From assembly GCA_048886685.1 (NCBI GenBank), contig JBHLKM010000001.1, positions 256,001 through 320,000 on the forward strand: a stretch of DNA of 64,000 nucleotides. Reading direction: 5' to 3'. A program made the translations under genes and the position numbers. How positions within the stretch are numbered: the first letter of the stretch is position 1; every line of letters starts with the position of its first letter. Source of the stretch: Candidatus Hodarchaeota archaeon (GTDB lineage Archaea > Asgardarchaeota > Lokiarchaeia > Sigyniarchaeales > SOKP01). Below are positions 1 to 64,000 of this stretch, in pieces. The notes beneath the pieces were generated by a model, which made no database searches, had not been told where the DNA came from, and saw only the letters and a program-made list of their open reading frames with translations.

Positions 1-1
1 A

Positions 2-280
2 TCCTCAAAAATTAAAATCCAAAATATAAAAAGGAGATTTAGAACTAAACATGAGATGTCTGCCTTGATATTAGCTCTTAGGACTGGTATAGAAGTTGAT
101 AGTGTAGAATTCCTCAATTCCTTAAAACAAAGAAAAATACTAGATATAAACAATAGGAATGAGCATGAAAATTTATTAAAAGAAATTAATAGATCAGCTG
201 AAGAAGTAAAAGATATAATCGAAAAAATAATAAATAATAATATCTCACTTAGCCAGTCTACTGAAATGTTAATTAAATAG
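2..280 (+). CDS. 3' end of a hypothetical protein (5'-partial)
   Basis: The frame is open from base 2 (SSKIKIQNIKRRFRTKHEMSAL...) to TAG at 278-280. No recognisable motif. Confidence 0.55.
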   Translation, partial: SSKIKIQNIKRRFRTKHEMSALILALRTGIEVDSVEFLNSLKQRKILDINNRNEHENLLKEINRSAEEVKDIIEKIINNNISLSQSTEMLIK

Positions 281-366
281 ATATAAGAGAAATAGAAAAG
301 ATCTGTAATTTGATAATCTTAGCTTAGTTAAAATATTCAACATTTTAAGTATATCTATTCCACAAA

Positions 367-1509
367 ATGACGAGTAATATCCCCATGAAATCGGTAAGAT
401 TGAAAAGTATTGATATTTTTCGTGGATTATGCATGTCCTGGATGATTTTAACCCATTTAATAGATTGGTGGATAACATCAGAATATAGCTGGCTACATTC
501 ACTTGCGATTATGATCTTTGATCCAATCGGTGCTTCAGGATTTTTATTTATTTCAGGAGTAAGTATAGCTCTATCATATAGAACAAGATTAAATAGGGTT
601 AGAGCGTCAGAGAATTATACCTATCGAATGGTTAGAAATTCATATCTTTTTCGAGCACTTTTTATATTTTTAATAGCTTTAGTCTATAATATTCCAACCG
701 CAATAGCTTTAAAAAACCCTTCTATGATTTGGACTTGGTTTGTATTATTGACTGCTGCTATCTCGCTCTTTTTAACTTGGCCCTTGTTAAAAACTTCTAA
801 GCTCATTAGAATTGCCATTGCTATCACAATAATAGTCTTACATCTCTTTATTGTTTCATGGCTATTACCATTTCAAGGTAAAGCAAATATTTTTGGCTTA
901 ATTTTTCATATTTTATATAATGATATTGATCAAGATCCTATTCTAATATTTTTTCCATTTTTCCTCATTGGAACTGTGATAGGGGATATAATCTATGATG
1001 TTATTATTTTGAGTACTGAAGAGAAAGAAATTACTAATTTCAAAAGAAAATTTTTAATCCCTATGCTACTAATTGGTTTTCCTTTAATAATTTCTGGAAT
1101 TTTCCTTAATATTCCTCGATTTTTAATAAGAGAAAGTCTATCTTGGATAATATATTCATTAGGAATTGATATTACTCTGCTATGTATATTAATCTCAATT
1201 GAGAAATTTAAGATTTTAGAGACAAAAAAGAGTTATAAATTCATTTTTTATTATTCCTATTATTCTCTGACTATTTACCTAGCACATAATTTGTTGTATT
1301 TTTTGCTGTTACATCAATTAAATTTAATAAGTATCTGGTTTTTTGCTGCAATATCTTTTTTTTCTATTGGATTTATCTTAAGGGCCATTTTTAAACGATG
1401 GGGAGAGAAAGCTTCCATTAAAGTTCAAATAGGCAGATTGAGTTTAGGTCTTGCAACTAAAATTGAGAAAAGATTAAATAAAAAACATAGTATAACAATT
1501 AAGAAATGA
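367..1509 (+). CDS. DUF1624 / heparan-alpha-glucosaminide N-acetyltransferase-like multi-pass membrane acyltransferase
   Basis: N-terminal RLKSIDIFRGLCM..MIL.H motif, FLFISGVS, about 10 hydrophobic segments and a late YSLTIYLAH motif. Confidence 0.75.
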   Translation: MTSNIPMKSVRLKSIDIFRGLCMSWMILTHLIDWWITSEYSWLHSLAIMIFDPIGASGFLFISGVSIALSYRTRLNRVRASENYTYRMVRNSYLFRALFIFLIALVYNIPTAIALKNPSMIWTWFVLLTAAISLFLTWPLLKTSKLIRIAIAITIIVLHLFIVSWLLPFQGKANIFGLIFHILYNDIDQDPILIFFPFFLIGTVIGDIIYDVIILSTEEKEITNFKRKFLIPMLLIGFPLIISGIFLNIPRFLIRESLSWIIYSLGIDITLLCILISIEKFKILETKKSYKFIFYYSYYSLTIYLAHNLLYFLLLHQLNLISIWFFAAISFFSIGFILRAIFKRWGEKASIKVQIGRLSLGLATKIEKRLNKKHSITIKK

Positions 1510-2288
1510 AAGAAAGAATTGACGTAATTTTAGTAGATAAACGGTTAGTTGAAAGTAGAACTAAAGCACAATGGTTAATAACAAATGGTTACGTATTTGT
1601 TAATGGAAAAAGAATACTAAAACCTGGTAAAAAAGTAGATAATTCTTTAGAGATTACTTTAGAGAAAGAATTTCCATATGTGAGCCGAGGAGGATTAAAA
1701 TTAGAAGCGGCATTAAAGCAATTTTCAATTTCAGTTTCTAATAAATGTTGTGTAGATATAGGAGCATCAGTTGGTGGCTTCACAGACTGCCTTTTACAAA
1801 ATGGAGCAAGGAAAATATATGCTATAGACAAAGCTACGGATATTTTTCACCCCTCACTAAGATGTGAGAAAACAAAAGGAAAGATAATTCCAATGTTAGG
1901 GGTAGATGCTCGGAATATGTCAATTATAATCGAAGAAGTGGATATCTGCACGATTGATGTTACATTCGCATCACTAAAAACTATCCTTCTAAATATGAGA
2001 AAATTCATCAAATCTGATGGAGATATAATCGCATTAGTGAAACCGCTATTCGAAACAGATTTTAAAAATATGAAAAAATTTAAAGTAATTCGAGATCCCG
2101 AGCATCTTTATCAAATTTTAACAGATCTGAATCACTGGTGTCAACTAAACCACTTTTTTCCTTCTAATATTATTAAATCACCTATATTAGGTAAGGAAGG
2201 TTCAATTGAATTTTTAATTCATATAAAATTAAGAGATCCAGGGCTAATTAATGATTTCAACATGTTAATTAGGAATCTTTTGTTTTGA
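1506..2288 (+). CDS. tlyA: TlyA-family rRNA 2'-O-methyltransferase (S4 domain + FtsJ-like MTase)
   Basis: S4 motif RIDVILV..LVESRTKAQ, then YVSRGGLKL, DIGASVGGFTDCLLQNGA, DVTFASL, ALVKPLFE and SPILG...EFL. ATGA overlap with the upstream gene. Confidence 0.9.
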   Translation: MKERIDVILVDKRLVESRTKAQWLITNGYVFVNGKRILKPGKKVDNSLEITLEKEFPYVSRGGLKLEAALKQFSISVSNKCCVDIGASVGGFTDCLLQNGARKIYAIDKATDIFHPSLRCEKTKGKIIPMLGVDARNMSIIIEEVDICTIDVTFASLKTILLNMRKFIKSDGDIIALVKPLFETDFKNMKKFKVIRDPEHLYQILTDLNHWCQLNHFFPSNIIKSPILGKEGSIEFLIHIKLRDPGLINDFNMLIRNLLF

Positions 2289-2333
2289 AAATATTTTATA
2301 ACGAAAAAAGGAATAACCGTTTTTCAATGAACC

Positions 2334-3503
2334 CTAAATAATAGGATATTCATTGAAAATCTTTCCCCATTCTGTTTGGTAAAATTTCTTAATTCTTCGT
2401 TTGCCTACTATTGGATACCATAGCATATCATGATATATCATAGATGCATAAGTGGGACCTAAAAAGAAGAGTTCACTGCGGAATAATGGATAAAGGAAAT
2501 GTAATGGTCCTTTTCGTACCATTTGATCTCCCCATATTACTATACTGCGTTTCACTTTAAAGTTCCAGTTAATATTTGAGACATCCTCTCCAATTATATC
2601 AATTTGATCAAAATCTCCACATCCAAGGCCTTCATCATGAGCCATTTTTATAGCTGGTAGTTTTAGTGGTTCAAATCCTAACATCCGAGCAACAACCGTA
2701 TCAACAGCAACTTGATCATATCCTGCAATTAAATAATTCTTTATACGAGGAATCATTGTTCTTGGTCCAGCTCCATCACCGCATACAGTTCCATCAACTA
2801 CTGAGAGAATATGTGGATGAATTTGCTTCTGGATAATTAAAAGATCTACTAAAACCTCGGACATATATTGATGTGAGAAATGTCTTCTTTTCGTTAAGAG
2901 TCCACCAAATGCATTTTTCATAGCGCATGTTATACCACCATGCTTTAATTCACCTTTAGTTTTTTTCAATTCACCACCTACAGCTCCTGTGTGACCGTGT
3001 GTTTTTATAGTAGGTAAGTGGATTATCGGTTTTCCAACATAAAACTCTGGAATATTAAATCCTTCGGGAAATATTTTTGAATCTAATGCGTGTAAACTTT
3101 TATTTTTTAGTGACAAAAAACTATTTTTTAAGTCATGATAGGGTACAAATTTAATTCTCGTTAATGGCACAAACCACACTCCATATTTCTTAATAATCCC
3201 ATTCCAGCGGTTCAAGTGAATGCCTTTACTTAAATTAGTAACAACTGTGCGGTTTTCAGCCGTAAAAAGTTTCTTAGGTTCGTAACCATCATCTATCATA
3301 GTTTTTAAGACACCCTCAACTTGCCAAGGTGGACTTGAACATGCAGGAAAGAACTTTGACCAACTTAGATTAAGTTTAATGATCGTTTTAAGCTCCTTCG
3401 GAAATCTATCTTGGTATTTTGCCATGTGCATAAGCTTAGCATAGTCTTCAAAAATGGATTTAGGGGAAGTTTTAATTACAAAAATTTGGGTTTTATCACT
3501 CAT
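2334..3503 (-). CDS. DUF362-family (putative Fe-S) protein
   Basis: KLNLSW..FFPACSSPPWQVEG, HLPTIKTH, MKNAFGGL, VDGTVCGDGAGP and DQVAVD motifs. Likely start at 3503 (MSDK); the ORF track starts at 3521. Confidence 0.8.
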   Translation of the reverse strand: MSDKTQIFVIKTSPKSIFEDYAKLMHMAKYQDRFPKELKTIIKLNLSWSKFFPACSSPPWQVEGVLKTMIDDGYEPKKLFTAENRTVVTNLSKGIHLNRWNGIIKKYGVWFVPLTRIKFVPYHDLKNSFLSLKNKSLHALDSKIFPEGFNIPEFYVGKPIIHLPTIKTHGHTGAVGGELKKTKGELKHGGITCAMKNAFGGLLTKRRHFSHQYMSEVLVDLLIIQKQIHPHILSVVDGTVCGDGAGPRTMIPRIKNYLIAGYDQVAVDTVVARMLGFEPLKLPAIKMAHDEGLGCGDFDQIDIIGEDVSNINWNFKVKRSIVIWGDQMVRKGPLHFLYPLFRSELFFLGPTYASMIYHDMLWYPIVGKRRIKKFYQTEWGKIFNEYPII

Positions 3504-4038
3504 AACTATATTGTAAAACATGGATTACTTTATTTATTTTACTAATGAGATGAGAAATGTGTAAGACCTTATTCCATTTTTAAAATTTCTCATAACCATC
3601 TGTTTAAGACGTTTTACTCCCATCTGAGTTCCATATTTCTCTGATTTTTTATCTCCTTTTTATATTTATTTGGAGGTAGTTAATGCCACCTTTAATTGCC
3701 AATATCCCCCTGCTTATTCTGAAGTTTTTCAAAGTTAGCTATCATCAATTTATTATTATAAAATAATCTTATAGACTGATTAGCTACATTCTCGATTCTG
3801 TAACTCTTGTTCTAAAACCATATATTAACAACATAGTTAGTATGATAAAAATCCTAAAAGGTTTCTTCGATGAGCTAATCATGTGGATCGAATTGTAGGT
3901 TCGAATCCCTTGCTCGAGTATTTTCTAAATATTCTTTTTAATTCATTGTAATATTTTGACAAATTTAATGAAAAAAAGAATATAAATTAGTATTGAACGC
4001 TTATACTATTTAATAATTTCTTAATTAATTACAAATTT

Positions 4039-5244
4039 GTGATTTCAATATCGAATATACAACTATATACTGAATCAGATACTATTGAACATGTAAAATC
4101 TTTAGCATATAATCGAGGTGCTACAACTACGGGAGAAACAGAGGCATTATATTATATAGAAAATGCGTTAATGGAAGAAGATATTAAATCAAAGGTTGAA
4201 CATTTTGATTGGATTGGCCCCATGAGGATATTGATGAGAATGAGCTATGTCTTTATCTTAAGCTATTTAATTCTTTTTCGCTTATTTTTAGTGATTATCG
4301 CCTATTTTCTTATAAAAAATTTCTTTGAAAGAACACGAAATTTAACCTTGGTAAATAAGGAGGAATCAAAAAATATCTTTACCAAAATATTATCTAAAAA
4401 CCAAACCAAAAATCGTCCATTAGTTATATTTACTGCTCATTATGATTCAATTTCTCTGAATCTTCCTTACAAGATACAAGTTATATTATTCTTTATATAC
4501 AGACTTATAATCTTATTCTATATTTTAGTTATTATAACTTTTTCAACATTATTTATTCTTGATTTTTTAAACATCGTTCCTCTATCGAATCTTATTATTG
4601 TTTTAATAATTTTTACAACAATCATCGGAGTATTCATTTCAATTCCGATACTTTTTTTGGTTTTCAGTGAAAGTCCTTCGTCTGGATCAATTGACAATGC
4701 AAGTGGAGTCGCAATTTTAATTGAACTAGCAAAATTATTTAAAAAAAATCCACTTAATAACATGGATCTTTTATTTATATGGACTGGAGCTGAAGAATGG
4801 GGTATGAAAGGCTCAAGAAACTTTTGTAGAAATCATTTTGAAAGTTTAATGGATGACTATGATTTGGATAGATCTTATTATATTAATATTGATATGGTGG
4901 GATCATACATTGGTCTTCTAAATAAAACAGGATTTATTATTAGACGAGAAATAAATCAGGATTTGAATAAGAATTTTGAAGCTACAGCAAAAAAGTTAAA
5001 GATCCCTCTAATTAAATTCAATAAAATTATTAAACCGAACAGCGATAACAGAATGTTCAAAAGATATGCTCGCCGTAAGAGAACAAAATTACAAATAAGT
5101 TGTTTTCATTCAGATAAAGATTCAAAGTTCATACATTCTTTAAAAGATACACCTGATAAATGTTCTATTGAAAATCTAAATGGGTGTTTAAATATCTGTT
5201 CCCAATCTTTAAGGAGCATTGATCTAATATTAGAAAAGCTGTAA
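4039..5244 (+). CDS. M28-family zinc peptidase with inserted transmembrane hairpins
   Basis: AHYDS, GSIDNASGVA, GAEEWGMKGS, NIDMVG, SD and IHSLKDT metal-ligand motifs; TM segments lie between the catalytic motifs. Confidence 0.85.
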   Translation: MISISNIQLYTESDTIEHVKSLAYNRGATTTGETEALYYIENALMEEDIKSKVEHFDWIGPMRILMRMSYVFILSYLILFRLFLVIIAYFLIKNFFERTRNLTLVNKEESKNIFTKILSKNQTKNRPLVIFTAHYDSISLNLPYKIQVILFFIYRLIILFYILVIITFSTLFILDFLNIVPLSNLIIVLIIFTTIIGVFISIPILFLVFSESPSSGSIDNASGVAILIELAKLFKKNPLNNMDLLFIWTGAEEWGMKGSRNFCRNHFESLMDDYDLDRSYYINIDMVGSYIGLLNKTGFIIRREINQDLNKNFEATAKKLKIPLIKFNKIIKPNSDNRMFKRYARRKRTKLQISCFHSDKDSKFIHSLKDTPDKCSIENLNGCLNICSQSLRSIDLILEKL

Positions 5245-5308
5245 AAGAAAAAAGAAAATTGAAAAAAATTTCCTAAAAAAAGGTAAAAAATGCGATTGAT
5301 TGCATAAA

Positions 5309-6421
5309 TTAATCTGAAATATACGTCATACCTTTGTAAGATTTTTTTTCGTCCTTAAAAGGTAAACACATTATATAATGGTCACCACCCAGATGGATTT
5401 CCCTTGGGTCTTCTATACCACATCCTACATGTTTGTCTTTTTCTTGACACCTAGGATGAAAGGGACACCCTTCTGGTGGATTAATTGGGCTGGGGACATC
5501 TCCTTCTAATATTATCCTGTTTGCTCTTGAAGAAGGATCGAATGTAGGTCGAGCTGATAATAAAGCTCTTGTGTATGGATGTGTTGGATTATAGAAAACC
5601 TCATCAATTGTACCCGTTTCCACGAACTTACCCAAGTACATTACTGCGATTCTATCAGCGATATGTTGTATCACACTTAAATCGTGAGTTATAAAAAGAT
5701 AGGATAAATCAAATTTATCTTGAAGTTCTTTTAATAAATTTAAAATTTGAGCTTGAACGGATACATCAAGAGCGGAGGTTGGCTCATCTAGGATAATCAC
5801 TTCAGGATTACAAGCTAATGCTCTAGCAATTACAATCCTTTGTTTTTGACCACCAGAGAATTCATGGGGATACCGATCTAAATGCTCAACTTTCATTGAT
5901 ACTACTTCTAAGATTTCAGTAACTCGTTTCCGAATCTTTCTCTTTTTTTTCATTCCTAGGAGAATTCTTAAAGGTTCCCCAATAATTTTAACCACTTTCC
6001 AGCGAGGATTTAAGGAAGAGTCAGGATCTTGAAATACCATCTGTATCTTTTTGCGAAGTTGCTGGGTATATTTAATAGCCTCGTCTATATCAATACTAGT
6101 AGTATCCTGTTCTTCTTTTTTTATGTCCTTTTTACTCTGTGTTACTATTTTTTTATCTTCAAAATAGACCTCTCCAGAAGTGCTATGAACCAGATTTAGA
6201 ATGGTATTTCCAATAGTAGTTTTGCCACAACCGCTTTCTCCTACTAACCCTAATGTTTCTTTTCTATAAAGATTAAAAGTAACGCCATCAACGGCTTTTA
6301 CATCACCTATTTTTCTCTTAATCAATCCACCTAATATGGGGTAATATGTTTTAAGATTTTTTACGGAAATAATGACGCTTCTCTTCCCTTTATTATCAAT
6401 TTTTTCTTTGACTTCAGACAT
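5309..6421 (-). CDS. dppF: Oligo/dipeptide ABC transporter ATP-binding subunit (DppF/OppF)
   Basis: Walker A GESGCGKTT, FSGGQKQR, LDEPTSALD and C-terminal GCPFHPRC. Confidence 0.92.
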   Translation of the reverse strand: MSEVKEKIDNKGKRSVIISVKNLKTYYPILGGLIKRKIGDVKAVDGVTFNLYRKETLGLVGESGCGKTTIGNTILNLVHSTSGEVYFEDKKIVTQSKKDIKKEEQDTTSIDIDEAIKYTQQLRKKIQMVFQDPDSSLNPRWKVVKIIGEPLRILLGMKKKRKIRKRVTEILEVVSMKVEHLDRYPHEFSGGQKQRIVIARALACNPEVIILDEPTSALDVSVQAQILNLLKELQDKFDLSYLFITHDLSVIQHIADRIAVMYLGKFVETGTIDEVFYNPTHPYTRALLSARPTFDPSSRANRIILEGDVPSPINPPEGCPFHPRCQEKDKHVGCGIEDPREIHLGGDHYIMCLPFKDEKKSYKGMTYISD

Positions 6422-6465
6422 TTTTCTATTTTGATTTTATTTTTGATCGATATTTAGTTTTATTA

Positions 6466-7764
6466 TTATACTTTATAAGATTCAATATCTTCTTTCGTCT
6501 TCCATTCGTATTTTGGAGAATCTTTATGTTTTGGGTCATAAAGATGACATGCAACATAATACCTATCACTTATTTCAATCCAAGATGGTTTGATTTTATC
6601 ACAGATTTCCAATCGTTCGTCGCATCTTGGGTGAAATCTACAACCTGATGGGGGGTAAATCAAGTTTGGAACCATCCCCCGAATAGTTTTTAATTCTTTA
6701 TCTTTTGTTTCAATACTAGGAATAGCTCCTATCAAACCTTGAGTATATGGATGGCGTGGATTTTTAAATAAATCATTAGCAGTTGCATATTCTACTATAT
6801 TCCCGCTATACATGACAGCGATCCGATCGCATGTTTCCGCGATAATTCCTAAATCATGAGTTATTAAAAGGAGAGAAGTTCTGAATTTCTTTTTCAATAT
6901 ATTCATTAAATCAAGAATTTGAGCTTGTATAGTCACGTCTAAGGCAGTTGTTGGCTCATCAGCAATTAATAGTTGCGGATTACATGAAAGTGCCATAGAA
7001 ATCATAATTCGTTGTCTCATTCCGCCACTTAACTCATGAGGATACCTTTTTATTATACCTTTCGCATCAGCAATTCCTACTTCCTTTATGATTTTTTCTA
7101 CTTCTTCTAATGCAATATTTTTCAAAAGTGGTGGTTTTGGTATTTTATCTCTAAGTTCTTTGATTCTTAACAGAAGATCTTGCTCTTCTTCTTCAGATAT
7201 AAGTCCATCCTTTTCTTTCTGTCTTAATTCATTCTTTAAGTTCTCTTTTTCATCAATTAACTTTTGTCTCTTTAAACGACGGTTGTCTAGAGTTTTGTGA
7301 AGTTCTTCTTTTTGGTGAAGAAGGAATACTTCTGACAGTTGTTTACCAACTGACATTACGGGATTAAGCGAATTAAGAGGATCTTGAAAGATCATAGTAA
7401 TTTGATTACCACGGTATTCCCTCATTTTTGGCGTGGATAATTTCAGAAGATTTATGTCATTAAACTTTATTGAACCCTCAATAATTTGTCCTGGTTCCCC
7501 AACAAGTTGTAGAATTGAAAGCGCTGTAACTGATTTTCCGCATCCAGTTTCGCCGACAAGACCAAGTACCTCATCTTTATATATATCAAATGAAACACCA
7601 TCAACTGCTTTAACGATACCTTCTTCGGTATAAAAGTATACTTTTAAATTTCTGACTTCAAGCAGCTTTTCTGACTTATCTTTTAAATCTAACTCTAATT
7701 GTTCTGTTTTACTATTTTCAATAGCTATTTTTTTTTTTTCTGTTATTTCCATTCTCAGTGTCAA
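6466..7764 (-). CDS. dppD: Oligo/dipeptide ABC transporter ATP-binding subunit (DppD/OppD) with a charged helical insertion
   Basis: GETGCGKS, LSGGMRQR, ADEPTTALD and GCRFHPRC. Exact start uncertain. Confidence 0.92.
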   Translation of the reverse strand: MTLRMEITEKKKIAIENSKTEQLELDLKDKSEKLLEVRNLKVYFYTEEGIVKAVDGVSFDIYKDEVLGLVGETGCGKSVTALSILQLVGEPGQIIEGSIKFNDINLLKLSTPKMREYRGNQITMIFQDPLNSLNPVMSVGKQLSEVFLLHQKEELHKTLDNRRLKRQKLIDEKENLKNELRQKEKDGLISEEEEQDLLLRIKELRDKIPKPPLLKNIALEEVEKIIKEVGIADAKGIIKRYPHELSGGMRQRIMISMALSCNPQLLIADEPTTALDVTIQAQILDLMNILKKKFRTSLLLITHDLGIIAETCDRIAVMYSGNIVEYATANDLFKNPRHPYTQGLIGAIPSIETKDKELKTIRGMVPNLIYPPSGCRFHPRCDERLEICDKIKPSWIEISDRYYVACHLYDPKHKDSPKYEWKTKEDIESYKV

Positions 7765-7800
7765 CTCAGTAATAATAAAAAAAAAAGATTAGATCTAATA

Positions 7801-8820
7801 TTATAAGTTTCTTAATCTCGGGTCTAGAGCATCTCTTAGTCCATCTCCAACTAACATAAAGCCCAACACCGTGATTAATATCATTATTCCTGGCCATAAT
7901 GCTGCCCAAGGGGCATTTACAAGATGACCGCGTCCAATATCAATATCTCTCCCCCATTCGATTAATCTAGGGTCACTATAACCTAGGAATGCGAGCCCCG
8001 CAAAACTCAAAATTACTCCACCTATATCAAATGTAAATGAAATTATGATTGGTTGTATAGAATTGGGTAGGATATGTCTAAACATTATTCTCCAGTTTCC
8101 TGCACCAGCAACTTTTGCTGCTTGCACATAAGGTAATTCTCGTGCTTGCAACACTGATCCCCTAATTAAACGAGCATAATAAGGAATACCGAGAATTCCA
8201 TAGGCAAAAATTATAATTTCCATCTTTCGACCTAAAATTCCTACTAATACAATAGCAAAAACCAAAGCAGGAAATGCAAGAAAAACATCTCCAATTCTCA
8301 TTATAATTGTATCTACCCAGCCACCGTAATACGCGGCAATCACACCAAATATAACACCTGCGACTACACTTAATGTTATTGATGGTAGGGCAATCGTCAA
8401 AGAATTTCTTGCTCCGAATATTATCCTTGCTAGGATATCACGTCCAAAATTAGTTTGCCCTAAAGGATGTTCTGGAGATGGTGGGTCCCACGAACCTGCA
8501 AAAATTGCATCTGCTTCTTGAACTGTATAGGGAGAAAGCCAATGCCCAAAAACAGCAAATGTTACAATTATAATAACAATAAAAATTCCTAAGATGGTTA
8601 AGGGTGCTTTCAACCTCCGAATAAATTTTCTTTTACTAATTGTTCTTTCATATTCAGATTGCCGTTGATCCAAATCTTCTAGTCTAGAGCCTGGTATGAG
8701 AAGAAACTTAATATTAAAGAAAATCCACGAGATTATGAACTTCATTATCCCCTCTTTTTTCTCCTCTACTACTATTTCTTCCAATTCTTGTTGAAAAGTT
8801 TGTTGCTTAATTTTTTTCAC
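7801..8820 (-). CDS. dppC: Oligo/dipeptide ABC transporter permease (DppC/OppC)
   Basis: HPLGQTNFGRDILAR, EAA-like loop YVQAAKVAGA, GDGLRDALDPR. Confidence 0.92.
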   Translation of the reverse strand: MKKIKQQTFQQELEEIVVEEKKEGIMKFIISWIFFNIKFLLIPGSRLEDLDQRQSEYERTISKRKFIRRLKAPLTILGIFIVIIIVTFAVFGHWLSPYTVQEADAIFAGSWDPPSPEHPLGQTNFGRDILARIIFGARNSLTIALPSITLSVVAGVIFGVIAAYYGGWVDTIIMRIGDVFLAFPALVFAIVLVGILGRKMEIIIFAYGILGIPYYARLIRGSVLQARELPYVQAAKVAGAGNWRIMFRHILPNSIQPIIISFTFDIGGVILSFAGLAFLGYSDPRLIEWGRDIDIGRGHLVNAPWAALWPGIMILITVLGFMLVGDGLRDALDPRLRNL

Positions 8821-8846
8821 TTTATTTTATTTTTTTTTTTTATTTT

Positions 8847-9866
8847 CTATGAATATTTTATTCTTGGGTCTAAATACGCATATGCCACGTCAGTAAATAA
8901 ATTTACAAGAATGAATATTATTGTAGTCATGAATACAATCGCGTTTAATACATAATAGTCACGATCCAGTATAGCACGTAATAACAATTCACCCATTCCA
9001 TGTAAATTAAAAGTAATTTCTGTTAACATAGCTCCACCTAATAAACCGCCAATGCTTAATCCTATAACAGTTACAGTAGGAATTAATGCATTTCTTCGAG
9101 CATGTTTTTTTATAACATCTCTTTCTTTACAGCCTTTTGCTCTTGCGGTTCTAATATAATCCTGTTGTAATATTTCAAGCATGCTCGAACGGGTTTGCCT
9201 CGTAAATGTTGCAAGAAATATAAAAGCTAAACAAAATACAGGTAAAACTAAATGAACTAAATAATCTCCAACTAAATACCATTTGCCTTCAATTATTGAG
9301 TCTATTATTCTGAAACCAGTTACGAGTTTAGGATCTTCATATCTCATATCTTTATATCCGATTGCTGGAAACCAACCTAATTTATAGGCTATAAAGAATT
9401 GAAGTAGTAATCCCAACCAAAAAACTGGAATGGATACTCCAACAAGAGCAAACCCCCTAAATATTGTATCTCTAGATTTATTTCTATGGGTTGCTGCAAC
9501 TACTCCTGTTTTAATACCTACGAATGAAGCAATAATTATTGAAAAAATAGCAACATCTAAAGTCCTTGGAAATCTTTCCCAGATAAGTTCCCAAACGTCT
9601 TGTCCCCTATTAATAGAAATAGATCTGCCCCAATTACCCAAAAATAAGTTTCCCATATATATAAAAAATTGTTGAAATAGTGGTAAATCAAATCCAAGTT
9701 GATGCGCTCTTGCATCATATTGTTCTCGAGTATATATTGGTGGGAGGTGTGCCAAAATTGGATCCCCTGGCATTGCTCTAGAAAGGAAGAATGTTAAAAT
9801 TAAAACTCCGAATAATATAGGTATTAATTGCAGCATTCTTCTAAATATATATTTAAGCATACTCAT
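8847..9866 (-). CDS. dppB: Oligo/dipeptide ABC transporter permease (DppB/OppB)
   Basis: MPGDP, DYIRTARAKG, DVAYAYLDPRI. Confidence 0.92.
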   Translation of the reverse strand: MSMLKYIFRRMLQLIPILFGVLILTFFLSRAMPGDPILAHLPPIYTREQYDARAHQLGFDLPLFQQFFIYMGNLFLGNWGRSISINRGQDVWELIWERFPRTLDVAIFSIIIASFVGIKTGVVAATHRNKSRDTIFRGFALVGVSIPVFWLGLLLQFFIAYKLGWFPAIGYKDMRYEDPKLVTGFRIIDSIIEGKWYLVGDYLVHLVLPVFCLAFIFLATFTRQTRSSMLEILQQDYIRTARAKGCKERDVIKKHARRNALIPTVTVIGLSIGGLLGGAMLTEITFNLHGMGELLLRAILDRDYYVLNAIVFMTTIIFILVNLFTDVAYAYLDPRIKYS

Positions 9867-9920
9867 GTTTTTACACTTACCGATTTTGATAATTTTTTAT
9901 ATTATTTTTAATTTTTTTTT

Positions 9921-10388
9921 TTAACCTTCAATCTCTTCAATTTTTCTGAAATGTTCAATATATTTCTGCTTGGAATAAACAGCTAAAATTGCTGCTAACA
10001 AATTGATGCCCAATACTGAAAAAATTGTAATATATCCTTCATAATTAATAAAAAATCGTCCAATCTGGATTAGTATATCTAATTTGTAATTTACAAATAT
10101 ATACCAAAACCATGATTGTGCTAATATGAACGGAGTAAGCCATATACTATTCCTAATACCATATTCAAAAAAATCTTCTCTAAACGCCATAATAAATACT
10201 ATTATAAAAAGAATAACTAATGATACAATTGAATATGGATTAAATAAAATTTTGTGCAAATACAATATATCTTCTCCTATTGATTTTCTATATCGATTGC
10301 ATATATATCCAAAAAATATGAAGTGAATCAGTAGAAGGGTAACTATAAAATTAGCTTGCCTATTAAACTCAATTTTGGTAATCTTCAC
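9921..10388 (-). CDS. Small 4-TM hypothetical membrane protein within the dpp cluster
   Basis: 155 aa with four hydrophobic segments; GTG start preceded by GGAG; co-oriented with dppA and dppB. Confidence 0.65.
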   Translation of the reverse strand: MKITKIEFNRQANFIVTLLLIHFIFFGYICNRYRKSIGEDILYLHKILFNPYSIVSLVILFIIVFIMAFREDFFEYGIRNSIWLTPFILAQSWFWYIFVNYKLDILIQIGRFFINYEGYITIFSVLGINLLAAILAVYSKQKYIEHFRKIEEIEG

Positions 10389-10603
10389 AAAACTTCTCCA
10401 AATTAATTGAATTCTTATTTAAATTGTTTTTTTTACAAATTTGAATAATAATTATTTTTTTATTAATTTTTATATTTTTTTTACACTTTATCGTTTTTTA
10501 TATTTTTCAAACCACTTAATTATTGTTATATAAGTTATTTTTTTTTCTTTCGATTATATAAAAAAAAAAAAAATTTTGATTTATTTATTATTCATACTCT
10601 TCT

Positions 10604-12337
10604 TTAAAACTTTTCTACTGTTATATAGCAAGGATAGAAATAACTATAACCCCATGGATTCGTTGGAAATCCTTTTACATTAGGCGCAAAGGCATCCCTG
10701 TTTAATGAGCTATAACCCCATGCCCAAGGCATGAGATCTTCACAAAGATATTCTTGCATTTCGTTATAAATTTTCGCTCTCTCAACTGGATCAGTTTCTA
10801 CAATACCTGCTCTTAGCATCATTTCTAATTTGTGATCGTTAACTTGGGCGGCGTTCCCAGATGATACATTAGACATCAAAGAATTGACATAATTACTCGC
10901 ATCGTTATAATCAGGTATCCATCCAATAAACCAGAGGCTCAATCCATCATAGCCTGGTGCTGTTCTATTATAGACTAAGTCGAGATATGGAGTCCATTCT
11001 TTACCATTGTCTATAACTTCAACTCCAATCATATCCATATTTTGTTGTAATAATATTAACATATCCTCTCGGAATTTATTACCAACATTATATGTATAGT
11101 TTAGAGTCCTAAAACTAGCGCCCTGCCATTGTGCGTCTGTAGTGAAACCTACTCCAAATCCCATGCTTTGCATTACCTGTCTTGCTTTTGTCACGTCATA
11201 GTATGCTTCTTGACTTGAATAGTTAGAATATGCAATTCCTACAGGAATAGGCGATTCTAATCTTGCTGCATACCCTTCTAAGAGTTCATCAATCATATAA
11301 TCGTAATCAAGTGCCCATGAAATTGCTTGTCTCCATGTTTTATTGATTATTTTATTATTCATCCCAAGATATTGAGTAATTGAACTTGGAGGAGAGTCAA
11401 CTTCTACAAGATTAACTTTAGGAGAGTCTCTCATTTCGTCGTAAAACGAAGGATGTGGGGATTCTAATACATTAATATCACCAGCTAGCATTGCATTATT
11501 TCTGGCATCTGCATCCTGTATAATATTAATTACTAGCTTTTCAACTGCTGCGGCTCCTTTATAATATCGATCCCAGCGTTTCATTCTTGTCTCTACACCA
11601 GCAATATATGATTCAAAAATGAAAGGACCAGTTCCAGAGATTCTGTGTCCAGTTCCATTTGGACCTACACACTGCGATACTTCGAACCTTGTATCGAACA
11701 ATGTTACTGCTGGAGACATAATAAATGCACCATTAAAGGTTAGAATTGCGTCGAACACACCATAAGGCTTATTCAACACGAATTTTATTGTATATTCATC
11801 GACAATTTCAGTACGATTAATAACGGGAGTCCAATCAGGCCACCTATAGAGACTTTCTATTTGGGACACAGTCTCGGTGGCAGGAAGAGTGCCTGATATA
11901 TTCATCCAATAAGCTAATCTATCGAAGCTCCATTTCACGGCAGCAGCATTGAATTTAGTTCCATCATGGAACCATACGTCTTGTCTTAGGGGGATAGTAC
12001 AATTCGCCATACCATTTATCGGATCTACTGGGTCAAGATCCCACGTACCAATTTCAGCCGCTAACTGCGGCATAAGGGGCTGATCTTCCTCAATGTTTCC
12101 AATATCATATCTATATAAACCCTCATAAATCTGCATAACTATATCGAATCCTGCACTCTCCCATAATTCATGGGGATCCAAATTATCAGGACCATACATA
12201 TCCCCAGCAATTATTGTATTTTTTACTGATGGCTCTGGTACGGCAACTAACGACCCAAGGATAATATTTCCAACACCAGATACTCCCAGAACAACTGCTA
12301 GGATTATTATTGCTAAATTTTTCTTTTCCATTTCCAT
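10604..12337 (-). CDS. dppA: ABC peptide transporter substrate-binding protein (family 5, DppA/OppA)
   Basis: N-terminal membrane anchor, LDP, IYEGL, LRQDVWFHDGTKFNAAAVKWSFDR, GTGPF and GWIPDYNDA. Confidence 0.92.
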   Translation of the reverse strand: MEMEKKNLAIIILAVVLGVSGVGNIILGSLVAVPEPSVKNTIIAGDMYGPDNLDPHELWESAGFDIVMQIYEGLYRYDIGNIEEDQPLMPQLAAEIGTWDLDPVDPINGMANCTIPLRQDVWFHDGTKFNAAAVKWSFDRLAYWMNISGTLPATETVSQIESLYRWPDWTPVINRTEIVDEYTIKFVLNKPYGVFDAILTFNGAFIMSPAVTLFDTRFEVSQCVGPNGTGHRISGTGPFIFESYIAGVETRMKRWDRYYKGAAAVEKLVINIIQDADARNNAMLAGDINVLESPHPSFYDEMRDSPKVNLVEVDSPPSSITQYLGMNNKIINKTWRQAISWALDYDYMIDELLEGYAARLESPIPVGIAYSNYSSQEAYYDVTKARQVMQSMGFGVGFTTDAQWQGASFRTLNYTYNVGNKFREDMLILLQQNMDMIGVEVIDNGKEWTPYLDLVYNRTAPGYDGLSLWFIGWIPDYNDASNYVNSLMSNVSSGNAAQVNDHKLEMMLRAGIVETDPVERAKIYNEMQEYLCEDLMPWAWGYSSLNRDAFAPNVKGFPTNPWGYSYFYPCYITVEKF

Positions 12338-12951
12338 ATTAAAATCACTAATAATTTTATTGTTTTCTTTTTCATTTTTTTTAAATATGTTGTTAAATAT
12401 GTTTTTTAATTTGGAAGCTTATAAGTTTTTTCCTTTTTTTTTTGTTGATTATTGAAATCATAAAAGATTTTTAAAAATCAATCGAACAGTCTGGGTTAAA
12501 AATTCTTAATCTTTAAACTGTTTTGTTAAAGAAGGCTTTATATTAATTATATATATAATTTTTCTGAAACTTTACTAATTCTAGAATGATAAAAATTTTT
12601 AGTTTAACAATTTAAGTGTGGAAAATGGGAATGAAATGGGATAATATACTTCATTTGATTATTTCAACAATTTTATCAAAATAAAAAATAAGACTTTTTT
12701 AGTCATTATGAGTAATCCCAGGTTTAGAGAAAGTAAAATCCATAAACTGTATTATAACTTAAATAAAATTTGGTATCATTAAGATCCGTATATGCTTTAG
12801 GCTAGGAATTCCGGATTAGAAGAATCAAAATTAGAAAATAAGGTAAACAGATTAATCTATGAATAAAGAGTAAGTAATTGATAAATGAATTTCATTCAAT
12901 AATATAAGACAAAAATAATAAAAAAATTAGAAAGTTTTAAAAAATAAATAG

Positions 12952-15834
12952 TTATCTACGTTTATACAATTTCATTATAACTAACAGAAGAACACCAATT
13001 GCAATAAGACATAATCCACTTATAACACATCCGATTAGTAAAAGATTTCCAAACTCATAAGGATCTCTTGGTAAATCTAATTCTGACTGCGAGAAAAATA
13101 ATGCGAAATCATCTCTTATCTTTACTAACCAGTCGAATATTGCATGCATTTGATCATCAGTAAATGTATAAAATGCTTTCAAATAATTATAGGTACTAGA
13201 CACTTCCATCGCTTTAAACCATCTAGAAATTCCCGTAGGCGTTACCAATGATTCAGGATTCTCCTCGGACCATAATTGCACAGCAGGATCAAATTCTATA
13301 TTGCTCGCAGTTGGAAGGCCTAGTTCCCAACCACTGAGAGATTCAAGTCCAAAAGCGGGTCCTGGGTCAATTCCTTCAGTAAAGAGTGTACCATTAGTCC
13401 ATTGGCGAAAGAATTCAAATCCCGCTAGTTCCGTCATACTATATCCTGTTAGATCAAAAGCAATATTAGGTACAACATTAGATCCAAATGTAGGAAATAA
13501 CCAATTAAGGATTAAGTCTAATTGATCAGTACTCAAATGAAAAGTTGTGATTAATTCGGTTCTTGAGGCACTATCTCCACCTGCAGCATCAATCCATTTT
13601 AAGAGCCCATCTTTATTGATAAATGAAGAAGAATTTCCTGTATCAAAGAGAGAAGCAGTCATTGAAAATGAAATGTTAGATTTTACTGGAATGCCTACTT
13701 CAAATCCCGTGATCCCACCTCCGAGGTCAAGACCCTCTGGCACAACAGTAGCATTTGCCCATTGCTCTAGAAAAAGAATTTCGGCATATTGTGTAGTTGT
13801 TATCCTAGATCCTGGAGGAAGCTCGAGAATAAAAATTATTGGTACAACAACATCTTTGATGGTCGTAAATAACCAATTAAAAATTTGTGTAAACTGAGCA
13901 TTGCTTAAAACATACGTTGCATTAATATTATTTTGAGCAGTCACATTTCCATTTGCAGCTTTATACCATTCTAGAATTCCAGCATCATTAATAAATCCAG
14001 ATGAATTTGCTTGATCCCAGAGACTTTTCGAGTGTTCCAATGAAATAGATGATGGACTAGGAACTCCTACTTCCAAACCTCTTTGTTTTGATAAACCGAT
14101 TATAGATCCTAAAATATAATTTTGGAGATATTGTCCCAGAGGTAAGAGATGGTCAACCCAAGTCGCATTATAAGTAGATTCCATCAAGGTTCTATTAGTC
14201 CCAATATTTAATAATGCTGCTTGAAAAAAATCTAACCAATTTTTTAAACCTAATCCTGACTGTAGTTCTATTAATATTCCCGGTGCCTCGCCATACCCAT
14301 ATAAAATTCTTTCTTGAGCTATAATAGTATAGTTATGACTAAAAGAACTACCAGACATAAACTCCGAAACACCCATTAAACTTATTGAATAATTAGCGGT
14401 AAAATTGTAATCATTAAAGAAAACATCTGTAGCATTTACCAGAGTAGTAGAATTTTGAACGGCAATTAGCTCAATAACATTATTAATTTGTTTTGCAGCA
14501 CTAGAGGTTTTTAAAAAGATACTAAGTTCCTCACTCAAGTCTCTCAGGTAAATTCCGCCTGAGAAAATTGACCCATTAGCCCATTGTATATAGAAATCCC
14601 TCTCTGCTGCGCTCTCTAAGGTTAATCCGTCTAAAGCCAATTGAGCAGGCACAACCGTATCAAACATGTATTGAGTTAAATAAGAAGTCAAATTTTTTAA
14701 TTGGTAATAGGTAGCATTATATAGTACTTGCATTGTAATACCCCCAGAAGTAGCATTATAGAGGCTGAGAAAACCAGAAACTCCAGTGCCTAATGGAAGA
14801 TCTTCTAAAATTCCTGGAGAATCTTGGTAACCATATAATATTCTTTGTTGAGCAGTTTCTGTATAGTTAAGGCTATATGAACCCCCTGTAATAAACTCAG
14901 AAACGCCACTTATGGAAGTTATTCCTTTTGTAGTAATTGACCAATCTTCATCATTGAAGAATTGTTCTGTTACGTTTAAGAGTGCATATTCAGATGGTGT
15001 CATGCTAAAATTTGCAATGAATTCACTGGTAACTATAGAGTCCCACATATAATCAGTAATATATTCTGCTACTGCTGTAAGCTGGTTCCAAGTAGAATTA
15101 TATGTTATCTGCATTGTAAGATTGTATATTGCGGGATCTTCAGTAGCATTATCGTAAAATTCTATAAATTCCAGAACACCAGTTCCGTTTACAAGATCTT
15201 GGATTAACCCGGGTGCGGAAGAATTTCCATACAATAAGCTTTGTTGTGCAGCTGCCGTAAAATTAAGTTTATTTAAACCATTTGTAGCAAATTCAGAAAT
15301 ACCTTCTATTGAAGTGTAATAACGATCTTGAAATGTATAATTATTAAAAAACACATCCATTGCATTTAATAGCGTAGATGAATTAGAATTTATCACCTGT
15401 TCCAAAGTTTCGTTAATGAACTGAGCTGACATTGAACCTTCAATCTTTGCCTGGACAACAGCAGCCGCAGAATCAAGGCTTTCACTTATATTAGTACTTG
15501 TCATCGAATTGTTTATTCTTTCTAAGAATATCGGCATCGATAAATTTTTGAGATATTGAAGAACACCAGGAATAGAGCGCACTTTAACAATTTCATCTTC
15601 AATATATTGAGTTTCCTGTTCTCGAATCGCTTCTAAAACCTCTGGTATGCCTAATCCCATGAAATTACTTTCAATTACAGGAACAACAGCATCTTGAATA
15701 GTCAGAAGTGTTTCAGGAACGTTAGCACGAACTTGATCTCTAAAGTATCCATTTAAGAAAAAACCAGTGGGGGCCAAACCTATGCCCAAAGCTAACAAAA
15801 TTGCTGTAATATTTAATTTTGTTTTATTTAGCAT
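12952..15834 (-). CDS. Large surface glycoprotein-like protein anchored at both ends, with two internal repeat types
   Basis: 960 aa; N- and C-terminal hydrophobic helices; three FFN...G(I/V)SEF...AQ..LYG...PG repeats and three QW.NG...G.E.G.P...W repeats; many N-x-S/T sequons. Confidence 0.75.
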   Translation of the reverse strand: MLNKTKLNITAILLALGIGLAPTGFFLNGYFRDQVRANVPETLLTIQDAVVPVIESNFMGLGIPEVLEAIREQETQYIEDEIVKVRSIPGVLQYLKNLSMPIFLERINNSMTSTNISESLDSAAAVVQAKIEGSMSAQFINETLEQVINSNSSTLLNAMDVFFNNYTFQDRYYTSIEGISEFATNGLNKLNFTAAAQQSLLYGNSSAPGLIQDLVNGTGVLEFIEFYDNATEDPAIYNLTMQITYNSTWNQLTAVAEYITDYMWDSIVTSEFIANFSMTPSEYALLNVTEQFFNDEDWSITTKGITSISGVSEFITGGSYSLNYTETAQQRILYGYQDSPGILEDLPLGTGVSGFLSLYNATSGGITMQVLYNATYYQLKNLTSYLTQYMFDTVVPAQLALDGLTLESAAERDFYIQWANGSIFSGGIYLRDLSEELSIFLKTSSAAKQINNVIELIAVQNSTTLVNATDVFFNDYNFTANYSISLMGVSEFMSGSSFSHNYTIIAQERILYGYGEAPGILIELQSGLGLKNWLDFFQAALLNIGTNRTLMESTYNATWVDHLLPLGQYLQNYILGSIIGLSKQRGLEVGVPSPSSISLEHSKSLWDQANSSGFINDAGILEWYKAANGNVTAQNNINATYVLSNAQFTQIFNWLFTTIKDVVVPIIFILELPPGSRITTTQYAEILFLEQWANATVVPEGLDLGGGITGFEVGIPVKSNISFSMTASLFDTGNSSSFINKDGLLKWIDAAGGDSASRTELITTFHLSTDQLDLILNWLFPTFGSNVVPNIAFDLTGYSMTELAGFEFFRQWTNGTLFTEGIDPGPAFGLESLSGWELGLPTASNIEFDPAVQLWSEENPESLVTPTGISRWFKAMEVSSTYNYLKAFYTFTDDQMHAIFDWLVKIRDDFALFFSQSELDLPRDPYEFGNLLLIGCVISGLCLIAIGVLLLVIMKLYKRR

Positions 15835-15979
15835 AATAAATATTTTGAATTCTGTTATATAAATTTTCTTCTAAATTAACACTTAAGTCTTGCTATTAAA
15901 GAATAGGAGTCAAGGATTTAATTTTTTGCCTTGCTCTAAAAAACAAACTTTTTTATTGAGTTTGAATTAAAGTGATAAT

Positions 15980-16570
15980 ATGATCAGAAAATTATATATA
16001 AGGTTTTTAATACCAAGTGTTTTTATTTCTAGCATTTTTGTTGGAGTTGTCTTGAATTTCTTATCATTTCTTAATCCTAAGACGGTTGATAATAATGGAT
16101 CATGGTTTATTACTCCTTTCAGATTTTCAGATTTATCAGCCATAACTTTTATATTATTTACCTTTATCTTATTGATAACAATAAGATTTATTAATAAAAT
16201 TCCACGTGATACAATTCTCATTTTTTGTGTAATAATCACGGGTTTTAGCCTTATTTATACGAGTTTTTCATGGAATTGGCAGACTTACTTCATAAGTTTT
16301 CTCATCACCGGTATTGGATTGGGATTAATACTTCCAATTTTTTTAGAATTATTTATTAAAGTTTTACCTTTGGATCTGAATAAGATTCTTTCTTTGATCT
16401 TCTTCCTTTTAATTGTAGCTACATGGGTAATTACTTTTAGCATTATTTTTATGTTAATAGGTGTTAGATTTTGGAGATTAATATATCTCATAGTAGGAAC
16501 TATTAATATTCTCTCTTCAATTTTTATCATTAACTTTGAGACTAGTATGGATACTAGAGAAATTAAATAA
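15980..16570 (+). CDS. Membrane protein resembling the N-terminal half of an MFS transporter
   Basis: About 6 TM segments, ITGIGLGLILP (MFS TM4-like) and WRLIYLI (end of the MFS N-domain). Only 196 aa. Confidence 0.5.
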   Translation: MIRKLYIRFLIPSVFISSIFVGVVLNFLSFLNPKTVDNNGSWFITPFRFSDLSAITFILFTFILLITIRFINKIPRDTILIFCVIITGFSLIYTSFSWNWQTYFISFLITGIGLGLILPIFLELFIKVLPLDLNKILSLIFFLLIVATWVITFSIIFMLIGVRFWRLIYLIVGTINILSSIFIINFETSMDTREIK

Positions 16571-16657
16571 CACTAGCTTTATGTTTTCTTAGAGCATTAA
16601 CCAAGTATTCTATTGTTTTTTAACTAAGTATACCCATTAAAAGATTAAAAATAAAAC

Positions 16658-17584
16658 TCAAGCATCAAAATAAAATGATAAAAATAATATAAAAAACAGA
16701 AAAGTACCAGCAATAACTATTCCTTTATCCAAAAAGGCTCTTTCGGTGTTTCTAGCGATTTCTGGCTTTGTTGAGGTTAGATACATATAACGCATGATTA
16801 TATACAGTGAAATTGGTATAGTAAAAATAGAAATATATTCATAAAAATTGACATTTCGAGTCTCTGTGGAATTTAGACTAATTAGGTTGAAATTAATGAG
16901 GAGATACAGAGAATATGTCATAAACAATGATCCCGCAATTATTACATGAAATTGGTCTAATAATTTAAGAGAATATTGATCGTAAATTTTTTTATGGTCA
17001 ACAGCTTTATTCTTTCCAAGGATTCTCAGATCTCCTTTTCTTTTTGCAATACTCAAAAACATCGCTACTTCAAAAATAGCTAAAAATAACCAAGCGGAAA
17101 CATATTCTTCAATTATTGCACATCCTGCTAAAGATCTCCATAGATATCCAGTAGACAAAACAAGAATATCGATAAATGCATAATTCTTAAAAAGATGATT
17201 ATAAAGTTGACCTGTGACAACTATCAACATTATCATTATAGCAAAACCTAGATTTGGAATCAGAAAAATCAGAAATAGAAATATACTCCCCCCTATTAAA
17301 ATTAATAGCAATATAGCGAAAGGTAGAGATATTTCTCCTGATGCTAAAGGTTTCTTTTTGATTTTTTCTGGATGATTTCTATCACTTTCTATATCTCTTA
17401 TATCATTAATAATATAATTAAAAGATGATGCAAAACATAACAAAATAAAACCTATGAAGAGAGTAAAGTAGAGATCTATTTCGAATAGTCTTTCACTAAA
17501 AAAAATCCCAACTAAAATCATTGTGTTTTTATAATATTGCCGTATACGGAGAAGGTTTAAAAAATTCTTGATTTTATTTGACAT
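16658..17584 (-). CDS. UbiA-superfamily prenyltransferase, decaprenyl-phosphate phosphoribosyltransferase-like
   Basis: LLRIRQYYKN, YIINDIRDIESDRNHPEK..KPLASG, KRKGDL and YSL motifs. Likely start MSNK at 17584. Confidence 0.82.
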   Translation of the reverse strand: MSNKIKNFLNLLRIRQYYKNTMILVGIFFSERLFEIDLYFTLFIGFILLCFASSFNYIINDIRDIESDRNHPEKIKKKPLASGEISLPFAILLLILIGGSIFLFLIFLIPNLGFAIMIMLIVVTGQLYNHLFKNYAFIDILVLSTGYLWRSLAGCAIIEEYVSAWLFLAIFEVAMFLSIAKRKGDLRILGKNKAVDHKKIYDQYSLKLLDQFHVIIAGSLFMTYSLYLLINFNLISLNSTETRNVNFYEYISIFTIPISLYIIMRYMYLTSTKPEIARNTERAFLDKGIVIAGTFLFFILFLSFYFDA

Positions 17585-17622
17585 TGATAACCCATTTAAA
17601 GGTATATCTATAATAAATTTTA

Positions 17623-20163
17623 TCAAGTTATTATGATTCTTTCTGGTTTAAATTTCTTCAATATTTTATAGCCTAAACGACTTGAGAAGCTTGTTTCAGA
17701 TTTGATTTGAATCATAGCACTAGTATAATCAAAAATAATTAATTCTATTTTATTATAAGGGATTTTAATTTCTTTTCCAAAAATATTTTTCACGAGAAGA
17801 GTGTCTTTATCAATATTTTCAGTGTGGTTTACAAAATTTTGAGTATTTAAATTTATTTTCTTGATAAAGCCAATTTCTACATTATTTACTGGTTTTTTTA
17901 GGTAAATATATGAAAGAATGTCTTTATTTATTAACCATTTTATTACTTGTACTTCAGATTCTCGAAATTTTTTATCTCTGTGTATAATTAGAGTTATTCT
18001 TTTAGGTTTAATAATTAATTCGTTTATGTTGTATTTTAAGTGTTTTTTACCTTCATTTTTGGTGGATTCAAAATTGGATAATATTAATTCATAGCCATTT
18101 ATCTCGTTAGTATCTAAGACGTCTATACATTTTAAAATCTTTAATTCCCCTTTTTTTTTGAAAAAAATATCTTGTTCTTTTAAATTTTTAATAATGGCAA
18201 GTGAATTTGGGAGTTTAGTTTTTAAAATTGGTTTTGAAATTTTATTTTTCTCTTTATCTAAGAAGATATAGGTGCTTTTTTTATGATTATTCCTATTTAA
18301 CTTAATATCTATTAAAGTTAAGAGATTATTCTTCGCAAAAGAATATGTTTCATTTAGATCAATTTGATAATGAGTATATAATGACGAATTTAAGAATTCT
18401 TTGTGATTGGTTTTTAGATTAGTTATGATGAATTGTTCACTATCACTAATATCATCAAGAAATTGAACATCATTTAATCTACCTATTCTAATCTCATCAG
18501 TAATTTTATTTTTAAATATAAAATCTTTATTAAGCTCTGATTTGTACAGTTCCTTTCTTCTTAGATTTTCCAACAAGATAGGGATATCTTTGACGTTGAA
18601 TTTTTCTTTAAATTTTCTATTTGCTATAATTTTAAACTTTTTACGAGCTATTTCAAATTTTTTAGCATACTTTTGTTGTTTTGATTTTTTTAAGCATATA
18701 AATGGAAGAATGGCTTCTTTACTTGGTTTTATTTCATTTCCTAATATAACTGCAATTCTTATATAACTTGGAGGATGTGAATTAATGAAATTACCAATAA
18801 GAGAAATTCGTGATGGTTTAATTATTGAGCGATTTAAATAATTCGCTGTATTCATGTAATCTAATAGTTTATTATCTTTTGTAATTTTCTCATCACATAA
18901 AAGCATAGTATTAAGTCCAATTTCTCGTCCAGTAGCATAAAAACTTTCTAAATTGTATAACGCTTTAATAAGCTCATCTGCATATCCTGCCTTTTTAGCT
19001 TTTAAATCTGCTTTTCCCTCCAAAATCCTTACAAATATAAAAAGAATAATATATATTACTAAATTCAAAATAAGGAAAACAATCATAGGAATTTGAGGAT
19101 TTCCAAAAGTGTAATCGTACAGTGTAGCAGGTATACCTAAAACCATTCTCATAACTAAATCTCCAGTTGTAATACAAGTTAAAATTAACGTGTGCTTTCC
19201 CTTTGTATGGGCTAATTCATGAGCTAAAATGCCATTCAGCTCATCATGTGGAATTTGGTTTAGATCTTCAGCAATTATTGCAATTCTTTTATCAAAAAAA
19301 GAACCATATGCCATTGCATTCAAAATTGGATACTTTCCATAGCCTACTTTTACTTTACCTTTAATTCCAATATTTTCTTTTACTTTCCTCACCTTTTTTA
19401 GCATATCGCTATCTCTAACTCTCTTAATTCCAAGCATTTTGTCTAAAATTGAACCTGAAACGAAATATATTATCCAATTCACACATATTAGGATAAAATA
19501 TATATTCATAAAAAAATCGGTAATAATAAATCGATTAAAATTCAATGGTTTATTACTAATGAAGTTGAGTGCCGTATATTGATTAATAAAGACAACTACT
19601 AACCAAGCTATTATATATAAAAGTAATATTAAATATTCTGGGCTCATAAATCTCCATACGATTAAGTATTTTCTCCCAAATAATATAAATCCCATAATCA
19701 ATACAATCCAGAAGGAAAATGCAAAAGCTGTATTGATAAAAAAAGGATTATCTTGATAGAAAGAGATGATACCTGCAAAAAATATAATATTATAAGTCAC
19801 TAATGAGATAATTAGAATTTTATTTAATATTTGATATTCTCTTAATTCAAAAATACCAATCCATAAATATATTGAGAATGCCCCCATTAGAGAAGTCAAG
19901 AAATCCTTAGAAAAGAAAAAAATGAGAAAAAAGAAAAAAGCTATTGCCACAATATCGCTCATTTCACTTCTTTTATTATTTCTAACCCAATGATAAAATT
20001 CTTCGATAGTCAAAAAATATAAGAAAATTGTTATTAAGAAACTCCAATCTATTAAAAGTTCTAACCAATTAAAATGAAAGAATATGGAATTGAATAAAGA
20101 AAATAATCCAATTGATGCAAAAATGTATATAACAAAAAGTAATGATCTTGAGAATTTGTTCAA
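17623..20163 (-). CDS. M48 (HtpX/Ste24-like) membrane zinc metalloprotease with long N- and C-terminal extensions
   Basis: NAMAYG, EL.GILAHELAH, EGKAD and SHPP...RI motifs after about 8 TM helices; Lys/Asn-rich C-terminal region of about 350 aa. Confidence 0.85.
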   Translation of the reverse strand: MNKFSRSLLFVIYIFASIGLFSLFNSIFFHFNWLELLIDWSFLITIFLYFLTIEEFYHWVRNNKRSEMSDIVAIAFFFFLIFFFSKDFLTSLMGAFSIYLWIGIFELREYQILNKILIISLVTYNIIFFAGIISFYQDNPFFINTAFAFSFWIVLIMGFILFGRKYLIVWRFMSPEYLILLLYIIAWLVVVFINQYTALNFISNKPLNFNRFIITDFFMNIYFILICVNWIIYFVSGSILDKMLGIKRVRDSDMLKKVRKVKENIGIKGKVKVGYGKYPILNAMAYGSFFDKRIAIIAEDLNQIPHDELNGILAHELAHTKGKHTLILTCITTGDLVMRMVLGIPATLYDYTFGNPQIPMIVFLILNLVIYIILFIFVRILEGKADLKAKKAGYADELIKALYNLESFYATGREIGLNTMLLCDEKITKDNKLLDYMNTANYLNRSIIKPSRISLIGNFINSHPPSYIRIAVILGNEIKPSKEAILPFICLKKSKQQKYAKKFEIARKKFKIIANRKFKEKFNVKDIPILLENLRRKELYKSELNKDFIFKNKITDEIRIGRLNDVQFLDDISDSEQFIITNLKTNHKEFLNSSLYTHYQIDLNETYSFAKNNLLTLIDIKLNRNNHKKSTYIFLDKEKNKISKPILKTKLPNSLAIIKNLKEQDIFFKKKGELKILKCIDVLDTNEINGYELILSNFESTKNEGKKHLKYNINELIIKPKRITLIIHRDKKFRESEVQVIKWLINKDILSYIYLKKPVNNVEIGFIKKINLNTQNFVNHTENIDKDTLLVKNIFGKEIKIPYNKIELIIFDYTSAMIQIKSETSFSSRLGYKILKKFKPERIIIT

Positions 20164-20268
20164 CTTTTGTACCTCATTTTTTTCTCTTTATTTTCTTCTG
20201 ATAATGTATATTAAGAAATATATAATATTTTGGAGTTCTTTAGTAAAAATAATGAACTTCTTTTATTT

Positions 20269-21639
20269 TTAGGTTATCTTGTTTTTCTCTTTCATTTTGT
20301 CAATTACTACCCAAAAGTATTTAATCGCCAGAAAATACCAAATTAATAATCCAGGAATAATTAAGAGAAAAGAAATTAAAAGATTAACAGGGATTTTTAC
20401 TGGACCAATCCCAATATCTTCAAATGGTAAAGGCATAATAAATAATTCAACAATCGCTAAGAAAATTGTTATAGAAACTAGCAAAATAATCATCTGTACG
20501 ACAATTCCCCTTATTCTGGAAAATTTATATAATAAAAAACTAGTAGGTGCTAAAAATATAATGATTGAGACAAAAAAAACTAGAAGGTCAAAATTTCCAA
20601 TAGAAACTTGTAAAAAAATAACAGAAATAATAGAAAAGAATCCACAAATTGTTGAAAGAGCTAAGAAATTTTTCACTAACTCCGGTTCTGTTAATGCTCC
20701 TTTCGCTAATATTAACCGCGGCAATGTTAAAGCGGCATCTCTTTTATCTGATGCTTGGATTCGATCATCTTCAAGTAATATAATGTCGCTTTTATCTTTA
20801 TGAATATCACTACTTTCAAAAAAACCTCGAACAGAATTAATCACATAAAAACTATTAAATATATGAGTTAAAAGTGCACAAAATGTAGCAACTTCGAGTG
20901 AACCAAAAAACATAATACAAGCAATCATCGCCCCCATACTTAAAGTTCCTACATCTCCTGGGAATACCTTTGCGGGATATTTGTTATAGATAAAAAAAGG
21001 GATTAAGATCGCAATCACAGGAATTGCAAAAACCACTGCCTCAGCAGAATTCCATATTAAACCGCATATGAATAGAAAGGACACAATAATTAGAGAAGTT
21101 CCAGAACCTTCTCCATTATATCCTTCCAACATATTTATAGTATTTACAAAGACTGCTACAATAAGTGGTATAAGGAGTGGATATATGAAATTAAATCTGG
21201 TTTTATCAAGAAAAGGGATTGTTGGTGAAGAGATTGTTATAAAACCGTAAAAATTAGCAAAAAAAATAGCGCTACCGCTAAAAATTGAAAGTATTATTTT
21301 GTATCGAGGTTTTAATTTCTTTCTGTCGTCAATAAATCCTATAACCCCCGCGCTAATGACGGTTAAAAGAAAAATGAGAGTCTCATTAAATAGTTCTGGA
21401 AAAAAGAATATTAGGAATATTAAGGCAATTGTAAAACCTATAATTAAAGCTATTCCACCAGATTCGGCTACCTTAGGTTGCGCATTTTTATGTATATCAT
21501 AACCAGTGTAATCTTTTTCTTTCATAAATTTTATTATAAAAGGGAGGATTTTAGAAGTTACAAAAAAACCAACTAAGAAAATTATTATCAAATAAAATAT
21601 TTCCAAGAAAGTCCAATTCAGCTGTGTAAGATCAGACAT
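20269..21639 (-). CDS. MraY/GPT-family UDP-GlcNAc:polyprenyl-phosphate GlcNAc-1-P transferase (AglH/Alg7-like)
   Basis: G.DIHK...PKVAESGG, GFIDD, NTINMLEGYNG and YPAKVFPGDVGT. Confidence 0.88.
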   Translation of the reverse strand: MSDLTQLNWTFLEIFYLIIIFLVGFFVTSKILPFIIKFMKEKDYTGYDIHKNAQPKVAESGGIALIIGFTIALIFLIFFFPELFNETLIFLLTVISAGVIGFIDDRKKLKPRYKIILSIFSGSAIFFANFYGFITISSPTIPFLDKTRFNFIYPLLIPLIVAVFVNTINMLEGYNGEGSGTSLIIVSFLFICGLIWNSAEAVVFAIPVIAILIPFFIYNKYPAKVFPGDVGTLSMGAMIACIMFFGSLEVATFCALLTHIFNSFYVINSVRGFFESSDIHKDKSDIILLEDDRIQASDKRDAALTLPRLILAKGALTEPELVKNFLALSTICGFFSIISVIFLQVSIGNFDLLVFFVSIIIFLAPTSFLLYKFSRIRGIVVQMIILLVSITIFLAIVELFIMPLPFEDIGIGPVKIPVNLLISFLLIIPGLLIWYFLAIKYFWVVIDKMKEKNKIT

Positions 21640-21714
21640 GTTATTACGGATTATTTTTATTCAGATTGATTAGTTTTATATACTGAGCATTTCCCCGCTA
21701 TCTTTAAATATAGA

Positions 21715-21816
21715 TAGCCCGGCACGGAATTTCAATTAACAAGCATACTTGTTAATATTCGAACCGTGGTCGCGGGGTTCAAAGCCCCAAATGCTTGGCC
21801 ACTACACCACCGGGCT
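21715..21816 (-). tRNA. tRNA-Gln(UUG) with a 29-nt intron in the T-loop (position 59/60)
   Basis: Acceptor AGCCCGG/CCGGGCT+A (A1-U72 pair typical of archaeal tRNA-Gln); anticodon arm TGGGG-CTTTGAA-CCCCG; T arm CACGG-TTCGAA[intron]T-CCGTG. 73 nt after intron removal; CCA not encoded. Confidence 0.96.
21729..21757 (-). other. Bulge-helix-bulge tRNA intron (29 nt)
   Basis: TATTAACAAGTATGCTTGTTAATTGAAAT. Central helix TTCG/TGAA, 3-nt bulges AAT and ATT, inner 9-bp stem ATTAACAAG/CTTGTTAAT, outer helix = T stem. Confidence 0.93.
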
Positions 21817-21822
21817 CTTATT

Positions 21823-22446
21823 TTATAAATTAAATGGTTTTAGGTTTTGATTAAAAAATTCTTCATCTAATAAATTTTTATGGATTTTAAGGAAATCCAT
21901 TTCTTTTTTTTTATCTCTAAATTGATCTGGGAGCATTTGTGGTATAGTGTCAATTATTGGATACCAACGCTTACATTTATCACAAAATAATAAGCCAGAT
22001 TCAATTTCCGTTTCTACTTTGAGTTTATTTAAAAAATATATTTCAGGAAAGATATTTTCAACATTGTTAAAATTATTTTTCTTTTCAAATTCTGTAATTT
22101 TATATTTGATTTCTTTCTTTATTATGTTAAAACTTTTTTTACTGTAAGTATTTTCTGTTTTGTCAAAGATATTATCTAGTTCATTAATACTTGAAATAAT
22201 CATTCCAAGATAAGTCTTTAAAGGAGTTTTTTCAATTGTAATATTATCCTTTATCAGAAAGAAATCTTTTTCTTGAGAAACTTCAATTAGTTTCTCCTCT
22301 TTTATGGAGATCAGATCTCTCTTTTCATATATATCAATAAATCCTTGAAATTCTTCAGATTTAGTCTCAAAAGAAAAAATATATAATTTTAATGGAAAAT
22401 ATTTATCAATAGGACATGCCAATATATCAAATAACCATGGCTTCAT
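21823..22446 (-). CDS. trm112: Trm112-family methyltransferase activator with a long central insertion
   Basis: N-terminal MKPWLFDILACPIDK and C-terminal IESGLLFCDKCKRWYPIIDTIPQML. Confidence 0.82.
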   Translation of the reverse strand: MKPWLFDILACPIDKYFPLKLYIFSFETKSEEFQGFIDIYEKRDLISIKEEKLIEVSQEKDFFLIKDNITIEKTPLKTYLGMIISSINELDNIFDKTENTYSKKSFNIIKKEIKYKITEFEKKNNFNNVENIFPEIYFLNKLKVETEIESGLLFCDKCKRWYPIIDTIPQMLPDQFRDKKKEMDFLKIHKNLLDEEFFNQNLKPFNL

Positions 22447-22469
22447 AAATTTTTACCAAAGAAAGTTAA

Positions 22470-24314
22470 TTATAGGAGATAACTTCTTAATTGTTGAATT
22501 AATTTATCGATAGTTCTTTCGATTCTTCTTCTTCTTTTCATGAAATCTTCAGACAGTTTAAGATAAGCTGCTCTAGAAGGCAATCTACCTCTTTTATATC
22601 GAGATTCTAAAAGATTTAAGCTATCTTTAACACTAATTCGCTCTGCTTCAAGAAGATCTAATCTTTTTATAACATTTTCAAAAGTGATATTTGTTTCTAG
22701 TAAAATATTCTTAAAAGGATTTATTTCTCGTTGTATTTCCTCTATTTTTGATGTATTTTTATCCAAAATATTTTTATAATTCTTTTTCGCCATTTTCTTT
22801 CTTCTTGAGTCTTCTTCTGCTTTTTGGATTTCTAAGATTAAAGCAATTTTTTCTTCATATAAGGAACAAAATTCGCGAATTTCATTAACTGGTATAAATT
22901 CTCTTTTTAAAATCATTGTATCACGCTCTTTTTTCCTTGTTTTAACAGTTAAAACGTAAATTGATGCAATAAAAGATATTAAAAGCATGATAATTATAGG
23001 TCTTAGAAGCAAGTCGAAAACGTCAATTGTAAATGTAAATTGTATTACCATACTTTCAGAAGGTGAAATAAAATCAGATTTAAAAACAAGTACTGTAGTT
23101 CCCTGATTTTTTTTGATAGCATCTGGATATTGAGAAATTGAATCAACATTATAGCAACCATCAATTATCACGTTAATAGTCTGATCTCTTCCCAAATAGT
23201 CATATATAGTAGTTAATAAATCAATTTGAATTGATTCTTGGAACCAATTTAATGAAACGTAATTTTCAAAGGGTAAATTATATTCAACCTTGAAATTAAA
23301 TATTGAATTAGGATATATATTAAAACGATTTTTAACTATAAGTTCTTTATACTTTGAAGTTCCTGGGATCTCATTTACTTCAGTTAATAATTCTCCTAAA
23401 TCATCTGATATATAGAGATTTGAGGCATGTTGAGGAATTTTCAATGAAACTGTATAAAAACTGATTTCTCCAAGATTTTCTATTGAGAACTTTTCCCTAA
23501 CTTTTATTATTCCCCATGGTGAGATATAAATATCACGTTTTATCTCTTTCATCTCTGCTTTAGTTTTTTCCTTGTTAGTAATAGATATTTGAATTACCAT
23601 TTTATCATCTAAATTTTCTAAGAAAGGAGTTATATAAGTAATTCCAAGTATATTACGGAGATCTTCAAAAGTATATAAAAGTGTATTAACTCCGCCAATA
23701 GGCTTTCCCCATTCTCCCTCTATACTTTCAGCGTCCTCAGAAGCCCTATAATATGCGATTATATCGCCTTGTTGCTTATAGGGCAGAACTGGATAAACGG
23801 TAGACAAAAATTCTACCTTTTGATCCTCTAGCAATGTGTAAATAATTATGTTATTGTAGACATAGCTAAATACAATAGTACTTGTTTGATGTGGTAAGAG
23901 TGGTGAATTAAAATATATGACCATCATTTCAAATCCATTCATTATGATACTAGAACGCTCAGCTAATAATGTGTTTCCGCTTATTCCTGTAGCTTTAAAG
24001 AAAATTAAATATTCAGGATTGTATGCCGGAAGTCCAAAAAATATTGAGGAGATTGGATAATTATTTAAATTTTTAATTTCTATTGAGTCTTCAAAAATTA
24101 CTAAACCATAATTTTTTATATTAACTTCTCTATTAACTTTTGTAACTATAACATTTTCTATTCCTTCCACGCTAGCCGATACTTCTGGAATTTTAGTGGT
24201 ATCATTATTATAATCTATGTATTTTATATCTGAATCCGTTATTATATATGAGAAAACTACTATAACTAGTAAAAAACTTGTTAAAAGTAAAAATAATTTC
24301 TCTCTCTTTGTCAT
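22470..24314 (-). CDS. Ribophorin I (OST1)-like oligosaccharyltransferase subunit
   Basis: Signal/anchor helix, beta-rich lumenal region with EIKRDIYISPWGIIKVREKFSIEN and DDLGEL, single TM, then a cytoplasmic coiled coil. Confidence 0.72.
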   Translation of the reverse strand: MTKREKLFLLLTSFLLVIVVFSYIITDSDIKYIDYNNDTTKIPEVSASVEGIENVIVTKVNREVNIKNYGLVIFEDSIEIKNLNNYPISSIFFGLPAYNPEYLIFFKATGISGNTLLAERSSIIMNGFEMMVIYFNSPLLPHQTSTIVFSYVYNNIIIYTLLEDQKVEFLSTVYPVLPYKQQGDIIAYYRASEDAESIEGEWGKPIGGVNTLLYTFEDLRNILGITYITPFLENLDDKMVIQISITNKEKTKAEMKEIKRDIYISPWGIIKVREKFSIENLGEISFYTVSLKIPQHASNLYISDDLGELLTEVNEIPGTSKYKELIVKNRFNIYPNSIFNFKVEYNLPFENYVSLNWFQESIQIDLLTTIYDYLGRDQTINVIIDGCYNVDSISQYPDAIKKNQGTTVLVFKSDFISPSESMVIQFTFTIDVFDLLLRPIIIMLLISFIASIYVLTVKTRKKERDTMILKREFIPVNEIREFCSLYEEKIALILEIQKAEEDSRRKKMAKKNYKNILDKNTSKIEEIQREINPFKNILLETNITFENVIKRLDLLEAERISVKDSLNLLESRYKRGRLPSRAAYLKLSEDFMKRRRRIERTIDKLIQQLRSYLL

Positions 24315-24470
24315 ATCTTTATCTTTTCTTTTCTTAAATTATCTAAAAATAATGAAGAACGATTATAAAAATTTATTAAAAATTAATTTTTAAACATTGG
24401 GATAAAATTTTATATTTTTCTCGCTATTAATATGCATTATAATACTAAAAAAATTTTGATGATAAACATC

Positions 24471-24692
24471 ATGTCAACTCGTCGTACTCAATCAAAACGC
24501 AAGAAAAGAAGAAGCGGCAGTGCTCCAATGCCTATGGGAGGAGCAGGATTAATGAGATTTTTTGAAGATAGTTCAATTGGTATCAAAGTGGGACCAATAA
24601 GTACAATTATTTTATCTATTGCTTTAATATTGTTAGTGATCTTAGCACACATGAAAATTTTCGACTGGCTTTTTACACCCGGTGGAGGGTAA
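24471..24692 (+). CDS. sec61b: Preprotein translocase subunit Sec61beta
   Basis: Basic N-terminus, GAGLMRFFED..IKVGP and one C-terminal TM ending in LAH. Likely start at 24471. Confidence 0.9.
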   Translation: MSTRRTQSKRKKRRSGSAPMPMGGAGLMRFFEDSSIGIKVGPISTIILSIALILLVILAHMKIFDWLFTPGGG

Positions 24693-24738
24693 TCAGAATA
24701 TTTAATTACAAATTTATTTAATTTCTTACTCATCTTAA

Positions 24739-25044
24739 ATGAAACTATCAGAATTTCAGAAGTTGATTAAAAAACTTTATTTTGAACAGGATCAAACAAG
24801 AGGGATAAAAAACACTTTCATTTGGTTAATGGAAGAAATTGGGGAATTAGCACATATTTTAAAGAATCAAGAGATTGATACTAATAAGGTATCAGAAGAA
24901 CTAGCAGACATTTTTGCTTGGTCAACATCCTTAGCAAATTTATTAGATATTAATCTTGAAGATGCGTTGTTTAAAAAATATCCTAATATGTGTATAAAGT
25001 GCAAATCCAATCCATGTATTTGCTGGAAACAAAAATCACCTTAA
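24739..25044 (+). CDS. MazG-like nucleotide pyrophosphohydrolase
   Basis: WLMEEIGELA, EELADIFAW and C-terminal CIKCKSNPCIC. Confidence 0.88.
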   Translation: MKLSEFQKLIKKLYFEQDQTRGIKNTFIWLMEEIGELAHILKNQEIDTNKVSEELADIFAWSTSLANLLDINLEDALFKKYPNMCIKCKSNPCICWKQKSP

Positions 25045-25158
25045 TGTAAGGTCAATAGAAAAAATTTTTAGAAAATCCTATAAACCGTCAAAATTTCTAA
25101 AAATTATTCTAAACTTTTATGAAAAACAAATAATTCTTCTATATTTTTGGAATAAAAA

Positions 25159-26268
25159 ATGAGTCTTACAGAGAAGAAAATTTGGATAGATATTGAGCAA
25201 CCAAAAACTGCTATTATGTTTCCTTCTTTAATTAAGAGATTTGAAAATGAAAAATTTGATCTCTTAATAACAGCAAGAGATTATGATTCAACTTATCAAA
25301 TTTTAGAGGATTCTGGTACAAAATTTAAGAGGGTTGGCAAGCACGGTGGGGAAAAATTAGAGAATAAATTAGAAACTTATATTAATCGATTGAAGGGACT
25401 TTATCCTTTAGTTAAAACATTTTCACCAGATTATTTTGTTACTTTTTTATCGATTGAAGGTACAAGAATAGCTTATGGTTTACAAATCCCCTCAATTGGA
25501 ATTAATGATGAACCACGTAATAAACCTGTTTGCAAATTAGTTCATCCCTTCTTGGATAACATCATAACTCCTGAATGTATTCCTATAGAAAATTATATTA
25601 ATCTCCACGCTGATCCAAAAAAAATTATCCGATACCATGGTTTAGATGAAATTGCGTGGCTTTCAGAATATAAACCCGATCCAAATGTACTTGATAAGTT
25701 TGATTTGGAAAAAGGAAACTACGTTTTGATAAGAAGTGAACCGTCCTATGCTAGTTATTTTATTGATAAACTTAAACCCCACGAAACATTGATAAGCAAA
25801 TTTCTCCCATCAATCTATAAGCAATTCCCTGACCATAAATATCTTCTCTTAGTTCGATCAGAAAAGCAAGAAAGATTTCTCTTAAAAGAATTAAAAGAAT
25901 TTAGGAAAGATGAAAATATTGTAATAACTCAATATTTATCTAATATTGTCGACTTATGTTTCTATGGTGCCTTAGTTATAAGTGGTGGTGGAACCATTGT
26001 AAGGGAATCAAGCCTTTTGAATGTTCCTAGCATAGAGTTTTTTCCAGGGGAATCTGCACCTCAAGAGAAGTTTTTAATTAAGAATGGGTTTCCACTACAA
26101 CATATAAAAAAAACTGATAAGTTGATAGAAAGTGTGTTAGATATTTTATCTCATGGACCTTTACCAAATAGGTTTAAAGAGAGTTCATTTAAAGAGAAAA
26201 TTAGTCAGTTTGAAAATCCTATAGACATTTGCTTTAATTTTGTCAAGAATAAACTAATAAATATTTAA
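25159..26268 (+). CDS. DUF354-family putative glycosyltransferase (GT-B fold)
   Basis: KIWIDI, LITARDY, VGKHGG, R.EP..ASY and SGGGTIVRESSLLNVPSI. Confidence 0.82.
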   Translation: MSLTEKKIWIDIEQPKTAIMFPSLIKRFENEKFDLLITARDYDSTYQILEDSGTKFKRVGKHGGEKLENKLETYINRLKGLYPLVKTFSPDYFVTFLSIEGTRIAYGLQIPSIGINDEPRNKPVCKLVHPFLDNIITPECIPIENYINLHADPKKIIRYHGLDEIAWLSEYKPDPNVLDKFDLEKGNYVLIRSEPSYASYFIDKLKPHETLISKFLPSIYKQFPDHKYLLLVRSEKQERFLLKELKEFRKDENIVITQYLSNIVDLCFYGALVISGGGTIVRESSLLNVPSIEFFPGESAPQEKFLIKNGFPLQHIKKTDKLIESVLDILSHGPLPNRFKESSFKEKISQFENPIDICFNFVKNKLINI

Positions 26269-26292
26269 ATAAAAACCGGAGATATCAGGTTT

Positions 26293-27402
26293 TTATCCGT
26301 GCAAAAATTTATAATATGTATTTTCAAGTTTTTGCCCTACTGAATCCCATGAATATCTTTTTATAAATTTTTGAGCTTTTTCTATTAGTGCTTCTCTTTT
26401 TGAATCATTTTTCAATAAACTAACAATTTCTTCAGCTAATTTTTTGGAATTCCTTGGAGGTACAAAGATAGCATTATCTTGTAAGACTTCCTTATAAGCT
26501 ATCATAGATGAGCAAATTACAGGAGTTCCACACGCAATTGCTTCGATTGGAGTTAAACCAAATCCTTCTGAAGCATAAGAATAGGTTACAAAAATATCTC
26601 CCATTGAATAATAAATTGGAATTTCTTTTTCAGATACAAATCCTACAAAATGAATATCTTTGTATTTTTTTTTCCATTCCTGGTAGATCTTTTCCATATA
26701 AAAATCCGGTTTTCCTCCCATTACTAAATTGAGGTTTGGAATCTCTCTTTTAGCAATCTTATAAGCCTTTATAATATCATCAACCCCTTTATATTTAGCT
26801 ATTCGCCCTATATATAAAATTATTGGGCCATCGATTTGCAATTGCTGTTTTAATTTTTTTGCTTCTACTGGATATGGTTTATATTTATCTTCTATTGCTG
26901 AATAGAGGTTAGTGATGGCATTAATATCGACTTTTGGAATGTAATATTTAATCTCTTTTCTTATAAATTCAGAACAAGTTGTAATATGTGTTGATCTCTC
27001 AACAGCAATTTTAATCATAAATTTTTCAATTGGAATCCTTGTAAAGCTAGTTTCAAATGGTCCTAAATCATGAATTGTTGATATAAATCGTTTTTGATTT
27101 GATAATATAATTGGTAATACTCCTTTTGGACTATTTCCATGTATAACATCAAATTTTTGTGTTCTTAGGTATTTGATTGTGCTAAGATTAAATTGAGGAA
27201 ACCATAAAAATCGTTTTCTAATTAAATCTAGCTGAACGATATTAGGATCTGAGAGTTCAAGGTTCCACTTTCCTGTTATAACTTTAACATTATGACCTTG
27301 ATTTTTTAAGTAATTATAGATTCCGTTGAAGAATTTTGCTGCCCCATCTTGAGTATCCGGGGCAAATGTTAAAGAAACAAGACAGATATTTAACCGTTCC
27401 AT
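26293..27402 (-). CDS. GT4-family glycosyltransferase
   Basis: TIHDL, ILYIGRIAKYKG, EGFGLTPIEAIACGTPVI and YSWD. Confidence 0.9.
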   Translation of the reverse strand: MERLNICLVSLTFAPDTQDGAAKFFNGIYNYLKNQGHNVKVITGKWNLELSDPNIVQLDLIRKRFLWFPQFNLSTIKYLRTQKFDVIHGNSPKGVLPIILSNQKRFISTIHDLGPFETSFTRIPIEKFMIKIAVERSTHITTCSEFIRKEIKYYIPKVDINAITNLYSAIEDKYKPYPVEAKKLKQQLQIDGPIILYIGRIAKYKGVDDIIKAYKIAKREIPNLNLVMGGKPDFYMEKIYQEWKKKYKDIHFVGFVSEKEIPIYYSMGDIFVTYSYASEGFGLTPIEAIACGTPVICSSMIAYKEVLQDNAIFVPPRNSKKLAEEIVSLLKNDSKREALIEKAQKFIKRYSWDSVGQKLENTYYKFLHG

Positions 27403-27445
27403 AATTAATTTAAAAAATTTATATTTACTAAAAGATCGAATATTA

Positions 27446-28423
27446 TTAAGTTAGTTGTTCATATCCATTTTCCGTAACTATTATTGTTTCCTCCGATTGA
27501 GCTACGAACACTCCTTTCTTTTCTGCTAATACAAAATGAGCCTGCAATTTTCCTTGTTGGACTAACTCTTGAAGTCCAAATGCTACACCCATTCTAAATT
27601 CTTTAGCTAACCATCTTTCGGCAAATGGTAATGTTTTATAATTTTTATTCACATAACCTAATAGTTGCTTGGAAGCCTTTCTACGTAATGGAACTCTTCC
27701 AGAATATGGATTCAACTCATATATATGTGAATATTGTGTATTATGAACTGATCCTTCACCTGTACTTGCGAATATTTCTATTGAGAAGACTTCACCTTCC
27801 TCCATAATATCTCCTCCTTGAGAACCCAATTCAGGTAATTGTTTTTTTCCATGAACAGTCCACCTCTCAATTTGATGCCCACCAAGCTCCTTTATTGGGT
27901 TATATTTAAATCCCCTCACAATATCTTCAATTTTTTTACCCAAATCTTTTGTATTTACCTTTGGTTTTACCATCATTTTTGCCCCATTAAGAGCAACCTC
28001 TGTAGCTTGGATAATATTTTCAAGAGATTCATCTTCATTGAAATTAACCGTAAATGCAGTATCTACAATGTACCCTTCTACATGTACTCCTAAATCAATT
28101 TTCACCAAATCCCCTTCACTAATTATTAAATTATCATCTTTTAAGGGGGAAGTGTAATGAGCGGCTATATTATTTATACATAAGTTTACTGGAAATGCAC
28201 ACAACCCTCCTAGTTCTTCAATTTTTACCTCAGTCATAGAAACAATTTCCAATGCACTTGTTCCAAGTTTGATTTTTGGTTTAATATACTCCTTAACTTC
28301 TTTAGCTATTTTTCCCGCCTTTCTAAGAGATTCATTTTTAATTCTTTCTTCTTCTTCTTTTTCTAACTCTTCCTTGCTCTTTTCTTCTTGAGTTTCATTA
28401 TTTGACTTTTGATTCTCGGTCAT
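27446..28423 (-). CDS. map: Methionine aminopeptidase type II
   Basis: AFPVNL..NNIAAHYT, KIDLGVHVEGYIVDTAFT, GGHQI, EIFASTG, LPFAERW and AQSEET. Confidence 0.93.
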   Translation of the reverse strand: MTENQKSNNETQEEKSKEELEKEEEERIKNESLRKAGKIAKEVKEYIKPKIKLGTSALEIVSMTEVKIEELGGLCAFPVNLCINNIAAHYTSPLKDDNLIISEGDLVKIDLGVHVEGYIVDTAFTVNFNEDESLENIIQATEVALNGAKMMVKPKVNTKDLGKKIEDIVRGFKYNPIKELGGHQIERWTVHGKKQLPELGSQGGDIMEEGEVFSIEIFASTGEGSVHNTQYSHIYELNPYSGRVPLRRKASKQLLGYVNKNYKTLPFAERWLAKEFRMGVAFGLQELVQQGKLQAHFVLAEKKGVFVAQSEETIIVTENGYEQLT

Positions 28424-28582
28424 TAAAATTACTAATGTGGATTTTGATAAAAATATTTTTTAAATAAGTATTAACTTTAATATTAAAGTTAACATTAAAA
28501 TTGGATCAAAAATAAAAATAGTTTTATAATATAATTTTATTATTAGAATATTATATATCTACTTATTCATGTTGATTTATCT

Positions 28583-28954
28583 TTGAGTGAAAATATCGCT
28601 GAACTCACTGACTTATTACGCCAAATGGAAGCTGTAAATCCTGATATTCAGGGCTCAGCTATCGTGAGTGTTCAAGGGCTTCCAATATGTTCTGCGCTTG
28701 CAAGGGATGTAAATGATGGCATAGTTTCAGCGATGAGTGCTGCTATTTTAAGCGTCTCTGAACGCGCTGTAGAAGAGCTTGCTAGAGGAGATTTAAAGCG
28801 GATACTAATAGAGGGTTTAGATGGCATTATAATATTATCTAAAGCCGGGGAAAACGCTATTTTATGCACTCTCGCGAAAAGCGACGCTTCTTTAGGCATG
28901 GTTTTCCTAAATATTCAAAGTGTCTCAAATAAAATTGCTGATTTATTAGATTAA
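28583..28954 (+). CDS. Roadblock/LC7 domain protein
   Basis: GSAIVSVQGLPI.S, SAMSAAILSVSERAVEEL.RG.L and LGMVFL. TTG start. Confidence 0.9.
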   Translation: MSENIAELTDLLRQMEAVNPDIQGSAIVSVQGLPICSALARDVNDGIVSAMSAAILSVSERAVEELARGDLKRILIEGLDGIIILSKAGENAILCTLAKSDASLGMVFLNIQSVSNKIADLLD

Positions 28955-28984
28955 ATTCTAAATTATTTCCTACTTGTTCATTTT

Positions 28985-30340
28985 ATGAAGCGTTCAGATG
29001 AATTGTATGAGCGTGAAGAAAAATATTACAATCAATTAGCTCAATGTTTAGAGAGTGGTAATTTAATCCATTTTACAAAGTTATTAAATGACTCTATTGA
29101 TAAAGATATCTTTATTGACGTAAGCAAAATTCCTAAAAGATTTGAATTAATTTCTCAATTGCTTTTAGGTTGCGTTGAAAGAGTTTCAGCGGGTAATATC
29201 TCAGAATTAGGAAAGCAAATTGACATTTTAAGATTTTGTAATGAAAATGGTTTGTTGGAGAAAGAATTAACTGAATATGAGCAGAATTCAGTCAAAAAAA
29301 TCAAAAAAGAAAAATTATTTATAGCCAACTTAATTGATTTGTTTGGTAGAATCACAGATTCTTTTATTTCTTACATTTACTTAGGATTACCTCGAGATCT
29401 CTACAACTATTTTATGAGAAGACAAAATTTCACTGATAGAGAGGAATTTTTGTACTATATAAAGAATTATTTTTTCAATAACTATAGTATATATGGACTT
29501 GTTGTCAAAAATTTAGGTTCCATTAAACATTTCATTGATACATTTAATAAGTATTATGAACTGAACCCAGCTGAAAATAATGAGAAATTTATTGAATTTA
29601 GTATTATCTATCGAACATTTTTTTTTGGTGATGAGGAAGAACATGAATATCGTAATGTTAAAAAACATCTTGTTTCCCCAGAAAATATTTTAAAAAATGT
29701 AGAAAATATCTTAGCAAAAAATAATTATAACTTTTATAGTCTCTCTATGGTTCTTCTAGGGGGATTAGGGCCACAAGGCTTAGGTTTTACTTATTCCACT
29801 CCTAAAGGTGAAATTATTGAAATTTGTTCAGATCAGAAAGAAACTGAAGCAATTATTATAGAATTCAAACAATTTCAGAAAAGAAAATTTCTTAGTAAGT
29901 TAGAAAAAGAACTGACTAACCTTGAAATTTACATCAATAATAAAGACGCTATAATCAATTATTTATCAGATATTCTAGATCCTAATAAATTAGTTAATTA
30001 CCATCATAAGGATTTAATTTTAGGAAATATCAAGAAATATTTGTATCAATTTGATGAATTTCGGCATCAAAATAGACCTGATTTAGAAAATCTATTGATA
30101 AAAATATCTCATGCTATTTCAATAATACTTAGAACAATTAAGCTAAAGGATCAATTCATTACTCGTATGGATTTAGTTTCACAAGACAAAATAAAATCGG
30201 AAGACATCGCAAAGTTAACGAGCCTTAAAGGAAAATCACACTATGATGTTCTACGAGAAAGATTCTTCTTTCAATATATTGTTGATTGGTTTTATCAAAT
30301 ATACCAAGATGAGAAAAGTAAATATAAAAAAGAGTTTTAA
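28985..30340 (+). CDS. Hypothetical protein
   Basis: 451-aa ORF 30 nt downstream of the roadblock gene; motif-like segment GGLGPQGLGFTYSTPKGEIIEICSD. No family recognised. Confidence 0.6.
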   Translation: MKRSDELYEREEKYYNQLAQCLESGNLIHFTKLLNDSIDKDIFIDVSKIPKRFELISQLLLGCVERVSAGNISELGKQIDILRFCNENGLLEKELTEYEQNSVKKIKKEKLFIANLIDLFGRITDSFISYIYLGLPRDLYNYFMRRQNFTDREEFLYYIKNYFFNNYSIYGLVVKNLGSIKHFIDTFNKYYELNPAENNEKFIEFSIIYRTFFFGDEEEHEYRNVKKHLVSPENILKNVENILAKNNYNFYSLSMVLLGGLGPQGLGFTYSTPKGEIIEICSDQKETEAIIIEFKQFQKRKFLSKLEKELTNLEIYINNKDAIINYLSDILDPNKLVNYHHKDLILGNIKKYLYQFDEFRHQNRPDLENLLIKISHAISIILRTIKLKDQFITRMDLVSQDKIKSEDIAKLTSLKGKSHYDVLRERFFFQYIVDWFYQIYQDEKSKYKKEF

Positions 30341-30344
30341 AATT

Positions 30345-31814
30345 CTATTTTCGAATTTCTTCGATTTGATCAAATATATTATCAAATCTCTCCCTTATAG
30401 AACCGTATAAACCTTCTTCTTCAGAGACCACCGAATTGATTGCTGTTTTTAATCCATAATGACTTTCAGAGATCAGAACTCTAATTGGTAATGTAAGGAT
30501 ATCATTTACTATCATCAAGATTTCTTGTATTATGTTAATAACTTGAGGTACTCTTTCACGGGTTTTATCAATTGGTGTAGTCTCGGAGGGAATTAAACCA
30601 TTCTCTCTTTCTTTCTTTAATTCTTCCCAAACATTTTCTTTTAATTCGGAAAACTCAATACCCAAATTTTCAAGAGCCATCTGAGCACCTTCAAATAGAA
30701 AATTTATTGTATCTCTTCCTGTAAATTGTCTTACATTATCGACCATCTCTGGAGGTGCTAAACCCTCCAGAAAATTGACTAATAATTCATTGTAGTCTCG
30801 GATTACATCTAATGGAATAAACAGTAATGTCATTTCTTTTAGTTGTCTAAATATATATCCAAAAACCTTTGCAAACCATTCGTTCTTGAGAGATTTTTCT
30901 AACAAACCACCATACTCATTTAAAAGATGAATCCCTAGATAACCAATAATCTTGATCATATCATCCTCATAATTTCTAAAATAATCAAAAAAATGGTCAG
31001 GTTCCATATTTAATTTATCTCGTATTATATCAGCAACTTTTTCCTTTATGGTTTCTAATGGTTCATCAAGATATTCTTCTAATTTATCAATAGATATAAC
31101 ATCTTGGAGCTTGTCTATAATATCAAGCTTAGTTTCTTGAACTATGTCTTCTTCTAAATCTTCGCCAAAAATTACTTTTAGGGCTTTTCTTTCTTTACTT
31201 CTTAAATCCGTAATTTGTTCCCATTCTTTATAGTCATGGATTTTACAGATAAATTGTAGACATTCTCCCCCTTTGGCGATACAATCTTGCTCGATTATTT
31301 GAATCCGATAATCATTCCTCTTTATTTTTAATATAAAATTAGCGACACTTTCCAGCATTCCACATAACCCACAGGCTAATCCTTCAGTTTCTTTATCTTT
31401 CAATTTATTGAAATCGAATGTATCTTCACTATCTTGACCATGACCGGCACAAATTGGGCACTTACTGATTTTTAATATGTAATCATTATATTTTGAATCT
31501 TCTTTAGGAATTTCTTCATAAGTATAATCGTCTAATTCTCTTCCAAATACTACAACCCAAAGAATTTCGAAATAATCCAAAACTTTTTTAGGAGATCCGG
31601 GCATAAATTTAAAAATGTTAGAATGACGCTCACATGATTCATAAGCAGCTCTTTTTCCAATTTCTCTAAGAATTATAAGACTTTCTTCTTCATTTTTAGT
31701 TACCTCATTGATCTCCTTAAGGATTTCCCTGTAAAGTAATGTGTAGAATAATGCATTAGTAGAACGACCAAAAATTTTCGTAATTTTCTTCATTAACCAT
31801 TGAAAAGCACCCAT
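30345..31814 (-). CDS. V4R/TRAPP(Bet3)-like N-terminal domain with an acidic helical C-terminal region
   Basis: LREIGKRAA, CPIC, CGLCGMLE and EQDCIAKGGECLQF match the V4R Cys pattern. Confidence 0.62.
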   Translation of the reverse strand: MGAFQWLMKKITKIFGRSTNALFYTLLYREILKEINEVTKNEEESLIILREIGKRAAYESCERHSNIFKFMPGSPKKVLDYFEILWVVVFGRELDDYTYEEIPKEDSKYNDYILKISKCPICAGHGQDSEDTFDFNKLKDKETEGLACGLCGMLESVANFILKIKRNDYRIQIIEQDCIAKGGECLQFICKIHDYKEWEQITDLRSKERKALKVIFGEDLEEDIVQETKLDIIDKLQDVISIDKLEEYLDEPLETIKEKVADIIRDKLNMEPDHFFDYFRNYEDDMIKIIGYLGIHLLNEYGGLLEKSLKNEWFAKVFGYIFRQLKEMTLLFIPLDVIRDYNELLVNFLEGLAPPEMVDNVRQFTGRDTINFLFEGAQMALENLGIEFSELKENVWEELKKERENGLIPSETTPIDKTRERVPQVINIIQEILMIVNDILTLPIRVLISESHYGLKTAINSVVSEEEGLYGSIRERFDNIFDQIEEIRK

Positions 31815-31816
31815 TT

Positions 31817-32329
31817 TTAGCCTCTCCTCCCTATTTTATATTTATAAACTTGAATACATGTTTTATTTCCATAGGCTCGAGACTCGATGACCTCTTGCGG
31901 TTTAAAAACCAAAGAAGATATACCTTTAGATTCTCTGCTTATATGAGAAATAATTTCTGAAACCATCCCTAATATAATCTCACATCCCGCTATTTCTATC
32001 TCATCGTAATGATATTTACATAGAGCACAGTTTGAATCTCGAACTCTAACTATGTTCTCAGCTTCACTTAATTCGATTGAAGGAGAGCTGTTCAATACTT
32101 TTTGATAAATAGTTGTAATAACATCTTTTAAATTAGAAACATTGACCGTATCCGTAGGTTTCCAGTATTTCATATAGGTTTTAGCTATGTTTTTTCCCAT
32201 CTTCCTTAATCTTTCTTTTAAATCGGTAAGTCCATTTCTCTCCATAAATGTTGCTAAGATGTGAATGCTATTGCGCATTTGATTCATGGTTGCATCTGTT
32301 TGTACCAGATCTTTCCTCGAAAAATTCAT
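31817..32329 (-). CDS. Stand-alone V4R/TRAPP(Bet3)-like protein
   Basis: ERLRKMGKNIA, NCALC, GCEIILGMV and ESRAYGNKTC. Confidence 0.62.
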   Translation of the reverse strand: MNFSRKDLVQTDATMNQMRNSIHILATFMERNGLTDLKERLRKMGKNIAKTYMKYWKPTDTVNVSNLKDVITTIYQKVLNSSPSIELSEAENIVRVRDSNCALCKYHYDEIEIAGCEIILGMVSEIISHISRESKGISSLVFKPQEVIESRAYGNKTCIQVYKYKIGRRG

Positions 32330-32561
32330 AGTTCTATTTTACACTCTCAAAGTAATTTAAATATTGAAAATCTTCATTAAATAAAAAATTTTTAATCTGA
32401 TTAACAGATTATTCGTATGATTTTCAAATATTTCTTGATAATTCAATTAAGAAATTAATACCAGCTCTCAATAATAAAAGATCCATAGAATTATTAAATT
32501 GACTGCTTAGATTTGCGATAACTTAAAAAAAGTAAGATAAATAAGAATTTCTTAAAAAAAG

Positions 32562-32948
32562 TTACATTTGGGAGATAATCTGTCTCATAATTTGCTCTCC
32601 CGCGGCCCCAACCATCAATCCGTTCCGTACAAGCAACTGACCTTGAATCTCTATTGGGTGATTTAAGAGTTCACCGTTTTTGAAAAACAATAAGGTTGGA
32701 ATGGCTGTTATACCAAACATCTCACCGAGAGGCCTATTCCTGTCCAAATCCTCTTTTAATAATTTGATAAGACCTTCACTTTTCAGTTTTTCTAATATTG
32801 GACTTAAAAATTTGCAAGGGCCGCACCATTGCTGTTTGAGTGAGGAATTCACTCAAATTTCAGTGTAGACATCTACGATGACTTTGCCCTCTTTCATATC
32901 GTCTGTAATTTCAAGTCCAAATTTTTTTAATTCTTCGATATTTATCAT
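32562..32948 (-). CDS. trxA: Thioredoxin, 118 aa after removal of a 30-nt insert (exons 32948-32859 and 32828-32562)
   Basis: Exon 1 MINIEELKKFGLEITDDMKEGKVIVDVYTE joins in frame to exon 2 WCGPCKFLSP...FGITAIPTLLFFKNG. The unspliced frame has TGA at 32855-32853. Confidence 0.88.
32829..32858 (-). other. Candidate BHB/BHL-type intron in thioredoxin mRNA (30 nt)
   Basis: ATTTGAGTGAATTCCTCACTCAAACAGCAA. Perfect 9-bp stem TTTGAGTGA/TCACTCAAA, 3-nt bulge AAA, central helix ACTG/CAGC (3 pairs plus one A-C mismatch), contains an in-frame TGA. Confidence 0.78.
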
Positions 32949-33057
32949 ATTAGATACAATTTTGTAGTTTAAGGTATTTTTATTGTATTGTGATATAGTT
33001 GGGGGAATAAATATTTAATTGCTTTTATTAATTTCATTTACAAATTAAAAATCAGAT

Positions 33058-33335
33058 CGAGTGGAAACTGACGAAAACCATATGGAAAAGGAAAGATTAC
33101 ATGGAATACAAAACCACCATATGGTCAAAAATGGGGGTCATTTGAAGTTCAAGCCAATGGAGGTCATGCAGTCAGTGTTGGATCATATATCATCCCTGGT
33201 GTAAATTTCTAAATCTGTATTAAAGCATCAATGAATCAGAGTGATTTTATAGCTATATCCTCAAAATATGAAGCTCCAAATATTACCATAATAAGAGGAA
33301 ATAATGAAATCAGATGTAATTACATATGTTATTAA
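33058..33335 (+). pseudogene. Degraded fragment of a DNRLRE/CBM96-like domain gene
   Basis: RVETD..(frameshift)..GKITWNTKPPYG...VNF*ICIKAS...FIAISSKYEAP. In-frame TAA at 33210-33212; no intact start. Confidence 0.45.
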
Positions 33336-33573
33336 ACAGATGGAAAAAAATACAAATTCTGACACAATTAAGAGATGTAATTTGAATATATTTTTCTTAA
33401 TTTTATTCATGGAATATGAATTATTTACAAATTAAAAATGGAATGGCACACAAATTAATAAATAACTATATTAATGATTAGGGAATAGTATTAAACTTGA
33501 AGAAAAGAATAAAATCCTTATGTTGAGATTGAGAAAGATAAGGATATTAATTTAGAAAATTAAAGCAAATTTT

Positions 33574-34047
33574 ATGAAGATTATTACATATGGTTGGAGT
33601 TTAAAGTGGAAGGCTCCGATAATAGTGAAAAAGGAAATTGATCTGAAATGCGAGGGTGAGGGATGTGAAGATAATCCTTTTGTCATTAAGCCATCAAGCA
33701 TGCTACCGAGCTATTTTGAAATACATAATTCTGAGTATTACGTAGATATTCAAAATTGTGATCTTGAATCAATTGACTTGAAACATTGCAGGAATGTTAC
33801 TTTTAAAGACTGTAAATTAAAAAGGAGTAAATTAGAGGGGTGTTCGATTATCAGATATTTAAATTCAAATATATATGGTAATTTAACTTTACTTTCCTGT
33901 AATGAAGTAAAAATCGAGGAATGTATAATTAATAAGTTGAAATTTAAGAGCTCAAATTCAAATCTAGTTAAAAATTGCTCAATTAACACTATCAAGAAAA
34001 TTAGAAGTAAAAATAATATTTTTGAAGAAATTATTAATTCCAAATAG
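33574..34047 (+). CDS. Small right-handed beta-helix (NosD/pectin-lyase-like) protein, paralog 1
   Basis: GEGCEDNPFVI motif followed by repeated I.NC / L..C.N strands. Confidence 0.7.
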   Translation: MKIITYGWSLKWKAPIIVKKEIDLKCEGEGCEDNPFVIKPSSMLPSYFEIHNSEYYVDIQNCDLESIDLKHCRNVTFKDCKLKRSKLEGCSIIRYLNSNIYGNLTLLSCNEVKIEECIINKLKFKSSNSNLVKNCSINTIKKIRSKNNIFEEIINSK

Positions 34048-34084
34048 TGATTTAACCCAAAAAAATTGAAAACTTGATAATTCT

Positions 34085-34543
34085 ATGAAGCTAATTGTAT
34101 ATGAAGCAAATTTGAAATGGAGATTTCCGACAGTAGATTCAAAATATATTGATTTTGACTGTCCTGGTACAGGGATCGAAAGTGATCCATATATTATTGA
34201 ACCTTCAAAAGCTCTTCCAGGCAATTTTGGGCCCTTTAATTCCAAAGAATTCATTAGAATTCAAAATTGTCGACTCGCTCAACTAAATATAGAATCTTGT
34301 CAGAATATAGAATTTGAGAATAACAAGATTAAAGGGATCCAATTAAATAAATGCTCTGACTGTTCCTTAGTAAATACTGAAGTAGAATTATTAAGTTTAG
34401 AGAGTTGTCAGAACATTAAGATTGCAGATTGCATAGTCGATAGATTAAGACTTTATCATTCTGGGTCAAATAGTTTTAAGAATTGCATTATTAAGTATAG
34501 AAAGACGATAAAAAGCAAGGAAAATATTTTTGAAAATATTTAA
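34085..34543 (+). CDS. Small right-handed beta-helix protein, paralog 2
   Basis: GTGIESDPYII motif and SCQNI repeats. Aligns end to end with 33574..34047 (LKW..P, SK.NIFE). Confidence 0.7.
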   Translation: MKLIVYEANLKWRFPTVDSKYIDFDCPGTGIESDPYIIEPSKALPGNFGPFNSKEFIRIQNCRLAQLNIESCQNIEFENNKIKGIQLNKCSDCSLVNTEVELLSLESCQNIKIADCIVDRLRLYHSGSNSFKNCIIKYRKTIKSKENIFENI

Positions 34544-34618
34544 ATTCCTGCACAAAAGTCTAAAACGAGAGGAGATAACTTTTTTGTTAAGGGGGACTTA
34601 ATCTTTTCTTATTTATTG

Positions 34619-35254
34619 TTATATAGGAGTTATCCTTAAAATCAGCGACTCATTCCTGGCGAATAATTCGACATCACATTGTTTTTGGTTATGTAATAAT
34701 TCACTGAAGTAATTTCCCCAGAAGTCACTGTATCTTTTGCTATGAAAGTCATGATAAAACGACATTTGATAAGTGCCCTTGCTTCCTACTTCAATATCTA
34801 TTTTATAGAAATAATTAGCGCTTAGCCATACATTTTTAATAGCGTCCAGAAGCTCCCCTATAGACATCTCGACAATATTTTCGTTTTTATACCATTCTAT
34901 AACATCGATTGCTATATTTTCAGTAAGGGCTTTCTTGTGGTCTCCAGAAATATAAGAGAGATATGTTTTTTTTCCAACTAATACCATGTTTAGTTCATTT
35001 CTTGCTCTATTCCAAATATTCTGTAAATCACTTTTTTCAGGAAAATAGTATTGATCAAGTAATTCTAATGCTCTCTCAATTACTTTAGATTTATTTCCAA
35101 AAATTTTGTTTTGATCTTTATCCTTTAAATCAGCATATTTTTCAAGTAGTCCATTTGCTTTTTCAGAAATAGTAGTATGAATGGTTAATTTCTTCTGCTT
35201 TTCAGTTTTATTATTGTTCAATTCTTTTTTCTCCGTTTTGTATATAATTATCAA
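34619..35254 (-). CDS. Putative transcription regulator (ribbon-helix-helix-like N-terminus plus an effector domain)
   Basis: TIHTTISEKANGLLEKY...NKSKVIERALELL fits the strand-helix-helix pattern. Divergent from the radical SAM cassette. Start uncertain. Confidence 0.5.
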   Translation of the reverse strand: MIIIYKTEKKELNNNKTEKQKKLTIHTTISEKANGLLEKYADLKDKDQNKIFGNKSKVIERALELLDQYYFPEKSDLQNIWNRARNELNMVLVGKKTYLSYISGDHKKALTENIAIDVIEWYKNENIVEMSIGELLDAIKNVWLSANYFYKIDIEVGSKGTYQMSFYHDFHSKRYSDFWGNYFSELLHNQKQCDVELFARNESLILRITPI

Positions 35255-35272
35255 ATATTATATTTAATTCTA

Positions 35273-35387
35273 TGTTCATATATTTTTCGATTTTTATATA
35301 TTAATGTTGTGATTCTTGTTCATTTTCTGTGTGATCATGTTTATAGATGACCTTTCTGAATGACCACAAAGCTTAGATATGTGACCA
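35273..35387. promoter_or_regulatory. Array of TGWYCA-like hexamers in the divergent promoter region
   Basis: TGTTCA 35273, TGTTCA 35317, TGATCA 35332, TGACCT 35348, TGACCA 35361 and TGACCA 35382. Two of them lie in TGTGAYCATG. Confidence 0.4.
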
Positions 35388-35436
35388 TGATATTATTCAA
35401 GTGATGAAATAAAAAAAAGAAGAGGTGTAAATAAAA

Positions 35437-36330
35437 ATGAGAAAAAGAAGAGCCTTTCTAGGTCTTATTGCGTTATTTCTACCATTTATTTTAATTCTCA
35501 ACACAAACATATACAATGTAGAAAGGAGTTCACAGAATTTACTTGTAATATCTGATGATCTAATATATCATGTCCAGAACTATGTAGTTGCTTTAGATAT
35601 TGATGAACTTGATATTCAAGCACAAATCAATATAACATATAATGTTCTTAGTGGGATTAAACAAGATGGTTTTAAAAGATTTATAATTCCAAAACATTCA
35701 AATGGGGAAATTTTAACAATTAAAGTCTATGATGATGAAGGTCTTAATTTGGCTTGGAATTATAGGGAATTTGAAGGAAGAGATGGTAACCACTATAAAG
35801 AAATTTCTTTTCAGCATCCAGGATTTACCGGGATAAAAACAGTTTCAATCAATTTTAAAATGAAAAATTGGATTGTAGAACGCCAATCTGGTACTCAAAT
35901 TCAACTAGGAAATATAGGAACTTTCTCAATAAGCGTAAAACGAGCAGAATATATTATTATCTTTCCTGTTAATTATGAATTAGAGGAAATAAAATCTTCA
36001 GCGTCAGGAATAGAATTATTTGATGAACTTAATAACCGTTTGAGGTACTACTTCATACAATATGAGCCAATTTCAAATGATCTTAGTTTTACATGTTCAC
36101 CTCATATTACAAACAACCCTCCTTTAGAAGAAGTTAATTTAATAGACTCTCGAATCATATTAGTTACAGTTGCATTAGTAATAGTCTTTTCTTTTATGTT
36201 TTTTATAATTTATGCTGTAATAAAATCAGATCGAGAGTGGAGTGGAGGTGTTGGTTGTGGTGGATGTGGAGGGGGAGGTGGTTGCGGCGGATGTGGAGGG
36301 GGAGGTGGTTGCGGCGGATGTGGAGGTTAA
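35437..36330 (+). CDS. Single-pass membrane protein (DUF2207-like beta ectodomain) with a Gly/Cys-rich C-terminal tail
   Basis: GAGGTG SD, signal peptide, beta-rich ectodomain, TM helix, then WSG-GVGCGGCGG-GGGCGGCGG-GGGCGGCGG-stop. Confidence 0.8.
   Translation: MRKRRAFLGLIALFLPFILILNTNIYNVERSSQNLLVISDDLIYHVQNYVVALDIDELDIQAQINITYNVLSGIKQDGFKRFIIPKHSNGEILTIKVYDDEGLNLAWNYREFEGRDGNHYKEISFQHPGFTGIKTVSINFKMKNWIVERQSGTQIQLGNIGTFSISVKRAEYIIIFPVNYELEEIKSSASGIELFDELNNRLRYYFIQYEPISNDLSFTCSPHITNNPPLEEVNLIDSRIILVTVALVIVFSFMFFIIYAVIKSDREWSGGVGCGGCGGGGGCGGCGGGGGCGGCGG
36247..36327 (+). repeat. Three 27-nt tandem units encoding GxGCGGCGG
   Basis: Units 2 and 3 (ggaggtggttgcggcggatgtggagg[g/t]) are nearly identical; unit 1 is diverged. 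Confidence 0.9.
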
Positions 36331-36361
36331 GAACAAAATTTGAATATTAAATGATTAAAAG

Positions 36362-37414
36362 ATGAAAGAAATGAGGAGAAAGGTAAAAAACTCGAATTTA
36401 AGAATGTGGAATTTTTTTTTGCAACTCCATATTACAGAGAAATGTAATTTAAAATGTATCCATTGCTATGAGGGGAAGTCACCAAGAAAGGACACTAATT
36501 TATTAACATCTAAAGAGATTTTTGATTTATTAGATGAGTATAATGATTTTCTACGTGTTCTCAAAGCAAAAGGAACTGTATATTTTACTGGTGGAGAACC
36601 GATTCTTGATAGCAATCTTTCTAGCTATATCTCTAAAGCTTCAAAATTAGGTATGCATACTATGGTTTTATCTAATGGAACATTGATAAATAATTCAAAA
36701 GCTAAAGAGTTATACAAAGTTGGAACCAACTTTGTTCAAATTAGTATTGATGGCCTGGAAAAAACACATGACTACATCCGAGGACTTGGTTCGTTTCAAA
36801 AAGCAACTGAAGGATTAGAAAATTGCTTTAAAGTTGGATTAAATACTACAGTGATGACTACTCTGAGCAAATTAAATGCTGATGAAATAGAGGGAATAAT
36901 ACTTCATTGTATTGAACACAATGTTTCTCGAATAGCGTTTGGGAGATTAGTTCCTGTTGGAAATGGAGTCGAATTACTCAGTCAAATTTTCACTAAGTCA
37001 GAAACATTGAAACTATTTAAAACAATTAAGGATTTGAAGAGAAAATACGAAAATCATATAGATTTTGCTTTTCACGATCCTCTTTGGACAAGTTATTTGA
37101 ATATAAAAAGTACCAGTGGTTGTAGCGTAGGTAAGAGAGGTTTATGTATTGTAGAAAATGGAGATATTATGCCATGTCGTAGGATGGATTTAGTTATAGG
37201 AAATATTAGAAATGATGCCCTGCTTGATATTTGGAACTCAAATTATCTTAGACAATTTCTTAATAGAAATAAATATGGTGGGAAATGTAGAAAATGTGAA
37301 AGATTGACTCGTTGTGGAGGGTGCCGGGCTATTGCTAAAGCTATTAATGGTAATGAATTCGGAGAAGATCCTCAATGTTTTCTAAGAACTAAGGAAATTA
37401 GAATGAATAATTAA
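36362..37414 (+). CDS. Radical SAM protein with a C-terminal SPASM domain (peptide/protein maturase type)
   Basis: CNLKCIHCY, TGGEP, QISIDG...HD.IRG; SPASM GCSVG...GDIMPC and CRKC.....CGGCRA.......EDPQC. Confidence 0.93.
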   Translation: MKEMRRKVKNSNLRMWNFFLQLHITEKCNLKCIHCYEGKSPRKDTNLLTSKEIFDLLDEYNDFLRVLKAKGTVYFTGGEPILDSNLSSYISKASKLGMHTMVLSNGTLINNSKAKELYKVGTNFVQISIDGLEKTHDYIRGLGSFQKATEGLENCFKVGLNTTVMTTLSKLNADEIEGIILHCIEHNVSRIAFGRLVPVGNGVELLSQIFTKSETLKLFKTIKDLKRKYENHIDFAFHDPLWTSYLNIKSTSGCSVGKRGLCIVENGDIMPCRRMDLVIGNIRNDALLDIWNSNYLRQFLNRNKYGGKCRKCERLTRCGGCRAIAKAINGNEFGEDPQCFLRTKEIRMNN

Positions 37415-37451
37415 AAGAATTACTGAAATAAAATAAGGTGAATTTATTAAT

Positions 37452-37631
37452 ATGTCTTTCATAAACAAGAAAAGAATAGTTGTAAACTTAATAATATGGG
37501 CTAGTTGTACTTCCATTCTTGGATTTTTCGGAATTTTTTTTGGTTTTGACATAATTTTACTATGCATTATCTTAATGTTATGCGGAATGTCTGTACCATT
37601 TATTATTGCCATATCTTTAAGAAATTTTTAA
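37452..37631 (+). CDS. Small 2-TM membrane protein (59 aa), below the ORF-track cutoff
   Basis: AGGTG upstream; MSFINKKRIVVNLIIWASCTSILGFFGIFFGFDIILLCIILMLCGMSVPFIIAISLRNF*. Starts 37 nt after the radical SAM gene. Confidence 0.6.
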   Translation: MSFINKKRIVVNLIIWASCTSILGFFGIFFGFDIILLCIILMLCGMSVPFIIAISLRNF

Positions 37632-37869
37632 TGAGGAGCTATTAGTAATCTCTCACTTTGATGGTTATGAAATTCTTTAGAGTTAATTAATTTGTGTAAT
37701 CAATGTATATTATCACAGAATTTATTGATCAGTCCTTTTACTTAAGATCAGGGAGAAGTAAGAAAAAATGGATGTTAATTTCTAATTTAAAAATTACGAA
37801 TTAAAAGAATTAATTTTAAAATCGAAAATAGGTTATACTAAATAATATTAAGATAAACTGATCGTTCAA

Positions 37870-38373
37870 ATGGCAACTATAGATTTTGAGTTCAGAAACC
37901 AAATTCTCGTTAATGATATAGGCAATACATTAGCATATTGTTATCAATGCGCAACCTGTAGTGGTGCGTGTCCAGTAGCACAGGTTACTGAGGGTAAGTA
38001 TAACCCAAGGCGTTTAATTTTAGATGCTTTATTAGGGCTTAAAGAGAAAATATTTGGCCCTGAAAATGCATTTAATATTTGGGGTTGTACGGTATGTGAT
38101 ACATGTGATGAAGTATGCCCACAAAAGGTAGAGCTAACCGAGATTTTTACAATATTAAAGAATTTGAGTGTAGAAAGAGGAGAAGCACCAGCTCACTATA
38201 CAGGTCAAGCTTCAACAATTTTAGAACACGGAAAGGCAATTCCAATGCAACCCGCTATAGAAAGGAGACGTACACAGTTAGGTTTGCCTGAAATAATGGC
38301 TCCTGATGTGAATGAAGTTAAAAAGCTTCTAGAAGCGACAAAGTTACCAGAGAAACTTCCGAAATCGGAATAA
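37870..38373 (+). CDS. hdrC: Heterodisulfide reductase subunit C-like 2x[4Fe-4S] protein
   Basis: CYQCATCSGACP, YNPRR, IWGCTVCDTCDEVCPQ and RR..LGLP. Confidence 0.88.
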   Translation: MATIDFEFRNQILVNDIGNTLAYCYQCATCSGACPVAQVTEGKYNPRRLILDALLGLKEKIFGPENAFNIWGCTVCDTCDEVCPQKVELTEIFTILKNLSVERGEAPAHYTGQASTILEHGKAIPMQPAIERRRTQLGLPEIMAPDVNEVKKLLEATKLPEKLPKSE

Positions 38374-38510
38374 GCTTATCTTTTTTCTTTTTGATTTTCT
38401 TTTTTTATATGTTTCGTTAGAATTTTATAGTCTCTAAACCTTAATTGTATTATATTCTAAATTTAGAAATGAGAATATTGAAATTTGAATACGATTTGAG
38501 GTAAAAGAAA

Positions 38511-39281
38511 TTGAGAATACCTATAGTTGGGGGAAATTGGAAAATGAATAGAGGTACCCCAAAAGAGTCTAAGGAAATGCTAAAGGATTTAATTTCTCTT
38601 ATAGAAAAGACTAAGAATGTTGAAGTTGTGATTGCGCCCCCTTTTACTAGTTTAATAAGTAGTAGAGAAATTTTGAAAGGTACCAATATAAAATTAGGTG
38701 CTCAAAACATGTATTTTGAAGAAAAGGGAGCATTTACAGGTGAAATATCACCTAGTTTTTTAAAGGATATCGGGGTTGAATATATTATCCTTGGTCATAG
38801 CGAAAGAAGAGATATTTTCAATGAATCAGACGATTTAATTAATAAAAAGTTAAAAAAGGCTTTATCAATGGGTTTAAAGCCCATAGTTTGTATTGGTGAG
38901 CACTTAGAAGAAAGAGAAGAGGGTAAAACAAAGGAAACAATTCAGTATCAAATGAATGAGACTTTTAAAGATCTTGATAAAGATCAGATAACTCGGACTG
39001 TTATAGCGTATGAACCTATTTGGGCAATAGGGACAGGAATAACGGCTACACCAGACCAAGCTGAGGAGATTCATGTTTTTATTCGTGAAATTTTAGCCGA
39101 AAGATTTGATCGAGAAACAGCAGAGATAGTAAGAATTCAATATGGGGGATCAATTAAGCCAAATAATGCTGAAGAATTATTTAGTAAAAAGAATATAGAT
39201 GGTGGTTTGGTTGGAGGGGCGTCTCTTCAAGCAGATTCCTTAGCACATATAATAAAAGCTGCTGAAAAAACAATCAGTTAA
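38511..39281 (+). CDS. tpiA: Triosephosphate isomerase (bacterial/eukaryotic long type)
   Basis: GGNWKMN, GAFTGEIS, ILGHSERR, AYEPIWAIGTG, YGGS and DGGLVGGASL. Confidence 0.96.
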   Translation: MRIPIVGGNWKMNRGTPKESKEMLKDLISLIEKTKNVEVVIAPPFTSLISSREILKGTNIKLGAQNMYFEEKGAFTGEISPSFLKDIGVEYIILGHSERRDIFNESDDLINKKLKKALSMGLKPIVCIGEHLEEREEGKTKETIQYQMNETFKDLDKDQITRTVIAYEPIWAIGTGITATPDQAEEIHVFIREILAERFDRETAEIVRIQYGGSIKPNNAEELFSKKNIDGGLVGGASLQADSLAHIIKAAEKTIS

Positions 39282-39298
39282 AATTCTATCTCAATTTC

Positions 39299-40168
39299 TT
39301 AACTAAGTATATTATTAAATGAAATTGTCAATTTTTGGGGAAATTCCCCAAAATAACTCTGAGGATCAGCGAAAAGCAAATAAAAATATGGTTCGAATAA
39401 AGTTTCTTCGACTGTAGGTCCAACTCCTGATTTAATTATGCAGACTTGAATTTGTTCATCAGAAAAGAACGAAGTCCTATAAATCCATTCAAATGGAGCA
39501 ATATTGGGTATGAATCCAATACGTCTTAAAATTTCATTTATATTTTCCAGAGAATATTTCTTTCCGTAAGCAGTAATAGGGGAAAGATCAAAGGAGGTTA
39601 TACATATACCTAATAAACCGTACTCCTTCATTTCACTTAAAAAGTCATTTGCTGCGCGTTTAATTTCACTTTGATGATCTAAAACAATTTTTCTTGCTTT
39701 TGAATCAGTTAAAATTTCTATAATTTTGCTTTCTTCATTTTCTAAAATCGCGTCAGCCGAGTCAAGTGGCGTTTTGGCATTAATAAAATTATTATAAATT
39801 AGTTTAATTTTTTCTTTAACTGATTTATGCAACAAAAAAGACTCAGTCTGAGCTGTAATCAGTACATCTCCTTCAAATGGGTTTTTATCATTGTTTTTTT
39901 TAGGTTTTTCAGTTGATTTTTTAGCTTTAAATTCTAATCTCTCAATTTTTTTATCAATATTTCGAGCAAATTCGAATAATGCGGATATTAAACCGGCGGT
40001 TAGATCGAATTTTGATTCAGAATCTAATTGTTCGTGAACGGTGGATTGATCCGTCGAAAAATCAAAAAATCTAAGAAAAATTTTTACGCCTTCAGGTACT
40101 GGGTTAATTATTGTATTATAATATGGGAAACCTGTAGTCGAGATGATGCTTAGTTCGTATATTGTCAT
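39299..40168 (-). CDS. Hypothetical protein, probable longin/roadblock-like domains
   Basis: IYELSIISTTGFPYY and LTAGLISALFEFARNIDKKIERLEF resemble longin strand 1-2 and helix 1; a second alpha/beta unit follows. Confidence 0.5.
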   Translation of the reverse strand: MTIYELSIISTTGFPYYNTIINPVPEGVKIFLRFFDFSTDQSTVHEQLDSESKFDLTAGLISALFEFARNIDKKIERLEFKAKKSTEKPKKNNDKNPFEGDVLITAQTESFLLHKSVKEKIKLIYNNFINAKTPLDSADAILENEESKIIEILTDSKARKIVLDHQSEIKRAANDFLSEMKEYGLLGICITSFDLSPITAYGKKYSLENINEILRRIGFIPNIAPFEWIYRTSFFSDEQIQVCIIKSGVGPTVEETLFEPYFYLLFADPQSYFGEFPQKLTISFNNILS

Positions 40169-40331
40169 ATGTATTAAGGGCCCCAGTAAATTTGCTTTGA
40201 AATTAATTTAACCCATTCTTTAATTAGATTTAATGTTTTCTCAATAAAAATAATTTTTTTAATCTTAAGTTAATAAAATACAACAAAAAATAACGATTTT
40301 AAAAGAAAATTAAAAGGAATTATATAATTTC

Positions 40332-43121
40332 TTAATTAATAACAATAGCAGGTTTACCTGGGAGAGATTGTGCTGCTTTTGGTTCTTCTGAATCTTTTTC
40401 AAACATAATATTAACCGCACATTGATACTTTTTTTCAATAAGAGGTTTAATATCATCGAAAAACTGATATTCATCTTTAGATGAAATTGTATATTTAGGA
40501 TATTTTCCAACGTTCTTTATTATTCTGCCCACAATTTTACCAATTTGTTTACTATGCGTCTTGTTCTCATCATCTTGCATTAATTTTTTCATAATTTCTC
40601 CTTGATTCTTAGTTTCTTCTATTATTGACATTAATGATTTATAAAATTTCAACTTCCAATTATCAGCAATAATTAGTGAGATAGATTTTAATTCCTCTTT
40701 TTTCATTACTGTTTTTATCTTATTGAGATCTTCTAAGATATTATTCATTAATTTCCATTTATAATCTGATTCTTGATTGAGAAGTTTTTCATTATAGGTT
40801 GGCCATTTCGCCAAACTCAAATATCCCTCTTTATCTATAGATTCCCAGATTTCCTCTGTCATATGAGGTGCTATTGGATGAAGCAATAAAACCAACGTTT
40901 TTTTACATTCTTCGAAAATTTCTTTATTTACACCCTCAGCTTTATATTTACCAAATTCTGAAGTGAATTGTATTAAATTATTAACGGCATTTCTAATTGC
41001 GATTTTATTCATATTTTCTGTGAATTCTTTAATGGTTTTATTCAAATAATACCGGATTAATGTATCTCGTATATTTATATCATCTCTTATAGTATCTGGG
41101 GAGTCATTTAACAACATAAATGTATTCTTAATGAATCTGTGAGCATAGTCAACACCCTCTTCAGACCATTCTAATCCTGACGATGGACTTGCTCCAAATA
41201 GTATAAAAAATCTTGCAGCGTCTGCCCCGTACTTTTCAATAATTTCTCCAGGATTTACAGTATTTCCATAACTTTTACTCATCTTTACTGACTTTTGAAT
41301 AAGATCTGTATTACCACATATTTTACATTTCATTTGGGCTAAATCGGCTTTCATGAGAAACGCATTACAGTTAGGACAATAAGGATGCAGTTTATTTATC
41401 ATTCCTTGGGTCAACAATGCCTGAAATGGTTCATCAAATTTGTGAAGTCCTAAATCTCTCGCTACTTTTGTAAAAAATCTAGCGTATATTAAGTGCATAA
41501 CAGCATGCTCTATACCCCCAATATATTGATCTACGTTACCCCAATAATTAATGATATCTTTGCTATAAGGAATATTTGCTTCAACGGAGGGTGGATCACA
41601 AAATGCAAAGAAATACCAAGAACTATCAACAAATGTGTCCATAGTATCAGTTTCGCGTTTTGCATTTTTGCCACATGTAGGACATTTTGTATTGAGAAAA
41701 CTTTCGCTTGTTTCTAGTGGATTACCTACTTTAGCAAAACTAACATCTTTAGGTAAATATACAGGTAAATCTTCATATGGTACAGGAACCATACCACACT
41801 TATCGCAATATACTACGGGAATCGGGCAACCCCAATAACGTTGACGTGAAATCCCCCAATCTCTCAGCTTATAATTTATTGTGGCAGATCCCATATTATT
41901 TTGATTTAATTTATCAGTTATCGCATCAATAGCAGAGCGATTTTCCATACCACTAAATTCTTCTGAATTTACAAGAACTCCATCACCTTCATAGGCTCGA
42001 GTCATCTTAGTTACGTTCAACTCATAGTCATGTGGCTGAATTACTATCCTTATTGGAATCTCATATTCAGTTGCAAACTCAAAATCTCTTTGGTCATGTG
42101 CAGGGACAGCCATAACAGCACCTGCTCCATATTCATAAATAACGAAATTGCCTATATATATAGGTATTTCTTCATTGTTTATTGGATTAATAGCACTTTT
42201 TCCAATGAACATACCTTTTTTCTCTATTTCAATATCGGTTCTTTCAAATCTATCTTGATGCATTACTTCATCATATAATTTCTCAAAGCCTTTCTCATAT
42301 TCCGTACCATTCATCCACTCACGGACCCATGGATGTTCTGGGGCAAAAACCATAAATGTTACTCCATAAAGTGTATCAGGTCTCGTAGTAAATATATCAA
42401 TAGTCCTTTTTTCACCTACAATTGGGAATTTTATAATAGTACCTTCCGATTTTCCAATCCAATTTCGTTGCATTATCTTCACTTTTTCAGGCCAATCAAC
42501 GATATTTAGCCCTTCGAGCAATTCTTCCGCATATTCTCGTATTTTAAAAAACCATTGAGATAAGAACTTTTGATCAACTACTGAATTGCACCTCCAGCAT
42601 CTTCCTCCTTGGGCCTGCTCGTTAGCTAAGACTGTGGCACACTTCGGACACCAATTAACGTAACTCTCTTGCTTATACGCTAATCCCTTCTCTAACATCT
42701 GCAAGAAAAACCATTGATCCCATTTATAGAAGTTAGGGTTGTGACTACATATTTCTCTTGTCCAATCATATGAGAGACCTATCCTTTTTTGTTGATTTTT
42801 CATTGTTTCTATATTCTTATTAGTCCATTCTTCTGGATTAGCACCATGATCTATCGCTGCATTTTCTGCAGGCATTCCGAACGAATCATAACCCATTGGA
42901 TAGATGACATTAAATCCATTCATTCTTTTAAATCTAGCATAGCAATCACCAATCGTGTAATTTCTAAGATGACCCATATGGAGTTTACCAGAAGGATATG
43001 GATACATTTCTAATACGTAGTATTTTTCCTTTTTCGGATTCACTTTAACTTCAAAAATTTTTTCTTTTTCCCACTTTTCTTGCCATTTCTTTTCTATTTT
43101 TTCTGGGTCATATTCAACCAT
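40332..43121 (-). CDS. leuS: Leucyl-tRNA synthetase (bacterial-type core)
   Basis: LEMYPYPSGKLHMGH, FTTRPDT, GAVMAVPAHDQRD, DWGISRQRYWG, YIGGIEHA and KMSKS. Confidence 0.97.
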   Translation of the reverse strand: MVEYDPEKIEKKWQEKWEKEKIFEVKVNPKKEKYYVLEMYPYPSGKLHMGHLRNYTIGDCYARFKRMNGFNVIYPMGYDSFGMPAENAAIDHGANPEEWTNKNIETMKNQQKRIGLSYDWTREICSHNPNFYKWDQWFFLQMLEKGLAYKQESYVNWCPKCATVLANEQAQGGRCWRCNSVVDQKFLSQWFFKIREYAEELLEGLNIVDWPEKVKIMQRNWIGKSEGTIIKFPIVGEKRTIDIFTTRPDTLYGVTFMVFAPEHPWVREWMNGTEYEKGFEKLYDEVMHQDRFERTDIEIEKKGMFIGKSAINPINNEEIPIYIGNFVIYEYGAGAVMAVPAHDQRDFEFATEYEIPIRIVIQPHDYELNVTKMTRAYEGDGVLVNSEEFSGMENRSAIDAITDKLNQNNMGSATINYKLRDWGISRQRYWGCPIPVVYCDKCGMVPVPYEDLPVYLPKDVSFAKVGNPLETSESFLNTKCPTCGKNAKRETDTMDTFVDSSWYFFAFCDPPSVEANIPYSKDIINYWGNVDQYIGGIEHAVMHLIYARFFTKVARDLGLHKFDEPFQALLTQGMINKLHPYCPNCNAFLMKADLAQMKCKICGNTDLIQKSVKMSKSYGNTVNPGEIIEKYGADAARFFILFGASPSSGLEWSEEGVDYAHRFIKNTFMLLNDSPDTIRDDINIRDTLIRYYLNKTIKEFTENMNKIAIRNAVNNLIQFTSEFGKYKAEGVNKEIFEECKKTLVLLLHPIAPHMTEEIWESIDKEGYLSLAKWPTYNEKLLNQESDYKWKLMNNILEDLNKIKTVMKKEELKSISLIIADNWKLKFYKSLMSIIEETKNQGEIMKKLMQDDENKTHSKQIGKIVGRIIKNVGKYPKYTISSKDEYQFFDDIKPLIEKKYQCAVNIMFEKDSEEPKAAQSLPGKPAIVIN

Positions 43122-43310
43122 AAAACAACCACTTTTCTTCTAAAATTAAGGGATATACATAATATTTAATATTCTAATAATTGATACAATAAATTTTTTA
43201 TGGAGTCACTTTTACTAAGAAAATCTTGTTATTTCATAAAATAGGATTAATTATATTGAATAAGAAAATTATAATTTGAAGCAATAAAACTTAATATTTC
43301 ATTCTTACTA

Positions 43311-44321
43311 GTGAGAGTTGTGAATATAGAAAAAATAAGAGTATCTGTTGGGAGTGCTTCTGTTTTAGGGTTAGGGACAATGGTAAAATTCAAAGATCCC
43401 CCTACTACATGTTATATTATGACTTATAAGGAGGGCTATTGTACTGCAAATTGTGGTTTTTGCCCACAAGCACGCTCTTCAAAAGGTTCGGAGGAAATGC
43501 TTTCTCGAGTTAATTGGCCAATATTTCCTTTCAAAGAATTCTTAACAAAATTAAAATATTTACCTCCCTTAAAAAAATTTAAAAGAATTTGTATTCAAAC
43601 TCTAAATTATCCTGAAAATTTTACAGACCTAATAAAAATCATAACTCAAATTAGAAGTAATATTGATGTTCCTATATCTGTAGCAATACCTCCCCTATCA
43701 AAAGAAAATTTAGAGGAATTGAAACTAATTGGTGTTCAAAGAGTAGGAATTGCCTTAGATGGTACAACTCCTGAAATTTTTGATAAAATCAAAGGTGATG
43801 GAGTTAATGGGCCTTATAGATGGGATGAACACCTTAATAAAATGATTGAGGCACTGGACATTTTCTCAGAAGGATTTGTAAGCACCCACCTAATAATTGG
43901 ATTAGGAGAAACAGAAAGAGACGTAATAGAACGTATTTATGAGTTACATAATTTAAAAATTCTCATATCACTTTTTGCTTTTACTCCAATAAAAGGAACG
44001 AAACTCGAACACGTAAATCAACCATCTCTTCTGAGTTTTAGAAAGTTACAATTAGGAAGATATCTTATAGTCAATAAAGATAAAAAATTAAACGATTTCA
44101 CTTTTAATATGCAAGGAAATCTTATCAACATAAATATCAGCAAATTGGAATTAAAAAATATCATCAATGACACTAATGCTTTCTTAACTTCGGGATGTCC
44201 AGGATGTAATCGCCCGTATTATACTTCAAAACCATCAGGTCCTATTTATAATTATCCAAGAGAATTAACTGAAAAAGAAAAAGAAGAAATCTATGAATTA
44301 TTGCACAAAATAGTATATTAA
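43311..44321 (+). CDS. lipS2: Archaeal-type lipoyl synthase radical SAM subunit LipS2
   Basis: CTANCGFCPQ, LSRVNWP and C-terminal TSGCPGCNRP; adjacent to the lipoate ligase. Confidence 0.85.
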   Translation: MRVVNIEKIRVSVGSASVLGLGTMVKFKDPPTTCYIMTYKEGYCTANCGFCPQARSSKGSEEMLSRVNWPIFPFKEFLTKLKYLPPLKKFKRICIQTLNYPENFTDLIKIITQIRSNIDVPISVAIPPLSKENLEELKLIGVQRVGIALDGTTPEIFDKIKGDGVNGPYRWDEHLNKMIEALDIFSEGFVSTHLIIGLGETERDVIERIYELHNLKILISLFAFTPIKGTKLEHVNQPSLLSFRKLQLGRYLIVNKDKKLNDFTFNMQGNLININISKLELKNIINDTNAFLTSGCPGCNRPYYTSKPSGPIYNYPRELTEKEKEEIYELLHKIVY

Positions 44322-44338
44322 AAATGATTTGAATAGAT

Positions 44339-45118
44339 ATGAAGATATGGCGTTATTTACCTTTAGAAGTTAGAAATGGTTTTTGGAACATGGCATTAGA
44401 TGAAGCCATCTTAAAAATGGCAATTGAGAAGAAATCACCTTACACTCTAAGATTTTATAAATGGAAACCATCAACAGCGAGTATAGGAAGAAATCAAAGT
44501 TTAAGTAATGAAATTGATACTAACTTTGCTGAAGAAAAAGGATTTAATATTGTTAGAAGGATAACTGGAGGGGGTGCTGTTTTTCACGATGAAAATAGAG
44601 AAATTACGTATTCAATTGTTTGTCCTATAAAATTTCTAGAGAATTTGGGTGCTAATAAGGTGATAGAACAGTTTGAGATTATCACACATGGAATTATCAT
44701 AGGACTTACATTTTATGGTTTAAAAACTGAAAAAGATATTATTCATTGTCCTGCAATTCTATTAGATGGAAAAAAATTTTCTGGGAATGCGCAGGTTAGA
44801 AAAAAAGGGTATATTCTTCAACATGGTACTATATTATTAGATATCGATCCAGAATTGATGTATTCTGTGTTAAAAGCACCTGAGAATGTTGGGAAGTCTC
44901 GGATGGTCAGATCTGTACGTGCTAAATGTATTGGAATTAAAAACCATTTACAAGATTTCAATGAAGAAGAGTTGATAAATTCTTTGAAACGTGGCTTCCA
45001 ACAGTCTTTAGGAATAGAAATGAAAGAGAATATTTTTTCCGAAGATGAGTTAAATTTAGCAGAAAGGCTTATGAAAAAAAAATACTCAAATTTAAAATGG
45101 TTGAATAAGTATGAGTAG
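44339..45118 (+). CDS. lplA: Lipoate/octanoate-protein ligase (LplA/LipM family)
   Basis: NMALDEA, RRITGGGAVFHD, KKFSGNAQ and LQHGT. Confidence 0.9.
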   Translation: MKIWRYLPLEVRNGFWNMALDEAILKMAIEKKSPYTLRFYKWKPSTASIGRNQSLSNEIDTNFAEEKGFNIVRRITGGGAVFHDENREITYSIVCPIKFLENLGANKVIEQFEIITHGIIIGLTFYGLKTEKDIIHCPAILLDGKKFSGNAQVRKKGYILQHGTILLDIDPELMYSVLKAPENVGKSRMVRSVRAKCIGIKNHLQDFNEEELINSLKRGFQQSLGIEMKENIFSEDELNLAERLMKKKYSNLKWLNKYE

Positions 45119-46172
45119 GACTGAAGAGTTATTAGATAAAATGGAATCAGGAGACGCAAACTGGTCTGATTATTCAGATTTTTTAAAATTGGAATCCAAA
45201 GATTTAGAGCTATTTTTCAACCTTGCCCAGAGTATTACAATGAGGAATTTTGGAAATATTTTAAAAATATATAATCCTACGGGTAAATTCCCTGCTATTA
45301 GTATAACAGGGAGTAATTGTGCGTTAGAATGTGAGCATTGTAATAAAAAATATTTGAAAGGGATGAAACCAATATTAGAGAATAATGATTTAGAATTATT
45401 TTTAATGGAACTTTCTGCAAAAAATGGAGTAGGGGCATTAATTTCCGGTGGAAGCGAATTGGATGGTTCAGTGCCCTTACTCAATTTCTTAGATACCATA
45501 AAAAAGGTGAAAAAAGAAACAAATTTAATTATCAATACCCATACAGGATTATTGAAAGAAAAGACAGCAGAAAAACTTGCTGAAGCTAATGTTGATATTA
45601 TTTCTTTTGATATCAACATGGATGAAGAAGTTGTGAAGAATGTCTATCATTTAGACATTGACATAGACGAATATAGAAAAGCAATAGAGCTATTGAAAAG
45701 ATATAATCTAAATATTGTGCCACATATATGTGTTGGTTTATGGTATGGGAGACTTAATAAAGAGTTAGAATCGTTAAAATTTATTAAAGAAAATCTCCCA
45801 GATCCTTCTTTAATAGTAGTGATTGTTTTAATCCCACCGAATAACTCTAAAACAAAATTTGAGACACCTCAACCAGAGGTTATAGCAAAAGTAATCTCTA
45901 TGATTAGGTTTCTTTTTCCTTTATCAGAGATTTCACTGGGTTGCATGAGACCTCGAGGTAAGATTAAAACAGAGGTTGAGAAAATGGCATTAAAAGCGGG
46001 AATAACAAGGATCGAAATTCCTTCTAGAGATACTTTAAAATGGTTGAGAAAACATAGACCTGAAATTCTATTTAAGTTTTATTCTGCTTGTTGTGCAATT
46101 CCAGAGAAATATGAAAAACTAGCAGAAAGTAAGAAATCTGATATTAAAGGATATTTAAGCATCATAAACTGA
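45111..46172 (+). CDS. lipS1: Archaeal-type lipoyl synthase radical SAM subunit LipS1
   Basis: ISITGSNCALECEHC, LISGG, NTHTG, VPHI, LGCMRP and terminal ACCA. Confidence 0.85.
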   Translation: MSRTEELLDKMESGDANWSDYSDFLKLESKDLELFFNLAQSITMRNFGNILKIYNPTGKFPAISITGSNCALECEHCNKKYLKGMKPILENNDLELFLMELSAKNGVGALISGGSELDGSVPLLNFLDTIKKVKKETNLIINTHTGLLKEKTAEKLAEANVDIISFDINMDEEVVKNVYHLDIDIDEYRKAIELLKRYNLNIVPHICVGLWYGRLNKELESLKFIKENLPDPSLIVVIVLIPPNNSKTKFETPQPEVIAKVISMIRFLFPLSEISLGCMRPRGKIKTEVEKMALKAGITRIEIPSRDTLKWLRKHRPEILFKFYSACCAIPEKYEKLAESKKSDIKGYLSIIN

Positions 46173-46178
46173 TTTATT

Positions 46179-47591
46179 ATGAATTTTGAAAATGGAATAG
46201 AATTAATTGGTTTAGAAGATATCCCAATAGTTAAGAAAGATGATGATATTGCGAAGATTATAATCGAGAGCTTAAATAAAATGGATCTTTCTTTATTTGA
46301 TGGTGATATACTTGTAATTGCTCAGTCATTAATATCTAAAAGCAATGGTCGAACTAGAAATTTAAATCATATCACGCCTAGTGAAAAAGCTCTCGAAATT
46401 TTCAAAATTATTACCCCAAAATCAAAAAGTCAGGGACTGCCATTAAAAGATCCTAAATTAATCCAATTAATTCTTGATGAATCGAAAGAGATAATAAAAG
46501 CTGAACATGTATTAATAACCGAAACAAAACACGGTTTTATTTGCGCTGATGCGGGAATAGATAAATCTAACATTGAAGGAAAGGAGATAGTGTCATTATT
46601 ACCAGAAGATCCAGATCAAGATGCTGAAAAAATAAGAAAAAGACTTAAGAAGGAAACCTCTAAAGAGATAGCAATAATTATTTCAGACTCTTTTGGGAGA
46701 TCATTTAGAATAGGGGCTGTAGGAACAGCGATTGGAGTTTCTGGTATAAATCCAATTTTGGATATGCGAGGAAAAAAAGATTTATTTGGATATGAACTTC
46801 AAACTACCATAACTGGACAAGTGGATAGTCTTGCTTCAGCTGCTCAATTAGTAATGGGCGAAGCTAATGAGGGAATTCCTGTAGTTTTAATAAGAGGGTA
46901 TAAATTTGAAATAAACGAGAACGCAACAATCAAATCTATATTAAGAAAGAAAGCTATTGATTTGTTTCGGGAGCCGATGCAGGAGAAATTAATTACCTAT
47001 ATGAAAAGTCGAAGAAGTTATAAACTTCCTTTTGAAAATAAATATGTAGATAAACAAATTATTGAGGATTGCATTGAAATAGCAAGGTGGGCACCAAGTG
47101 CCCATAATGGGCAATATTGGAGATACATCGTTATAGAAAAACTAGAAGTGCGAGAGAAGTTAATTAATAATATGAATCAAAAGTTAAGGAATGATTTAAT
47201 AAATGATGGTAAATCAGAAGATTTTATTGAAGTTAAAGTGAATAAATCTAAAAAAAATTTCTTAGATGCGCCGATTTTAATTTTGTTATGTTTAGACAAC
47301 ACGGAGTTAGAAAAATATCCAGATAATGAACGATTAGAAAATGAATTCATTTTAGGTGTTCAAAGCATTAGTAGTTCAGCAACATATTTACTCCTTGCTT
47401 TTGAGATTAAAAAGTTAGCAGCATGCTGGTATTGCGCTCCTTTATTTGCTAAGGATATAATAAAAAGTACGCTTAATCTCCCTGAATCATATGTGCCAAT
47501 GGCCTTTTTTACTGTGGGATATCCTCTAAAAACAATTCAAGCCCCACCCCGCAGAGAACTCAAAGAGATAATATATAAACTAAAAGCTTAA
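46179..47591 (+). CDS. cofE: F420-0:gamma-glutamyl ligase CofE fused to a C-terminal nitroreductase domain (FbiB-like)
   Basis: ISKSNG, ADAGIDKSN, ISDSFGRSFR and VMGEANEGIPVVLIRG; then SRRSYK, ARWAPSAHNGQYWR and VGYP. Confidence 0.92.
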   Translation: MNFENGIELIGLEDIPIVKKDDDIAKIIIESLNKMDLSLFDGDILVIAQSLISKSNGRTRNLNHITPSEKALEIFKIITPKSKSQGLPLKDPKLIQLILDESKEIIKAEHVLITETKHGFICADAGIDKSNIEGKEIVSLLPEDPDQDAEKIRKRLKKETSKEIAIIISDSFGRSFRIGAVGTAIGVSGINPILDMRGKKDLFGYELQTTITGQVDSLASAAQLVMGEANEGIPVVLIRGYKFEINENATIKSILRKKAIDLFREPMQEKLITYMKSRRSYKLPFENKYVDKQIIEDCIEIARWAPSAHNGQYWRYIVIEKLEVREKLINNMNQKLRNDLINDGKSEDFIEVKVNKSKKNFLDAPILILLCLDNTELEKYPDNERLENEFILGVQSISSSATYLLLAFEIKKLAACWYCAPLFAKDIIKSTLNLPESYVPMAFFTVGYPLKTIQAPPRRELKEIIYKLKA

Positions 47592-47606
47592 GAGTGGATA
47601 TAAAGA

Positions 47607-48542
47607 ATGGGCGAAAAATACTATTTAATATTAGCTGGAGGCGTTGGAGCAGCTAAATTAATTGAAGGAATTGCTAACATCATCAACCAAGAAATGTTAA
47701 AAATTATTGTAAACACTGGTGATGATATTGAATTATTTGGTCTAAAAATATGTCCTGATTTAGATATAATTACCTACACTCTAGCAGGTGTAGTTGATAA
47801 AGAAAAAGGATGGGGTTTTGCTGGAGAAACATTTAACTGCTTAAGTATTCTTAAGAATTATTATGAAACAGGGTGGTTTAAGGCGGGGGATAAAGATTTA
47901 GCTACACATATCTATCGTACAGATTTATTTCGAAAAGGATTTAATAAAACCCAAATAACAGAGATGATTTGTAAAAACTTAGGAGTAAAATCTCAGCTCA
48001 TCCCTATGTGTAATGAACCAGTTGAAACATACATAAAAACTCCATCTGATTTTATGCACTTCGAAGAATATTTTATAAAATATCGCTGTGAGCCAGAAGT
48101 CTTGAATATTGAGTTTAAGGGAATTAATAAAGCTGCGCCAATAGAAAAAACTTTTGAACATATTAATAAAGCTAAAAAAATTATTATCTGTCCCTCTAAT
48201 CCAATCGTATCAATAGGAACAATATTGCAAATAAAAGGTATCAGGAAAGCTCTTTCAGAAGTTAAGAAAAAAGTATATGGAATTAGTCCTATTATTGAAG
48301 GAGTAACAGTTAAAGGTCCTGCTGATAAACTAATGAAATGCCTTGGTTTAGAAGTCTCATGTGTGGGGGTTGCTAAATTCTACCAAGATTTTTTAGGACA
48401 TTTCATTATAGACAATAAAGATTTCAAACTAAAATCTAGAATCGAAGAATTAGGAATTAAAACTTATTGTTTTGACACCTTAATGATAAATTTAAAGAAA
48501 AAGATGGAATTAGCACGGTTTATACTTAATTTAAATCAATAA
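47607..48542 (+). CDS. cofD: 2-phospho-L-lactate/PEP transferase CofD (FbiA)
   Basis: LAGGVGAAK, VNTGDD, ICPDLD, GDKDLATH, PSNPIVSIG and VKGPA. Confidence 0.95.
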   Translation: MGEKYYLILAGGVGAAKLIEGIANIINQEMLKIIVNTGDDIELFGLKICPDLDIITYTLAGVVDKEKGWGFAGETFNCLSILKNYYETGWFKAGDKDLATHIYRTDLFRKGFNKTQITEMICKNLGVKSQLIPMCNEPVETYIKTPSDFMHFEEYFIKYRCEPEVLNIEFKGINKAAPIEKTFEHINKAKKIIICPSNPIVSIGTILQIKGIRKALSEVKKKVYGISPIIEGVTVKGPADKLMKCLGLEVSCVGVAKFYQDFLGHFIIDNKDFKLKSRIEELGIKTYCFDTLMINLKKKMELARFILNLNQ

Positions 48543-48552
48543 GAGAAAATGA

Positions 48553-49995
48553 TTATACTGTTTCGGTTGTTACCGATTCAGTTGTTTCTTCTTTTTTTTC
48601 CTCTTTTTCAACTTGTTCTATTCTAACATAATCTCCCACGGAGGTAAGAAGTTCCTTAATTCGTCCTTCTTGTTGTAATCGTATTATCAAATTTCTATGT
48701 TTAACAAAAGAGATCAATTGAGACAATACAGGGAAAAGTAACATAATCGGTAGTAATAAAATAATTATCGCTTCAGGAGAAGCGTTCATTGCCACACTCT
48801 CTGTAATAGCATCTGGCAATTGAATCACTGTATTTAAAAACCAATGAGGATGCATTATGATAAAACTTATTATTAAGAGTAACCCAACACGATATGTGAA
48901 ATTTATCACTGTTGATATCGCCAAATTTCCAGCCCGAGGGGCAGAAGAACTCGCAGTGAGTGTATCTCTTGCTTCCCTATCCTCCTGAAAAAGACGATCT
49001 ATATATCTTCCAAGTCGCCTAGTTTTTGAAGCTGCAGTTACTAATTTTTTCTCTTCCTCTTCTAATTTACGTCTTTCGATCATTTCCTTTACATAAGAAA
49101 ATCGTTTACCAGTTCGTGCAAAAAATTTGCCTATAACTATTCCTTCTTTTTGCTCTAATTCTATTTCTTCCATTCTTTTTTTAGCTTCTTCTCTAATTTT
49201 ATCAACGTTAGCGGTGATAAAATGAGATTCACGAGCTAAAATATTAAGTTGAGCTTCTAATCTATCGCTTCTTTCCAAAGATGGTTTTGTAACTGTATCA
49301 GTATAGTTTATTTGAAACGCTAACTCCAAATAAATGTAAGATATAATAGCAAAGCCAATAACCGGGCTTGCTATAAAGAGTATGAAATTGTCGATAGGAA
49401 TCTCGAATAAGCTAGGATCCAAAGGATCTGCCATCTGATCTAAATAATCAAAATGGAGACCAAATAAATCTAACATCTCCCTTAATTCAAAAACTATGAG
49501 AGGAACAACAATCATTAGAACTATCGAGCCAAGAGCAGTAAGATGGTTTTTTGGATCGCTTTTGAAGAAAGCTCTGATGGCATAAATAACTGAAACTACA
49601 AATAAGATTTGAAAGGCAAATAAATAGAGATCATTAAATAATACTTCTACTTCACTCATCATTAAATCAGGAATCTTACTTAATTCAGGTGTACCGATTG
49701 AAAACCAACTACTTAAGTATCTTTCAAAGAAAGTCTCTATAAATTGAAACATAAAGTTACCATAAGCACCCCCTGTAGCAGCAGCACAAAAGAATGCAAT
49801 TGCTAAACCCCCACCGTAAATCATATAGGAAAAAACATTTCTTAAAGCTCCAAAAAAGGCCAATATAACGAATTCATTTTCTGCTGTAGTGACCACAGCA
49901 TCAAAGTTAAAAATAGACAAGAAAAAGACGGTTAAGAGCCAAGAAAATACTCCTAAGTTAATTATTTTTAAGGTTAATAGATAACTTCTCACCAT
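48553..49995 (-). CDS. Multi-pass hypothetical membrane protein, last gene of the MoxR operon
   Basis: About 7 TM segments with a long charged cytoplasmic loop; 3 nt downstream of the DUF58 gene. Confidence 0.65.
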   Translation of the reverse strand: MVRSYLLTLKIINLGVFSWLLTVFFLSIFNFDAVVTTAENEFVILAFFGALRNVFSYMIYGGGLAIAFFCAAATGGAYGNFMFQFIETFFERYLSSWFSIGTPELSKIPDLMMSEVEVLFNDLYLFAFQILFVVSVIYAIRAFFKSDPKNHLTALGSIVLMIVVPLIVFELREMLDLFGLHFDYLDQMADPLDPSLFEIPIDNFILFIASPVIGFAIISYIYLELAFQINYTDTVTKPSLERSDRLEAQLNILARESHFITANVDKIREEAKKRMEEIELEQKEGIVIGKFFARTGKRFSYVKEMIERRKLEEEEKKLVTAASKTRRLGRYIDRLFQEDREARDTLTASSSAPRAGNLAISTVINFTYRVGLLLIISFIIMHPHWFLNTVIQLPDAITESVAMNASPEAIIILLLPIMLLFPVLSQLISFVKHRNLIIRLQQEGRIKELLTSVGDYVRIEQVEKEEKKEETTESVTTETV

Positions 49996-49998
49996 TCT

Positions 49999-51327
49999 CT
50001 AATACGCCCTCCCCTTCTTCTTTGCTTCCATATAATTACTTAAGACCTGATTCATCATATCATCAGGTCCACATGTTATGATATTTACGCCAAGATTACG
50101 TACTTCTTGCTTGATTAATAAAATGTGTTCCATCATTGCTTCGCTAATAGCTTCCGCTAAAGCTTTATCAGTGGAAGATAAATCTATTTCATGAATCTCG
50201 AACCATGGACTAAACGGGTTAATAACAATTATAGTATGGTTGAAAGGCACTAATTTTTTTATTGCTTGACTAATTTCTTTAGGATCTGCTTCTAAATCAG
50301 AAATAACAAAAATCAAACTACGTTTTTGAAAACGTCGTGCAAAAAAATCTATTGCCTCTACAATCCTACATTTTCCTTCAGGTTTCACTCGAGCTACAAA
50401 ATCTAAAACTTGGTAAAAGTGGTCTTCCCCTCCATTTGGTTTTAAAAACTTGAAATTCTTCTTATCTGAAAAAGTGAACACCCCAACATTATCTCTACGT
50501 GTTAAAGCCACTTTAGTTAAAAGCATACAAGCTCTTATTGCGTATTCAAACTTTGTATTTTCAATGGCACCACCCGCCATTGTCTCTGAAGAATCTACTA
50601 AAATCATTACAGTTACATCTCTCTCATCTTCATATTCTTTCACAATTAAGGTTTGTGAACGTGCACTAGCTTTCCAATCTATTAATCTAAACTGATCTCC
50701 AAAAACGTATTTTCGCATACCATAAAACTCTGAACCAAGGCCCTTCTGTTTTGACCTTTGTACACCATAGTTTAATTGTAGCGATCTTTTTGAGCCAAGG
50801 ATTTCAATTCTTTTTATATCATCGTATGGGGGATAAACTAATATATCTGTAACACTATCTGGAACGATCCTTTCTACAGAGTTAAAACCTAATCTATCTT
50901 TGACAATAACAGATAATGGCCCAAGAGCATATTCACCACGAACTTTTGGCTCAAGAACATATGAAAATTTAACTATTTCTTTTGGACCGATTCTAGTTGA
51001 AATAAAGTTTTCACCTAGAATTAACCTAAAAAGCTGGGGATTATAATTATCCCTGATTTCTAGAAAATCAAAACTATTTCTTCCGGTATTTTCAATCACA
51101 ACTTTTATATGAACAAAGTCGTCTTTAAAAACTTTTTCCTTTTCTAATTCTCGATAAACACGTAATTCCTCTATATTCATTTTATAGTGGAAAATAGGTA
51201 AACTAATAATGGTACTAAACAGCAATAGAATTCCAAAATATAGAAGAAAATAATTTTCAAACGCAAATCCTGCTGTAAGAAAAAATACAGCAAACAAAAT
51301 TAAACTTCTACCCTTTCCACCTAATAT
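49999..51327 (-). CDS. DUF58 (vWA-like) protein with two N-terminal TM helices
   Basis: RGEY.LGP, DRLG, LVYP, EFYGMRKYVFGDQFRLIDWKASAR and DSSETM. Start placed at an ATA with a GGTGA SD; the ORF-track TTG start at 51297 is the alternative. Confidence 0.88.
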   Translation of the reverse strand: MLGGKGRSLILFAVFFLTAGFAFENYFLLYFGILLLFSTIISLPIFHYKMNIEELRVYRELEKEKVFKDDFVHIKVVIENTGRNSFDFLEIRDNYNPQLFRLILGENFISTRIGPKEIVKFSYVLEPKVRGEYALGPLSVIVKDRLGFNSVERIVPDSVTDILVYPPYDDIKRIEILGSKRSLQLNYGVQRSKQKGLGSEFYGMRKYVFGDQFRLIDWKASARSQTLIVKEYEDERDVTVMILVDSSETMAGGAIENTKFEYAIRACMLLTKVALTRRDNVGVFTFSDKKNFKFLKPNGGEDHFYQVLDFVARVKPEGKCRIVEAIDFFARRFQKRSLIFVISDLEADPKEISQAIKKLVPFNHTIIVINPFSPWFEIHEIDLSSTDKALAEAISEAMMEHILLIKQEVRNLGVNIITCGPDDMMNQVLSNYMEAKKKGRAY

Positions 51328-51408
51328 AGTACTTCACCACTTTGATACTAGCATTAACAATTTACTTAACGATACTACTACACCAACATTATAAAAATTT
51401 GGTGATTC

Positions 51409-52401
51409 TTAGATTGGGACTGGAATTTCCTCTACTATAGACTTTAATACTGACTTTGCGTCAAGGCCTTCAAGTTCTGCTTCGGGTTTTAATAGAATTC
51501 GATGATTTAAAGCTGCGACGATCAATGCGCGAACATCATCTGGTGTGACGTAAGATCTTCCTAAAATAGCAGCTCGTGCTTTAGCACATTTCATAAGTGT
51601 TAAACTAGCTCTTGGTCCACATCCTAAAGCAATTTGTGGATGATTTCGCGTTTTAATGATTAGATCTCTGATATATTTGAGAATTCTATCGTCTATATAT
51701 ACCAAATTCATAATTCTTTGAGCGGCTAGAATTTCTTCTCCTGAAGTAATGGCTTCAATTGAAGGTAATTCTCCAGATAACTGTCTTCTCATGATTTCTA
51801 CTTCCTCAGTGTCTTCAGGATAATCTAACCAAAGTTTAAAGAGAAAGCGATCAACTTGTGCTTCTGGGAGAGGATATGTTCCTTCCATTTCAACCGGATT
51901 TTCTGTAGCAATTACGATAAATGGTTTTTCAAGTAGAAGCGTTTGACCTTCAATAGTTACTTGACGTTCAGCCATGGCCTCGAGAAGAGCAGCTTGGGTT
52001 TTAGGAGCGCTTCTATTAATTTCATCGGCAAGAACTACATTTGCAAAAATTGGTCCTTTCTGTAAAACAAAAGCCCCTTCATTTTGATCAAAAATTTTCG
52101 TGCCTGTGATATCTGCTGGGAGTAAATCTGGTGTAAACTGGACTCTTCGAAATGTTATTCCAAGTGTATGAGCGTAAGTTTTAGCCATCACTGTTTTACC
52201 TAATCCAGGAACTCCTTCTAAAAGAACATGTCCATTAACTAAAAGGGCGATAAACAGTTGCTGAAGAATTTCACCATATCCTACAATAACCCGACTAACT
52301 TCACTAAGAACTTCTTGTGCAATTTCACGAATTGGTGTAACATCAATCTCTTCTTTTTCATAATATTTAGCTTTATCTGAAGTTTCTATTTTTTGACTCA
52401 C
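51409..52401 (-). CDS. moxR: MoxR-family AAA+ ATPase
   Basis: HVLLEGVPGLGKT, RVQFTPDLLPADITG, LADEINR, QAALLEAM and GTYPLPEAQVDRF. Confidence 0.95.
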   Translation of the reverse strand: MSQKIETSDKAKYYEKEEIDVTPIREIAQEVLSEVSRVIVGYGEILQQLFIALLVNGHVLLEGVPGLGKTVMAKTYAHTLGITFRRVQFTPDLLPADITGTKIFDQNEGAFVLQKGPIFANVVLADEINRSAPKTQAALLEAMAERQVTIEGQTLLLEKPFIVIATENPVEMEGTYPLPEAQVDRFLFKLWLDYPEDTEEVEIMRRQLSGELPSIEAITSGEEILAAQRIMNLVYIDDRILKYIRDLIIKTRNHPQIALGCGPRASLTLMKCAKARAAILGRSYVTPDDVRALIVAALNHRILLKPEAELEGLDAKSVLKSIVEEIPVPI

Positions 52402-52460
52402 CTTTTCATTTTTTATTTTTTTTTTATTTATTTTTGATTTTTATTATAATTTGAATGTGA

Positions 52461-54218
52461 TTAAATATTATCTACTGCCCAACTCATCTCAAAAAAGATT
52501 TCTTCGAAATCTTCTTCATCTCTAATTTTATATTTACCTTCTTTAATGGAAATAATTATATCCATAAATTTGGTTAATCTTTTTATCTTTAACTTAGTTG
52601 TTGAAGGATCCTTTGCAATAACAAAATCTACAACATTGCTAGAAGTAATTTTTTGGCCTCTCATTTGACTATGAAGCTTTCTCTCTAACCTACGATATAG
52701 TAATTTCAATGCTTCCCCATATTTGCTTTTATCCTTAAATTCTTCGATTTTTTGGGCAAAAAATGATGATGTTCTAAATCGAGCCCTCTCTTCCTTTTTT
52801 TCTTCTTCTTCAGCTATTTTTTTCTCTTCTTCTTTTTTATCTTTTCTTGGTAAATATCTTCTTAAAGTATAATATGCTAAAAGAGGATAAATCCATGATG
52901 TTATAGGATTTGTAGAGAGATGAATAATATATTGCATAATAAACCCATAAATTCCGGCAGAAGTCAGATCTCTGGAAATTTCAGGACGGATGTGCGCTTC
53001 ATCGAAAACTATTACCCAATCTTCTTTAGTTCTTGTATCGCCCGGATCATTTTCATAAGTTAGCCATTCAATAATGTTTATAGCAAATTCCTCATTGTCA
53101 TATCCGATCTCATTGATTAACTCATTATTAAACACGCTTGCATCCGCTGAAACGAATAATCTTAGGTTTCCTAAATCCTTGGCTAAGAATACTTGTTGAG
53201 AATATCCTCCAAGAGGAAAAGTATCTGGGAAGGGAAATCCTAAATCTAAAATACTCATAAAACCTAAATTTAAATCATCTGTACCTTCATCATATTTTTT
53301 ATTGCCGTTTTTGTCAATAAATGCATAATCGGTTGTGGCGCCAATAGGATCCCATCCAAAATAAGTAATAAATTCACCCCCTGTAGCACAAGATGCCCTG
53401 GAAAGAACTATTTTATTAATGAGATATGGGGTTTCGGTGGTTGGGTGAGAATTAAAAGATTGAATTACGGGAAACTCGGGAGTTGTATCATAGGAAGCAT
53501 TATCGCGTAAAATCCCATTAGGGAAAATTGTTACTGGTACTTGTATCTCAGGAGCAAACACACTGGCAACCAAGATTTCCCATAAAAGCGTGCTTGTAGA
53601 ACCATGATCATGACATATGAGGAGAGCGTTTGTCCCATTGAAGAATTCAATAAAATAAGGAACTTCAAAGATAGGATCATAGAATTGATTAGGTCCCATT
53701 AAAATTAATAATATAGATTTATCTAACCGTTCAGTAGCACTTAAGCTCGATTGAACAGTCATTACCTCATAACCCTCATTTTCGATTATTTTTTTAAGGT
53801 CGGAACACCCGTTCCAACGGTTGTTATATACCGAAAAGTGTTGAGTGTTTTCTCCTTGATCAATAATAGGTGAGAGTAATGGAATAAAAGCAAAAATGAA
53901 TATAATTATGAATAAAGCCTGTTTATATATAGAACCTGACTTTATTTTTTTTCGAGATTGTGTTTCACGGGATTTTTGAGCTGTGGCATTTCTTATAAAT
54001 ATAAGAAAACCGATGCCACAAAACAAAGCACCTATATAACATAATAAAGGCAAATAAGTTATAAACACGGGAAAATCTTCTGGACTAATTTTTTGAAAAC
54101 TAATAGAAAATTGACTGATAATGATCCCAAATATTATAAGATATATTGTAAAAAAAGTAAAAATTATCCCTTTTGAGATATTAATACTTTTCCTCGAAGC
54201 TTTTCCCGTTTTTGCCAT
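52461..54218 (-). CDS. DUF4350-like membrane protein
   Basis: Three N-terminal TMs, FSVYNNRWNGCS, ADASVFNN...N..FA, VIVFDEAH, a TM and a cytoplasmic tail; typical MoxR-operon context. Confidence 0.68.
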   Translation of the reverse strand: MAKTGKASRKSINISKGIIFTFFTIYLIIFGIIISQFSISFQKISPEDFPVFITYLPLLCYIGALFCGIGFLIFIRNATAQKSRETQSRKKIKSGSIYKQALFIIIFIFAFIPLLSPIIDQGENTQHFSVYNNRWNGCSDLKKIIENEGYEVMTVQSSLSATERLDKSILLILMGPNQFYDPIFEVPYFIEFFNGTNALLICHDHGSTSTLLWEILVASVFAPEIQVPVTIFPNGILRDNASYDTTPEFPVIQSFNSHPTTETPYLINKIVLSRASCATGGEFITYFGWDPIGATTDYAFIDKNGNKKYDEGTDDLNLGFMSILDLGFPFPDTFPLGGYSQQVFLAKDLGNLRLFVSADASVFNNELINEIGYDNEEFAINIIEWLTYENDPGDTRTKEDWVIVFDEAHIRPEISRDLTSAGIYGFIMQYIIHLSTNPITSWIYPLLAYYTLRRYLPRKDKKEEEKKIAEEEEKKEERARFRTSSFFAQKIEEFKDKSKYGEALKLLYRRLERKLHSQMRGQKITSSNVVDFVIAKDPSTTKLKIKRLTKFMDIIISIKEGKYKIRDEEDFEEIFFEMSWAVDNI

Positions 54219-54273
54219 TTTTATTTTACTTTTATTTTTAGGGTTAATTAAAACAATTCATATTAATTATGAT

Positions 54274-54651
54274 TTATAAAGAGAAATTAATGGTTTTTCC
54301 TGTAATATCGTTGTATAAATTTGAGAACAAATCAATAGTGAAGTTTAATTCCTTTGTTGTCGGTTCTACTCCACCATATATTATATCTTCTATTTTTTTA
54401 ATAAAAGGATATACCGATTCTGGTTTCAATTTCTTTTCTAATTCATTTACGCATGTGATTGCATATTCTCGAATAGTTTGGTGGATTAATCTTGGTTTCT
54501 TGAATTTTACGTTAATAAGATCGTCGTAAACTAGATATATGTAGGCAATTGCTTCTTTTGGTCGATTTGTATCTACTAAAACTTTTACATTTTCTAATCT
54601 CTGCTTTATATCTATTTCTGGTTCTGGTGCCTTTTTTTTCTTTTTTGCCAT
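54274..54651 (-). CDS. Small DUF4129-like protein, paralogous to the C-terminus of 54774..56381
   Basis: EAIAYIY...QTIREYAI...VYPFIKKIEDIIYG aligns with ESISYLF...ETIRDFAI...IYPFIQKVEEIIYA. Confidence 0.7.
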   Translation of the reverse strand: MAKKKKKAPEPEIDIKQRLENVKVLVDTNRPKEAIAYIYLVYDDLINVKFKKPRLIHQTIREYAITCVNELEKKLKPESVYPFIKKIEDIIYGGVEPTTKELNFTIDLFSNLYNDITGKTINFSL

Positions 54652-54773
54652 TTTTTAAACCTTTCACTGTATTTTTTCATATAATTTATTTAATAATTTA
54701 TTTTGGGTATATAATTTTTTGTACTAATCTTTTTTATTATTATTTTTGATTGGTTATTTTATTAGTAATTATA

Positions 54774-56381
54774 TTAAAAATTCAATTGAAAATTATATCC
54801 AGTTAATTGGAAATACACTGGTGAAAATAATTCACATGTTTTATAAAAATCTTTGTCTGTTATTTTAAAAGGTTTTGCATATATTATCTCCTCTACTTTT
54901 TGTATAAAAGGGTAAATAGCCGCTGGAGTTAATTTCAATTCCTTAACAGAAATTATTGCAAAATCTCTTATTGTTTCATTTTCCTTTCTAGTTCTGCCAT
55001 ATTTCGCATTAACTAATTCTATATAAATCGCGTTAAATAAGTATGATATAGATTCTTCTAATCGACCTGAATCTTTTAAAAGTTTAAGATTAATGAGTTT
55101 TGACTCAAGAGGTAGATTTATAACTCTAGATTCTTTTTCTTGCTTTTTAAAATAACGATAACCTAAAACTGCTAAAACTGTTATTATAGCTCCTAGGATT
55201 GGAAAAAATACCAAAGAAAACATTAAAAATGGTGGTAATCCGGCAGGATTAGAAGGAGTATAAGGTGCTGCAGTTATATTTATGTTTCTAGAAAGAGAGA
55301 TGAAAAGTCCAGCAGTGTTTACTACCTCGATCTCAATTGGCATAAGACCTATTCCAGAGGGGATGGTGTATATATAGGAGAAATCACCATTTGAATCAGT
55401 GATAGCAGAACCAATTGGAATTCCGTTGAAGCTGATTATAAGCGTTCTATTACCTATTTTAATGGAAGAATTTGTAAGCGAACTTAATTGTCCTGCTATT
55501 GTAATTACTTCTTCTTCAGAAGCTTCATCGTCAACATCCCAGAGGCATGTGACATTTGAAAATAGTGTTATAAAAGGGATAATAATTCCTGAACTCCCAA
55601 TTCGTGGAACGTCTCCCGAATAACTCAGATTTAAACTTATACTTTGATTGACTACAGTCGAAGGAATTAGTATATCTTGTGTAAAAGCCCCATCAGAAGG
55701 GCTTGTAAGAAAGAAATCGCTTGCCCAATTATAGGTACTATTAAACCAATTATAATTTATTTGAACATTTGAAATACCTGTGCCATTCAAATTATCGTAT
55801 CTTAAAAATCCCTCAACTCTAAAATCTTCTCCAGGAATTTTAGGAAAATCATCTCTATAGGTAATATCGAAAATAGAAGTAGCATTAACGAAGATATTAA
55901 AAAAATTGATGGGTATAATATCATCAGTACCTAGATCATCAATACATTCTACCTCAATTTTGTGGGTCGCATAAACGTCTAAAGTAAATGGAATTCTATA
56001 GCTGATTTGAAATTCACCAAGTCCATTAGAAGTAGCATTATATCTAGTATCTAAAAATCCATCTACAACTATCGATACGTTAATATTTGAGAGATTGGTG
56101 TAAGGTGGTGGAGGAGGTAGAGGTTTGTATATTTTTCCTTCAATAGTAAGAGTTGAATTATGGGAATAAAATGTTTCATTAATCCAGTAATTTGTTAAAT
56201 TAATTACTCCAATTAACGATGAAGCTTTGGGAGTTATGATAATCTCATTGTCGTGATTCTCTTTAAGATTATTGTTATTTAAAATTTGAAAATTCTTAAT
56301 AAAACAAAATAAAAATGAAAAGGATATTAATAAAACAAAAATTCCAACCAAGATCCTTTTCATTTTGTTTTTTCTACTCAA
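54774..56381 (-). CDS. Surface protein with Ig-like repeats, a TM helix and a DUF4129-like cytoplasmic domain
   Basis: Signal/anchor, three T...G.F beta-sandwich units, TM, then the TIRDFA...EEIIY domain. Confidence 0.72.
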   Translation of the reverse strand: MSRKNKMKRILVGIFVLLISFSFLFCFIKNFQILNNNNLKENHDNEIIITPKASSLIGVINLTNYWINETFYSHNSTLTIEGKIYKPLPPPPPYTNLSNINVSIVVDGFLDTRYNATSNGLGEFQISYRIPFTLDVYATHKIEVECIDDLGTDDIIPINFFNIFVNATSIFDITYRDDFPKIPGEDFRVEGFLRYDNLNGTGISNVQINYNWFNSTYNWASDFFLTSPSDGAFTQDILIPSTVVNQSISLNLSYSGDVPRIGSSGIIIPFITLFSNVTCLWDVDDEASEEEVITIAGQLSSLTNSSIKIGNRTLIISFNGIPIGSAITDSNGDFSYIYTIPSGIGLMPIEIEVVNTAGLFISLSRNINITAAPYTPSNPAGLPPFLMFSLVFFPILGAIITVLAVLGYRYFKKQEKESRVINLPLESKLINLKLLKDSGRLEESISYLFNAIYIELVNAKYGRTRKENETIRDFAIISVKELKLTPAAIYPFIQKVEEIIYAKPFKITDKDFYKTCELFSPVYFQLTGYNFQLNF

Positions 56382-56426
56382 AATTTTTACCAGATTTTTT
56401 TGATTATCTCTCCGTTAAATATTATA

Positions 56427-59400
56427 TTATGGAGGAAAAATCGATTCCTCGTCAGGCTCTACATAAACCATACCATTAATAATAGGATTAAAAGATACTC
56501 TAATTTCTACATCACTTTTTAAAGATGGCCAGGGATCATTTTCATCAATAAATATTGATACATTAAATCCTCCAGAAAGGTCTGTAGAAACAATATCATT
56601 ATAGGCAACAATAATCCCACCCCTCTCATCGATTATAGTTACATTTATAAGAACGCCTGCTATTGCAGTATTGTTGTCCCATCTTAATTCTCCCCACACG
56701 TAGAGTGTATCACCATCAATCCATAAATTAGGAAAAATGTCATACTCAAGAGAATATGAAAGACCTATTAATTGCGTGTCAGCGTTAATATCTAATGATA
56801 TAAGGGAAGAACTGGTATGAATCATATAATCATTCAAATCAACACTGGGAAATCCTGCTGGGTATTCAATGCTCCCATTAAAATCAATTCTGATATAATA
56901 ATTCCCTTGAAGAATAGCTTGATCAACAGAACTTACTGTAAAACTATAAGTACCATCATTATTTATTACAATTGACTGTGAACCAACCAAGTTAAGATAC
57001 CCTGAAACATCATTAAGAGAACTATTTAATAGGATTATTGAAACTCTTAATCCTCTTAAACGTTCAAAAGTATTAAAGTCTTCAACAGTACCAGACACAG
57101 CAAAACTTTCAACGCCTCGAATAACCTCATTTTTATTGGAATTAGCATCTATATTTACTGTTTCATTTATAATGATATAAGTTGTATTAATAGTGCTATA
57201 AGTATGATATTGAACTCTTATCCTATGTAGCCCAGCGTGTAAAGAAGCAGTTGATATATTGAATTGAACAAATCCAGTTAAACCAGTTCCCCCGGGAAAC
57301 ACGTAATTTTGTAATTCGATATTTGTAAAATCATCATAAATGTATACTGTTCTCCCATCAAGAGCTTGGACATGATTAACTTGAACTTGAAAATGTGCTG
57401 TCGTTGCGTTATTATACCTTTCTGGTGGATTAAAATCATCATAAAAAGTTCTTGTAGGGTTTCCTTCAACATCTAAAAATATTGTGACCAGATTTGTATC
57501 ATAAATATAGAGTTCTTTGGGTATTTCAACAGAATTGTATAAATAACCTAGACTAAATGATGCCGGATAAGGATAAGCGTAAAAATTAAAAAAGCCATTA
57601 AATTCAAGAGTTAAGGTATAGTTATCAAGAGGTATTCCTGGATTTACTCCTCTATTAAAATTAAAAAAGTTGGATCCGGTCGGGGATGGGTATTCTGGAT
57701 TGGAAGGCGTTAAAAAACCAGTATAATCAATTGTACTATTCATTCTTAAATCTAATTGCGAATAATAGATAGGATTAGCAAAAAGATCGATTAATTCGCA
57801 TTGAATATTAAATGGAATTGGATTAGCAAGATCATATTCAAGAGGACTTGTATATGAAATTAAATTAACCCCTATAGATTCATTAACGATGTAATAAGAG
57901 TAATTAAAATCACCCCCATACCTAGCATACACTAAAGTTGGACCAGATTTATTGGTATTCCCAATATTATATAGAATTGAAGCTCTCCCAAAAGCATCAG
58001 TAATGTCAGCACCTATGATAACATCGCCGTTTGTATAATCATAAAATTCGACAATTTCACCAGGAGTAGGAAACATTGTACTCTCATCAATTAGAATAAC
58101 AGAAAGGTCAACTTGTTGACCTCGTTTGACATTTACTACACTACTAGGGAAAGATGGATAATCAGTAGGTTGACCATTAATAGAGAATAATAAAATAGAT
58201 GTTAATTTTTCAGTCACATTAAATTCTATTCTATTACTTGAATCATTCATAATACCCCAAGCTAATGGCCACCCCCCCCAAGAACCATTAAAATCGACTC
58301 GAATTTCATAATTTCCTCTCGAAACATGGGGATTCACATTGGTGAATACGTCAAAATCACCGTTACTATCAGTATCCGTATATGTAATATCGAATGGATT
58401 AGGAACTATATTACTTGTCCCTTTTTCAAATAAAACAAATTGAACTGTAGCATTTCTTACTCGTTGACTTGCTATCGGATCATAAACATAACCTTGGATA
58501 TTAGTAGTATTGCTGATTGAGCGATTTACTACTGTAGGATTCACACTTGTAAAGTTCACTTCTATATCTCCAAATACTATAAAAGATGTGAAATTATTCG
58601 CAAGTTGATAGGTTGCCATAATTACATGGGGTCCCACTACAAATGAATTGTTAATATTAACCAAAATTGATGCACTACCATTTTGATTGGTATATGAAGT
58701 ACCTAGTGGTAATCCGGAACCTAAATCAGTAAAGGTTATTTCTTTATTATCTATAGAACCTGTAGGGGAACTTAATATAGCAGTTAGATTAGCCCATTGT
58801 CCTCTATATCCTGCAGTAAAATTTGTAAAAACCTCTATATTATAATTAGCCATTGGATTTCCACCTTGTCCAAATGAATCACCAATAATATCCATTAGTA
58901 CCCACATCCCATCCCCAGAAATATCTGTTGGAACATAGATTTCAGCCCAATTGTACAGATTTAAATACTTGATTGCGAAAAAATCCTTACCCTCATCGAT
59001 ATCATAACCCTCTTCAATCCCCCAACTATTAAAACCATCGACAAAACGACTAGACACATTGAAAGCCCTCGTAAATGCGCAAAACGCTGAAGCAAATTCG
59101 GACCATAAGCCTTCTTCATGCGCACAAAACCATTCTACAATGTCTTCACCATCAGCAGGAGGGTCGTTGGTTAAGGCATCAATGCCAACAGTAAAGTTAC
59201 TTTGAAGATAATTCCTAATTTTATTAGCTACTACAAAAGATGTATCGGTATCCTTAATAATTATATCTAAAACGTCATAATGAGATTTAAAATATGGATG
59301 TGTATTGATATAAGTATCTATTGAGGGAGGTAATTGTAAATACTTATTTTGTATGAATATTGGAGTGTATTGTGCTTCAATAGCACTATTATTAATATCA

Positions 59401-60188
59401 TTATTAGAGGGCAAATTTAATCCGAATAATTCGTATGACATATTAACTGGATCTTCACTATTAAAATCTAAATCGATTGTAGTACAATTAAAATCTGTTT
59501 TGTGAAGTGCTATTGTTCCTAAATCTAAATTATCAGCATAAACACTCCCTTCCATTATAAAAGGGATTGGGAAAAAAGAAGGGATAACCATTGAATTTAG
59601 ACCTAAATTAGGAGAAAGTGGCATTTTAAGCTGTATTATATCTAAAGAAGAATACTGCCCAAAATATTCTGCATATGTTAGGAAAGGATATGGATTAGTT
59701 GCTGCTGTTGATTGCCATTGATCTCCCGTGAATTCATCAAAACATTCGTATCTCCAAAATTTATTTGTCATATTTGGAAATGAATCATAATCATAAACTC
59801 TAAAGACCTCCTGTTGAGCCGCTTGAGAACCTAGAAGTGCTAAAAGAGCTTCTGAAAAATCACTTAAATCCAAATCGTCAATACTGCTATCCATCATATC
59901 TTCTAGCATTTCCATTACATCTGCTAATTCATCTGGGCTTAAATCATTAAACAGATCATTGAAAAAATCTTCATCAAAAGGATATGGGGGCTTTATTAGT
60001 TCAGCATCCTCATAGTCTGTATCGGCTTTTTGCCTATTAGGATTTGGTCTTTGGGTGCCGAATAAGAAACTAATAATAAAGGTTGAGAACGCAAATACAG
60101 AAATTAATAAAAGGACAACTAATATTACTCCTATTACTCTCTTTTTGTTAATGCCGGTGTCTATTAGTTCCTCCCTTATATCCGACAT
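56427..60188 (-). CDS. Transglutaminase-like domain protein with Ig-like repeats; catalytic residues substituted
   Basis: FWRYECFDEFTGDQW, EGLWSEFASAF..FTRAFNVSSRFVDGF, YNWAEIY...WVLMD, then repeated TD..G strands. Confidence 0.8.
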   Translation of the reverse strand: MSDIREELIDTGINKKRVIGVILVVLLLISVFAFSTFIISFLFGTQRPNPNRQKADTDYEDAELIKPPYPFDEDFFNDLFNDLSPDELADVMEMLEDMMDSSIDDLDLSDFSEALLALLGSQAAQQEVFRVYDYDSFPNMTNKFWRYECFDEFTGDQWQSTAATNPYPFLTYAEYFGQYSSLDIIQLKMPLSPNLGLNSMVIPSFFPIPFIMEGSVYADNLDLGTIALHKTDFNCTTIDLDFNSEDPVNMSYELFGLNLPSNNDINNSAIEAQYTPIFIQNKYLQLPPSIDTYINTHPYFKSHYDVLDIIIKDTDTSFVVANKIRNYLQSNFTVGIDALTNDPPADGEDIVEWFCAHEEGLWSEFASAFCAFTRAFNVSSRFVDGFNSWGIEEGYDIDEGKDFFAIKYLNLYNWAEIYVPTDISGDGMWVLMDIIGDSFGQGGNPMANYNIEVFTNFTAGYRGQWANLTAILSSPTGSIDNKEITFTDLGSGLPLGTSYTNQNGSASILVNINNSFVVGPHVIMATYQLANNFTSFIVFGDIEVNFTSVNPTVVNRSISNTTNIQGYVYDPIASQRVRNATVQFVLFEKGTSNIVPNPFDITYTDTDSNGDFDVFTNVNPHVSRGNYEIRVDFNGSWGGWPLAWGIMNDSSNRIEFNVTEKLTSILLFSINGQPTDYPSFPSSVVNVKRGQQVDLSVILIDESTMFPTPGEIVEFYDYTNGDVIIGADITDAFGRASILYNIGNTNKSGPTLVYARYGGDFNYSYYIVNESIGVNLISYTSPLEYDLANPIPFNIQCELIDLFANPIYYSQLDLRMNSTIDYTGFLTPSNPEYPSPTGSNFFNFNRGVNPGIPLDNYTLTLEFNGFFNFYAYPYPASFSLGYLYNSVEIPKELYIYDTNLVTIFLDVEGNPTRTFYDDFNPPERYNNATTAHFQVQVNHVQALDGRTVYIYDDFTNIELQNYVFPGGTGLTGFVQFNISTASLHAGLHRIRVQYHTYSTINTTYIIINETVNIDANSNKNEVIRGVESFAVSGTVEDFNTFERLRGLRVSIILLNSSLNDVSGYLNLVGSQSIVINNDGTYSFTVSSVDQAILQGNYYIRIDFNGSIEYPAGFPSVDLNDYMIHTSSSLISLDINADTQLIGLSYSLEYDIFPNLWIDGDTLYVWGELRWDNNTAIAGVLINVTIIDERGGIIVAYNDIVSTDLSGGFNVSIFIDENDPWPSLKSDVEIRVSFNPIINGMVYVEPDEESIFPP

Positions 60189-60433
60189 TTTAGACTAAAA
60201 CAAACAGTAATTTTTCAATTAGAATATTAATAATAAAAGTCTTATATATAATTTTCCACACATTCTTTTAAATTCTATAATTTTATAAAAGTGTTATCTA
60301 ATATGGAAATTATATGATTCTCAAGTATATATTCTTATTATTAATGAGATTAATAATCTTAGCACATTGACTATTAGATGAAGAATTAAGATAAAAATCC
60401 TTGAGAATTAATTAAAAATTATCTTTAAGATAT

Positions 60434-61303
60434 TTAGAACTCAAAACCGCATTTTGTACAGACAAATTTCTTTGCATAAATCGGTTTAGGAATGTAACTA
60501 ATTATACGTGATTTATCTTCAACCTCTTTTACGGCGAAACCAGATGCACCACAGTTGGGGCATAATCGTCTCCCTGTTCCTGTTGGTATAGTTGTACTTG
60601 GAGTTGTTGTTGTTGGAGTGGAAGGTGAATAAGAGGGGGTAGTTCCGTAGCCAGGCGTTGATTGAGAAGTGATTCCTTGGGCTAAACTCGAGGGCATTAC
60701 GGCCTTTGGTTCTTTTAATTCTTCAATGCGTTTCTCCTTATATGCAACCTCCTCTTGTAATTTAGAAATTTGGGTTTGTAATGGTCCAATTTGTTGTGAT
60801 AGCATTGAATTATGTTGTTGTAATTCTTGAACTTGCTGTTGTAAACCAGGGATATGTGCTTGTAATTGAGCTTTTTCATCATTGAGTTGATTTACTTGTT
60901 GTTGGTATCCTTCTATTGAGGCTTGAAGAGATTGAAGTTGATTAGTTAATCGATTGACTTGATTTTCTTTTTCGAGAAGCTGAGCGTTTAATGAAGAGCT
61001 CTGAGCACTTACTTCATTAATTTGACTTTGTAGTTGGCTTATTGTAGAATCTTTTTCTTGTAGTTGAGTTATTACAGAATCATATTCAACTTGTGATGGA
61101 CCTACAGAAATAGCTGGGGAAGGAGTTGGTTCATAAACAGGTGGGGGAGGTACTTCAAAAGTGGGAGGAGTTGGTTGCTGTGAAGGAGGTGTCATTGAAG
61201 GAGGAGGTGTTGTTGGTGTCAGTGAAGGGGGTGGCATAGGAGGGGGTGATAACGATTTTTTTTCATTTTCTTCCTCATCGTCTCTCTCATATTCGTACGA
61301 CAA
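60434..61303 (-). CDS. Pro-rich, coiled-coil, C-terminal Zn-ribbon protein
   Basis: PPPMPPPS/PPPP tracts, Gln/Leu heptads, CPNCG...CTKCG. Likely TTG start at 61303 after GGGAG. Confidence 0.75.
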   Translation of the reverse strand: MSYEYERDDEEENEKKSLSPPPMPPPSLTPTTPPPSMTPPSQQPTPPTFEVPPPPVYEPTPSPAISVGPSQVEYDSVITQLQEKDSTISQLQSQINEVSAQSSSLNAQLLEKENQVNRLTNQLQSLQASIEGYQQQVNQLNDEKAQLQAHIPGLQQQVQELQQHNSMLSQQIGPLQTQISKLQEEVAYKEKRIEELKEPKAVMPSSLAQGITSQSTPGYGTTPSYSPSTPTTTTPSTTIPTGTGRRLCPNCGASGFAVKEVEDKSRIISYIPKPIYAKKFVCTKCGFEF

Positions 61304-61417
61304 ATTAATCTCCCTTAATTTTTTTTTCTTTATTAATTGATTATTTAACATAAATATGGTATTCAAGTTTATAAATTAATGCATAAATATGAATAAAATT
61401 GTTTTGAAGAGAAGATA

Positions 61418-62512
61418 TTAGAAGCAATTCCAATGTGGTGTTAATTTACCTTTTAATGCAGGGATTAGTTTGTTATTATAATAGTCTAAAAGTTCTAATC
61501 TAGATGATTTTGAATCTTCTTGCAACACTTCTTCATCCTCATCATTTAAAACTTTCAAACAATTGTAAACTCCTCTTGCTTGTTTATCCACACTATATCC
61601 TCCTTCAAGAGTTATGAGAATTCTATTTTTTGCATATTTATTGGCGATTGTTTTAATTTTACTTAAATAATTTGCAGGTGCTTGGTAAGTCCAATTCATT
61701 TCTGTCAATCTATCCGTCCAATGGGTATCAAACCCAGCAGAAATTAAAATAAATTCTGGTTTATATTCTTCACATATAGGAGCAATAATTTGATTAAAAT
61801 AAAGTGAAATAACATCATCAGCAGAACCAGGTGGCATTGGAAAATTTATAATTTTTCCTTCACCTTTCCCTGAACCGATCTCATTTATAAATCCACTTCC
61901 CGGATAAAGTGTTCTCCCATCTTGATGCGAATTAAATATAACCAAATCGCCTGAATCTGACTTAGAACCTTTGAAAAAAATATCTTGTGTGCCATTGCCA
62001 TGATGACAATCCCAATCAATAATAATAATTTTTTTTATGCCTTTTTCTCTAAAAAGATATTCAGCAGTCACCGCAATATTATTGAATATACAAAAACCTG
62101 CGAATTTATGGGAATTTGAATGGTGTCCAGGTGGTCTTACTAAAGCAAAAGCATTTTTAATATTTCCATTTAAAATCTCCTCAGCAGCTAGTAAATTACC
62201 ACCTACAGAGTATAGGGACGCCTCAAACGTTTTTGGAGATGCCGCAGTATCAGCATCTAAATACTGTATACGCCCTGTTTTTTCACTAAACTCACAGACT
62301 TCTTGTATCTCTTTTATTAATCTATCTCTATGGACGTATCTTATTTGATCCAAACTTGCTTTCCTTGGTTTAATGATTTTAAAATTAGTGTCCTCAAGTA
62401 CTCCTTTCTCTTCTAGAAATTTCATGATATTAATTAATCGTTCAGGACTCTCAGGATCCGTTCCTGTTTGATGTTCTAAATATATAGGATCATAAACAAT
62501 TCCTACAGTCAT
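61418..62512 (-). CDS. Histone deacetylase family (class II-like) Zn-dependent deacetylase
   Basis: PESPERL, RPPGHH, GFCIFNN, DWDCHHGNGTQ, SAGFD and LEGGY. Confidence 0.93.
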   Translation of the reverse strand: MTVGIVYDPIYLEHQTGTDPESPERLINIMKFLEEKGVLEDTNFKIIKPRKASLDQIRYVHRDRLIKEIQEVCEFSEKTGRIQYLDADTAASPKTFEASLYSVGGNLLAAEEILNGNIKNAFALVRPPGHHSNSHKFAGFCIFNNIAVTAEYLFREKGIKKIIIIDWDCHHGNGTQDIFFKGSKSDSGDLVIFNSHQDGRTLYPGSGFINEIGSGKGEGKIINFPMPPGSADDVISLYFNQIIAPICEEYKPEFILISAGFDTHWTDRLTEMNWTYQAPANYLSKIKTIANKYAKNRILITLEGGYSVDKQARGVYNCLKVLNDEDEEVLQEDSKSSRLELLDYYNNKLIPALKGKLTPHWNCF

Positions 62513-62629
62513 AATATTCTATTTTTACTTTCTATTCAAAGAATTAATTTCTTTTTTATTTTTAAGGATATAATAATTCTAATAACTGAAAATAAACTTA
62601 AAAAAGTTTTTTCATAAGTTTAATTATAT

Positions 62630-63151
62630 ATGATTAAGACTAAGAAAATCACATTAAAAGTAATTATAACTGGAGAACCCGCAGTTGGTAAAACTAGCCT
62701 AGTCAAAAAGTTTATATCAGGGCAATTTTCTAAAGATTATCGCTCCAGTATTGGAACAAATATCTATACAAAAAAAATAGCACTAGAAGAAGACACAGAT
62801 GTAACGCTTCAGCTTTGGGATATTGCTGGACAAGAAAGATGGATTAATATGAGGCATTCATATTATTCAGGCGCTAAAGGTGTAATAATTGTTGGAGATA
62901 TAACGAGGAGAAATACATTCACTCAAATCGAAAATTTTTGGGTTCCAGATATAAAAAAATACTGTCCTATTGCACCAATTATCTTAATTGCTAATAAAAG
63001 AGATTTATCTAGCAATTTAAGTGAAGAAGAACTTAATTCTTTAAGCAAACGTATTAATGCCAAGTCTGAGTTTTTTACTTCGGCAAAAACAGGTGAAAAT
63101 GTTGAATTGGCATTTGAGATGATATCCAAACAAGCAATTCATAATTCTTAA
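62630..63151 (+). CDS. Rab-like small GTPase
   Basis: GEPAVGKTS, SIG, WDIAGQE, YYSGA, NKRD and TSAKTG. No C-terminal prenylation cysteines. Confidence 0.93.
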   Translation: MIKTKKITLKVIITGEPAVGKTSLVKKFISGQFSKDYRSSIGTNIYTKKIALEEDTDVTLQLWDIAGQERWINMRHSYYSGAKGVIIVGDITRRNTFTQIENFWVPDIKKYCPIAPIILIANKRDLSSNLSEEELNSLSKRINAKSEFFTSAKTGENVELAFEMISKQAIHNS

Positions 63152-63202
63152 TAAAGATTAAGATTCTAATTGAAAGAAGAATTATGTATGTAAAATTAGG
63201 AT

Positions 63203-64000
63203 TTAGATCATTTCCTTATTAGTAAATTTAATATAGTTATTCTTTGGTTCATAAAGAGTTCCTTCTTTTATTAATTCTTCAAGAGCATTTTCAATGAATT
63301 TCTTGTCCAAATTTTCCTCTAGTTCAAGGATTTGAATAACATTATTTTTTTCCAGAGATCTCCAGTTATTTTCTTCAAATATTTCCTTTAGTCGGTTCAT
63401 TAAGGACTCAAGTCTATTCAAATTGCTTCTCGATTGTCCTACGAAAATTCTATCCATGTCTATTTTCCCAGAAGTCTCATCATATCCAGTATCTTTAAGA
63501 AATCTTTTGAATAACTTAATAACTTCTTCAACGTCTTCTTTATTTACGTTATCTCTTAGAGCCATTTTTGCATGTGCTTCACTTAGTCTTACCAGAGCAT
63601 CCAAATTTCTAGCTAAAATCGAAATAATCGCATCTTCACTATCATATTGATTTCTTAATTCCAAATAAAAGCTTTTTATTCGTTCTTTAGCTTCATCAGT
63701 AAGGACTGGATGACAGGTTCTTCGGGCATGTTTAATATACTTTTTAAGAAGCTCATTAGGAATAGGTGCTATACTCTCACCTATGTCTTCAAAATTTTCC
63801 TCCGGTTTAATCATTGAATTTCTTAAAATAAATTCTGCCATTTGGGCATCTTCTGAGGGATTGGGTCTATCTACAACAACAAAAATTAGATCAAAACGAG
63901 ATAAGAGGGATGGAGGTAAACGGATATTTTGAGTAGGCGTTTTATATCTATCATATCTTCCAGAATATGGATTAGCTGCTGCGATTATTGCTGTTTGAGC
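63203..64000 (-). CDS. mcm: MCM replicative helicase, C-terminal part (5'-partial)
   Basis: The frame is open from 64000: AIIAAANPYSGRYD...LPPSLLSRFDLIF, ARNLDALVRLSEAHAK, IDMD and a winged-helix tail. Confidence 0.95.
   Translation of the reverse strand, partial: AQTAIIAAANPYSGRYDRYKTPTQNIRLPPSLLSRFDLIFVVVDRPNPSEDAQMAEFILRNSMIKPEENFEDIGESIAPIPNELLKKYIKHARRTCHPVLTDEAKERIKSFYLELRNQYDSEDAIISILARNLDALVRLSEAHAKMALRDNVNKEDVEEVIKLFKRFLKDTGYDETSGKIDMDRIFVGQSRSNLNRLESLMNRLKEIFEENNWRSLEKNNVIQILELEENLDKKFIENALEELIKEGTLYEPKNNYIKFTNKEMI

What the first reader, a model, noticed from the sequence alone, without database searches (positions are those of the whole stretch)
32562..32948. Thioredoxin mRNA interrupted by a tRNA-type (BHB/BHL) intron immediately before the WCGPC active site
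Seen: the ORF track gives only a truncated thioredoxin (MNSSLKQQWCGPC). The same frame continues upstream past one TGA to a normal N-terminus (ATG 32948 ... KVIVDVYTE). The 30 nt between TE and WCGPC (32858-32829) form a perfect 9-bp hairpin containing that TGA. Its layout is 1 nt, 9-bp stem, loop, 4 nt, 2 nt, which is the same layout as the 29-nt tRNA-Gln intron in this window (loop 5 nt versus 4 nt). Established: archaeal splicing endonucleases cut after the second base of each bulge and RtcB ligates; this route is known for tRNA and rRNA and for cbf5 mRNA in some crenarchaea. Applying the rule (ACTG AA|A ... CAGC AA|T) gives ACT GAA TGG TGC, i.e. VDVYTEWCGPCK, with canonical thioredoxin spacing and a 118-aa product. 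Caveat: the central helix has one A-C mismatch and the exon-exon helix (GTCTAC/GTG-C-GGC) is imperfect, so the motif is relaxed. Inference: this is an endonuclease-spliced intron in an Asgard protein-coding gene, which gene callers would record as a truncated gene or pseudogene.
Basis: partly seen in the sequence, partly recalled or inferred. Interest (0 to 1): 0.93.

Follow-up and report, generated by a model that had tools for sequence, protein, structure and literature searches.

The report
tRNA-type intron in Asgard thioredoxin gene
A healthy thioredoxin gene of an Asgard archaeon is split by a 30-base hairpin with a stop codon that is most likely cut out of the messenger RNA by the tRNA-splicing enzymes, and similar inserts break a number of other protein genes in this lineage, whereas the papers I could search show this for the coding part of only one archaeal gene.

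Summary
Observation confirmed. A 30-nt insert (32858-32829, minus strand) with an in-frame stop splits a single-copy 118-aa thioredoxin of a Promethearchaeia (Loki-type Asgard) archaeon just before WCGPC. It occurs in 16 sequence variants. Both exons stay under purifying selection (dN/dS 0.10 and 0.04). The insert varies like an RNA hairpin, not like protein, and one variant has TAA, which excludes selenocysteine. Insert-free close relatives carry exactly the predicted spliced junction, interleaved with insert-bearing ones (at least 13 state changes on a weak tree). The motif is relaxed: 3 of 4 central pairs, almost no exon helix. The genome encodes a two-subunit EndA with the broad-specificity loop, and RtcB. 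A motif-free comparison with a relative found 8 well-supported frame-breaking inserts, all in bulge-helix-bulge register; none of 38 in-frame indels were. A second, different intron sits in the same gene family. Splicing itself is not shown: no RNA run was listed. The scan has noted this intron and this class before on other DNA. Verdict: EndA/RtcB-spliced mRNA intron (about 0.88), one of probably tens per genome; published precedent is cbf5.

The parts
32859..32948 (-). trx exon 1 (30 codons, ends ACT GAA = T-E)
   Evidence: aligns with the N-terminus of insert-free orthologues; dN/dS 0.10
32829..32858 (-). 30-nt candidate BHB-type (relaxed, HBh'-like) mRNA intron
32562..32828 (-). trx exon 2 (starts TGG of WCGPC, 88 codons plus stop)
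   Evidence: Pfam PF00085 from model position 29, E 2e-13; dN/dS 0.04
32861..32864 (-). 5' (exon) strand of the central helix, ACTG
   Evidence: CUG/CAG paired in 16/16 variants; outer pair always a mismatch
32858..32860 (-). 5' bulge AA|A, predicted cut after nt 2
32835..32857 (-). intron hairpin: 9-bp stem, 5-nt loop
   Evidence: pair probabilities 0.67-1.0; 93.8% of cells paired, one two-sided change
32853..32855 (-). in-frame stop inside the stem (TGA; TAA in L090)
32831..32834 (-). 3' (intron) strand of the central helix, CAGC (CAGG in most variants)
32828..32830 (-). 3' bulge AA|T, predicted cut after nt 2
   Evidence: junction identical to insert-free alleles
21715..21816 (-). tRNA-Gln(UUG) gene with a 29-nt canonical BHB intron in the T-loop (21757-21729); internal comparison, not part of the trx unit

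Best explanation
The insert is a protein-spliced mRNA intron. The transcript folds into a 9-bp intron hairpin, a 3-nt bulge and a 3-pair central helix, with the 3' cut site in a mostly open loop (shown as sequence and predicted fold). The cell's (alpha-beta)2 splicing endonuclease, which carries the L1/CSL loop linked to relaxed substrates, cuts after the second base of each bulge, and RtcB joins the exons to give T-E-W-C-G-P-C and a 118-aa thioredoxin (inferred). Unspliced mRNA would give only a 31-aa peptide. The intron was gained once in a subclade of the genus and has since been lost precisely, or replaced by insert-free alleles, many times, so it is probably a tolerated passenger rather than a regulator (inferred). 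It is one of probably tens of such mini-introns per genome in this genus.
For: Same insert at the same site in 4 of 30 genus genomes, 11 metagenome contigs and further records: 16 variants. Exon dN/dS 0.10 and 0.04, like insert-free copies at 0.10 and 0.07. Inside the insert, pairwise difference is 0.51 in the loop, 0.03 and 0.17 in the arms, 0 in the CAG strand; second codon positions vary (0.19) whereas they are invariant in the flanking exons. Stem changes include four one-sided G-U changes and one U-A to C-G change with its U-G intermediate. The synonymous Tyr codon before the site is TAC in all insert-bearing rows but mostly TAT in insert-free ones, matching the C-G pair. Insert-free alleles 5-16 residues away from insert-bearing ones join exactly at ACT GAA TGG in genomic contigs. 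EndA alpha and beta, with the CSL-like loop aligned to the 3p1z/3ajv chains, and RtcB are present; Asgard EndAs carry L1 (PMC5829648). Motif-free census: 8 of 8 strongly supported frame-breaking inserts fit a BHB register with negative energy, 0 of 38 in-frame indels do. A different 25-nt frameshifting intron with a 4-pair central helix lies in the same gene family in three genomes.
Against: No RNA or protein evidence of splicing. The motif is relaxed: outer central pair always A.C or A.G, central-helix pairing probability only 0.1-0.5, exon helix 1 bp; RNAalifold prefers an alternative exon-exon helix that excludes the central helix. Covariation is not significant (85 of 500 shuffles reach it), and one stem pair is broken in 6 of 16 variants. 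Nesting of losses is suggestive only (AU p 0.057; weak protein tree). The GTG right after the stop is invariant and could restart translation.
Confidence: 0.88

Rival explanations
1. Split thioredoxin without splicing: the ribosome stops at TGA, restarts at the adjacent GTG, and a 31-aa and a 96-aa piece assemble into a working enzyme.
For: Stop followed directly by GTG in 16/16 variants, insert always 30 nt with no second stop; thioredoxin fragment complementation is known in vitro (own knowledge).
Against: The would-be leader codons change freely at second positions while synonymous sites are frozen. The GTG lies inside the stem, which explains its conservation. It cannot explain the frameshifting inserts of 25, 29, 31, 34 and 53 nt.
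Confidence: 0.04
2. The insert is removed from the RNA, but by another nuclease or in another register than the EndA rule predicts.
For: Relaxed motif; alternative consensus fold; several alignment-equivalent registers exist for this insert.
Against: In all 8 census inserts the BHB register is also a best-scoring protein register; insert-free relatives read T-E-W as predicted even where sister introns end in GAT or GAC.
Confidence: 0.04
3. Translational recoding: selenocysteine or Trp read-through of TGA, or a ribosomal hop over the hairpin.
For: Frame-preserving 30 nt; a Sec tRNA is predicted in the genome; some gene callers give a 128-aa TGA=W product.
Against: L090 has TAA at that codon. 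Ten extra residues would sit between the strand and the active site. The would-be landing codon (CAA, GAT, GAC, GAA) mostly does not match the take-off GAA.
Confidence: 0.02
4. Pseudogene hit by a palindromic insertion, or an assembly artefact.
For: The genome has two distant thioredoxin-like paralogues and is a metagenome bin with 8% contamination.
Against: Purifying selection on both exons, no other lesion in 14 insert-bearing genes, 16 variants from independent samples, and the own 96-aa product is on 3 contigs.
Confidence: 0.02

Closest known systems
cbf5 pre-mRNA intron of Desulfurococcales and Sulfolobales (Watanabe 2002; Yokobori 2009, PMC2738675)
   Same: Small insert at a catalytic motif of a protein gene, unconventional BHB, hetero-oligomeric EndA, lineage-specific loss.
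   Different: cbf5 is one ancient intron in one gene with RNA proof. Here the host is an Asgard metabolic gene, gain is recent (within a genus), presence flips repeatedly, and many genes are affected; no RNA proof yet.
Archaeal tRNA introns, especially the intron-rich tRNA genes of Asgard archaea (bioRxiv 10.64898/2026.10.13.758758; PMC11291895)
   Same: Same size range, same 1 + stem + 4 + 2 layout, repeated gains, same enzymes.
   Different: Host is an mRNA with no tRNA body to supply the exon helix; those papers do not report coding-sequence introns.
BHB intron in the 5' UTR of Haloferax HVO_1309 (PMC7714728)
   Same: EndA acts on an mRNA.
   Different: Untranslated region; does not restore a reading frame.
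IRE1/RtcB splicing of XBP1 and HAC1 mRNA (PMC13149111)
   Same: Short intron removed by a protein endonuclease plus a ligase, restoring a reading frame.
   Different: Different nuclease and RNA motif; regulated by stress. No evidence of regulation here.

Membership tests
Canonical BHB (hBHBh') intron | 4-bp central helix | tested here: not met
   3 invariant WC pairs plus A.C or A.G in every variant
Canonical BHB (hBHBh') intron | exon-exon helix closing the 3' bulge | tested here: not met
   one C-G pair in register, probability 0.03 or less
Relaxed BHB (HBh'/BHL) EndA intron, cbf5 type | 3-nt bulge between central helix and intron stem | tested here: met
   AAA bulge and 9-bp stem in 16/16
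Relaxed BHB (HBh'/BHL) EndA intron, cbf5 type | cutting after nt 2 of each bulge restores the conserved frame | tested here: met
   gives 118 aa and the same junction as insert-free relatives
Relaxed BHB (HBh'/BHL) EndA intron, cbf5 type | two-subunit EndA with specificity loop, and RtcB, in the host | tested here: met
   PMC5829648
Relaxed BHB (HBh'/BHL) EndA intron, cbf5 type | structure conserved by compensatory change | tested here: inconclusive
   one two-sided and four wobble changes, not above shuffles
Relaxed BHB (HBh'/BHL) EndA intron, cbf5 type | spliced mRNA and EndA cleavage | not testable with these tools
   no RNA holder listed
Selenoprotein / TGA recoding | conserved in-frame TGA | tested here: not met
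   TAA in L090
Mobile miniature repeat element | further copies in the genome | tested here: not met
   single copy by blastn-short; pattern hits at control level
Thioredoxin (PF00085) | WCGPC site and domain match | tested here: met
   exon 2 and the insert-free relative P0024 pass the Pfam cut-off

The most novel reading that the evidence does not exclude
This Loki-type Asgard genus routinely splices on the order of tens of different mRNAs with its tRNA endonuclease and RtcB. The introns are lineage-specific, sit in conserved motifs in the 5' half of genes, can come in pairs around a 16-nt micro-exon, and are gained and precisely lost within a genus. That would be a working, spliceosome-free mRNA-intron system in the prokaryotes closest to eukaryotes.
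Probability: 0.7. Interest if true: 0.9.

Novelty: new variant of a known kind. Interest (0 to 1): 0.8.

Why it matters
Archaeal coding sequences are treated as intron-free apart from cbf5 (PMC7714728, PMC2738675). If Asgard archaea splice many mRNAs with EndA and RtcB, their gene catalogues contain systematic false truncations and absences (uvrB, cdhA, purA, gyrB, thioredoxin). It would also show that coupled transcription and translation can tolerate stop-containing introns, which bears on arguments linking introns to the origin of the nucleus, and it offers a prokaryotic parallel to IRE1/RtcB mRNA splicing. This locus, with insert-bearing and insert-free alleles in near-identical genes, makes intron gain and precise loss directly testable.

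Tried and rejected
RNA reads: no RNA holder listed for window 31300-33600; this is no evidence either way, and read laying could not be used. ARAGORN and Rfam found nothing in the window. De novo genome scans for BHB shape plus frame joining were dominated by gene-boundary noise and showed no enrichment without extra filters; only a post hoc filter (25-36 nt, exon 2 of 60 codons or more) gave 15 loci against 3 and 3 for shifted frames, so I do not use it as a count. No reverse transcriptase (PF00078) was found in this genome, so cDNA-mediated loss has no enzyme in hand. The insert is not a multi-copy element. The sigma-70 promoter and terminator scan was at shuffle level and does not suit archaea. 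A redox-switch function was considered and not adopted: close relatives lose the intron repeatedly. Eight paper searches found no report of Asgard coding-sequence BHB introns; the library lacks most subscription papers, and a 2013 RNA-seq paper I recall on unusual archaeal transcripts was not held.

Full report
Observation. The minus-strand frame from ATG 32948 reads a normal thioredoxin N-terminus, then ten extra codons with a TGA, then WCGPC. The extra 30 nt (32858-32829) parse as one base, a 9-bp Watson-Crick stem with a 5-nt loop, four bases and two bases; the four bases (CAGC) face ACTG of the upstream exon across a 3-nt bulge. The tRNA-Gln(UUG) at 21816-21715 carries a 29-nt T-loop intron of the same layout with a full central helix. 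The geometry alone occurs 38 times in the genome against 17-28 in shuffles, so the argument rests on its coincidence with an insert defined by homology. Relatives are named Promethearchaeota or Promethearchaeia bins, that is, Loki-type Asgard archaea.

Orthologues. Of 30 best orthologues in the genus, four carry the insert at the same site and 26 lack it, with 118-aa products. A pattern search blind to the insert's own sequence returned 11 more metagenome contigs, and protein look-ups added more, giving 16 variants, all 30 nt. Databases hold the gene as a 96-aa fragment or as a 128-aa TGA=Trp product. Both exons of insert-bearing genes are under purifying selection (dN/dS 0.10 and 0.04; insert-free 0.10 and 0.07). 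This removes the pseudogene and artefact readings.

Constraint on the insert. Variation is concentrated in the loop (pairwise difference 0.51) and is low in the arms (0.03, 0.17) and nil in the CAG strand; second codon positions vary in the insert (0.19) but not in the flanking exons. 95.7% of cells of the proposed structure are paired, with four one-sided wobble changes and one U-A to C-G change whose U-G intermediate is also present; this is not significant against shuffles (85 of 500), and one stem pair is broken in 6 of 16. One variant has TAA for TGA, excluding selenocysteine. The synonymous Tyr codon before the site is TAC in all 14 insert-bearing genes of the tree set, against 7 TAC and 32 TAT in insert-free genes (rows are related, so this is not an independent count). 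The motif is relaxed: the outer central pair is always A.C or A.G, the central helix has a pairing probability of 0.1-0.5, and the exon helix is one pair; the alignment fold prefers an alternative exon helix.

History. On a DNA tree of exons, all 14 insert-bearing genes fall in one clade (100/98) with three insert-free genes, two of them nested (96/87); monophyly of the insert-bearing genes alone is not rejected (AU p 0.057). On a larger, weakly resolved protein tree, 27 insert-bearing and 28 insert-free rows interleave in one clade, needing at least 13 changes. Insert-free alleles checked at DNA level lie in genomic contigs and join exactly at the predicted junction. I read this as one gain followed by repeated precise loss or replacement by insert-free alleles. 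No reverse transcriptase was found in this genome, so the route of loss is open.

Machinery. The genome has two EndA paralogues: one keeps the Tyr-His-Lys catalytic pattern by inspection and aligns through the N-terminal extra loop to crenarchaeal-type alpha chains (3p1z, E 5e-34), the other lacks the His. RtcB is intact. Published work assigns Asgard EndAs to the (alpha-beta)2 type with the L1 loop associated with cleavage of relaxed motifs (PMC5829648).

Not a one-off. Three other genomes carry a different, 25-nt frameshifting insert with a 4-pair central helix later in the same gene family. For a motif-free test I compared 1.2 Mb of relative G005 with this genome in both directions (755 and 766 matched genes). 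Fifteen frame-breaking events were found. The eight with strong alignment gain (74 or more) all have a BHB register with negative energy that is also a best protein register: uvrB, a hexapeptide-repeat protein, cdhA and this trx in G000; an unknown protein, gyrB, mevalonate kinase-like and undecaprenyl-diphosphate-synthase-like genes in G005 (names from motifs by inspection). The seven weak events (gain 43 or less) and all 38 in-frame indels do not. Leaving out trx itself, 3 in 755 scales to roughly 15 unshared introns per genome (Poisson range about 3-45). All eight lie in the 5' half of their gene, against 22 of 38 control indels (small sample). A post hoc shape scan recovered inserts that restore known motifs in purA, a cob(I)alamin adenosyltransferase-like gene, an acetoacetate-CoA ligase and a GH38 enzyme, and a 416-aa frame that needs two introns (34 and 22 nt) around a 16-nt exon.

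Mechanism. Shown: sequence, conservation pattern, exact insert-free alleles, presence of the enzymes. Inferred: EndA cuts after the second base of each bulge, RtcB joins the exons, and splicing competes with ribosomes that would stop at codon 32. Rivals (stop-restart split protein, another excision route, recoding, pseudogene) total about 0.12. A redox-switch role is possible but is argued against by repeated loss.

Known versus new. The only coding-sequence BHB intron in the papers I could search is cbf5 (PMC2738675, PMC7714728); Asgard papers cover tRNA introns only. The insert fails the canonical BHB test but meets the testable features of the relaxed cbf5 type. Earlier notes of this scan describe the same intron in other genomes, many similar ones in this genome, and two cases said to have spliced RNA; I did not check those RNA claims and do not count them as evidence. 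Verdict: real, most likely an endonuclease-spliced mRNA intron, a new variant of a known kind because of its host, number and turnover; interest 0.8.

Noticed in passing
L036-L038 (G028 C48, G010 C25, G031 C192): Second, unrelated 25-nt frameshifting BHB intron in the same thioredoxin family, after RPLGE; 4-pair central helix.
   Followed up: partly
G000 C3:76487-76558 (+): Two BHB-like inserts (34 and 22 nt) around a 16-nt micro-exon; removing both opens a 416-aa frame that looks thiolase-like by inspection.
   Followed up: partly
G000 C3:215413, C5:86550, C18:88180: Frame-breaking 29-, 31- and 34-nt BHB-type inserts in uvrB, a hexapeptide-repeat protein and cdhA, absent from G005.
   Followed up: partly
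L173:17488, L210:15103, L214:5337, L201:5072 (G005): Four BHB-type inserts (30, 53, 31, 30 nt) in G005 genes, including gyrB, absent from G000.
   Followed up: partly
G000 C2:178230(-), C17:95399(-), C40:3422(+), C20:41204(-), C4:207110(-), C2:6635(-), C6:98861(+): Further candidate mRNA introns from the shape scan; the first four restore recognisable motifs.
   Followed up: no
window 21715-21816 (-): tRNA-Gln(UUG) with a T-loop intron, missed by ARAGORN and Rfam.
   Followed up: yes
census set: All eight well-supported introns lie in the 5' half of their gene, and the outer central pair is often a mismatch (A.G, G.A, A.C).
   Followed up: partly
window 33574-34543 (+): Two tandem, similar 157- and 152-aa beta-helix or pentapeptide-like genes lie between trx and hdrC-like; in several relatives hdrC-like sits directly upstream of trx.
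   Followed up: no
window 30345-32329 (-) and 28583-28954 (+): Pair of V4R/Bet3-like genes downstream of trx on the same strand, converging on a roadblock-like gene (names from earlier notes and inspection; no Pfam hit over cut-off for the 170-aa gene).
   Followed up: no
G000 C2:87479 (-) and C20:32811 (+): Small in-frame stretches with a stop relative to G005 that do not fit a BHB register or were not resolved.
   Followed up: no
P0138 / L237: An insert-bearing allele with CGAC in place of CGPC at the active site.
   Followed up: no

Follow-up and report, generated by a model that had tools for sequence, protein, structure and literature searches.

Two routes from cysteine to 5-thiooxazole have been described. 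The radical SAM/SPASM enzyme SbtM makes this ring at GG(C/U)G motifs through abstraction of a cysteine beta-hydrogen (PMC9204691), and BufB-type MNIOs turn cysteine into an identical, copper-binding ring (PMC11626156, PMC12668002). The tails of TIGR04222 proteins have been proposed as substrates of MNIOs that are close to the bufferin maturases (Antoine et al., PMC12452194); according to this work many TIGR04222 genes lack an MNIO, no product of a TIGR04222-type MNIO has been characterised, and no radical SAM partner is named. The modification of whole proteins by radical SAM enzymes is itself already known from CrpC (PMC13692751).

The locus analyzed here lies in a window of 64,000 nucleotides from the genome of a Candidatus Hodarchaeota archaeon, in which the gene for a Gly/Cys-tailed membrane protein (hereafter the carrier) is directly followed by that of a radical SAM/SPASM enzyme. 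The names attached to the closest homologs agree with an Asgard origin. The features of the locus are as follows.

33050 to 37760 (approximate limits), no strand: insertion of about 4.7 kb between thioredoxin (trx) and hdrC
34619 to 35254, minus strand: ribbon-helix-helix (RHH)/AF_0136-type regulator, divergent and facing the carrier
35272 to 35388, no strand: four copies of a candidate operator, RTG-NN-CAY, at 35272, 35331, 35360 and 35381
35437 to 36330, plus strand: ORF A, the carrier, 297 aa, a single-pass membrane protein with a beta ectodomain and a C-terminal Gly/Cys tail
36244 to 36327, plus strand: putative substrate tail, carrier residues 270-297, with three CGGC pairs and a Cys-Gly-Gly end
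36362 to 37414, plus strand: ORF B, the radical SAM/SPASM enzyme, 350 aa, starting 31 nt after the carrier
37452 to 37631, plus strand: ORF C, a 59-aa hydrophobic ORF within the insertion, with a GGTGA ribosome-site-like motif; gene status uncertain

The carrier is hydrophobic from residue 7 onward, has an all-beta ectodomain at residues 40-226 and enters a second TM helix at residue 240. Its final 28 residues comprise 21 Gly, 6 Cys and 1 Val, arranged in three 9-residue units with a CGGC in each (Cys 274, 277, 283, 286, 292 and 295), and they contain GGCG five times. This is the only Gly/Cys C-terminus among the 23,668 six-frame ORFs of the genome, and the tail is kept in all 10 carrier homologs, so that its presence cannot be put down to chance and the three-CGGC tail reported by the first-pass annotation is real. 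In the family alignment the last six residues (C292-G297) are invariant, about nine residues separate the TM helix from the tail, and a conserved leader is absent. The topology and the basic residues that follow the TM helix in homologs lead us to infer a cytoplasmic location for the tail. Known thiooxazole metallophores are periplasmic, and this predicted location counts against a thiooxazole product. Selenocysteine read-through of the tails was considered and rejected: the stop codons are TAA, TAG and TGA, and nothing tail-like is found beyond TGA.

Structural comparison suggests that the ectodomain is DUF2207-N-like, with the fold shared by ribophorin I and the N-domains of M1 aminopeptidases. 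The carrier model matched Ost1 (ribophorin I luminal domain) with a VIA Z of 15.6 and an rmsd of 2.6 over 169 aligned residues; the M1-aminopeptidase N-domains came a close second (Z 12.6), and DUF2207 clusters gave TM values of 0.53-0.58. No function was drawn from the ribophorin I match, given that the M1 aminopeptidase domains score nearly as high. The window carrier has no Pfam match, whereas its homolog P0006 does carry PF09972. The multi-TM C-terminal domain PF20990 is missing from the carrier, which is a short single-pass form, and is matched weakly by long paralogs. The TIGR04222 domain was not matched by the window carrier, P0002 or P0006, and a long paralog scored 37.8 against a cut-off of 43; the carrier does share with TIGR04222 membrane proteins a low-complexity Gly tail with Cys.

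A survey of 398 Asgard genomes, answering the gene-neighbourhood check that the first-pass annotation had called for, located the enzyme in 10, the carrier in 10 and both in 9. The two apparent exceptions are assembly breaks, since in G199 the contig stops inside the enzyme and in G130 the two genes lie on either side of a gap. These genomes are related and the counts are not independent, but the shared patchy pattern spans several families. In all three of the closest carrier homologs on long contigs the enzyme follows the carrier, and at one locus three tailed paralogs precede a single enzyme. A Cys-Gly tail precedes 14 of the 15 close enzymes with upstream DNA, which bears out the earlier suggestion that the partner is a membrane-tethered tail and not a free peptide. 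The lone exception is an enzyme of 52% identity, preceded by a free 55-aa peptide that bears a Gly/Cys motif at its N-terminus; this locus counts against reading the enzyme as a tail maturase. Carrier and enzyme form a conserved two-gene unit. A DNA pattern search for tails over the same 398 genomes had a high background, with numerous hits in the controls; in the 50 loci read from it, radical SAM genes were seen only beside long Gly/Cys tails, and one of these loci (G108) was new. Two apparent carrier-enzyme fusions were set aside. In P0236 the two genes seem to be joined by the slip of one base in a G-run, since the neighbouring frame contains the usual tail and its stop codon; P0231, which looks similar, was likewise dropped as evidence.

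The assignment of ORF B to the radical SAM/SPASM enzymes, also made at first reading, is borne out by matches to PF04055 (Radical_SAM; E 2e-22, 80.6 bits against a cut-off of 29.5) and PF13186 (SPASM; E 2e-12, 47.6 bits, above cut-off). The SAM motif lies at C28/C32/C35, the SPASM domain is complete, with eight conserved cysteines (254, 262, 272, 309, 312, 318, 321 and 339), and R195, R273 and R274 are invariant. It stays below the cut-off of every NCBIfam family model. The best NCBIfam match is the ACGX model TIGR04340, at 191.5 bits against a cut-off of 400, whereas true ACGX members exceed 538 bits on this model and form a clade of their own. Free ACGX-repeat peptides, which are present at true ACGX loci, were not found in the window. 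True SbtM members likewise form their own clade; on the SbtM model TIGR04082 the enzyme reaches 147.8 bits against a cut-off of 350, with only model positions 190-516 aligned. This score of 148 bits and the placement outside the SbtM clade count against a thiooxazole product. A single origin of all tail-linked enzymes was neither established nor rejected by the tree (p-AU 0.24), in which they form three lineages at an unresolved fork.

The same comparisons bear on the proposal that ORF B serves in heme or cofactor synthesis, as AhbC, AhbD or NirJ, and lies by chance beside a membrane protein. The enzyme does score 147-164 bits on the NirJ and Ahb models, with 157 on both AhbC and AhbD, but the cut-offs run from 500 to 650 (650 for AhbC, 500 for AhbD), and two other genes in the genome score higher on NirJ/Ahb models. 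It is placed outside the SbtM, ACGX and Ahb-like clades, and in the AhbC/D-like clade none of 105 rows has a tailed neighbour, as opposed to 23 of 25 in the related enzyme clade. Active-site residues differ as well, and the patchy distribution of the enzyme tracks that of the carrier. The first-pass annotation had named close homology to heme or other cofactor enzymes unlinked to Cys-tailed proteins as the outcome that would speak against it; the closest homologs are not heme enzymes and, as seen above, nearly all are tail-linked. A chance neighbour from heme metabolism can hence be regarded as effectively refuted.

The active site also bears on the chemistry. ACGX enzymes, SbtM and the tail-linked clades have residues Q21, H23, Y36, T76, Q126, S128, T167, R195 and R273 in common, whereas most of these positions are occupied differently in the AhbC/D-like group. 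Six of the positions compared were preset by PMC10288494, the remaining ones having been picked from conservation. At the preset positions SbtM has four residues identical to those of the window enzyme and one similar, and ACGX enzymes have five of six identical. These shared residues favour SbtM-like chemistry without proving it. The sactisynthase SkfB is also identical at four of the six, differing at both arginines, and the fact that it equals SbtM in this respect counts against thiooxazoles. The eighth SPASM cysteine, C262, does so too: it is present in the clade of the window enzyme and missing from its sister tail-linked clades, and it could occupy the site on the auxiliary cluster at which, according to a proposal for SbtM, the thiol of the substrate is bound. 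A predicted complex of the enzyme with carrier residues 258-297 scored 0.15 against a mark of 0.32 and was not counted as evidence.

The standing of SkfB raises the possibility of a sactisynthase or ranthisynthase, which would link the cysteine sulfur to the alpha-carbon of a nearby Gly or Ser and so build small thioether rings that are not nested, the arrangement seen in streptosactin or StsA. SkfB is the best match of the enzyme among solved structures, Cys-to-Gly sactionines are known (StsB, PMC10288494), streptosactin has four-residue rings (PMC9389541), and an archaeal SPASM enzyme, CrpC, installs thioethers in a whole protein (PMC13692751). On the other hand, StsB and CrpC use an RRE. 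The window enzyme has none at its N-terminus, where the SAM motif already begins at residue 28 and leaves no room, and PqqD (PF05402) has no match in the genome of the window, the genomes searched being G000, G170 and G153. An open site on auxiliary cluster I, with seven SPASM cysteines, is a mark of sacti- and ranthisynthases; C262 gives the clade of the window enzyme an eighth cysteine, which may or may not act as a ligand there. The enzyme carries Arg-Arg after the auxiliary Cys, as opposed to His-Gln in CteB and Gln-Leu in SkfB; the carrier, with its short stretch between TM helix and tail, offers no conserved leader; and bufferin-type MNIOs pair with the same tails. We regard thioether formation as unlikely, yet as the most probable chemistry after thiooxazoles.

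More distant enzymes (28-33% identity) also come after Gly/Ser/Cys tails, here borne by proteins of the DUF2207, TPM and TIGR04222 kinds. The tail is found on several unrelated carriers, the window family included. In a test set of DUF2207 and TPM genes chosen regardless of tail from the families of two seed genomes (Lachnospiraceae bacterium and Ruminococcus), a radical SAM gene came after all 4 of the tails with at least two Cys and after none of the 82 tails lacking Cys; leaving out the seed genomes, the counts become 2 of 2 and 0 of 82. The tails beside the related bacterial clade keep ancestral Gly-Ser-Trp or Ser-Ser-Phe ends.

A second line of evidence comes from a change of enzyme beside the carrier. 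P0145, which belongs to the ectodomain family of the window carrier (E 5e-40), overlaps an MNIO gene (PF05114, 101 bits) whose best NCBIfam match is BufB, and P0142 is followed by the same N-terminal sequence as that of this MNIO; P0153, also of the window carrier family, is followed by a radical SAM/SPASM gene. The evidence for this swap consists of two contigs, both short. The genome of the window itself yielded no MNIO. Exchange with a BufB-type MNIO and the fivefold presence in the tail of GGCG, the SbtM motif, provide two independent hints to the same product.

Judged from sequence comparison, the enzyme very probably modifies the tail cysteines of the carrier, and cysteine oxidation of the SbtM/MNIO kind appears more likely than thioether formation or epimerisation. 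That the product consists of 5-thiooxazoles we would place somewhat short of even odds. A broader and bolder reading is given a probability of roughly 0.35. In it, a radical SAM enzyme that needs neither leader nor RRE would form several 5-thiooxazoles directly on a full-length membrane protein, in its cytoplasmic tail. The enzyme would be an anaerobic stand-in for bufferin-type MNIOs, and cells in Asgard archaea and several bacterial phyla would recruit it by placing cysteines in the otherwise ordinary Gly/Ser tails that DUF2207, TPM and TIGR04222 proteins carry.

In mechanistic terms, the enzyme would be a dedicated maturase of the tail of its own carrier. Gene order and operator sites suggest that both proteins are co-expressed under the divergent RHH regulator. 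The carrier would insert with its ectodomain out and its tail in the cytoplasm, where a soluble enzyme could reach the repeat unaided by leader or RRE. Cleavage of SAM followed by hydrogen abstraction is established for the radical SAM superfamily, and here the hydrogen would be taken from a residue of the tail. Abstraction of a Cys beta-hydrogen might yield a thioaldehyde, which would close on the preceding Gly carbonyl and, after a second oxidation, give 5-thiooxazole, at a cost of 4 Da per Cys; this ring absorbs near 305 nm. The enzyme may hence do without oxygen what the bufferin-type MNIO beside members of this carrier family would do with it. The weakest step of the scheme concerns function: the product might be a membrane-anchored, multi-site ligand for soft metals, probably copper, or a rigidified interaction tail, in either case serving under membrane or metal stress. 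A Streptococcus mutans DUF2207 mutant is stress-sensitive (PMC10457818), and in Bacillus a TPM protein acts together with SPFH and zinc-finger proteins under membrane stress (PMC13713150); a metal-binding or stress role of the tail is weakly suggested.

It is also conceivable that the tail stays covalently unchanged and acts as a CxxC ligand for metal or Fe-S, or as a docking site, with the enzyme loading it, being tethered by it or acting on some other membrane substrate. CxxC pairs are classic metal ligands and would suit such a role; the Cys count is variable, ranging from 2 to 10, and gene linkage points to a shared function rather than to catalysis on the tail. Yet many tails are spaced C-x3-C or C-x4-C, two unrelated classes of cysteine-modifying enzyme have been exchanged beside the same tail, and the sister clades with the same active-site residues, among those read, mostly adjoin Cys-containing peptides. 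An unmodified tail seems unlikely. Different chemistry on the tail is also unlikely, whether as anSME-like conversion of Cys to formylglycine or enethiol or as a reaction at the carboxylate of the terminal Gly-Gly, which the three conserved arginines would keep in place. The SPASM domain of anSME has eight cysteines, like that of the window enzyme, and the Cys-Gly-Gly end is invariant within the window carrier family; the sulfatase CxPxR motif is absent, however, and the tails beside the related bacterial clade end differently. Several products can arise from Cys thioaldehydes (PMC13638132).

The regulator adjoins the carrier at five Lokiarchaeia-type loci (the one in the window and four more) and is more widespread than the cassette, occurring in 44 of 159 genomes, mostly without it. 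The spacer between regulator and carrier holds four copies of RTG-NN-CAY, a motif chosen by eye from three loci, against 0.2 expected. Of 10 further loci, 9 have more copies than shuffled sequence, among them the G153 cassette, where no regulator is adjacent. The copies at 35360 and 35381 (35360-35388) lie 21 nt apart, and nowhere else in the genome does an intergenic pair show this spacing. A scan for sigma-70 promoters and terminators stayed at chance level, the bacterial sigma-70 model being unsuited to archaea. Besides the cassette, the insertion contains two beta-helix-like genes. Of 24 genomes from the same genus, 21 have trx and hdrC only 279-342 nt apart. ORF C, which had been listed as a third member of the cassette, is present as a reading frame, but homologs were found neither in the genome nor at any locus compared, it is absent after a 79% identical enzyme, and its codon usage gives no clear coding signal either way. 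It is not a conserved part of the system.

For a group of SPASM enzymes that has no name and is annotated in databases as heme synthases, the locus provides a concrete putative substrate. It may also help to explain why DUF2207, TPM and TIGR04222 proteins have Gly-rich tails, and it suggests a partner for some TIGR04222 genes without an MNIO. If the thiooxazole reading holds, copper-binding RiPPs would have a membrane-anchored form here, and an aerobic and an anaerobic enzyme would make up a new pair; and a leaderless enzyme acting on a short, portable C-terminal tag would, if confirmed, be a useful tool for protein modification. We found no literature pairing this enzyme group with Gly/Cys-tailed membrane proteins in a search that left most subscription journals outside its reach.

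Among described systems, ordinary DUF2207 (YciQ-like) and TPM proteins share with the carrier a DUF2207-N-like ectodomain fold and a Gly/Ser-rich tail, but have no tail cysteines and no adjacent radical SAM gene (0/82). The ACGX-repeat system (TIGR04340) has in common with the locus a repeated small-Cys-Gly target motif and most of the preset active-site positions (5/6), and differs in that its target is a free peptide of 60-100 aa and its enzymes form a separate clade; its reaction is, to our knowledge, uncharacterised. StsB, GggB, SkfB and the CrpC of Methanococcus voltae (PMC10288494, PMC9389541, PMC13692751) resemble the window enzyme in having a Cys-rich substrate encoded next door and in the Cys-Gly links known for them, and CrpC also in acting on a whole archaeal protein. 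Unlike the window enzyme, StsB and CrpC combine an RRE with soluble substrates, CrpC has seven SPASM cysteines, and SkfB and CteB differ in the residues after the auxiliary Cys. SbtM/SbtA (TIGR04082; PMC9204691) is similar in its three-cluster radical SAM/SPASM enzyme, its GG(C/U)G target and several of its active-site residues. SbtA, however, is a small free peptide, often with selenocysteine, and SbtM has an N-terminal extension, whereas the putative target in the window belongs to a membrane protein of 297 aa, at its C-terminal tail, and tails end in all three stop codons. The TIGR04222/MNIO (DUF692) proteins (PMC12452194), together with the bufferins and captophorins (PMC11626156, PMC12668002), have the same kind of proposed substrate, a low-complexity Gly/Ser/Cys C-terminal tail on a membrane protein. 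In the TIGR04222 system the tail is predicted to be periplasmic and the enzyme is an MNIO, whereas in the window the tail is predicted to be cytoplasmic and the enzyme is a radical SAM protein; and the two systems meet in both directions, with TIGR04222 carriers found beside radical SAM enzymes related to that of the window and the window carrier family found beside an MNIO.

Several variants of the locus were found in which the order or content of the carrier-enzyme cassette, a membrane protein with a C-terminal Gly/Cys tail followed by a radical SAM (rSAM)/SPASM enzyme, is altered. In Ca. Tiddalikarchaeum (L176:3022-6092), the enzyme is 52% identical to that of the window and is preceded by an ABC transporter and, with no membrane carrier, by a free 55-aa peptide bearing its Gly/Cys motif at the N-terminus. 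Elsewhere, a single enzyme is preceded by three paralogous carriers in tandem (L177:138-6023), which are 579, 629 and 289 aa long and have tails with 7-10 Cys apiece. A further locus has, upstream of its tailed carrier, a divergent rSAM/SPASM gene as a second copy (L178:2300-3289). A two-cluster ferredoxin gene sits between regulator and carrier in genome G130 (L184:754-1020), and its product may supply the enzyme with electrons. In a second Asgard version (L208, genome G108), the carrier is of the TIGR04222 type and has a Gly/Cys tail, and the enzyme belongs to the bacterial tail-linked clade, distant relatives that mostly sit beside Gly/Ser/Cys-tailed proteins. The database start sites of four proteins (P0018, P0029, P0030 and P0031) are wrong: translation of the Gly/Cys tail in a different reading frame accounts for their Ala/Val-rich N-termini.

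Two features of the window lie near the cassette, the first of them inside the same insertion:
33574-34543: two tandem beta-helix/pentapeptide-like paralogs (157 and 152 aa) that match Pfam models only weakly
32562-32852: thioredoxin ORF with an odd start, immediately ahead of the active-site motif

The closest relatives of the divergent ribbon-helix-helix regulator (L379, L380, L382, L383 and, in the window's own genome, G000 C5:227225-231070) face GPP34, zinc-ribbon membrane and SPFH genes and share the candidate operator motif of the window, RTG-NN-CAY, which together hint at a role of this family in membrane stress. Other copies of the regulator face unrelated genes.

Small Cys peptides also adjoin other related enzymes, either as a 40-aa peptide with three Cys at its end, together with a PqqD-like gene (L122:2337-2737), or as a CxxC-repeat peptide upstream of the rSAM gene in a Woesearchaeote (L031). 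A sister rSAM/SPASM clade is found in Nitrospirota, Deferribacterota, Dehalococcoidia and Thermodesulfobacteriota, and its enzymes are preceded, at most 420 nt upstream, by a conserved Lys-rich peptide of 29-36 aa at the following loci (further loci in brackets):
L015, L017, L019, L020, L095, L096, L098-L102, L106 (L018, L021-L023, L103)

A YceI-like gene frequently adjoins the Lys-rich peptide, which carries a Cys 2 or 3 residues before its C-terminus (e.g. PGKICHK). Together with its rSAM/SPASM enzyme, this peptide looks like a separate and as yet undescribed RiPP family.
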